Origin: Salpingoeca rosetta
Lineage: Eukaryota; Protista; Choanoflagellata
Assembly: GCA_033442325.1 (NCBI GenBank)
Contig: JAWQFM010000016.1
Span: 192,097 to 256,096 of the forward strand
Direction: 5' to 3'
Length of the DNA: 64,000 nt
The notes under the pieces are model-generated. The model ran no database searches. It saw only the letters and a list, made by a program, of their open reading frames with translations, and was not told the DNA's origin. This document shows, one piece after another, positions 1 through 64,000 of this stretch. The translations under genes and the position numbers were made by a program. Position 1 is the first letter of the stretch, and each line of letters opens with the position of its first letter.

Positions 1-61
1 CTCACGTAGCCATTCTTGCTCCCTTCCACCCCGTTCTGCGTGATTTTGCATGATTCATCAG

Positions 62-545
62 TGCTTCATCTGCGGTTTGACGCGACAGGACCTTGACAAG
101 TTGGTTTTCCTGCTTGTGCGAATGTGTTTGGCGTGGGTCTGTCCTGCGGTCTGGCTTCTCCGTTGTCTGCAACACACACACTCACACACACACACACACA
201 CGCACACACATTCACTCACTCACTCACTCACTCACACACTCACTCACTCACACACACACTCACTCACACACTCTCTCTCATGCACGCCATGGTGTGTGCA
301 CGCGTGTTGCTGCTGCCGCCGGTAGGACACCGCATGGGTTCAAGATGCACGTGGAGGAGGAGCACAACTTGGACTACTACCTCTTCTTCTTCATGCACCT
401 GCTGCACAAGCCCGTAACAGAGCACACGGGCCAGGAGAGCTTTGTGTACGACCTTTACCGCAAGCGCGACTTCAAGTTCTTTCCTGTCGGCGAATGTTTC
501 CGGGACGCCGCTGCGTCGCAGGAGCAGGAGCAGACAGAGGCCTGA
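62..545 (+). CDS. RYR: Ryanodine receptor, last two coding exons (62-99, 326-545); gene begins upstream of the window
   Basis: Spliced peptide [72 protein letters not shown] matches the RyR C-terminus (CFICG...TPHGFETHTLEEHNLANY...[11 protein letters not shown]...FFPAGDCFR) better than IP3R. The GT-AG intron 100-325 is phase-compatible. Confidence 0.88.
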
Positions 546-680
546 CCGCTCGAGGGATTGGGGATTGGAGAAGATAGCAGTGCGGAGGGATTAGACGGCA
601 AGCGAGAATAGATGAAAACACGGAAGGGTCTGTGTGTTTGTGTGTCTGTCTGTCTGTCTGTGTGTGTGTGTCTGTCTGTC

Positions 681-744
<64 letters not shown>

Positions 745-983
745 GTTTTGGCCTCGCCATCATTTCCATTGTGTCATGTTTTGTGCTGGTTGCCTATCGT
801 TGTAATCGCTGACGCGACATGTAAACACTTTGATTCCAACTTGAACACACACACACACACACGCACACGCACGCACATTGAACTGCAGCTCCTGGATATG
901 ATCAGTGCAGACACGCATGCGAACACGACAAACAACACAATACGCAACACAGGACCTTCCACCACATTGTGCACCCACCACCG

Positions 984-3759
<2,776 letters not shown>

Positions 3760-3882
3760 CGCCTTCCGCTACACGTCCGAAACTTTGTGTAAATCTTCAT
3801 CCACCTTTCAGAACTTGACCTGGTTTGTGTGTGTGTGTGTGTGTGTGTGTGCGTGCGTGTGTGTGTGTGCGTGTGGGCGTGT

Positions 3883-3972
<90 letters not shown>

Positions 3973-4131
3973 TTTCTTTCACCTTGTGTCGTACGTCCAC
4001 CTCGCTGGCTGCATGTATGGGGCATGACAAGTCGGAGAAATTGAAGCAGCAAAGAAAGCAGCGAAAGGCAACGTGTTCACTTTTCAGTGCAGAACGACGA
4101 GATCACTTGTCAGTGTGGAACGGCGGCGTGT

Positions 4132-4398
4132 TCACTTGGCAGTGTAGGACACGTAGCACGGGGTGGTGACACGCGCAAGGGCGCCGACAGACGATGGAGG
4201 AGGCACGGGCATGGGAAACTCTGCAGAGAGGGTGAAGCGGGACAGGATGTGGTAGAGACAGATCTTCGTCATGTTCAGAGCAAAGCGGCGACCAGGGCAG
4301 GCGTGGATGCCGTGCCCAAAGGCGCTCACACTCATCAGCATCCCGCGCGGTGTGCCCTCAGGCACACGCAGATGGACCTGGGGCAGGCGTGTGATGTG

Positions 4399-4449
<51 letters not shown>

Positions 4450-5418
4450 TTTGTGTGCGTGTGTGATGTACGTGTGAATGTATTGTTGAGTCCGCAGGCC
4501 TCAAACACACACTGGCGGCGTGCTGCCACTGTATCACACACACACACACATACACACACGCACGCATGCACGCACACACACACACACACACATACACACA
4601 CAACCTTCTTGCCATCGTCACTGAGAAAGCGGTTTGGATCAAAAGTGTCGAGTGGAGCAGCGCCCGGCGTAGGAGGCAGGGATGCCGTGTTAGTGTTGGT
4701 CACGCTCAACAGTGTTCCAACGTACCACCCCGTTTCAATGTGCACCGTGCCACGCTCTGTCTTCATGTCCACAGGCTTCAAGGTCTTGCGCAGGGTGATG
4801 GACTGCTGGGCCATTCGCAGTGTCTCCATGACAACGGCCTCCAAGTACACGAGCTCGTCAAGGCACCGCCCCTGCATGATGAAATCATCGCCTGCAATAC
4901 GGAAGAAAAGGGGGTGGGGAAGAGGGAGCGGGATCTGGGGTAAGCATAATGCGTGGGTGCACGGAAGAGGGAAGCACTTGAAGCTAATGGAAGGATTAGC
5001 ACGGAACTAGAACACTGGATGAGTATCACATACAGTCGACACACGAAAACACAAGCACGTGCGCACGCACGCACGCACAACACATACACACACGCACATA
5101 CACACACACAAACTCACATACACACGCGCATACACACACGCACGCACACACACACACACACCGTGCTTGTCCTTGACGGTTTCAAACTCGTGCAAGACGC
5201 GATCCAAGATGGCATTGTCCTCTTTCAGAAGACGAACCAGCGTCCAGGCCATGCCCGCGTACATGTTCGCCTGAGACGCAAGTTGGAAGTGGAACACGTC
5301 AATCGCCACCTGCCTGTACCGCTGCTTGTCTGGCAGATCGCGATGAAGGTCGTGCAGGTTGGCCAGGTTGTCTTCGATATCCGTCTCTGCAACAACAGGC
5401 TCCTCTCCTTCCGCATCT

Positions 5419-5488
<70 letters not shown>

Positions 5489-6602
5489 GACTAGAACATG
5501 CGGATTTTGAACAATACTGGGGAATGTAACGTCTCTTCATTGCACACACACACACGAGCACACCTTGATCGAGCCAGATGGCCTTGAGCACGGCCTCCAT
5601 GTCGTTGAGGGCTCGCTTCTCGCGCGTGCGGCGCAGTGCAAGCGTGCTGAACAGCCTGCTCAGGTCCTGGAACCCGTCTTCAGGATCAAGGGCCTCATAG
5701 GCACGGATGAGCCGCTCAAAGTATGGCGGTTCGAGCGCCTTGGGTCCAACCCAGCACGTCATCCCAATCGTGTGCACCACTTTCTTCAGGTACTGGAACA
5801 GCTCAAACCTGCCCTCTGCTCCAAGCTCCCGCAGCCGCTGCTGCACGGCCACGTTTGCATATGTCACGTACTTGGACATGAGTTTTGGTTTCAGGCCGTG
5901 ATGGAACTTGCGCAGGTCATTCTCGCTCAGGATCTGAGGGTCGAGAGCGAATGATTGAGTGAGCAAGTGAGCAAGTAAGAAAGAGATTGAGTATGTGTGT
6001 GTGTGTGTTTGATGAGTTTGGAGGCCTTTCACCCATGTATGAGTGTGTTGTGCATGTCAGCTGATTCTTCAGCACTAATCATGTAAACACAAGCCCGTGC
6101 ATGTACGAAAGCAGTGTTTGTCCTCGCGCATATCGAATCGTACTTCCTGCGGCAGTTTGAGGCCGAGGAGGCCCTTTGTGGCTTCTGTGAAGCTCGCGTC
6201 TCGTTCCCGAAACCCATACAAGCTCTGCAGCCCTGAAGGGGGTCGCGTAGTCCAAGCAAGCACCCACCACACGTGTGTGTGAGCGCGATGACACAAATCA
6301 CAGTCTTGTCCAGCGGATACTTGGAGCAGCTAAGCGCAACCTGGCTCAGGCACAAACAACCAAAGAGAGCGCAACTACCTTCAGGGCTGAACGTGAAGAG
6401 GAACCGCACCCCGAACATGAGTACGACGAACGTGTCACCATGCTGCGCTCTCATGTCTTCGAGATACTTTGTTGGGTTCTTGATGAAAGACAGGCCGCAT
6501 CTGTGGCACCAAGCAAGCAGGGTGCGTCAGTTGGGGTACAGTGAAACTGAGCGGCAGCCTCTGACTTGCAGTGAATACGAGACACCCCCAACACACACAC
6601 AC

Positions 6603-6635
<33 letters not shown>

Positions 6636-7017
6636 TTTATCTCACTCACACACACACACACACACAGAGTGATCACACACTTACAACACGGCCATACATG
6701 CACACACGGCCACACACACACACACGCACACACACACACGCAGTTATCTCACTCACACAATTATCACACGCACACACACGTATAACACGCACGCACCCAA
6801 TCCATGGGATGATGCCTCGTTCAATGTGTACACTGTGGCTTGCTGTCGCTTGCTTGTTCGTCCCGTCATCAGTGGCATCGGCAGTGCCATCGTCGGCTGG
6901 AGCAACCTGGATGCCGAGGCTGTGGACGTTGTGCCACAGCACCGCTGCCGCAGCCACAGCCGCAGTCAATCCACAAGCAGCCAGCAGCGCCATCACTCCA
7001 TCGTGCCCTGTCGCCAT
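4132..7017 (-). CDS. Cytochrome P450, CYP7/CYP8/CYP39-like clan (start codon uncertain, 7017 or slightly upstream)
   Basis: N-terminal hydrophobic anchor; GIIPWIG/CGLSFIKNP; I-helix ASQANMYAGMAW; K-helix ETLR; FDPNRF; heme motif FGHGIHACPGRRFA. Confidence 0.9.
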
Positions 7018-7201
7018 CTCCCCTCCCACAGCTTCCACCACGCCACAAAGTCCGCCCGCAACCACCAGCACCATCAGCACCATCATCATCATCATCATCA
7101 TCATCACAGTTCGCATCATCCATCAACCAAGTGTCCTCCCTCTGCTGCGTTTTGTGGTGCCGGCGACAGTCAGTGACCATCTGCGACCTGTGTTGTGCAC
7201 G

Positions 7202-9271
<2,070 letters not shown>

Positions 9272-9282
9272 CATCGCCGCTG

Positions 9283-9354
<72 letters not shown>

Positions 9355-9769
9355 CGCTATGTATTAAGTTAAACACATCCTCCTCCCCCAGTTGCTACAT
9401 TACAGAACTCACTCCTTCCTTCTCCAAAACTTGTTTGCTTTCTTGCCCCTGTCTCTCATTAACGCTTCATTTGAGGTGGCGTATAAGCGCACAACAGCAC
9501 GTTTCTGGAACAAAATGACAAACAATGAATGAACACTCGCTTCGCCTTTGCTTTCTGGTCAATCAATGAAAACACAAACCACATGGACATAACACAAAGA
9601 AGGAAACACAAACAAACACGTACTACGATACACACGCTCAGTGATAAGAACACACAAGGCACACACACATGGGTGCACGCGTGTCCCCCCCCCACCACCA
9701 CCACCACATCCGCCTTCTTCGAAACGCACGCATTCGACGATGCACGTGCACCACATGTCCACGGCCCAG

Positions 9770-12700
9770 CTACTGCTGGTTGCACTGGTCCGCGACGGCT
9801 GCCTCTTGCTGGCCCGGTTTACGCCTCTGCGCCTTCGCCCGCTCATACAGTGCACGCGAGGGAGAGATCACAGACTCATTTAGCGACAGCTTCACCGCAC
9901 CCTTGCTGTTGCCACTGCTGTTGCCGTTCTCCTGGTTTTCAGCATCAGGGTCCTCGCGCATGGTGCCAGAGCCCTTCTTCTGCTTCTCCCGAGTCGCAGC
10001 CTTCTTGCTCGCAGCAACAGCATCACCCACAGCATCATTGCCAACACCGTCATTGCCACCGACTCGCTGGTTGCGCTCTTGCAAGCCACCACAAGCGCTG
10101 CGCCCAACCTTGCTGCGCTTACTCAGCGGCTGTGCTCGGTCCTGATCCTCTCGTCCCGCGTCCTCACGCTCGTTGTCAACACCAGCAGCATCTTCATCGC
10201 CACAGCTCTCCTCCTTCACGCTCGCCATCTTTGCGATGGCTCCGCGCCGGGTCGAGCGAGCCCGCAGCCCCTTTGGCTCCGGTGTGCTTGTCATCATGCC
10301 AGCAAACTCAGAGCCGCCATCCGCCGCGGTGCCCTTGATGGTGCTGGCCACGCTCACGGAGAGCGGGTTGGCGTTGTTGCTCACGCCAAGACCCATCGGC
10401 ATGGACATGGAGGCAGAGGCAGACGTGGGCAGCGACGGCAGGGCAGACACCTCCGCAGCGTGCCCGAGCTTGGTAAGCTGCTGCGCAAGCCGCTTGCACT
10501 CCGTTTGCTTCTGCTCAAGCTGCCTCACAAGCCGCTTGTTCTTTTCCTTCAGCTCGTAGTTGGCAGACTGGCCAACCTGCCCCGGCGCATCGCTCTCTCC
10601 GGCCACGCTGCCCTGCTCCTTCAACTTGTCCTGCAGCTGGTCGTTGTACGCCTGCATCGTGTCCACCTTCAATCGAAGCTTCTGCAGCTCACGCTGCTTC
10701 TCCCCCAACGCGGCCTTGGTCTGCTCAAGCTCGCTACCAACACCCTCGCTGGCCTTTGTCATCGCAGCGAGCTCCTGCTGCAGCGTTTCCACCTTTGCGC
10801 CAAGACCGGACGCGGAGTCCGCCTCCTGTTGCAGGCGCTCCACGTGTGCCTTCAACTCCTCCGCCTGTCGCTGCCAGTAGTCGTCGCAGTTGGCCGCAGC
10901 CGTCAGCTTCTTGAGCTTGCGGCTTGCCCGCTGCCAGTCCTTGCGCAGCGTTGCACACGACTCCTCAGCCTTGGTCTTGCTCGACTCAAGCTCAGCCACC
11001 CGCTGCTCTGCGCTCTCCTTCGCAGCAACCGCGCTTGCCAACTTACGCTGCAATGCCTCCACATCACCAGCGTGCGCCTGCTGCTGCTCGTTCGCCTTGG
11101 TTTCCATGTCTCGCACGGCAGCGCACAGCTTGTCCACCTGCGCCTGCAGCTCTTGGCTTTGTGCACGCGCGTGCTCAAGCTCCACCTCCATCTCCAGGCG
11201 CGCGTCACGCGCAGTGTCCAGCAAGCGAACTTGGTCCTGCACCTGAGTGCGAAGATGCTTTGCCTCCTTGCTCAGGGCAGTGCGCTCCGCTTCCAGCTGC
11301 TGCACGCGTGTGGACTTGTCCTCCTGTGCACGGGCAAGCGCCGCCTGTGCCTCTTGCTCGCTCGCGGCTGCACGCGCACGCACGCGTGCGCACTGTTCCT
11401 CAAGCGCCTTGCAGCGCTGCAGGGCGTCCTCCTTCTCCAGTGACATAGTTGTCAGCTCGCTGGACAGCGATTCCACAGACGCCTGCAGCTGCGACACGCT
11501 TGCAGCGGCAGCTGCGTGCTCCTGTTGCAGCTTCTCAAGCTGCGATACAGCCTCGTTGTCCTTGGTTGCCATAGCCTTGCGCAGCTCGGTGCACTCTTCC
11601 TGCACGCGCTGCAGCTCTTGCCTGGCGCTGACAACCTCCTGCTCCGTGGCGGTTGTCGTTGCTGCTGCCTCACTCTGCAGCGCATGCGCAACAGCCTCTG
11701 CTTCCGCCAGTTTGCTAGCCATGGTCGTCAGCTCGGCTTCCAGCCGAGAAACTTCCTCGCGGGCGTGCTGGGCTGCCTGGCTCTGCTGTGTCAGTGCCAC
11801 CTGGCACTTCTCTACGCCTTCCTCATGCTGACGCGCAGCCGCAGCAACGTCCTGTTTCAGTTGCTCGCGCACAGCGCACAGCGCTTGCACGTCCTGCCGC
11901 ACTGTGGCAAGCGCTGTGGCAAGCTGCGTGCACTTGGCAGTGGCGGCTTCCCTTGCCTCGACCAGGTGTGCACGCTCATCTGCGAATGATGTCTCTTGCT
12001 GCTCGAGTGACTGCTCAAGGTCAGTAACCCGTTGCTTCAGAACCGTGCACTCCTTCTCCAGCTCCTGAAGGGAAGCGAGGTCTGTAACTGCTGTCTCTGA
12101 CGTCTCCTCGCCGCTCTCAGCCGTGGCAGCATCGGTGTCCTCTTCCATTTTCACGGGTGTTGAAGATGCAGTTGCAGCCGTCGCATCGCCTTGCTTGTGC
12201 TCGTTCTCCGCTTCTTCTGCATTCGCCTCATCTTCGGCCTTTGTCTCGCCAGCCACAGCATCATTATCATTACCTGAGGTTTCATGGCCGGCACCATCAG
12301 CGTCACCATCACCATCAGCTGTGTTCATCATGGAGGCAAGCGCCTGTTCGCGCTGCGCGTGCGCCTCCTCAACCTCTTGCTGCATTGTTTCCAGCTGAGA
12401 CAGCAGGCGCTCGTTCACTGTCTCCAGCTCCTCGACGTAGCTGGCCATCTCCGTGTTTTCTTCCTCGAGCGTGGTCAGGCGCTCCGATGTCGCCTTTGCT
12501 TCCGCCAGCAGCGTTGTTGCCTCGTCCCCTGCGGTTTGCAGCTGCTCAACACGTGCCGCAAGCTCTGCTTTTGCTGTTGTGGCCTGCGCGTGCTCGGAGC
12601 GCAGTTCTGCCAGCTGCGATTCCAGCGCGGAGACGGCCGACTTGTGGACGTCCTCCGCTTGGTGCAGCGCACTCTGTGCCGCATCACGTTGCTCTTCCGC

Positions 12701-15700
12701 GCCCTTGAGCGCCTCAGACACACGCGCGGCCTCTGCCTCCAGCTCGGCAATGCGTTCCTGGGACACGGTCACCTGCTCTGTGGCGGCCTGCAGCTGTGCG
12801 TTCAGGTTCGCCTGAGCGTCCTGCAGCGCCGTGTGCGCCGCCGTCAGCTCCTCAAAGCGGGTGCTCAGCGCGTGCGTGTGGTTGCGGTCCTTTGGTGACG
12901 CCAATGCAGGCGAGGCGTTCGCGTGGTCCATCGACACGGTTGTTGTCGTGGTGTTGGGTGTGGAGGTCACAGATTCGCTGTGCCCCTTACTGCTGCTGTT
13001 GTTGTTCATTGTAAGCGGCGTGGAGGGTGCAGGTGTGCTTGGTGACAGCAGGGCTGCCATGCGCGGCTTGTTGGTTGTCTCACGCACAGGGGTCGCAGCC
13101 GCACTGCTGCTACCGGCTGCGCACGCGCTGCCTTCATTGTCATCGTCGCCTCCTTTGCCCTTCTTGCGGTGCTGCTTGTTCTTGCGGCGAATCGGCGTCA
13201 TGAGCTTGCTCACCAGCGAGCGGAAGCCAGACTTGGGCTGGGCAAGTGTTGTTGGGCTTGTCAGCTCGCCGCGACCACCCAGCTTCTTCTTGCGCTTGCG
13301 GCGGCCAAAGCGCCTTGAATCGCCCTTCCGCTTTGGTGACTCGTCATCGTCATCAGCATTGTCGTTGTCGCCGTCGTCGTCATGGCTGCTGCTGCTGCTG
13401 CTGTTGTTGTTGTTGTTCGTGGTCTCTGCAGTGATAGCGGTGTTGCCAGCTTGCTTGACATCACCATCACTGTTGCTGCTGATGTTACTGCTGCTGGTGC
13501 AAGTTGCATCTGCGTCTGTGCGTGCGTTGCTGCAGTCATCACCCGCGCTGTCACCCGAACAAGCCACTGCATCTTGCTCCATGCGTGTTGCTTGTGCCGC
13601 TGTGGCCTCCTTGAGCTGGTGCTGTAGTGCGCACAGGGACTGCTGCAGCTGGCGTGTGCGCGCCTTCATCACGGTGTACTCATACGAGAGGGCGTCACGC
13701 TCCGCCTCCATCTCCATGAGCTCCGCACGCATGTCTGCCACTTCCTCCTGCAGCGCCTGCACGGCTTCGTCGTGGGCTGCCGTCGCGCTGTCAAGCTCTG
13801 CTTGAAGGGCAGCAACCTTTGCATGTGCTGTTTCCTTCTCCTCTGCAGCCACCACCAGCTTCTCCTTGGCGGCGTCCAGGTCGCTGCGCAGTTGTTGCAT
13901 GTGCGCGTCGTGCTCTGCGTGGGCTGAGGACAGCTCCTGCTGAAGGGTAGCAGCCTGCTTCTCCCACTCTGCCTTGGCCTCGGTCAGAACACGCTCGTGC
14001 TCCTCAACAGACAGGGTGGCCTTGTCCTCCTGGCTCTGGGTCTGGCTCTCGCTCGCCATCACCAGGGCCTCAACTTCCGTCTGCATGGCGTCCAGCTTGG
14101 CCGTCTCCTCTCGCAGCTGCTGCTGATGCGCTTCCATCAACTGCTGCACACGGCGGTCGTGGTCGGCGGACAGCTCCTGCTGCTGTGCAATGTAGAAGGC
14201 CTCCAGCTCGGCCCGAACTTCATCCTTCATTTCCTCACGCACGGCCTCAACGTTGACGGCAGCAGGCGTGTCTGCAGCGGCTGTCTCTTCTGCGTCTTCT
14301 TCTTCTTGTTGCTGCGCACGTTGCTTCTGCTGTTCCACTTGCAGGGCTTCGAGCTCTTGTTGCTGTTGCTGAAGCTTCGCGTCGACCTCAGCGTGCTCCT
14401 GCTGAGCGTCAACGAGCTGCGTCTGCAGCTGCTGCACATACGCCTCCAGGCTCTCGTGCTCCTCTGCCGAGCGGGCCGCAGCGGCTGCGGCATCTTGCTT
14501 CTGCTGCGCAATATCGCTCAGCAGCGTCTGTGATTGCTCCTTGCTGGCTGCAAGCTCCTTCTGCATTGCCTCGACGGCCTCCACCACAGCTGCAACCATG
14601 TCCTGCGTGGACAGCTGAGCAGCGGAAGTGGCTTGAGAGGCATCACCATCCCCGTGAGTGGTTGTCGTGGCTGATGGCGACGGGGTGGCATTGAGCATGT
14701 TGTGCAGCTTACGAATCGCAGCTGTCATGGTCTCCAACTGCTGTTGCATCTCACGCTCCATGCCACGCCTCTTTTCCTCTTCTTCTTCTTCTTCCGTCTT
14801 CATCCTCGCCTTCTCAGCGGCAGCATCGCCATCGGTGTCACTATCGTCACCGCCACGCTGAGTGGTGAGCTCAGACATCATCTCGTTCAACTTGCGCGTC
14901 TGCGAGGCCAACTTGACCTCAAGTTCACACAGAGCATCCTCCTTCTCCTGGCGCTCGCGCAACGCTTGCTGTGCCTCGTTCCTGGCCGCATCCATCTCCG
15001 CCTGCAGCTCACGCGTTGCCTCCTCCTTGGCAGCTGTGCGTGTCTGCACAACTTCGGCTTCAAGCTCAGCAATACGCGCGTCCTTCTCAGCGACCGTCTT
15101 CGCCAGTGTCTCGTGCTCCGTGTCAGCAGCGCTCAGCTTCTCCTGCTGTGCGGCGAGCTGTGTTGCTTGCTCGTCAATGCGCGCCTGCAGTGCCGTCACC
15201 TCCTGCTTGAGAGCAGCCGTTGCTGCCTGCTCTTGGTCGCATGTCTCGCGCAAAATATCCAGTTCTTCCTGGAGGAACCCCGTGTTCTCGCGCGCTTCCT
15301 TCAGCTCCGTTTCAAAGTGCTGTTGCTGCTCAACAATGCGGCCCTCCAGTGCCTCCACGTGCGCGTGCTGGCTCGCCAGCGTGTCGTGCAGAGACTTGAG
15401 CTCCGCCTGCCATCGCGCCACCTCCTCGTCGTCGTGCTGCGTGCTTACTCCCGTGGCTGCCTGCTGTTGGTGTGCCGCCTGCGCTTCAGCAAGCTTCGCC
15501 TCAGCAGTGTCAAGCGCCTCCCGCATACTCTCAAGCTCGCGCTGCTTCTCGATCAAATCCGTCTGCAGCCGCTGCGCCTTTGCCTTGAAGATATCTGCGC
15601 GTGTGGCCACGGGGCGTGCGCTGTCGTGGTCGTCGGCAACGGGGGCGTCTTCCGGGATGGACTGCATCCCGCCAACACCAACGTTGCCACCAATGCTGCT

Positions 15701-17220
15701 GCTGCCGCAGCTACCGCCGTGAACACCGGCGCTAAGGAGGCCATTCATCAGCTCCAGGTTTGCTGCTGAGGAGGCGAGTGAGCGGCGGGCGCGGGCCTTG
15801 CGCTTGAACGTGGCCATGGTGTCCTTGGCCGTCTTCAGCCGTGGGACGCCGTTGCCAAACAGGGAGCGCTTGCGTCGTGCACCTGCACCACTGCCGCTTG
15901 CTGTTGAAGTATCACCTGGGTATTCAGTGGCCGGCTGTGCAGTGTCAGTGCCACTGGTGGTGGTGGTGGTGGTGGTGTTTGTGCCGTCAGCACTGTCATT
16001 GTTGCTGTCGGCTGCGTGGTTGCGCGCGCCTTTAAACTGCGACAGGGCGGAGGCCTGCTCCTCGTTGCTCGCCTCCAGAAACATGGACCGCTGGCGTGGG
16101 CGTGTTGATGATGATGACGAGCTTGTTGCTGCTTTGGATGGCGAGAAGAGGAGACCAAGCGACCGCTTCGCCACGCTGTCCTCGCTCAGGCCAGGGCACC
16201 ATGTCTTGCGACGGTTACGGCGCGTCTTGATCTGCTTTGCTGCGGCTGGCGGTGGGCCAACGAGCGCATGCACGGTGTTTGATGTGAGAATGACACGCTT
16301 GAGACGGTCGAGCTGTGCGGCCTGGCGCTGCGAGGCGACGTCACGCTGCTTCAACGCTTCTTCAAGCGACTGCTTCTCGGACTTGAGGGCCTGCAGCTCC
16401 GAGCCATCTTCAAGCAGTTGGTTGCGCTTCTTGAGCTGGTTGATTTCCCGCTTCATCTTGCGCAGCATGGCAGCGTCGTCGTACACCTCGTTCACCACCA
16501 CGTTGTTCTTGATGGTCTTGGCGCGGCTGGCAAATTTGAGCGTGCTGATGCTCTCGTCCACGTGCAGGCTGGCGGGCGTGATGGTGCAGATGATAGCGGT
16601 TCGGGCGTTGCCGCCAAGCGAGTTCTGCAGAATGCGCGTGAGCTTTGAGTCGCGATAGGGGATATGGCCCGTCTCGCTCGTCACGCCATCGGACAGCTTG
16701 GCAATGACCGTGCCCAGCGTGAGCAGCGACTTGTTGATGTGTGCGCCCTCCTTCAGGCGTTGACCTTCTGCGCCCGTCAGCGACACGCGCTCTGAGCCAG
16801 CAAGGTCGACCAGGTTGAGGTGGGCAACGCGCACGGCGCCGTTGCCGTCCATGGATTGGCGGTCCTGTTCGCCGGATGACTCAGATGAGGCAGGCGTGCA
16901 CTCGCGGCTCTCGACGACAATGCGGAAGATGGTGTGGGAGCGGGAGCTGCGGTCGTTCATGCGCGTGCTGCCGGTCTTCCTATTCTTCTGCCCAATCTGC
17001 ATGTGGCGCAAGATTTCCTCTGGGGAGCACACCACCTCCTCCGTCAGCCCGCCAACGTAGATGTCGCCCTCGCTCGTCTCGTGCACCTTCAGATTGTTGT
17101 TCTCCGGTGCCAGCAGGTCCGCAATGACCTTAAGCAAGGAAAATTGGGGGGGGGGGACGACGAATGTGTGAGTACAGTGTTTGTGTGTGTGTGTGGGGGT
17201 GGGGGGGGGTGGCATGGTGC

Positions 17221-17311
<91 letters not shown>

Positions 17312-17872
17312 GTGATGGAAAGAAAATGGTGACAGGACCCAAGCAAATGGCGGCATGAGCAACATGGCCGCTCTCTTGACATGAGACGGCGCTTCGCACA
17401 ATATGCAGCAACATCACACCTCGTTGTAGATTTCCATGAAGGAGACGCGGAGCAGGAACTCGCGATCTGGTGTCTGCAAGGGTGTCAAAACAAAGCAGAT
17501 AACAGCAAAGCAGAACAACAGCAACAACGCGTGGATATGTTGAGTCAAACAGTTGACATTTGTGTATTTCGACACACAACGTACGTGTCACTGTTGCATC
17601 ACACGCAGACAACTTTGGACACGCACACACACACACGCGCGTGCGCACACACACACAAGTACACACCTTCTCGATGCTGTTGAAGATGTCTTGAATGGAA
17701 AGAGGGATGATGCCTTCCTCTGTGGGTTCGCCCATCATGGTGTGCGTCTTACCAGACGAGGTCTGCCCATACGCGAAGATGGTGCCTGCAGTGTTCATTG
17801 GTGGATCAGCGCAGCCAGTCGTGAGTTGAATTGTGGATCGAGCGGGCTTGGTGCGGGTGAATATGTGTATAC

Positions 17873-17907
<35 letters not shown>

Positions 17908-18626
17908 CACGCGTGTATGTTTTCATGTGTGTGTGTATCTGGGGGGTGTGCCCATGAGTCGTTGATGAGCCATGCACGCGTGCGCTGGTGGATGTGCGTC
18001 GGTGTGAACAAGCACGAAAGGCCGATGTGTTGGGTGTGCGTACCGTGCATGCCTGCCATCGTGGCGTCGACAATCGGGCGTGCGGATTTTTCATACACCA
18101 TCTTGGTCCTTGAATCCATGTTGAACACATTGTCTGCGGTGCGGCAAACAGGGTTCATGTGTTGTGGTGGGGTGTGGGTGTGAGGTGGGAGTGTCGAGTG
18201 AGCAACGAGGTTGCAAACAATGTTGAAAAAGCTTTCGGTGTGTGTATGAATGAGTAAAAGGAGGGTACCACGTGCTCATGGTGTTGCTGAGTCCTTTCAC
18301 TCATTCCGTCCTTCCCGTCGCTCCGAGTTGACGTACCAAACACGTATCGCGGCGCTTGCGGTGGTCGGTTGCATTGTGTGATTGAGTTCTGGTCGACATC
18401 CCAGGAGACGTGTGCATTGGACTGCGCCTCTCTGCCAAGCGGATGAGTCAAAGGTGTATGCAAGAAAGAATGTGAATGAATGAGTGGGGTCCAGTTGTTG
18501 TGAGTGCACGAGTGCTGACAACAGGCGTGAGATGGCATGGCTGTTGCACCCTGTGGTGTTGTTTTGTTCTTGCACGTACCTGTCGTTGAGAGGGCGCACA
18601 CGGATGGAGACGCTCACAGACTCCAT
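9770..18626 (-). CDS. CENPE: Kinesin-7 / CENP-E-like motor with long coiled coil (5 small 5' exons plus one ~7.4 kb exon)
   Basis: IRVRPLN; P-loop GQTSSGKT; switch I NDRSSRSH; switch II DLAGSER; [21 protein letters not shown]; RRKTW motif after the neck; >1500 aa coiled coil; C-terminal CaaX-like CNQQ. Confidence 0.9.
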
Positions 18627-18685
18627 CCTCGTTCACTTTGCTTGCTCAGTGTGCGTGTGTGTGTTGTGGATGTGTGTGTGTGTGT

Positions 18686-18749
<64 letters not shown>

Positions 18750-18865
18750 GGGAGTGCGTGTGATAACCGAGAGTCGGGTGAAGAGGCACACTTTTCTAAA
18801 TTCAGGTAACGTCTAAATGTGGTTTCGCCATATCATAAGGAATTTTCCGGAGGCATTTTGTGCTT

Positions 18866-19358
18866 NNNNNNNNNNNNNNNNNNNNNNNNNNNNNNNNNNN
18901 NNNNNNNNNNNNNNNNNNNNNNNNNNNNNNNNNNNNNNNNNNNNNNNNNNNNNNNNNNNNNNNNNNNNNNNNNNNNNNNNNNNNNNNNNNNNNNNNNNNN
19001 NNNNNNNNNNNNNNNNNNNNNNNNNNNNNNNNNNNNNNNNNNNNNNNNNNNNNNNNNNNNNNNNNNNNNNNNNNNNNNNNNNNNNNNNNNNNNNNNNNNN
19101 NNNNNNNNNNNNNNNNNNNNNNNNNNNNNNNNNNNNNNNNNNNNNNNNNNNNNNNNNNNNNNNNNNNNNNNNNNNNNNNNNNNNNNNNNNNNNNNNNNNN
19201 NNNNNNNNNNNNNNNNNNNNNNNNNNNNNNNNNNNNNNNNNNNNNNNNNNNNNNNNNNNNNNNNNNNNNNNNNNNNNNNNNNNNNNNNNNNNNNNNNNNN
19301 NNNNNNNNNNNNNNNNNNNNNNNNNNNNNNNNNNNNNNNNNNNNNNNNNNNNNNNNNN
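18866..19358. other. Assembly gap (N run)
   Basis: Run of n characters. Confidence 1.
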
Positions 19359-19457
<99 letters not shown>

Positions 19458-19502
19458 GTGGATTGCGTGGGATAACCGAGATTCGGTTGAGAGTGCAAAC
19501 TT

Positions 19503-19518
19503 TTCAAAATTCGCGGAA
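19503..19518 (-). promoter_or_regulatory. Candidate CDE/CHR-like element upstream of the CENP-E-like gene
   Basis: Minus strand reads TTCCGC-GAAT-TTTGAA, i.e. a GC element, a 4-nt spacer and a CHR hexamer. Confidence 0.3.
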
Positions 19519-19931
19519 CGTCAAATGTGCTTTCGCCATATCATACATGAATTTTCCGTAGTCCATTTGTGCTTGCGCTGCAAGGCGAAAGAAGACAAAG
19601 AAAAACGAACGCGCCACAACAACGAACGATGGAGCGTAAGATGATGAGGATGCGCTTGCTGCTGGGCTGTTTGGTTGTTTGTTGTTGGGCTGAGAGCGGA
19701 GGAGGGGAATGAGCGGAGGAAAGGGCTTAGCTTGGCTGGGCTGAGCTGGGCTGGGTGCTGGCATTGCTATTACGCTTGGTGCCTGGCTTGCTGAGATGAG
19801 CTGTTTTGTTGTGATTTGCTTGTCCATCTCATACGCTCACACCCACTCATGTAAACATGCGTGCCCGCACAACATGCTCAACAACACCCTCACCACCCTC
19901 AACAACACCCCACGACATGACACGACACGAA

Positions 19932-21164
19932 ATGACGCGCACAGGCGAGAAGAAGAAGTTGGGGCTGCGGCGAGCCAGCAGTGAGAATACTGCGGCAGGA
20001 CCCGCAAGTCCCGAACATCAACAGCAGCAACACCAAACAAACTACAGTGCATCCCTCACTCAAGAAGACAGGCACTTGATCCTCGACTCCCACATTGTTC
20101 ACCAAGGTGTCCTCGAGAAGAAGGTCAACAACAAGCACTGGCGCAAGCGATTCGTCCGCCTGCAGGTAGGGCTGTGTGCTTGTCTATGTTGGTGTGTGTG
20201 TGTGTGTGTGTTGGTGTGGAGGTTGAGTGGTTGTTTGCTTGTGTGTGAATGTGTGTGTTTGTGTTTGTTTGTTTGTTGTGGAGGTTGTTTCGAGTGCGCT
20301 GTTCCACCCCACCATCACCAACAACAAAACAACAACAACGACAACGAATAAAGCATGCTGATGTGTGCCAACCCCGCACATTGCAGGGCGACCATCTTGT
20401 GGAATATGATATGGCAGACATGAAGAAGCTGACACCAGAGGCAACTCCAGTCGACATTGTCCCTGTCCAGAATCGAACCGTCCTCTGCAACGTGGCCAAG
20501 AACAAGTTCATCCTGCAGCACCTGGAGCATGGCCACAAGGTGGTGGTGGTGGTGTGTGTGTGTCTGTCTGTGTCCGTGTGTGTGTCTGTCTGGACATCTT
20601 CGTCACTTGTGGGTTCTGTTTGGCTGCCTGTCTCTCCCCCTCCCCCCCCCCCGTTCGCTTGGCTCTCGGTCTCGATGGTTCTGGTCCTTATCCGTTTGTG
20701 ACAAGCCGTCACCGCGAGCGTTCGTGCTTCCTTGATGCGTTGCAGGAGCAAGCAGCGTACAAGGCCGAGTCCGAGGAAGGCATGAACGTGTGGATCAACG
20801 AAATCTGCAAGCTGCAGGACCAGAACTCTGCCACCGAGTCAGTAACCCGCGCGCACGCACTCACACCACACCATCAGACACGCTTTGAACCACTTGCATC
20901 CGCTTGTTTCACGTGCTCGCCGCCTGCTCTGTACTCCATCGCCGTTGACCTGCCCTACTTTGTCTCTTGCTGTGGCCTCTGTTGTTTTGTTGGCAGCGGA
21001 CCCACGCTCCGCTACTACCGCGGATCGGCACGATCAAAGGTGCGGCTGAGAGAGTGCACGTGTGTGCTTGTGCTTGTGTGCTTGTGTAGATTGTTTGTTT
21101 GTTTGTGTGTGTGTGTGTGTATTGTTTGTTTGTGTGTGTGTAGATTGTTTGTTTGTGTATGCGC

Positions 21165-21238
<74 letters not shown>

Positions 21239-24200
21239 ATGCGGCATGTGTGTTAATATCTGCGTGCATCTCCGTACGCGTTTGTGTGTGTCAGCATCAT
21301 GCATATTCCTCGCCTGCCTCTCCGTCCTTTACTTTTCTCACCACGCCCTGATCGCCATTGTGCCCACAGATGAAGCGAGCTGCGACAGGGCTGCTGCACA
21401 AGATCACACACACGGAGAAGATTGACGTGCGGTTACGCGAACACACGCTTGCCCCTTTGCCCGTGCCTGCTTTGAAGTTCAAGCGCACACAATCCGTGTG
21501 CACACACTCGCGCACTTTTCACACACACACACACACACACACCACTTGCTCACTCCCTCACACACACACATACACAACACAACACAACACAACACAACAC
21601 AACACAACACAACACAACACAGGACTCGCACGAGCTGCTGTCTGTGCGCAAGAATGTGGCGGATGCCATGGAGAGCACGTGGGTGGCGCTGCTGCGCCTG
21701 CGCGAGCTACTTGAACAGGGCAGCCGCTGCCAATACGCGCTTGTGGAACTTGTGTCGCACCTCCACCACTTTATCGACATGGCTTCAGAGGCAGCCGTGC
21801 TTGCAGAGGAGAGAGGCTTGTCTGATGTCGTGGACCGCAAGTGCCAGCAGCACATTGCTGCCCTCTGTCACACCAGTCGGCAACTTGCAGAGTTTTGTGA
21901 CAAGGCGCACCCGCCACTCGGTGCGTATCTGTCTCTGTGTGTGTGTGTGTGTGTCTGTGTGTGTGTGTCTGTGTCTGTCTGTCTGTCTGTCTGTCTGTGT
22001 GTGTCTGTCCTTCTGTGTGTTTATCTGTCTGCCTGTCTGTTTGTATGCATGCCTGTGTATTTTTGCATGAGCTGCCTTCCCCGCTCACCCCTAACACACC
22101 CCGAAACAAACCCCCCCCCCTTCGCCGTTCACAACGCGTACACATACATTTGTAGTCCTTGACGACCGGCTGCTGCCGCTGCAAAAGGAGAAGCTAGCCG
22201 AGTTCCACCACTACGCCAACGTGCTGCTGGAGCGCTCGGCGCAGGCGCTGGCGGACATTGACGCCGTTCTGCCACACCGCTCGCGGTCGGGGTCATCCGG
22301 CGCGCACGTGCGCACATCCCACTCGGCCGACGTGCACCACTTGCAGCACGAGCAGCACGGCCGGCTCTCGCACATCCACCTGCCCACGGCTCACCTGCAC
22401 CTGCACCGTCGCAGCAGCGCAGCCCAGCAGCACCAGGGCAACGCCGCTTCGCTGTCCACATCGGCCCCCGTGACGCCAGAACCACCAGGACAGCCGGCAT
22501 TGGCCTCTGCCACCTCAACAACGGCAGTTACAGCAACCACGGCCACAGCAACAAACGCCAGCTCCAATGCCACCAGCCCGCCAACCACGCCGACCGCCAA
22601 TCTCAACTCGGAGCAAGTCAAGCGGTTCACGCTGATTGGATATGACGCAACGCGCGTTGCCCGCGCCCTGAGCAACCACCGCCACGACATGCTCTCCGTG
22701 TACCGCGAGCTGACGGAGGCTGAGCGCGACGGCACAACGCACCGCTCGCTGTCGACGGGGCCGGGCGATCGTCGCAGCATCGGCCGCAAGGTCGCACACA
22801 GCCTGGCGTCGCTGGGCAGCGTGCACAGCCTGAGCGAGGCGCACCTGTCGAGTGCAGCACTGGCCGCGGCACAGCACTCGCATCACGCGCACGAGGGCCG
22901 CAAGCGCACCAACACGCTCACGATTCGGCGGCGGCGGAGCTTTGGCAATGAGGGCGACGAGCAGGTGCAGCCGTTTCAGCACCACCAGCACCACCACAAC
23001 CACCACCGCGCATCGGTCACTGGCCGGGCAACCAGCCCCCGCAGCCGCAACTCGGCCTCCACATCAGCGGCAGCGCCGCCCCTCACGCCAACACGCACCG
23101 CGCCAACCGCAACCGAGCAAGGCGCGGGCACGCGTGCGACCAGTGCACCGCACGGCACGCGGCCACGATCCCGCCACGTCTCCGCAACGGAGGACAGGCG
23201 ACGCGCGCACCGCGTGAGCGAAGACATTGCAGCACGCGCGCTGGAGGGGGAGCCAGACGGCCGCAACAGATCGGTAAGCGAGCCACACCTGGGTGACGCG
23301 GGCAGTGGTGCCGCCACGAACCAACAACACCGACAACAGCGGCAGGAACGTGAGCGACGAGGCAGTCACACGGGTGGTGATGATGATGAGGAAGACGATG
23401 ATGACAGCGACCGGGAGGAGCTGGTGCAGGTGTTGAGGGCACTGGATGGTACGCGGTTTGATGACGCAGAGGGCAGTGGCTCCAACAACGATCAACAAGG
23501 GCAGGGTACTGGACGCGGGCGCCGGTTCCGCGGTGCGCGGCTTGTTGACGGCGCGTTTGTCATGCCGCCACTAGCTGAGACTGCCGGTGACAGCGGCGAT
23601 GAAGGCAGCACCCATGGCGGCGAGGGTGATGGTGCGTCGCAGCACGATGAGGAAGGTGCCGGAACGTTCCTGCGACGAAAGAGGATGAGCCTTCGCGTGG
23701 CAAACGCGTTTGGAACAGGGCCTGGCCAGGACGCGCGTGGAAGTGCAGCACCACACGGCCTGCTCACCGCGTCCATGAAACGCAAGCGGCGCGGGTCCAT
23801 CTCTGCTGGTGGCCGGCGACTGCAGGGGTCCGGGTCGCCGCGAAATTCAAACGCGCGCAGCCCTCGCCGCGGACACAGCCGCACAGCGTCGCGGGACGAG
23901 GAAGCACGCGCTGTGACATCGACAACAGCATCAACGGCAGCCGGTGACGACAGCCAACATCAAGGTGCAACGCCAGCCAGTAGTGTGAGTGCACAGGATA
24001 CGAGCAACAAGTCGGGACAGGGAATGACTGCAGCTACTAGCGGTGAAGCCGAACGCAGTGATGGCAGCCAGCAAGCATCTGTTGGTGTTGGCGGTGATGA
24101 TGGTAGAACCCCCGACGCCAACCAGCCTCAGCAGCAACAAGCAGACGAAGAGCAAGATGGAGCAAGTAAAGGTTCGGCACGCGGTGATGAACACGCTGGT

Positions 24201-27200
24201 GGCAACGAGGCAGACGATGGCGATGGTGAGGAGGAGGAGGAGGAGGAAGAAGATGCAGAAGCGGATGACGAGCAAGCGAGACGAGAATGGTCGCACCTGT
24301 TTGAGTTTCCAGAGCAGCGCATCGCAGCAGCACATCTTGACCCCATCCACCTGTTCAGCGAACCGCCCACGCGCAGCGCAAACAACCCGTTCCTCGTCAC
24401 CCCAGAGGAGCACGAGCGCATCCAGGCCAGCGCACTCGCCCTGTTTCAGGATGACGACGATGACGACGACGACGCCAACACCACCATGAACAGCACCTCC
24501 ACGCTCAGCCTGAGCATGCTGGGGTCCCTCTCTCCGTCCACATCCAAGAGCGCAGAGCTGCACCGCAGCAGAAGCGCAGCGAACGCAAGCGCGCTGGCCC
24601 GCAACAGCGGTAGCAGCAGCAGCAGCAATGGCGGTGGTGGCGATAGTGGGGACAGCACGGGTGCACCAACAGCGGAGGAGCTGCACGCGTTTGCACAGAA
24701 CCTCTCACCGAGCAACCCGTTCAAGTCGCACCTGCAGACCCGCCCGCGGTCTGCCTCCTCTGGTGCGCATCCACTGCGCAAGGCCGCATCCACCAACTCG
24801 ATTTCAGCCTCTTCCTCGCCCTCCACCACGGCCCGCGCCAGCAACCCGTTCCTCGCCACTATCCAGCAGCAGCAGCGGCAGGCAGATGGTGGCGGCAGTG
24901 GGCGCAGGAGCACGTGCAGCAGTCCTGGCCAACAGGGCACGGAGCGCCTGACCAAGAGCGTGACCCCTACAGCAGGTGTGCTGGCCGTGTCGTCATCAAC
25001 ACCAACGCAGGGATCGGCAGTCACGTCGGGTTCTGCGTCCCCACCACAGGCCAGCATGCCGCCTCGGCCGCCAAAGCCAGTGCACCTGCTGGCCCAGGAC
25101 CCAACGAGCACACCACCGGGCCAGAGCGGCAGTGCAACAGCAACGACGACAGCAATGTCATCGTCATCGTCATCAGCAGTACCGCCATCGTCGTCCCCGC
25201 TGTCATCATCGCCGCCCCCGCCGCTGCCGGCGCGAAAGGCGCGTGCACCACCGTCGCCAATGGCCAGTGGTGGTGTGATTGACACCTTCCAGGCCAACAG
25301 CAGCGGCACAGACCTGAAGCCGAGCCCCTTGGCCGTGCAAGCCATGCACCCACGCACCTCCGCCACCAGCCAGCCATCTCCAGCGACAACAACGTCAACA
25401 CCAACAATAACAACGACGGCGCCAACAGCAACAGCAGCAGCAGCCTCGTCGGTGTCAGACCGTCCAGCACGGCCCACGCTGAGCCTGGGTGGCGTTGACA
25501 GCGGCGACTCGTCCACGGACCACATCCGGCAGTCGTGGTATCTGCCCGGCGCCACAGCTGACACGCACGCGGGCAGCAGCGGTGGCGGCAACGTTCCCCG
25601 CACGAGCACGATGAAGTCGAGTGCTGCAACCACACGCGCAGCGGCTGCACTGGCGGCGTCGTCATCCCCATCGTTGGTGGGCGGAGCAGGTGCAGCTTCG
25701 CCGCCGAAGCAGCGCCCACGCAGCCCCTTTGCAGGCAAGAACAACCCGTTTGTACAGCTGATGGAGGCCGAGGGCGGAAGGGGCCGCGGCGGTAGCGATG
25801 GTGACGATACCCGGGCACCGACGCAGGAAGGAGGTGTTGGTGGTGGCGCAGCAACGGGGGAGGACGATGCAACAGCAGAGGCGATGAAGGCGTTTATCGA
25901 GGAGGGAGATGAGATTGATGCTGAGACGGGTCTGGTGATTCGGAAACTTGAGGCCAACCCAGGCGACTCAAACACATCCACAGCAGCAGCAGCAGGGACG
26001 GGTGCAGGCGACACGTCGATTGTCTCGTCCACGGCAGGGGACACGTCCATCGCACGCGCACGTACACCAAGCGCTGGTGACACCGACGGTGATGGTGATG
26101 GTGATGGGGATGGTGATGGTGAACGCAACGCGGGGCGTGATGCAAACGCAGGCGGCGGCGGCGGCGGCGGCGGTGGGCTGATGCTGAGGGTTCGTTCGAC
26201 CTCCACTGCAAGCAGCAGGGGCGGAGCCGCGCCAGATGCACATGTTTTGGCCACAAAGTCGGATGTTGCACCGACACCCTCGTCACCGTCGCCAACCACC
26301 GCCCAACGGCAGGCAGCGGCAGCAGTGCTGTCGACGTCAGCCCCGTCCATGATCCCATCGCGTGGATCGTCGTTGTCGCTCGGGTCGACTGGTGGCAGTA
26401 CACGCACCTCGCAGGCGTCACCACGTCCCCATGGCCGCGGCACGCCGGGTGCTCCCACGGCAGCGGCGGCCGGTACCGACGCAAACACAACAACGGCAGC
26501 GCCAGCCACGACGTACTACTGCCGTGTGCGTGCAGGCACGCTGACGCAGGTGCTGGAGTATCTCATCTCCGACCGCATGCGGGACCCGAACCTGCTGGGC
26601 ACGCTGCGTACGTGCTTCCCCGTGTTCACGACGGCCAAGGACCTGAGCAGCAGACTCATCACGCACCACCGCGGGCTCATGACTGCGCGGACGGGGGGCG
26701 GCGGCGGCGCTGCTGAGGACGCCCTGGTGTGGAAGCACTGCCGCCTGGCCACGGCCATGAGCGAGTGCCTGGAGTCACTGGTGCCCGACCTGAGCGCGCG
26801 GCAGCTGCGGGAGCTGCAGGCGGTGGTGTACGATCTGCTGCAGCTTGAGCACGTCGACGTCGCCGCAGCGTACCTGGAGGACCTGTGGGTGGCCATTGGG
26901 GAGCGGCTGGATGCGCAGCAGGCAGAGGAGGAGCAGGAGCTGGCGGCGTCGAGCCAGCCGCGCGCAAAGGTGGCGGTGCCAGCAGCACCGGCCGGGCAGC
27001 GACCAACGGCGCTGCTGGCGTATTCGACGACAGAGCTGGCCAGGGAGCTGTGCGTGATGGCCAACAAGCTGTTTGGGCGCATCTCTGCGCGGGAACTGCT
27101 GGCGTGGCGGAAGAAGCAGTCTGCGGAGAACAGCCCGAACGTGATGAAGATGATTGAGCACTTCAACCACGTGTCCATGTGGGCGGCCACGTGCGTGGTG

Positions 27201-27643
27201 TGCACGCCGAAGCTCAAGCACAGGGTGAAGGTGATGGCGAAGCTGATCCAGCTGATGAAGCAGCTAAAGAAGCACCAGAACTTTGACACGCTGCTTGCCA
27301 TCCTGTCTGGCATGAACAACGCGGCGGTGTATCGTCTCAAGCACACGTTTGCCAGCCTGAACGCCAAGACGCAGGGCACGCTTGCGCGCCTGCAGGAGCT
27401 GATGAGCCACGAGAAGAGCTTCCTCAAGTTCCGCTACTACTGCCGCCAGCTCAAGCCCCCCGTTATCCCATACCTGGGCATGTATCTCTCCGACATTGTG
27501 TTTGTGCACGTTGGCAACCCAGACTACGTGGAGCTTGGTGCCGCCGTGCACCGCGGCAACACCTCAGAAAAGATTATCAACTTTGCCAAGGTGTGTTTTG
27601 AGGGGGGTGGAGAAGGGAGAAGTGGGTGAGTATAAGGAAGAGA

Positions 27644-27698
<55 letters not shown>

Positions 27699-27816
27699 TG
27701 TTGAACGCGTCTCCATGGACAGTATTCGTGTGTTCTTGTTTTGTTTGTTGTTACACTTACCATTGCGCACCCGTCTCCCTCTGTGTCTCCCTCACTTCTG
27801 CCCAAACAACCCAACC

Positions 27817-27871
<55 letters not shown>

Positions 27872-27895
27872 CACGAACACAACACGAACACACAC

Positions 27896-27992
<97 letters not shown>

Positions 27993-28209
27993 CCATCACA
28001 CGAACACACATGCACACAACAAACAGATGCACCAGCTGTACAACATCTGCGCGGCGGTTGAGGAGTACCAGAGTCACCCTTTCAAGTTTCAGTCCAAGGA
28101 GGAGATTCGGCAGTGCTTTGACGGCTTCAACCACAAGACCCACGATGAGCTGTATCAGCTCAGCCTGGAGATTGAGCCGCGCGGCGCAACGCTGGAGCAG
28201 ATTGCGTGA
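19932..28209 (+). CDS. RasGEF (CDC25-type) with N-terminal PH domain, long disordered middle, REM and CDC25 domains
   Basis: PH: HQGVLEKKVNNKHWRKRFVRLQ...YKAESEEGMNVWINEI. REM: VRAGTLTQVLEYL. CDC25: ELARELC...SPNVMKMIEHFNHVSMW...NFDTLLAILSGMNNAAVYRLKHTF...PPVIPYLGMYLSDIVFVHVGNPD...INFAK, and last exon LYQLSLEIEPR. Confidence 0.9.
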
Positions 28210-28848
28210 CGCTGGCCGTGTGGCATATTGAGATGGGATGAGGATGGGAGATGATGAAGGACATGTTATTGGGTGACGATGAGATGGTGCGGTGTGCTTG
28301 CCTCCTGTTGCTATGTTACATTACACGTCTTGCGTGATTGCTTGCTTGCTACGCTGCTTTGGCTCGAACAAGATGGAATTTGAATGGATGAAGTGCAGCT
28401 GTACGCGACCTGGGCAAGAAGGTGGTGGCTGTACGAGATGGGGCTGCGAGAGTGGTGCGTGCGATGATGTGATGGTGTGATGGTGTGACATGAGACATGA
28501 TGGGAGGTGCGTGTTCCACGAGGACCCAACCAAACAAACACGTCATTCTGGGCTGTGCCCAAATGAAAAATTTTCTTCATTTTTATATCCAGTTCAAACT
28601 GGAGGCGGGCGTTTCCTCCTTGTTTTGTTTGTGTTGTTCCCCCCTTTTCAACAGCGCAACCAGCAAGAACAACAGCAGCGCAGCTCTCTGGCTGGCTTTT
28701 TGGTTCTTCAGCCATCCACTCCCCCCCCCCCACACATACATACATACACACACACACACACCACACATCGCACATCGCACCACATCGCGCGCACACACAC
28801 TCACACACACACACACACACACACACAGCCTCTACTTACACAGCAACG

Positions 28849-30129
28849 ATGCAACAACAACTACAACGTGGAAGGATAGCTTTGCCGCTGGCGGCAAGTG
28901 TTGTTGCTGCAGCTGCGTTTGTGCTGTGCACGTGCGTGTGCTTGCTCCCTGCGGCAACGCAAGCGCAACAGACGTCGCTTGTGCTCGTGCCCGGCAGCTG
29001 CGATTGCACCAACGACGCGGACTGTGGCTGCGAGAACAACGCCGAGTGTGTTGATCGCGCCAACAACACGCACACATGCATGTGCCGTCAAGGATTCGAA
29101 TGTAAGCTGCCACTGTCCGCTGCACGCACTTTGCCTCTGCACTCTGTGTTTGCGTGCACGGCAACTGCCGTGCGTATGCCCAACACGCACCTGTGCGCCC
29201 ATGGCAGCAGCGTCCTTTTCTTTCTTCGCACACACATATGTACGCGCACACACGTACTTGGACACTTGCTCATGCGCACACACGCATTCACTCACGCCCA
29301 CCTGGCGTTGCCTTTTTTGTGCACATATTTGTGGTTGTGTGCAGCTCGGAGATGTGAGACGGCATATGATCCCTGCGACGGAACCCCGTGTGGGACTGGC
29401 AACTGCACATACTCCTCGACCGTACTTCGTGACACGGCCGACTTTGAATGCTCCTGCACAAAGGAATTTGTGGGCGACACCTGCGACGTCCCGTGCCCCG
29501 CCAACTGCACCTCCTGTATTGAGCTGAATGATAAGGGCATCTGCACGCAGTGCGATTCAGGCTTTGCCATTGATAATACCAACAACGAATGCGTCACAGA
29601 ATGCCCATTGTACGTGTGTATGTGCCTGTGTTTTTGGTCTGTGCGTGCGCGCGCGTGTATCTGTGTCTGTCTGTGTCTATTTGTGCAACAGTACTGCTTG
29701 CAGTGTGCATCATCTCGAGGTTCCTCGACATGCTTCCTCGCTCACCCTGCGCCACGTTTCCGTATCGTGTCCTTGGCAGTGGAACAGAGAATCAGGACGG
29801 GTTCTGCAACGGTGCGTTCAACATCATCCATCTACTGTTACACCACGTCCCTCACCCACCCGCCACCTCTTCCTCCCCAACTCCTCTTCTCTTCCACCGA
29901 ACCACTGCGATCTCCTTCATTGCTGTACTCCACACCTCTCCTCTCGCTCACCTGTTTGCTGCCGCCTTGATTGTCTCGCCTCCAGACATCAACATCTGCC
30001 TCAACATCACGTGTGCCAATGGCGGCACGTGCGATCGAAACGCTGCCAGCGACGCAACAGCGTGCATATGCCCGTATGTTCATTCACCTTCCATGTGTAC
30101 CCCTGTGTGTGTGTGTGTGTGTGTGTTGA

Positions 30130-30209
<80 letters not shown>

Positions 30210-31274
30210 TCCTAGACTCCTGCCTCCTACGCTTGTCTCGCCCGCAGGCTTTGGCTTGTTTCTCGTTGTCACAACACCTCTCTCACAGCCACGTCCGGTT
30301 CACCACACACACACACGCGCGCGCACACACACGTTCTATCCCCCCCCCCCTCTCTGCACCTGCCTTCGTCTTCTCTCTCCATCACGACGACAGCACCGGC
30401 TACGACCAGCCGCGCTGCCTGACGGGCCAGGCGTGCAACGGCGTGGACTGCGGCAACGGCGAATGCTACATTGACGATGGTGTTGCGAAGTGTGACTGTG
30501 ATGCCGGCTTTGAGGGCACAAACTGCACAATCAACATCGACGACTGTGACCCAGACCCGTGCAACGGCGAGACGTGCATTGACGGTGTGTTTCGCACGCT
30601 TTCTGTGCGTGTGTGTCTGCGTGTGTGTCTGTGTGTATTACGGAGTGGGTAGCTGCTCGTGAACTTGATGATTGTTTCCCGCACCACCCCAATGCTCTTG
30701 TGATCGTCATCTCACGTTAAGCACCTGCTCTCACAACACCCTCGATTTTCGTGGCAAATACAGGCATCAACAACTACACTTGCTCATGCCCTTCCCACCT
30801 TGGCGGACCGTAAGTGTACTCACACACAAGCAAAACAAAGTTCACACTCTCCCACCTCTCCACACATCACTGCCATCGTAGCATGGGTTTTTGCCCCCCA
30901 CTTAACACCACACGTACACACATACTCACTCGCATACTCACTCACACACATACACACACACATACTCACTCCACACACTACTCACCACGCCACACTGTTC
31001 TACCTCACCACCGTTACCGCCATCAGGAACTGTGAGGTGCAGATCAACTGCGCGGCCGGCGCGTGTGAGCCCAACGGCGTATGCAAGAGCATTGCGACGG
31101 GCTTCGAGTGCGAATGGTGCGTACACTGCATGTGTGACTGCTTGCTACTCGTGTTGTTGATTCGTGTTGCTATTCCTGTTGTCCTTTGTGTTTTTTGATG
31201 TTGGGTGGTGTTGATGGCACTTGTCTCCTTGTTCAGGCAGTGTTCGCATTTGTTTGCCTACCGCGCACGCGCTC

Positions 31275-31334
<60 letters not shown>

Positions 31335-33016
31335 CTGCAGCGACCCTGGCTGGGAAGGTGACAGCTGCACGGATGACATTGACGAGTGCGCACCCGATGT
31401 CTTCCCCTGCTTGAATAACGGCGTCTGTACAACGCCAACCATCAACTCCTTCCACTGCGAGTGAGTGCTTGTTTCCGTGCTAGCTTTGGTCGGTTGGTTG
31501 GTGAGTTAATAAGTTTGCTTGTTTGTTGGCTGGTTTGTTGGTTTGTTTTGTTGGTTTGTTTTGTTGGTTTGTTTTGTTGGTTTGTTTTGCTGATTTGTGC
31601 CTCAGATAAGTAGCGCACCACACAACTCACATACCAACACCTCACAATCGCCCAACTGCCACTCCTCTTGCCTTCCCCCCCCCCCTACACAAACACACAC
31701 ACACATACACAAACACACACAAATCACAATCAAAATCACAACAGGTGCCCCACTGGGTTTACGGGTGATCGATGCGAAGAGAGTCCTTGCATCCCTTCGC
31801 CGTGCACGAACAACGGCACGTGCTCCGTCGACGACATCACAGGAAACTTCCTCTGCAACTGCACAGGAACAGGGTTTGCTGGCTCCATCTGCCAATGTGC
31901 GTACATGGCTGGATTGTTTGTGCATGCGTGCACTTGTGCCTTTGCGAGTTGCTTTTGCGGATCACGTCCATGCACGCATTCACACGCATTCACACACATT
32001 CACGCACATGCACACACGTGCACACGCATTCACACGCATTCACACACATACTTTGCGCACAAACACGTACTCACGCTAACCAACAACAACCACTACTCAC
32101 CCCCTGCCCCCCTCGCTTTCTCTTTGTCATTGTTACTCAGATGTTGACAAGTGCGTGGAAGACCCCACGCTGTGCGGCGAAAACGTGTGCGAGTCAACCG
32201 GGTCCTCGTACGTGTGCGTGTGTCCGGACGGCTCAAAGCAGAAGAACTGCCCTCCACCAACAACAACACCGCCAACCACAACTACAACGTCAACGACGTC
32301 TGCCGCCTCAACCAACGCACCAGCGAAGGACAAGAGCCTGCTCACCCCGCCTGTGCAGTATGGTGAGCACATGTGTGTGTGTGTCTGCGTCTGTCTGTGT
32401 GTGTGTGTGTCCGTGTCTGGTGGGTTTCATGGTGTGTGGGGTGTTTTCCTCTTGATCGTCAGCTTGTCTTCAATGCTGCACGAACAGGCGGAGCGTCCCA
32501 ACGTTGTGCATGCGTACATACTTGGATGGTTGCCACCTCTGCACGTACTTGCTTCTCCTCACCTGTGTACTGCATCCGCTCTCGCATCTTTGCGTGTGTT
32601 CATGTGACATCATCAGGGCTGATGGGCGCTGCTGCGCTTCTTGCTGTCGTGTTCACGATTGGTCTGGGGTGCTACTGCCGCAACAACCGACCAACAAAGG
32701 CTGCACGTAGGAAGGTGAGGCGTGTTGCTCCGTGTGAATGGATCTGACTGCAAACAAAACACACTGGCTCAACGTTCATCCCCGTTCTCCAACCCCTCGC
32801 TCACCCGCACGCACGCGCACACACACACAACATCAACACCATCACCATCATCGACATCAACACCATCACCATCATCGACATCAACACCACTACCACGACC
32901 ATCAACACCACCGTCGTCGTCACTGCGCCAGACGCGTCCGCCGTCAATGATGCGCTCCTTCTCAAATCCCGCCTTCAACCCAGACATCGACTCGGAGGAC
33001 TACCTCACGGTCTGTC

Positions 33017-33051
<35 letters not shown>

Positions 33052-34535
33052 TGTGCGTGTGTGTATCTGTCTGTCTGTCTGTCTGTCTGTCTGTCCGTGT
33101 CTGTGTGTGTCTGTGTCTGTGTCTGTGTCTGTGTCTGTGTCTGTTTACCTCTGTGTCTCTCCGTGTCTCTGCCTGTCCGCCTTTGCCTGTCAATGTGACT
33201 ATCTCTGGTTATGTCTAAACCGTTGTTCCCTGTTTCGTTCTTCATCCATCTCATTTTATCCCCCCCCCCCAATTCTTTCTACACCACCACCACCACCACC
33301 ATCAGATGCCTGGTGCAGACGGGTCGACGAGTGACGGGTACATGGGTCTGGACGCGTTCCAGAACACATCGCCAACAAAGCGGCCGTCGGTGCCGCGGAC
33401 GGCGTGGCAGAAGAAGAGCACCCATCTCGACGGCATTCAGGAGGAGGGATCCTATGATGACCTCGGCAGTGATGAGGAGGAGAAGCTTGAAGGGTACTTG
33501 GAGGTTGGCACGGCTGACGCCTCAGCATCGAAGGGAGCGAGCACAGGAGCAACAACAGCAGCAGCAGCGACAACAACACCAGCAGGTGGCAAGGTGGCCA
33601 CGGCGGCTGGAGGGAAGAAGGCAGCAGCACCCAACGCTGCAAAGGGCGGGAAGAAGCCGGGCAAGAAGCCCAGTGGAAAGAAACCCAAGCAACAGCAGAA
33701 GCCGGCCATGAAGCAGCAGCAGCAGCAGCAGCAGCATGATTCGTACATGGATCTTGAGGACGATCAGGGACAGCAGAGCTACATGGACGTGGCGACGGCC
33801 GGGACAAGACCAGTCGCGAAACCAACCACGTACTCGAGCGTTGGGGCACAGCCACCGCAAGACAACTACCTTGATGTGGACAACGACCAGCAGCCACAGG
33901 ACAGCTACATGAGCGTGCAACAGCAACAACAACAGCAACAAGACAACTACCTTGATGTGGACAACGACCAGCAGCCACAAGACAGCTACATGAGCGTGCA
34001 ACAGCAACAGCAGCAGCAACAAGACAACTACCTTGATGTGGACAACGACCAGCAGCAACAAGACAACTACCTTGATGTCGACAACGACCAGCAGCCACAG
34101 GACAGCTACATGAGCGTGCAACAGCAACAACAACAGCAGCAACAAGACAACTACCTTAATGTGGACAACGACCAGCAGCCACAGGACGACTACTTCCAAG
34201 TGGACAAGAGTACTGGGCGGTACATGAGCGTTGATCGGAGCCAGCAGCAGCAGCAGCAGCAAGACAGCTACTTGAACGTCACACGCAATGATGCAGCAAA
34301 CGAAGGGTACATGGGCTTTGATGAGGGTGACGATGATTCATCGTCTGACGAGGAGGACTTTTCCATCATCCCCAAGCAGCAGCAACAACAACAACAACAG
34401 CAACAGGAAGGGGCTGATGGCTCATACATGCATGTGAGCTCGCCACAGCAAGAAGGTGGCAACGACAGCTACTTTGATGTTGAGGGCGCGGCAAAAAACC
34501 CGTCCTACTTGCATGTGGCTGGCAACAAGTCGTGA
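28849..34535 (+). CDS. Type I membrane protein: signal peptide, ~9 EGF-like repeats, one furin-like Cys repeat, Thr-rich stalk, TM helix, tyrosine-motif-rich cytoplasmic tail with no catalytic domain
   Basis: Exons reassembled through GT-AG sites give EGF patterns (e.g. [44 protein letters not shown]). TM exon 32617-32714 reads [21 protein letters not shown] followed by basic [12 protein letters not shown]. The tail is mostly exon 33306-34535. Confidence 0.85.
33861..34200 (+). repeat. Coding tandem repeat (units of 81, 81, 39 and 84 bp plus a partial unit) encoding [21 protein letters not shown]
   Basis: GACAACTACCTT(G/A)ATGT units start at 33861, 33942, 34023, 34062 and 34146. Confidence 0.95.
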
Positions 34536-35033
34536 CACATGACTTTTCCTTTTGTCTGGTCTGTGTGTACGTCTGTCGCTTTGTCTTGTCTGTCTGTGTG
34601 TCTGCATGTCTATGTCGGTTTGTCTGCCAACTCCCTGCTGTTAAGGCGATATTCATTTGCATTCCTTTCCCTGCCTCTAACAAATCACTCTCACAAGTGT
34701 CGCTGGTCTCGCACTTAGCTCAATCATCTCATTTCATTTCACCTCTTCTTGTTCTTGGTTTTTCTCTCATCACGGCTTCCTGTCTTTCTTGGTTCGTGTC
34801 CGCCCTCTCTTGCGGCTTCCTTTTGTTCATGCTGCATCTGTTGCTTGTTGATTGATTCTCATTCGTGCTTCTATTGAACCAAAAGTTGTCTGACACACTG
34901 CAGCATGAACATGCTCGTCGCCGAGAACACGTGCGTACACACGCACACGCAAACACACGCGCACTCAAGCAATCAAATGCACACACACACACACACACAC
35001 ATGCACACACACATGCAAACCTCCAACATCATG

Positions 35034-37687
35034 TCAAAACGCTTGTGTGTCGAACAACACGGATGATCTCTCTTCATGTTCGTTCAGCAGCGACTGGCTC
35101 TCGCCGTTACCAACGCTGCCATTACTGCTGCTGTGCACCACATCATGCCTCACATCATGCCTCACACCATCGCCCCCGCCTGTCTGGTCATCGTTCTCTT
35201 CCCTCCCACCACGGTTTGGCTTGCTACTCTTCGCCCCTTCTCCACTCTGCTGCTTGCTATTTCCCCCTTCTTCTCCGCCCTCCTGCTGTTTCTCCTGCTG
35301 CTGCTGTTTCCTCTGCCTGTGTGCTGTGCGTCGTCGTCGTACTCTGCGCACCCTGCGCGTGGATGGCTGCACGAAGCTCTCACCGCCAGCACCAATCGTC
35401 GACTTGTCGCTCGTTGCTGCTGCTGCTGCTGCTGCTGATGTCATTGGTACCGCTGATGTCAATGCTTGTGGTGCACCTGTGGTGTGGCTGTTGCTTGGTG
35501 TGACATGGCTCGCGTCGGCGTGACGCCTGTTCCCGCCACCATCATCGCCATGATGACCATCACCGTCATCGGCATCATCCAGGGAAGTGTCCATTCCACT
35601 GGTTGCCATCGTTGACGCTGCAGCCGGCGCCGCTGTGGTAAGTGCTGTGGTTGTTGCTGCTTCAAATCTCGCTGATGATGACGCTTCTGTGTTCCTTTGC
35701 GCTGTCATTGACTCGACGCTTTCCGACGCTGCCGCTGTTTCACTTGTACGCGTGGCTGCGACCACTGCCGTCGTTGGTGTTGGCTCCATCGCTGCTGTGT
35801 CCTCTGCTGCGCTGCGGTGTGTGCGGCGCCGGCCTGTTGTGCTTGCGTTCGCCTTCCGCGTCTTGGAGAGCATCGACGCGAAGCGACGGAAGCGCGCAGA
35901 CGATCGAAACTGCGCAGGAATCACGGGCGCGGTCGTGCTCAGCCACGCATTGTCGCTCATGTCATCAATACCACCATCAGCATCATGTTCAACGGGATCG
36001 GCGTCGCTGTCACTGCCACCACCACCACCACCACCACCACCACCACCACCACCACCACCAACACCAACACGCGTGCGTCCATCCACATCAACGGCCGCAT
36101 ACCGCCTCTGCTGCTGCTCCTCTTCTTGCTCTTCGTCTGGGTCGGGAAAGTAGCGGAGGGTGGTGTTGGTCGGCAGCACGTGCTTGAGGGGCACGAGACA
36201 TGATTGCAGTACGCGCCCCGTTCGTTCGCACACGCATCCGTCGGCACAGTTCTTCACCATCAACATCAGCCCGCCTTCTGGTCGGCTCCCAAAGTACACG
36301 GACTTGCAGCTGCGACATGCAATCGAGTTGAAGTGCAACGTCGCGACGCGCTGTCGCTGTTGCTGTTGCTGTTCATCGTGGTGTTGCCCATTGGCGGTGT
36401 TGTGGCTGCTGCTCTCGGTTTGTGCTGACTTTCTCCTGCTCCTCTTTCGCTTTCTGCCACCCTCATCAGCACCATCGACACCATCGCCTGCACCGTGATC
36501 ACTGTCCGTGTTGTGGTCGCTGTCGTTGTCGACACCTCGCTGTGATTGCGACTCGAATGCGTCTGGCAGCAGGAACGGGCACCCCGCCTGCGTGAACGTG
36601 TGCGTGAGCAATTTCGCTCGCTTCGCAGCATTCGACGCTGCTGACAATGACGATGATGATGATGATGATGATGACTCCCCAGCACTCCGAACCATTGACA
36701 GCCGACGCACCGCAGCTACAGCAGCTGCATTCGATGGCGACGATAACGACGACGATGATGATGATGACGATGATGGTTTGCTGTGTGCGGTGGCGCTTGG
36801 TGGTCGTCGTCGAGACCACACGCCTGCGGCCTGTCGCCTCTGCCTCATCCACGCAGGCTGCCTTTCCTTTGCACCAGCACCCTCCGAGCCCTGCTCTTGC
36901 TGTTGTTGCTGTTGCTGTCGTTGTTTTTGTTGTTTTTGGTGTTGCTGTTCGGGCGTGAGTGGCACGAGGCTGTTCAGTTGCTCGTGAATCGTGTGCGCCG
37001 GCATCTGTGCCTGAGATTGTACGCCCCTGCCACCATCACCATCGCCATTAGGACCACCAGTAGCACCACCATTAGCATCGCCATCACCATCGCCATCAGC
37101 ACCGCCATCATCAATAGGATCGTCATCATGCCCTGCGCGCTTGCTGGGTGTCTTCTTGACTGCAAATGAGGACGTGATGCGCTCTCGCACAGCCGTTGCC
37201 CCTTTGGTTTTGGTGGCCTTCGTGCCACGTGCATGCTTGCCATCCCCAGCATCTTCGTCATCACGGGCGCCCCGTCCACCGCCTTCGCCATGGCTGTGAG
37301 TGTCGTCATCGTCAATGATAACGACATCCGATGCCTGCGTGCTGGCGCGCATGTCCTTTGCTGTCAAATTGCTGCCGGCCTCTTCATCGGCACTCGATGC
37401 GCCCATGTCTGTCAACTGCCCGTCACTGCCATCATCACCACCAGCATCATGACCATCATCATAACCGTCATACATGGATGTGGCGTGAACACGACCCTGG
37501 CCCTTCCTTCGTGTCTTCTTCCTCGTCTTCTCTGTCTCCTTTGTACTTTCCTTTGCGTCCTCCTCCTTCTCCTTCTTCTTCTTCTTCTTCTTCTTCTTCT
37601 CCTTCTTCTTCTTCTCCTTCTTCTCAACTTTCTTTACCTTCTTCCGAGTCGCCTTTTTCTTGCTCTTTCCCTCGCTCCGCACACTCG

Positions 37688-37757
<70 letters not shown>

Positions 37758-38671
37758 GTCGTCGTCGTCGTCTGTGCCCATGCTGCCATCAAACACAACA
37801 CCGGTCGCCTTGGTGTGGTAACGGAACTTGCTCGACACATCACCTGTGTTCCTCCCGCCACCAGCGTCACCATCACCATCACCACCCTGACCCACCCCCT
37901 TACCACCACCACTGTTCTTGGTGCGGCGGCGTTGCAGTGCAGCAGCTGTGCGCGCTGCGAGCGACTTCACCACACCCGTGCGCGACATAAACGCCTCCAC
38001 GCTTGTTGGCACCTGCACCTGATACAGGCTCGGTGGGTTGTTGTCTGGAAGCAGGTCGCGAAAGTGGGGGAGGGGGTCGACGCTGGCTGCACGGACAATG
38101 GGTACAATCGTTTTTGGACCAATTGTCCGCACAAACAGCTGCAGCTCGTCAAAGTTGCTGTGCAGGGAGTAGGGCACGCGATGGAGACGGGTGGTGGCCT
38201 TGACGCTGTGGTGCTGCGACGGGTCAACGGTGCTGAAGGCAGACGGGTTGTATGCAGTTAACACAACACCAAGCGCAGGCTGGATGTCATATCCCTCGAC
38301 ATATGCCTTGGTGAGCTGGTGCCGCGGCACGACGTGGAAGCGGGAGTCTTCGGGCTGCGTGGTGAACGCGCTGCATGGGATGCCAGCCACCCTGTACGTT
38401 GCAAGTTGCGGTTCGCTGACGTGGATGGCGGCGCTGTACTTGGAGGCAACGTCCAGCAGCACGTCCTCCTTGCCAAGCGTGTCGACACCGAGAAGGATAT
38501 CGTAGTCGGGGTGGTCGTCAATCAGCCGAAACAGCTGCATCTTGGCCATTTCTTGCGACGGGTGGCGGCAGCGAGGGTTGCAGTACGTGTTGTCCAGGTA
38601 CAAGTGGTCCACAGACACGCCCTCCAGCACACTGGTCTGCTGTGGGGTATACCTGCGCACGGGGGGACGAA

Positions 38672-38758
<87 letters not shown>

Positions 38759-39711
38759 TGAGTGTGTGCGTGAGTGTGTGTGAAGAGAGTTGTGCTGTAC
38801 CTTATCCAGCTGCAAGCTGTTTGTTGTACTGCTCTCTCGCCCTCTTTCGCACACACACACGCACGCACACACACACACACACACACACACGCACGCAAGC
38901 ACACACACACCTGAAGTCGCCCGTACAGAGGACCGTGCCAAAGTAGCCTTGGAAAAGGAACATGACTGCACCAGGGCAGTGGTTCGCGTCAATCAACGTC
39001 ACGTACATGGTGTGCTTGCCGCTGTCATCAAGCGGAATCAGGTGCTTTTCCCCGACCTCCAGAGCCGTCTGCGTGTGGGAGCATTTGGAGTGCATCAGAA
39101 GTAGGTGAGACTGCGTCGTACACGATGGGTGTAAACGGGCTGTTTGATATCGCACACCCTCCGCAGTTGGTACAGGCACTCATACACTGCCGACAGACAA
39201 CACCAGCAGTCCAAACAACGCAGTCCCAAGCGCAGTCCCAAGCGCAAGTGCGGACACAACTGCGTGCGTGTGCTCAAAACCAACGATAAGGTCAGCATCG
39301 ATGTTGTACTTGTGGATGATCAGAGCCTTTGAGATTTCCGAGCAGAAGATGCGCCCTGCCCTCCACGATGAGATCAGCCCATTGCAGTGGTCTAGTGTTT
39401 CCCAATGCGTTGTTGCAGGTGGTGAGCAAAAGCAGGACGCGCGACGTGAGTTAGTTTGGTGGTTGTAAGCCACACAACACAAACGAACCTTTGTCCGCAA
39501 AGCACCCACAACCAACAGTGGCCAGTGCACGCATGTGTCAAAGGCAGCCAACCGCAAGGACAGCAAACACAGGCAGGTGCACGCTCAAAACATCATTCAG
39601 TGTCTCACCTGCGTGCGCATGTGTGAGGAAATACAGCCTGACCCCTGGCGCTTGTCGCCATGTGTCCACTGCGATTGGCGTGTTTGCCAACACAATCCCA
39701 CCCCGGTCCAT
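35034..39711 (-). CDS. DCLRE1B: SNM1B/Apollo beta-CASP metallo-beta-lactamase 5' exonuclease with long low-complexity C-terminus
   Basis: [24 protein letters not shown] (HxHxDH across an intron); [13 protein letters not shown]; [33 protein letters not shown]; [10 protein letters not shown]; [12 protein letters not shown]. Confidence 0.9.
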
Positions 39712-39748
39712 GCGTGCTCGTGTGTGTGCTGGTGTTGTGGCGGCCGAA

Positions 39749-39808
39749 TTCGCGCGGTTACTGAAGATTGGTAAAAGATTTGCTACATATTTCGACCCGT
39801 TTTGGCGC
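39749..39808. promoter_or_regulatory. Bidirectional promoter between Apollo and DPH7 with E2F-like sites
   Basis: Start codons are only 124 bp apart. TTTGGCGC lies at 39801-39808 and TTCGCGC at 39749-39755. Confidence 0.4.
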
Positions 39809-39835
39809 ACAAGGCGAAGAAGTGAGTGAAGAAGG

Positions 39836-40482
39836 ATGGAGGCAGTTGTGCCGCTCTGGAAGGCTTCGACAGAGTACACTGCAGATGCAGTGGAGGTGCG
39901 TCTACCTGTGTGTGTGTGTCTGTGTGTGTGTCTGTGTGTCTGTGTGTGTGTCTGTGTGTGTGTCTGTGTGTCTGTGTGTGTGTCTGTCTGTGTGTGTGTC
40001 TGTGTGTGTGTCTGTGTGTGTGTGTCTGTCTGTGTGTGTCTGTGTGCGTGTGTGTCTGTGTGTCTGTGTGTCTGTGTCTGTGTCTGTGTCTGTGTCTGTG
40101 TCTGTGTCTGTGCCTGTGTCTGTGTCTGTGTCTTGTGTATTGATGTCTTTGATCAACCCCCTTCCGTCTTCCCCCTTCCCCCTTGGCCCTCGCCCCACCA
40201 TTGCTCTGCTTCCCCACCCCCTCTTCCATCTCTGTCCTTAACCCCGCTGCCCCCTTCTCAGTGCTGCCCCGTGCCAGGGTACGAAGACGTGTGTGCGGTT
40301 GGATTGTACCAGCTGAAGGATGACCCAAAGGCTGCGGACAACCCAGATGCGCCGAAACTCCGCTGTGGGCGCCTTCACTTGTATCACCTCGCCAACGCCA
40401 ACACAACGTACGTGCTTTTCTGATGCCCTCATTCACAAACGGCTTGATTCTGTTGCTTCTAGTTTTTACGATAGCCCAATTT

Positions 40483-40556
<74 letters not shown>

Positions 40557-40664
40557 NNNNNNNNNNNNNNNNNNNNNNNNNNNNNNNNNNNNNNNNNNNN
40601 NNNNNNNNNNNNNNNNNNNNNNNNNNNNNNNNNNNNNNNNNNNNNNNNNNNNNNNNTACTACTA

Positions 40665-40740
<76 letters not shown>

Positions 40741-41121
40741 CCCCGCTTGGGTATGCACTCCACCACTCTTGCTTTCCCGTGAGCAGGCTGGAGCGGTTGC
40801 AGTCGTTTGATTGCGAGGCCATCTTGGACATCAAGTGGTCACAGGTGACGACACCCGAACACCCAGAGCCGCTGCTGGCAGCTGCCACTGCGCCCGGGAA
40901 TGTTGTGCTGTACCGCCTGCGCTGCAACCCCACCGATGGCGATGGTGACGGAGATAGCGCAGGGTATGCGCTGGAGGAGATGACGAGCACCGTCGTCGCT
41001 GATGGGCAGCTTGCGCTGTCGCTGGAGTGGTCGGATCGACGCCAACAGCCGGGATGCGGCGCATCTGAGAGGTGCGATGCCTTGATTAAGGCCAGCTTTG
41101 TTTGCCACAACTTGTGTGTCG

Positions 41122-41185
<64 letters not shown>

Positions 41186-42432
41186 CACTTCGATCACCCA
41201 ACTCAAATGCATCTGTGCACGTGACATGCCTGCTATCTTGCCAGGCGCGTGGTGGTGAGCGACCAGAACGGCGACATTTCCGAACTCCAGCTCCTACCGT
41301 CGGGCGAGTGAGTGCACGCATGCTATTGTTGTGTCTGTGTGTGTGCGTGTGTCTGTGTGTGTGCGTGATGTTGACGCGCGATGGTGTTTTGTGGTTGCAC
41401 GTGTGTATGTACCTCTCCTCTGCTGTTGCACGCTCACGTTTCCCTTCATAACCCCAACACCACGATGCCCGCCCCTCTCGTTTTCCTGCTGTGCAGACTT
41501 GTGCGCAAGAGCAAATGGCACGCACACGAGTTTCCTGCGTGGATCACAGCTTACAACTGCTGGGACACCAACATCGTCTTCTCAGGTCTCGTGATTGTGT
41601 GTGATTGTGTGTGGGGGGGATTGGTGTGTGAGCGGTGTGACTGTCGGCCTTCTGGCTGCCGCAACCTCTCATTGTATCCACCCATTGCTGTCCCTGCTCG
41701 CTCGTACACAGGCGGTGATGACTGCAAGTTTCGCGTCTGGGACACACGCACAGATTGCTCCTTCTCCGTCGCAGCAACAAAGAGGTGACGGAAGTTATGG
41801 GGCTGTGATGTTGTGTGATGGGATGTTGCTAAAATCCAACACTCCCTCCCTCCCTCCCTCACACACTCACCCACGTTGTCGCCCTCGTGTTGGTTTGCTT
41901 GCAGGCACGAAATGGGCGTGTGCAGCGTGCAGTGCTCGCATCTGCGTGAACATCTCCTGGCCACGGGCAGCTATGACGAGCACGTGCGTTTGTGGGATAC
42001 GCGGTCCTTCAAGACGCCACTGGCAGAGGTGCGTCGTTTCGCACAACACAACCAACCCCTTTCCATCTCTCTCCGTGTTCTTATTTGTCTTGTCTGCTTG
42101 ATGCTGTCACGCATACCACCCCCATTTTCCCTCCCGTCGTCCGTCACGCCTCTGGGGGCCCTTCCCTTCAGGTGCACACTGGCGGCGGGCTGTGGCGGCT
42201 CAAGTGGCACCCGTCCAACCCACGCCTCCTCCTCTGCGCAGGTGAGCACATCATCGTGGTCGTGGTGGCGCAGGGTATGCGCTGGAGGAGATGACGAGCA
42301 CCGTCGTCGCTGATGGGCAGCTTGCGCTGTCGCTGGAGTGGTCGGATCGACGCCAACAGCCGGGATGCGGCGCATCTGAGAGGTGCGATGCCTTGATTAA
42401 GGCCAGCTTTGTTTGCCACAACTTGTGTGTCG

Positions 42433-42496
<64 letters not shown>

Positions 42497-43737
42497 CACT
42501 TCGATCACCCAACTCAAATGCATCTGTGCACGTGACATGCCTGCTATCTTGCCAGGCGCGTGGTGGTGAGCGACCAGAACGGCGACATTTCCGAACTCCA
42601 GCTCCTACCGTCGGGCGAGTGAGTGCACGCATGCTATTGTTGTGTCTGTGTGTGTGCGTGTGTCTGTGTGTGTGCGTGATGTTGACGCGCGATGGTGTTT
42701 TGTGGTTGCACGTGTGTATGTACCTCTCCTCTGCTGTTGCACGCTCACGTTTCCCTTCATAACCCCAACACCACGATGCCCGCCCCTCTCGTTTTCCTGC
42801 TGTGCAGACTTGTGCGCAAGAGCAAATGGCACGCACACGAGTTTCCTGCGTGGATCACAGCTTACAACTGCTGGGACACCAACATCGTCTTCTCAGGTCT
42901 CGTGATTGTGTGTGATTGTGTGTGGGGGGGATTGGTGTGTGAGCGGTGTGACTGTCGGCCTTCTGGCTGCCGCAACCTCTCATTGTATCCACCCATTGCT
43001 GTCCCTGCTCGCTCGTACACAGGCGGTGATGACTGCAAGTTTCGCGTCTGGGACACACGCACAGATTGCTCCTTCTCCGTCGCAGCAACAAAGAGGTGAC
43101 GGAAGTTATGGGGCTGTGATGTTGTGTGATGGGATGTTGCTAAAATCCAACACTCCCTCCCTCCCTCCCTCACACACTCACCCACGTTGTCGCCCTCGTG
43201 TTGGTTTGCTTGCAGGCACGAAATGGGCGTGTGCAGCGTGCAGTGCTCGCATCTGCGTGAACATCTCCTGGCCACGGGCAGCTATGACGAGCACGTGCGT
43301 TTGTGGGATACGCGGTCCTTCAAGACGCCACTGGCAGAGGTGCGTCGTTTCGCACAACACAACCAACCCCTTTCCATCTCTCTCCGTGTTCTTATTTGTC
43401 TTGTCTGCTTGATGCTGTCACGCATACCACCCCCATTTTCCCTCCCGTCGTCCGTCACGCCTCTGGGGGCCCTTCCCTTCAGGTGCACACTGGCGGCGGG
43501 CTGTGGCGGCTCAAGTGGCACCCGTCCAACCCACGCCTCCTCCTCTGCGCAGGTGAGCACATCATCGTGGTCGTGGTGGCGGTGGTCGTGGCGGTGGTCG
43601 TCGTGGCGGTGGTCGTCGTGGTAGTTGACGTAACAATGGTCACAATCTCAAAGCAGTTGGAAGTGTGCTGTGGTTGCTGCTCCATTGTTCACACACAAAT
43701 GCACAATGTTCACACCCGCACGCGTGCGCGGCCACTG

Positions 43738-43800
<63 letters not shown>

Positions 43801-44101
43801 AGGGATGCATGCTGGGTTCCAGGTGCTGGCGGTGGACGACGAAGACGCGGGGCAGGCGGACATTGTGTGCAATTACGACACCAATGGCGAGCTTGCGTAC
43901 GGTGCATCGTGGTTTGGTTGCCCGTCCATCGCGACGAAGCATGACCACGACAACGACGCCGCCAGTCACGACGATGATGGCAGTAATGGTGGTGGTGATG
44001 GTGATGATGCATTGGTGGATCTCGTTGGCACGTGTACATTCTACAACGCTGAGCTACAGCTGTGGAAAGCAGATGTGACTGCTAGTAAACACTCAGATTA
44101 G
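39836..44101 (+). CDS. DPH7: Diphthamide biosynthesis WD40 protein (methylated diphthine methylhydrolase, WDR85)
   Basis: TEYTADAVE; AVGLYQL; GRLHLY; AILDIKW; LALSLEW; WHAHEFPAW; [14 protein letters not shown]; [16 protein letters not shown]; [11 protein letters not shown]; MHAGF; LAYGASW; TCTFYN. Confidence 0.88.
40557..40656. other. Assembly gap (100 N) inside a CA microsatellite
   Basis: Run of n characters. Confidence 1.
40957..43581 (+). repeat. Apparently exact tandem duplication, unit 1311 bp (40957-42267 and 42268-43578), inside DPH7
   Basis: Identical ORF translations recur with a constant 1311 offset (e.g. 41215/42526, 41595/42906). There is a 3-bp GCG microhomology at the junction. 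Confidence 0.97.
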
Positions 44102-44204
44102 GTCAAACACTTTCGTGCATGCAAGGAGAGAAGGCCAATCAAGGGGAAGGACTGGGTTCGCGGGTTGGAGAACCGAAGTTCAACTACACCGCACACATAC
44201 ACAT

Positions 44205-44237
<33 letters not shown>

Positions 44238-44249
44238 CACACAACGCAC

Positions 44250-44282
<33 letters not shown>

Positions 44283-44310
44283 CGACAGCGACAACGACGA
44301 TGCACCGTTC

Positions 44311-46714
<2,404 letters not shown>

Positions 46715-47050
46715 GTTGATGGATGGTGCAGTGGAAGGACTCGTCATGCGCTTGTCTCTGTCGTGTGTTTACTGGTTCCACGTGTTTCATCTTCTCTGTT
46801 CTCTTTCTCTTTCTCTCTCTTCTTCGAACGAACGTGCAAGCAAGCGAGAAGCAGGCAGGTGCAAGCAAAAAGGTTGATGGCGAGGGAGCAAGGGTTGGCG
46901 CAGGGTGATAGCAGCCGATGATGTTGTTGCTTGTTGTTGCTTGTTGTCCGTGTAATGGCACATACACGTGACGATGCTGTCTTTTCGACATGAGATCATC
47001 ACCATCACCATCACCGTCACTAACACCGCTGTAATGATCATGGGTGGGCA

Positions 47051-49121
<2,071 letters not shown>

Positions 49122-49904
49122 GTGTGTTGTTGTGTGCTTTTCCAACAAGCGTTCGCTCTGCCACGATGCCAAGGAGTCACATGCAAACAACAACACACAA
49201 CAAAGCAAGCCAGTGAGTGAGTGAGCAATGTGTGTGAGTCTATGTGTCTCTGTCTGTCCTGTCGGTCTGTCTGTCACACACACACACTCTCTCACTCTCA
49301 CACACACTCACACACACACTCGCTCTCTCACTGCCTCAACTGGCTTGAACGCCTTCTCGTCGCTGTACACACACCACACACCACACACCACACACCACAC
49401 ACCACACACCACACACCACACACCACACACCAACGCAAATCCAATCCAACTCATCGCACTGATGTTGAGTTCTGCGAGTGAGTCAGTCACCATGTCACAG
49501 TCACATCACACACAACACATTCACGCAAGCAAGCAAAGCAACCGCACCACACCGGCACGACTCACCCTTTCTTCTTTCTTCTCTTCTTCTTCGTCTTCCT
49601 CCACTGCCGTTCTCTGGTCCACTGACGAGAAATGTGTATGAAAATATACGAGAAAAATCTCATTCGCCATCGCCAACGACGAAAACCGACAACGACACAC
49701 ACACGACCACCCTCCCCCATCTTGATCTTGTTGATCCTGTCTGTAGTGTTCTTGTTCTGCGGCCTGTGCTCGCTGTTGTGTTCACGTGACGAGGAAGGAA
49801 CGACAAAGCCGACCGAAGAGAGAAGCACATTTGCTGTCAATTGAGAGCTGTAGAGCTGATACATACCACGCGCGCACGACCTTGTTGATCGAAACGCTTC
49901 AATC

Positions 49905-50342
49905 ATGGTACGCAAGAGACAAGGGAAAGGGTGTGGTGGTTTTGGTGTGGTGGTTGCATGGATGGATGCCCCTTATCAACCACATATACATGGTGATGTG
50001 CACGCATGCTCGTGTGACTGTGTGTTGCGTCTTTTGTTGTTGTTGTTGTTGTTGTTGATTGTGGGGAGATGGGAGAACCACGACCTTGTTTCTATCCATC
50101 TCACCCAGATGTATGTGTGTGTGTGTGTGCATTGTTCTTGTCCTGCATCAACAGGGTGCCCAACAGTCCATCCCAAACCTCGCCGCTCTTGAGAGCGAAA
50201 GCAACTGTGAGTTGCACAATGCCATCCACGTTGCATGGGATGGGCCTGTGCCTGTGCGTGCGTTTGTATTTGTGTGTTTGTGTGTGTGTCTGTGTTTGTG
50301 TCTGTCTGCGTTTGTGTGTTCTTGTGCATGCACATGTGTCTT

Positions 50343-50377
<35 letters not shown>

Positions 50378-50688
50378 TTTACCCTTGGCTCTGGGTGCCC
50401 TGTTTGACTGTCCACTCACGATCGCCAACGACTCACCACAACAGTCACCGAGGAAGAGATCAAGCGCCTTGGCCGCCGCTTCCGCAAGCTCGACACGTAT
50501 GTACCCCTACACCTCCCTCTCGCGCCACACTTGTTCGATCTTTCACGATGCACCGAATTACGTGGTCTCGTGCATTACCACTCACAACCAACCTTCCATC
50601 TTCTGTGCTTGCGTATCTTTAGCGATGGCTCCGGTACCCTCTCCGTGACAGAGTTCATGGCCATTCCCGAGCTTCAGCAGGTACTTTC

Positions 50689-50721
<33 letters not shown>

Positions 50722-51258
50722 TTGTTTGTCTGTGTGTCTGTGTGTCTGTGTGTGTGCGCGCGCGTCTGTGCGCGCTTGTGTGTCTGTGTGTCTGCGTGTT
50801 TGCTTCTTCGTGTTTGTGTCCTCCACCAAATATATCCTGTTCAGAACACCCCTGAACCCATTCACACGTGCGCGTGCGTGTCCTCGGGTTAGAACCCGCT
50901 GGTGGAGCGCGTGCTGGCCATCTTCGATGACAACAACGACGGCGAAATCGACTTTGAAGGTGCGCGTGGTGGCAGCGGGTGTGCCGCACACACAATTACG
51001 TGTACAATATGATTACGTGATCGTGTACTCGTGTGGCTTCATACTTGACAGCATGCAACGTTTATCGCAAACACAGTGCAACTACCCTCTCCTCCGTACG
51101 CCCCCTCCCCAACAGCACACCCACTTATCTCCCTCGTGTCTTGCCGCTGGCGTGTTTGCGTTTGTATTGGACAGAGTTCATCAAGGGCATCTCGCTGTTC
51201 AGCGTGCAGGGCGACAGGGAGAAGAAGCTGCGATGTACGTGCAACCGCTGACTGTACG

Positions 51259-51292
<34 letters not shown>

Positions 51293-51795
51293 TCTGTATG
51301 ACTGTGTGTGTGTCTGTGTCTGTGTTTGTCTGTCTGTCTGTGTGTCTGTATGACTGTGTGTGTGTGTGTTTGTCTGTCTGTGTCTGTGTGTGTGTGTGTA
51401 TTTGCGCTTCATCTGTCCGTCTGCGTCCATTTATCTGCCCGTTTGTCTCTGTGTCTATTTTTGTATGCAAGCGTGTCCCATTCCTTGATTCGGAACACCA
51501 ATCCACCACCACCACCACCTCCTTCCTCATCTTCCCCGTCCTCCCCATCCTCCTCCTCGTGTTACCGCTGCGAGCAGTTGCGTTCCAGATTTATGATGTT
51601 GACTGCGACGGGTACATCTCCAACGGCGAGCTGTTCCAGGTCCTCAAGCTCATGGTCGGCAACAACCTCAAGGACTCCCAGCTGCAGCAGGTTTGGATCC
51701 ACGCACGCACACGCTTTCCTTGGTCTTGGTTTTGCGATTGCTTGGTTGGTTGTCTGTTTGTTTGCTGTTTTATGTCTGTGTGTGTGTTTGCTGTT

Positions 51796-51836
<41 letters not shown>

Positions 51837-52141
51837 TGTCTGTCTGCTGTTTTGTGTCTGTGTGTGTGTGTCTGTCTGTCTGCTGTTTTGTGTCTGTGTG
51901 TGTGTGTCTGCGCGTGTATCTGTGCGCGTCATTGTGTTTGCTTGCCTTCCTTGGCTGCTACGTTGACCTTTAGCAAACGATCCGTTCAACACACCCTCAT
52001 ACCATGCGTGCGTGCGTGGTGGCTGCTGCTGCTGCTGCTGCTGCAGATTGTTGACAAGACGATCATCTATGCGGACAAGGACGGCGACGGCCGCGTATCC
52101 TTTGAGGAATTCTGCGCAGTCAGTACACGGAGGGGTTGAGG

Positions 52142-52190
<49 letters not shown>

Positions 52191-52357
52191 ATGTGTGTGC
52201 GTGTGAACACACGTGCACACATTCATATGCACAGACAGCGCACACACACGCGCGCGCGCGTATCAGATCAGGTCATTGTTCTCACGCCCTCTTTCGCTGT
52301 CTTGTGCTGCAGGTCGTTGGGCAGTCTGATGTGCGATTGGAGCTGCCAACCATCTAA
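49905..52357 (+). CDS. PPP3R1: Calcineurin regulatory subunit B (4 EF hands, N-myristoylation MG), 9 coding exons, first exon ATG only
   Basis: M/GAQQS...; [13 protein letters not shown]; PELQQ/NPLVERV; [85 protein letters not shown]. Confidence 0.96.
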
Positions 52358-52660
52358 CCTCCCCAACACGTCATCATCACCATCATCATCATCATCGTCA
52401 CCGTTGTACCACTGCCCGCCCTTTACTGCCGTTCGCTTGGTTTCTGTGCTTCTCCTCTTGTGTCCTCTCCAAATTGCACGTGCATGACTTTTGTTGTCTG
52501 TGTGTGTATGCAACTTTCCACTTGTTTTGGCCATATGTATGTGCACTGATGCCATGCGCTGTCATGCGGTTTGATGTTTTCATGTGACATGATGTGACAC
52601 CATCCATGTTAATTCCTGTGTCCCGCCTTCAACGTCTGCTGTTGTCGGTGCATGTGCGTG

Positions 52661-52709
<49 letters not shown>

Positions 52710-53031
52710 TTGGCACCTGCTTTCCTCCTTTTGTCTTGCGTATCTGTGCATGCGCTTCTATGTGCATGTGTGTGTGTGTGTGCTGTGTGCAATAGTTGTT
52801 GCCTGTGTTGGATCTGGTTGTGCAAGAAGAGTTATGTCCTCTGTTGTTTTCTGTGTTGGCTCGTGCGCGTGTGCATACGTGCGTGCTGGCTGGCTGGTTG
52901 TTTCTTGCGCTTGTCATACCGAATAGAAGACATTCCAAAGCGAATAGAATTGTATGACACGTGTGTGGTGGTGAGACAGATGCACGTGCGCATACACGAG
53001 GCTATTGATCCTGTCCTTGTTGCTGTCCTTG

Positions 53032-55502
<2,471 letters not shown>

Positions 55503-55702
55503 CTCCTTTGCTTCTTGCTTGCTGCTTGTGTGTTTTTTGCGCGCACACAACAACAACAAAAAAAAACCAAGCGAACAACAACCACTCTTCGTGCAAGCAA
55601 CAGCAGCTGCCTCACCCACGCCCACCGTTGTCGTGCACCAGCTTGCTCCTTGACTTGCTGCCTGGCTTGCTCCCTCCCTCCCTCGCATCATCACTGCGAG
55701 CG

Positions 55703-55892
55703 ATGTCGGTGGAGTCGTTTGAGACTACGGCGTCGGGGTGGCAGCGACGAGAACCCTTCACCGTCACCGTGACCAAGCGCGATGAGGACACCCTTGGCAT
55801 CGCCTTTGCTTGCCTTCCTGGCAACCAAGGTGTGTGGGTGTCTGTGTGTGTGTGTGTGTGCGTGTGCGTGTGTCAGAGTGTGTGTGTGTCTA

Positions 55893-55948
<56 letters not shown>

Positions 55949-56587
55949 TGCGTGTGTGTGTGGGTATCTATCTGTGTGTGTGTGTGTGTGTTTGTCGGTG
56001 TGTCTATGTGTCTGTTTGCCTGCCTGTCTATATGTTTGGACTTGCTTCCTCTTGATGAGGGCTACCTAGTTTGTGCATGCAGAACATGCGCGTCGACCAC
56101 TCACCTCCCATCCGCACGACTGTTTCCACCATGGTTGCGTGCACAGGCATCTTTATTCGTGACGTGCGGCCGGGCAGCGCAGCGGATCGGAGCGGGCTGC
56201 TGGCGATTGGCGATGTGATTACGGCGGTCAACTCGCTCCCGCTGACACAGCCAACACGCGCACAAGTCGAGCAGGTCTTCGCCACCTCTGGCAACGTGCT
56301 GGAGCTCACCATCGCCGGCTTTGTGTCCCCTGAAGCCATGGACTCCTATCTGGAGTCACAAGGCATGGCCGCGAGCGACCAGTCATCCGGCAGCATGGTT
56401 GGCTTTTGCGTCTCCCTTCTCAAGGCCGTGCTTGCCTTGCCCGTCCTGTTCAGCATCTTCCTGCTCTCGGTCTTCGAGGGCTTCTCGCGTGTTGTTCTCT
56501 GGAACACGCGCAAGCTCCTCGACTCCAACCTCTCCGATCAACGCGCCGACCCAGACAACTTTCTCTTTGACATCATGATGGCCATCT

Positions 56588-56621
<34 letters not shown>

Positions 56622-57214
56622 TGTGTGTGTGTCTGTGTCTGTGTCTGTGCGTGCGTGTGTCTGTGTTGGTGTAAGTTCTTGTTTGTGCTTGTCGAACGAT
56701 GTGAGGCGAATGTGGATCGTGACGCCGCCGCATCATACAAACGCGCACGCACGCACGCGCACGCACGCACGCACACGCACGCTCTCACACACTCACAATC
56801 TCACACACACAATCTCACTCACGCACTCACACCAGGTATGGGTTTGTGTTTCCTTCGAGCGACTACGGCTTTGCGAGGCGTGTTCGGTCTCACCCGGAGG
56901 AGGAGATTGCGGCTTTGACACAGGTGCGCACCCACGCAGTGAAGACGAGCGTGGTGGACAAGAAAGGGGGACAAGGCAGATGGTGGCAACAGCAGTGCTC
57001 GCCATGGTCAACCCGCTCGCCTTGCTCAAAACCTAACGGCTCACCCCACTCAACATGTACTCATTATCCCCCCCCCCTTCGCCAACACTGACCATGCCAG
57101 GAGAGCTTGCCTGGTGGGATGACGGAGAATCTAGCGGCACCGTCGCCGCAGAGCACGCAGGTCACGTCGGTCAGCCCTGCGTCGGGCTGGAGGAGCGATG
57201 CCGACAGCCGTTAA
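55703..57214 (+). CDS. Single-PDZ protein followed by a hydrophobic (putative TM) segment; 3' exon structure inferred
   Basis: [16 protein letters not shown] (carboxylate-binding loop)/[29 protein letters not shown]...LELTI, then hydrophobic [17 protein letters not shown]. Confidence 0.75.
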
Positions 57215-57268
57215 AGCAAACACAGAGAGAGAGAGAGCATAGAGAGAGCACAGAGAGAGAGCGACAGA

Positions 57269-57402
<134 letters not shown>

Positions 57403-57781
57403 CTTTGCTGAGTCAGAGCCGATTGTGTCCTTTGAAAGTTTGAAGTTGTGACCCAACCCTTGATGCCTATTTTTGTACAGCGCAAACGTTTCGCGTGTGT
57501 CACAACCGCCATTCCATCACACTGTCGTTTTGCATGTGCCCACTTCTTCTTCTCGGCCTTGCTTGACCTTTTATGGTCGTTGTTGGCGCATTGACACATC
57601 GCTGTGGTTGGTGGCATGGTTACTGCTGCCGTCCATGCGTCTTGCTAGCGGTGTGCTGCGCCGTTATCCAAAAATAGAAGCGCGTAACTGACAGTGACAT
57701 CGAGCCAAGCGGCAGAAGGTTCGGCGCACATAATACAGAACCTGAGGCGTCAAGTCGCAACGGGTGATCGTCTAAACATAG

Positions 57782-59116
<1,335 letters not shown>

Positions 59117-59824
59117 GCGAGCGCGAGCGCCGCATACGGCTTGTCAAATGGTATTGTGTTCCTGTCTTTCTGTATGAGTGTCGTGTAGTCATGCACCGCC
59201 TCCCCCTCCCCTCCTTGCCTGCAAGCATAGTCTCTTCTCTTCATCGCCCCCTCCCCTCCTTGCCTGCAAGCACCATCTCTTCTCTTCACCGCGCTTTTCA
59301 CCTTCACCTCCACCACGACTTGTGTTGATCTCTTGTTCAATGTGAAGGCGCACGGCAGGGCGCGAACAACGCGCACTCGTTGCATCTTCGTGCTCAACCC
59401 CTTCTACACACTTGTCTCCTCCTGCCACCTCCGGTCCAAGCACTCTCGCCACAACTCAATACACACGCCAACACACCACAGTGAAAGCGACACTTGAACC
59501 AACACGACCTGCATGACAAAAGAACAGAGAAACAGAGAAACAGAGAAACGTCACACATGACAAATCACTTCATTCACGCAAAGCAAGTCCAGGCAGGCAA
59601 TTGGACAAAGGATAGAGTATCCTGCAATCCGAAATGAACAAAAAGAAAGCACTGGTTGGCAGGGTGAACATGCGTGCAACGCTTGTCTACAATGGAAGGC
59701 ATGCGCATCCACTCAAAAGAAGGGGTTGGTGACACTCATCGACACACACACACACACACACACATCTCCCATAATCTGTCGCGCATCCCTCTCTTTCAAC
59801 ACTGCCTTGCGCATCACCCCCCTA

Positions 59825-59911
<87 letters not shown>

Positions 59912-59937
59912 CACACACAAACACACACGTACAATGA

Positions 59938-60860
59938 TCATACACATTCTCTGCCATCAGTTCCTGTGCCAGTCTCTGTGCCAGGGACACTGCTGCAGTC
60001 ATCAAAGCAGGCGCCACCGGAGAGATACTGCTCGTTGGTGCACACCGTGCAGTACATCGCACCGACGTCGCTCACGAGGCAGTCGCGGCAGTTGGATGGA
60101 CACGTGCACGAGCTGCCGTCTGGGAACATGCCATCCTCGCACTGCTCCCCATCAGCACAGCTTCGCCCAAAGGAGCCTGTTCCCTGAGGAAACGTGTCTC
60201 TGAACGTGTCGCAGTTGTCGTGGCACTCGCCGTCGTACAGGTATTTCGAATCCTGGCACAGCGTGCACGCGACAACAGTCCCGTCACTCGCCACCTCGCA
60301 CACAAAGCACGAGTCGTCCATGCAATCGCACGAATCGCCGGCACTCGTGGTCCCACCGAGACAGTCAACAGGCGCCTCTGTAGTGGTTGTCGTAGTCGTG
60401 GTTGTCAGTGGGGTCGTCGTTGTAGTTGTGGTCGTGGTCGTGGTGGACGTTGTCGTGTCGTTGCTCACCATCACGCACCGGTTGCCTAGGAATGACGTAC
60501 CAGACTCCGTCTTGTCGGGGAACTGCGAGCAATCGGCGTGGCACGTGCCTTCGTTCAGGTAGTGGAAGTTGGTGCACAACACACAAGTGGATGCGTTGCC
60601 CTGGTTCTCGCACGTGAAGCAGTTGCTGTCCGCACACGTGCACGGCTCATCCGTTTCCATGTCAGTGCCACCAACGCACGTCGACACGTCTTCTGTTGTT
60701 GTAGTTGTAGTTGTAGTTGTGGTTGTAGTTGTTGTAGTTGTAGTAGTAGTTGTAGTTGTTGTCGTTGAGGTGGTGGTTGTAGTAGTTGTAGTCGTTGTTG
60801 TAGTTGTAGTCGTTGTTGTAGTTGTAGTTGTTGTAGTTGTAGTCGTTGTTGTAGTTGTAG

Positions 60861-60933
<73 letters not shown>

Positions 60934-60938
60934 AGTCG

Positions 60939-60981
<43 letters not shown>

Positions 60982-61688
60982 AGTTGTAGTTGTAGTTGTT
61001 GTTGTAGTAGTTGTAGTTGTGGATGTTGTTGTCGCTGAGGTGGTGGTTGTAGTGGAGGATGATGACGACATCGAAGTTGATGTTGATGTTGATGATGAAG
61101 ATGACGACGATGCACTCGATGATGTGGATGAGGATGTGGAGGACGACGAAGAAGAGGAGGAAGAAGTCGAGGATGATGACGAGGAGAGGGTTGTCGTGGT
61201 CGCGGTCGTGGTTGTGGTGGTCGGTGGTGACAGGGTGATGGAGCCGCTCCCTGAGTCCGTCGTCGACGTGGTCGTCGTTGTGGTCGTGCTCGCGGTGGTC
61301 GTCGTGGTTGTTGTTATGGTCGTGGTCGTGGTCGTGGTTGTCGTAATCTCCAACATTGTTGTCGTGGTAGTGGTCGTTGTTGTGGTTGTTGTGGAGGATG
61401 AAGAGGTGGAGGAGGAGGTGGATGAAGAAGTTGATGAAGAAGTTGATGAAGAAGTTGATGAAGAAGTTGATGAAGAGGTGGAGGTGGATGTGGATGAAGA
61501 CGTTGAAATGGAGCTTGATGTGGAGGTGGATGTGGATGACGACGTAGAAGCAGAGGTGGATGTGGAGGACGAGGTGGAGGATGACGTTGAAGAGGATGTG
61601 GATGACGAAGTCGATGAAGAAGTGGAAGCAGAGCTGGAGGATGAAGAGGACGTTGAAGAAGACGTGGACGACGAAGAGACAGTAGTCG

Positions 61689-61728
<40 letters not shown>

Positions 61729-62351
61729 CGTCGTGGTGGTGGTGGTGGTTGCGACAGGAGCAGCCACCATCACTTGGAACGTGTCGACATTCGTCTGCCC
61801 AGGGCCCTGGTTCTCAATACGAATGCGAAGCTGCTCACCGGTGTAAGTGGCGGCAGATGGAACCTCAAAGAAGAACTCCTGCCGGATGAACGCGCCCTGC
61901 TGCTGCGCATTCGTCGACACGCAGTACGAGGCCACGTTCACGAGCGAAGGCACAGCCACCAAAGAAATGCACGGCGAGCCAGCCTGCTGCAGGTCCATGC
62001 GCCAGCCCACCGAAAACGACACATACAGCGTGTCGAGGGCCACAAACGTGTAGTTGGTGTCCTGGCGAACCAGGGCATTCTGCAGCAGGAACAGAACCTG
62101 ATCGCCAGCGACGCTGGACACGGGTGGTGGGTATGCCTCTGGTGTGATCTTGAACACGCCCGCGGTTGGCGTGAAAATCACCCAGCCATCAATCTCCGTC
62201 ACGAACGCAGATGACCCAACATCTGGCGCCTCGAAGGACGGGTTTGCAATGTCCACATCCTCAAACGCAGCACCAGTCGATGTCGTCGTCGCATTGGTGG
62301 ACGTCGTGGTGGTCGTGGACGTGGTCGTGGACGTGGTCGTGGACGTCGTGG

Positions 62352-62424
<73 letters not shown>

Positions 62425-63056
62425 GGTGGTGGTGGTAGTCGTTGTGGTGGTAGTCGTTGTGGTTGTGGTGGTCCAAGGGTTGGGGTACACTGCGAGTGCA
62501 TCGCACCAGTACACGCGTGCGTCTGTGACGGTGGCCATCAGCGTGGGCTGCACACCGCCGTGCGCGCCAACTGTCAGGAGACACATGGCGCCCAACGCCG
62601 GGTCGCACGCCTGCACGCGTGTGCCGAGCTGGCGGGTGGTGTTGGTGGCTGGATCGCCGTCAACCTGCAGCGTTGCCGCTTCACCGTCAACACTCAGCAG
62701 CAGCGCGTGTAGCCGCAGGTCAGCGAGTGCGGCGGTGGGGAACGATACAATGCGCGCAACGTTGTCGCTCTGCGCCATAAACGTGAACCGAATGGCGGTG
62801 GCAAACGCATCGTACGACACGTGCCAGTACGTGTTGCCACGCATGTCTGTCTTGCTCACCAGGCTCTGGTCAACAGCCACGGAGGAGAAGCGCAAGGCAA
62901 ATGCAATGCTGAAGCGATCCGACACCTGCGAGAATTGCGTAATGGTGAGGCCGCGCGTTCCGTTGAACACATACGCCCCTCGACTGGTCGGTCGCACGGC
63001 ACCGTCGTTGCTCAGCGGATCAAGCATGTTCGTCACTGCAACAGGACACGGCTCAC

Positions 63057-63120
<64 letters not shown>

Positions 63121-63686
63121 GGTTGAAGCAATTGTGCTTGTGGTGGTAGTTGTTGTTGTCGTGGTGCTTGTTGTGCTTGTCGTCGTCGTCGTCGTCGTCG
63201 TAGTTGTGGTTGAAGGAACCGAGGTTGTAGTCGTTGTGCTTGTGGTCGTGCTGGTCGTGCTTGTTGTAGTCGTAGTAGTTGTCGTTGTTGTTGTTGTTGG
63301 TGCACATACTCGGATGTAGTCGCTGCAGCAGTCACCGAGGAGCACGCATTGGGAGTCGCAGAAGCAGACCGAGCTTGGTTGCGGAATTTCGTTGCAGCGG
63401 TTCACGCACGATGTTGGGGATCCCGTGCTTGGTGCCGTTGTGGTGGTGGTCGTGGTGGTGGTGCTTGTACTGACGCTAGCGCTCTCTGTGGTCGTTGTTG
63501 TTGAGCCGGTGGCTGTGGTGGTTGTGGTCACAGTTGTCGTTGTCGTTGTGCTTGTGCGGAGGCACAACTCTTCAAAGTCTGGGCAACAGTCACCGACAAG
63601 CAAGCAGAAGCTGCCATCGCAGAAGCAGCTAAAGTCACTGGAGAAGGTCTGACCACAGCGGGCACGGCAAGAATTTCCCGCAGCCG

Positions 63687-63744
<58 letters not shown>

Positions 63745-64000
63745 GGTGGTGGTCGTAGTCGTGGTTGTGGTGGTTGTTGTGGTGGTTGTTGTGGATGTTG
63801 TGGTCGTGGTCGTCGTGGTTGTTGTGGATGTTGTGGTCGTAGTCGTGGTTGTGGTGGTTGTGGTGGTGGTGGTACTAGTTGTGGTTGATGTTGTGGAGCT
63901 CGTCGTGGAAGTGAGCACGTTACCAAGTGGGCTGCAGGGAAACACGAACGCTTGGTAGAACGTGCCCGTCATTTCAAACGCGGTGGGCTCCTCGCCACCT
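59938..64000 (-). CDS. 3' portion of a large mucin-like extracellular protein: 2 somatomedin-B domains, LamG/TSPN-like domain, CBM-like domain and furin-like Cys repeats separated by poly-Thr/Ser; 5' end outside the window
   Basis: SMB: SCRARCG..CFCDGSFCLLVGDCCPDFEELC and SCVNRC..CFCDSQCVLLGDCCSDYIRVC. LamG-like: FSIAF..LHALLLSVDGEAATLQVDG. CxxC repeats: CFTCE..CVLC..YLNEGTC. Confidence 0.8.

Follow-up and report, generated by a model that had tools for sequence, protein, structure and literature searches.

The closest described counterparts of the protein analysed here are the choanoflagellate transmembrane YxxP-array proteins reported in 2016, namely PTSG_05573, PTSG_12435 and PTSG_12436 of Salpingoeca rosetta and A9VAL3 and A9V449 of M. 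brevicollis (Shigeno-Nakazawa et al., PMC5043372). These carry 5–10 YxxP (Crk-type) motifs, in some cases with terminal SH2 domains, and phosphopeptides from the S. rosetta proteins are ligands of the SH2 domain of a choanoflagellate Crk (PMC5043372). The tail repeats of the M. brevicollis receptor RTKB2 are likewise phosphorylated and bind the Src SH2 domain (PMC3584944), and HMTK1 is directed to its substrate by its own PTB domain (PMC3082566). Within a 64,000-nucleotide stretch of S. rosetta DNA (the window), we analysed a gene whose predicted product resembles the YxxP proteins in being single-pass and kinase-less and in having a cytosolic tail whose repeated tyrosine motifs are proposed SH2 docks; PTSG_12436 likewise has EGF-like repeats (PMC5043372). 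Unlike these proteins, the tail described here combines 22 Y-Phi-x-V motifs, none with P at +3 (0/22), with no SH2 domain, and no sequence similarity to the YxxP proteins was detected, a search of the species' own genome returning the tail only.

Eleven exons join in frame into a model of 2799 nt and 932 residues with a single terminal stop, every intron having the form GT..cAG (Table 1). Database searches were run exon by exon, and the joined model was used for frame and hydropathy checks. From its sequence, the product appears to be a type I surface protein with a predicted signal peptide, roughly nine EGF-like modules followed by a mucin-like stalk (together a 465-residue ectodomain), one span and a 448-residue cysteine-poor tail. 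Hydropathy of the joined model reveals two hydrophobic segments only. An extracellular tail, which the original prediction had named as grounds for abandoning it, is contradicted by the signal peptide, by the 64 cysteines (against one inside) and seven N-glycosylation sequons ahead of the single span, and by the basic stretch after it. Tyrosine sulfation was rejected on the same topology, since the protein has a signal peptide and the tail comes after its single membrane span.

Table 1 Features of the predicted gene and its tail, in window coordinates (a slash marks an exon boundary)
Feature	Position	Strand	Description
Exon 1	28849..29101	+	Start codon and signal peptide (hydrophobic over residues 8-39), first EGF-like module
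Exon 2	29345..29617	+	Cys-rich, EGF/furin-like repeats; based on frame and phase, no Pfam match
Exon 3	29986..30073	+	EGF-like module; weak Pfam EGF, phase chain
Exon 4	30394..30588	+	Two EGF-like modules; weak donor gtttcg
Exon 5	31027..31116	+	EGF-like module
Exon 6	31341..31460	+	End of an EGF module, start of a Ca-binding-type module (DIDEC)
Exon 7	31745..31896	+	EGF-like module; PF00008, 23.4 bits, E 7e-5
Exon 8	32141..32362	+	Last EGF-like module and Thr/Pro-rich mucin-like stalk; Pfam EGF/EGF_CA
Membrane-span exon	32617..32714	+	17-residue span, then CYC and a 12-residue basic stop-transfer stretch; from hydropathy
CYC	32670-32678		Possible palmitoylation pair at the membrane-cytosol boundary
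Small juxtamembrane exon	32932..33009	+	78 nt, symmetric phase 0/0; first tyrosine motif EDYLT/M
FSNPAF	32959-32976		NPxF type (without Tyr), in the 78-nt exon
Last exon	33306..34535	+	409-aa disordered-looking tail, 21 Y-Phi-x-V/L/F motifs, stop codon
Polybasic patch	33591..33713	+	Lys/Gly/Ala/Pro-rich (a 10-residue run, continuing to KPAMK), between proximal and distal motifs; read from translation
Young tandem array	33858..34207	+	39-nt (13-aa) period, 8.7 copies; Tandem Repeats Finder
Most conserved element	34305..34379	+	24 residues, an acidic/Ser cluster followed by DFSII

Only exon 7 passes the Pfam EGF cut-off, with exons 1 (donor T/gtaagc) and 6 (consensus donor gtgagt) giving weak hEGF/EGF and EGF_CA/EGF matches, respectively. 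The 3' end of exon 2 is uncertain between 29609 and 29617, of which the phase of exon 3 fits 29617 alone. The interval originally proposed for the locus, 32617-34535, starts correctly at the first base of the membrane-span exon, but also takes in two introns and the 78-nt exon. We infer that the membrane-span exon is spliced to the tail, as had been supposed: its acceptor (cag/GG, phase 1) matches the phase 1 donor of exon 8 (G/gtgagc), its own donor (AAG/gtgagg, phase 0) is compatible with the small exon, and the intervening introns are GT..cAG, all at the level of sequence. The acceptor of the small exon is the only AG between 32720 and 32932, and the reading frame is kept whether this exon is included or skipped. 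A word search with exon 2 among deposited proteins of 257–817 aa gave no match, and the tail was absent from deposited proteins of any length, in a search set possibly without S. rosetta's own records.

The last exon, translated from 33306 to 34532, encodes 21 tyrosines, every one of which has a V, L or F at +3 (17, 3 and 1 cases, respectively), as originally noted, with D or E at -2 in 15 of the 21. All of the motifs then quoted were found (DNYLDV four times, DSYMSV three times, DSYMDL, EGYLEV, DDYFQV and DSYFDV), and the Q-rich linkers were borne out, the exon containing 79 Q. Position -1 is occupied by S, N, G, T, D or R and never by a hydrophobic residue (0/21), whereas M, L or F stands at +1 in 19 of the 21, with YM opening nine of the tail's sites. 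Together with the motif of the 78-nt exon, all 22 cytoplasmic tyrosines fit Yxx[LIVMF], and the consensus of the 22 is [D/E]-[S/N/G]-Y-[M/L/F]-x-[V/L].

This array is real and non-random. V, L and F make up 9.3% of last-exon residues, the best of 200,000 composition-preserving shuffles brought 10 of 21 tyrosines into conformity (21 observed), and in the window's remaining long ORFs 18% of tyrosines have V/L/F at +3 (33/185). The count of 21 includes about nine recent tandem copies, within an array whose 81-nt super-unit (27 residues) occurs in 96% identical copies with motif gaps of 9–10 residues. Outside it lie 12 diverged motifs, all of which conform (0.18^12, about 1e-9). The 9-mer contexts around the last-exon tyrosines comprise 17 distinct sequences, and the motifs of the tail are mostly 12–17 residues apart, with a regular spacing over 190 residues.

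An all-library HMMER search with the tail returned six matches, of which one Tara Oceans metagenome fragment (P0001/L019) is a true relative; the remaining five, all periodic acidic repeats, are unrelated. Conservation of the tyrosines, on which the original prediction had staked itself, is seen in this one environmental fragment, which keeps 7/7 Tyr in the motif. It also carries a near-identical copy of the 13-residue element that runs into (I/V)PK, with 25 of 27 aligned residues identical. Its linkers differ and its repeat units are closer to one another than to the S. rosetta units, indicating that the motif survives repeat turnover. Across the two species, position 0 is Tyr in 29/29 motifs and never Phe, although Phe does occur at positions +1 and +3 and within the conserved DFSII. 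No further homologue was found in the JGI metagenomes with a back-translated alignment scan or the DNA pattern for DEEDFSI[IV]PK. The proposed search for paralogous tails, run as a six-frame genome search, matched the whole tail to itself only, and its last 114 residues likewise recovered nothing else at E up to 10; weak genome matches (L021-L023) were discarded as Q-rich or acidic noise.

The RM2 repeats of M. brevicollis RTKB2 also form a disordered tyrosine-repeat tail on a choanoflagellate EGF-repeat receptor, but lie in cis behind a kinase domain and read YEAI (Src-SH2 type) (PMC3584944), whereas here there is no kinase and +1 is hydrophobic. CED-1, Draper, MEGF10 and PEAR1 share a kinase-less, many-EGF ectodomain with one span, and their tails, with NPxY-type and YxxL/ITAM motifs, are phosphorylated in trans and read by SH2 and PTB domains (PMC6219719, PMC5303877). 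The present tail instead has NPAF in place of NPxY and 22 motifs with V at +3 rather than one ITAM. No strict ITAM (Yxx[L/I]-x(6-8)-Yxx[L/I]) occurs in it, the closest being YMDL-x8-YMDV, and YFEV-x8-YLAV of the Tara homologue has ITAM spacing but V at +3. Pfam detected no EMI domain in exons 1-2 and a PEAR1-like EGF match at E 0.34 only, and the resemblance to CED-1/Draper/MEGF10 is one of analogy and not of membership, with no detectable homology. Cbp/PAG and LAT similarly have enzyme-free tails with many SH2-docking tyrosines and boundary cysteines (PMC3492796, PMC2213442), in their case a palmitoylated juxtamembrane CxxC rather than CYC, and one tail site here is YSSV, the Csk-SH2 site of Cbp/PAG; however, they have almost no ectodomain and 5–10 heterogeneous motifs, as opposed to a long ectodomain and one uniform motif. 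One-motif arrays with multivalent SH2 recruitment are found in the p130Cas substrate domain (15 YxxP) and in IRS-1 (YMxM, with which the nine YM sites agree), but these are soluble scaffolds with SH3 or PH/PTB targeting domains and have P or M at +3, not V. As for the name first given to the protein, "kinase-less EGF receptor", its first part stands and its second does not: Pfam on every exon yields EGF-type matches only and no kinase, which means EGF-like repeats and rules out the ErbB/EGF receptor family, whose members combine receptor L domains and a furin-like Cys-rich ectodomain with a tyrosine kinase domain in the cytoplasm. The stated lack of a catalytic domain likewise agrees with Pfam, which gives no family at all in the last exon.

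We also searched the genome for close pairs of [D/E]xY-Phi-xV. The coding loci recovered (L030 and L031 left out) are the tail and one other, the remaining matches being (GT)n microsatellites, a repeat of uncertain coding status (L016), L030 and L031. At the second locus, 7/7 tyrosines read [N/S/A/D]-Y-[F/L/M]-x-[V/I]. It sits 0.8–2 kb downstream, on the same strand, of an HMTK-type kinase at G000:C20, about 651–661 kb (PF07714; its catalytic loop reads HMD, and it has a weak PTB match). Since there is no direct phase match from the last kinase exon to tail exon A, nor from A to B, we describe kinase and tail as adjacent on the same strand only. The single-motif pattern NYFxV[D/E] gave 3 genome matches against 4 in a control, i.e., no enrichment, and the vocabulary is not genome-wide. 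As to candidate readers, SH2 matches in the genome number at least 92, and a PLC-gamma at G000:C7 (about 1.977 Mb) has the domain order X-SH2-SH2-SH3-Y. The neighbouring RasGEF, earlier flagged as perhaps coincidental, is a separate upstream gene with nothing connecting the two.

Taken as sequence evidence, these observations make phosphotyrosine docking the best reading of the tail, and one we consider somewhat probable. The kinases first put forward, those of the Src family, do not appear to suit the motif: animal Src and Abl favour a bulky hydrophobic residue at -1 and select against one at +1, the opposite of the pattern here, while EGFR-type kinases prefer acidic upstream residues and a hydrophobic +1 (PMC6077704). 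By extrapolation from animal enzymes, on which both class assignments are based, the small polar -1 and hydrophobic +1/+3 fit receptor-type kinases and SH2 domains of the PLC-gamma/SHP2 type, not Src. We infer phosphorylation, kinase and reader along the following lines. Ligand-driven clustering would make the tail accessible in trans to tyrosine kinases, which, given the hydrophobic +1/+3 and non-hydrophobic -1, would be receptor-type or HMTK-type rather than Src or Abl. In its phosphorylated state, the array could then bind SH2 proteins of the pY-Phi-x-Phi class multivalently, e.g., through the tandem SH2 of PLC-gamma, with the NPxF, CYC pair, polybasic patch and acidic DFSII element possibly adding PTB binding, membrane association and trafficking control. 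Published S. rosetta kinase-inhibitor work contains anti-phosphotyrosine blots only, and no site lists (PMC11984502).

A more specific version, which we hold to be unlikely, would make the protein a dedicated docking subunit at the membrane, serving kinases located on separate polypeptides in the manner of FRS2/IRS, but transmembrane and pre-animal. In this genome it shares its private Y-Phi-x-V vocabulary only with the tail beside one HMTK. Receptor and kinase would thus recruit the same reader (e.g., PLC-gamma tandem SH2), and the Numb/GULP-like PTB of the kinase would be drawn in by the NPxF exon.

Other readings of the same motifs have to be weighed against phosphotyrosine docking. The tail could be mainly a trafficking device, with unphosphorylated YxxPhi motifs binding clathrin-adaptor mu subunits and the DFSII element acting as a dileucine-type signal, in the form of rapid endocytosis or of lysosomal/phagosomal delivery of an EGF-repeat uptake receptor. 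Choanoflagellates are phagotrophs, mu2 binding strictly needs Tyr just as a kinase does, and all 22 tyrosines fit the YxxPhi pattern, with mu2 binding here putative. Moreover, the best-conserved stretch, the 13 residues leading into (I/V)PK, is not a tyrosine motif and fits [DE]xxx[LI][LI] with CK2-type serines. Yet the sorting tails known to us have one or two such signals, not 22, V is the least favoured mu2 Phi residue, mu2 needs neither the upstream acidic residue nor the hydrophobic +1, and the same vocabulary adjoins a tyrosine kinase. A primary trafficking role, in either form, is to us improbable, but is compatible with a phospho-switch and so not exclusive of docking. The DFSII element also fits the pattern of Atg8/LC3-interacting regions (LIRs), and the motifs as a whole ([W/F/Y]xx[L/I/V], acidic upstream) could make the tail a multivalent adaptor for autophagy or LC3-associated phagocytosis. 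Core pattern and acidic/Ser context are consistent with putative Atg8 binding, the FUNDC1 LIR is DSYEVL, and the conserved EEDFSII, which resembles classical LIRs, is the best single candidate. However, W, F and Y are interchangeable in LIRs whereas Tyr alone is used across both species, neither M at +1 nor N at -1 is typical of them, and we know of no LIR arrays this large, leaving this the most improbable of the alternatives.

Two further explanations question the array or the gene itself. Neutral low-complexity expansion, a Q-rich microsatellite-like repeat carrying a Tyr codon along without motif-specific function, would account for the near-identical units of the central 350 nt, a young tandem repeat in a genome full of simple repeats. 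It is very unlikely in view of the conforming diverged motifs outside the repeat, of the motif kept in a second species despite different linkers, and of the regular spacing. Alternatively, the last exon could be a separate gene starting at ATG 33306 and encoding a soluble cytosolic multi-tyrosine scaffold (Cas/IRS/Gab type), the receptor itself ending shortly past its span in a 13-residue stretch. The exon does open exactly with an ATG after the putative acceptor, read-through of the donor at 32714 reaches a stop after 10 codons, and protein searches with the tail and exon 2 found no public model confirming the junction. Against this, donor AAG/gtgagg and acceptor caccatcag/ATG make a phase 0/0 junction that matches the other ten in form, and the stretch 32715-33305, which like the remaining introns of the gene abounds in (GT)n/(CTGT)n, contains an in-frame exon with another motif and leaves little space for a promoter. 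We judge neither the separate gene nor its truncated receptor to be at all likely; under them, the docking reading would survive but the label "receptor" would not.

For choanoflagellate biology, the general picture is unchanged: kinase-less tyrosine-motif membrane proteins, including S. rosetta receptors, have been in print since 2016 in the YxxP type, and the Y-Phi-x-V protein belongs to the same functional kind but uses another motif. Choanoflagellate repertoires of tyrosine kinases, phosphatases and SH2 domains are larger than those of most animals. To our knowledge, almost no physiological substrates or docking sites of their tyrosine kinases are known, and the pre-metazoan substrates of these kinases have been described as remaining unknown (PMC5043372). 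The 22 motifs, uniform and conserved, follow one grammar that predicts both a kinase class and a reader class, which makes the tail a convenient natural test substrate, and with a vocabulary nearly private to two loci, experiments on it would be specific. If the docking-subunit reading were true, choanoflagellate tyrosine signalling would gain a first natural pair of substrate and reader.

The last exon of the predicted kinase-less receptor gene encodes 409 residues and 21 tyrosines, and its translation bears out the original prediction that every tyrosine is followed at +3 by V, L or F (17, 3 and 1, respectively), mostly with an acidic residue at −2 (D/E in 15/21). At +1, 19 of the 21 sites carry M, L or F, and −1 is occupied by S, N, G, T, D or R, never by a hydrophobic residue (0/21). 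V, L and F together account for 9.3% of the exon; they follow at +3 for 18% of tyrosines in the window's other long ORFs, and for at most 10 of 21 in 200,000 shuffles of the tail exon. A Pfam search of this exon returned no domains. About nine motifs are recent copies, since they lie in a young tandem array, while the 12 motifs beyond it are diverged yet all still conform, with 17 distinct 9-mer contexts overall. Because tyrosine-to-tyrosine spacing is mostly 12–17 residues from Y147 to Y335, the region as a whole is an old array with a 13-residue period, re-amplified more recently in its middle part. Between the proximal and distal motifs lies a polybasic patch.

Coordinates and boundaries of features discussed in the text (bare numbers are window positions; G000 is the assembly containing the window, with contigs C6 to C23; a slash marks an exon boundary)
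Feature	Location	Strand	Description
RasGEF gene	22095-28206	+	Upstream neighbour; 1844-codon exon, PF00617, E 1.5e-54
Exon 8 3' end			G/gtgagc, phase 1
Membrane-span exon			Begins cag/GG, ends AAG/gtgagg; donor phase 0
CYC pair	32670-32678		Membrane-cytosol boundary
78-nt exon	32932-33009		Phase 0/0; after sole AG within 210 nt
FSNPAF	32959-32976		NPxF, PTB-ligand type
Tail exon	33306-34535	+	5' end cag/ATG, phase 0
Young tandem array	33858-34207		39-nt period; 81-nt super-unit 96% identical
GY(M/V)GFD...(I/V)PK element	34305-34379; L019:488-571		Tail exon and Tara Oceans scaffold
DRMBL (SNM1-like) gene	35034-38660	-	Convergent downstream neighbour; long acidic and Lys-rich low-complexity runs
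HMTK-adjacent locus (L018)	G000:C20:651000-660999	-	PF07714 tyrosine kinase, HMD catalytic loop, weak PTB match
PLC-gamma homologue (L033)	G000:C7:1972000-1981000	-	PI-PLC-X, 505-aa ORF (two SH2 + SH3), PI-PLC-Y
Receptor ORF ending in tandem SH2 (L035)	G000:C23:863000-872000		One long single ORF
Receptor ORF ending in tandem SH2 (L036)	G000:C12:1071000-1079000		One long single ORF

The gene model comprises eleven exons, delimited from reading frames and splice signals with all introns of the form GT..cAG, which join into 2799 nt with one stop, at the end, and 932 residues. This joined model served script checks only, database searches being run per exon. It is least secure at the exon 4 donor and where exon 2 ends, whereas the junctions on which the receptor reading chiefly depends, from exon 8 to the tail exon, are clean. 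The 78-nt exon, which preserves the frame whether included or skipped, contributes FSNPAF and a 22nd motif, EDYLT/M. Hydropathy identified a signal peptide and the membrane span as the model's only two hydrophobic segments, with 64 Cys and seven N-glycosylation sequons before the span, a single Cys after it, and a 15-residue stretch on its inner side. On these grounds, if the gene model is right, the tail is predicted to be cytoplasmic rather than extracellular. Given the convergent DRMBL gene downstream and the RasGEF gene upstream, the tail exon is the terminal exon. The gene's introns are rich in (GT)n, and (GT)n repeats also flank an assembly gap, seen as a run of N at about 18870-19400. 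In searches that may exclude records of the window's own genome, an all-library HMMER run found the tail in no deposited protein of any length, and exon 2 was found in no deposited protein of 257–817 aa.

The one true relative in the all-library HMMER search was a fragment of 159 residues encoded on a Tara Oceans scaffold of 913 bp; two additional scans of metagenomes yielded no further homologues. All seven tyrosines in the fragment's terminal exon are in the motif (DNYFEV x3, SYLAV x3, GYVGF), which speaks for conservation of the tyrosines, and, like those of S. rosetta, they form a dimotif spaced by Q-rich linkers. Repeat units are closer to units of their own species than to those of the other, so the motif itself (Tyr, hydrophobic +1, Val +3) outlasts repeat turnover. 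The GY(M/V)GFD...(I/V)PK element is near-identical in both species and conserved far above the rest of the tail; its appearance is that of an acidic cluster of CK2 type joined to DFSII, a dileucine-like or LIR-like motif. Across both species, position 0 is Tyr in 29/29 motifs and Phe in none, although Phe does occur at +1, at +3 and in DFSII, which argues for a reader or enzyme requiring the hydroxyl group.

Across the 55.4-Mb, 68-contig assembly, close pairs of [D/E]-x-Y-Phi-x-V were found in this tail, one other coding locus and microsatellite noise, plus loci L030 and L031. A single-motif pattern showed no genome-wide enrichment. A short repeat, DVYLYVHVHLYFHVYFHFDLYFSV (L016, G000:C18:1055732-1055802, minus strand), also matched the motif-pair pattern. 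The other coding locus, L018, bears motif exons 0.8–2 kb downstream of HMTK-type kinase exons on the same strand (GGNYFDVD, GSYFQV, GAYLQI, ESYMQI, ADYFDVD, DAYFDV, DSYLAV), where 7/7 tyrosines fit [N/S/A/D]-Y-[F/L/M]-x-[V/I]. In pairwise comparison these exons weakly resemble the last three motifs of the receptor (E 5e-4), and an ORF between them and the kinase reads TNNPEF (NPxF). The exon chain from kinase to motif exons did not close; on the simplest reading, the motif exons would encode the kinase C-tail. The motif vocabulary seems nearly private to the receptor tail and this locus.

We read these sequences most readily as encoding a receptor, or a docking subunit, that lacks a kinase and would be phosphorylated in trans, its phosphorylated tail being read by SH2 domains and perhaps PTB domains. 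The motif does not suggest the Src-family kinases originally proposed: among animal enzymes, Src and Abl prefer large hydrophobic residues at −1 but not at +1, where they are disfavoured, and EGFR-type kinases like upstream acidic residues and a hydrophobic +1 (PMC6077704). HMTKs, the family defined in PMC3082566, have catalytic domains nearest FGFR (PMC3082566). Since the two SH2 domains from choanoflagellates that have been tested to date, MbSrc1 (PMC3584944) and Crka1 (PMC5043372), keep animal specificities, it is a reasonable extrapolation that these carry over to this genome's readers. At least 92 SH2 matches occur in the genome; together with (GT)n-rich introns, the HMTK-type kinase and the membrane receptors bearing tandem SH2 domains, they mark it as that of a choanoflagellate. 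In the Songyang classification, SH2 domains of PLC-gamma, SHP2 and p85 type classically prefer phosphorylated Y-Phi-x-Phi, and the genome encodes a PLC-gamma in X-SH2-SH2-SH3-Y order. Several other features, the polybasic patch and a YSSV site among them, would suit known adaptor biology. By analogy, FSNPAF could be a ligand of Numb/GULP-like PTB domains, e.g., those of HMTKs, and the CYC pair may be palmitoylated like the similar pair in LAT and PAG. Among other SH2-bearing genes, one of the two tandem-SH2 receptors is a 1572-aa ORF that includes four Cys-rich repeats of TNFR type, and the other a 1194-aa ORF with Ig-like/HYR repeats; at locus L034 (G000:C6), three SH2 domains are encoded in a single 497-aa ORF, with two more SH2-bearing ORFs alongside.

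The motif core also fits AP-2 YxxPhi sorting signals, and the tail's most conserved element resembles an acidic-cluster/dileucine-type signal, so that a trafficking role, at least in part, is likely; a phospho-switch would make docking and sorting compatible. That Tyr alone is used speaks against an array of Atg8-interacting motifs; the conformity of the diverged motifs and the motif's presence in a second species speak against neutral repeat expansion. The tail exon begins with ATG and might instead be a separate cytosolic scaffold gene.

As a kind, the kinase-less tyrosine-array membrane protein is already published: a 2016 study (PMC5043372) proposed that membrane proteins of both S. rosetta and M. 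brevicollis, with YxxP arrays in their cytosolic parts, serve as docks for Crk, and phosphorylation and SH2-domain binding were demonstrated for the RM2 repeats of RTKB2 (PMC3584944). By architecture, the closest animal analogue of the predicted receptor is CED-1/Draper/MEGF10/PEAR1, but the protein falls outside that group, having no EMI domain, strict ITAM or detectable homology. One tail site, YSSV, is identical to the Csk-SH2 site of Cbp/PAG (PMC3492796). An unnamed protein of the nemertean Tubulanus polymorphus (XP_074656900.1, XP_074656898.1) was a chance periodic match. By eye it has CUB-like repeats, a single membrane span and ~35 PPEDTY(V/I)VAGV repeats in its tail, which makes it an instance from animals of a receptor that lacks a kinase and whose tyrosine-repeat tail is very large. 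What is new here is the motif type, Y-Phi-x-V at 22/22 tail tyrosines, its arrangement in a regular array of 13-residue period, the conservation of the motif in a relative that is uncultured, and a motif vocabulary common to the receptor tail and the HMTK-adjacent tail.
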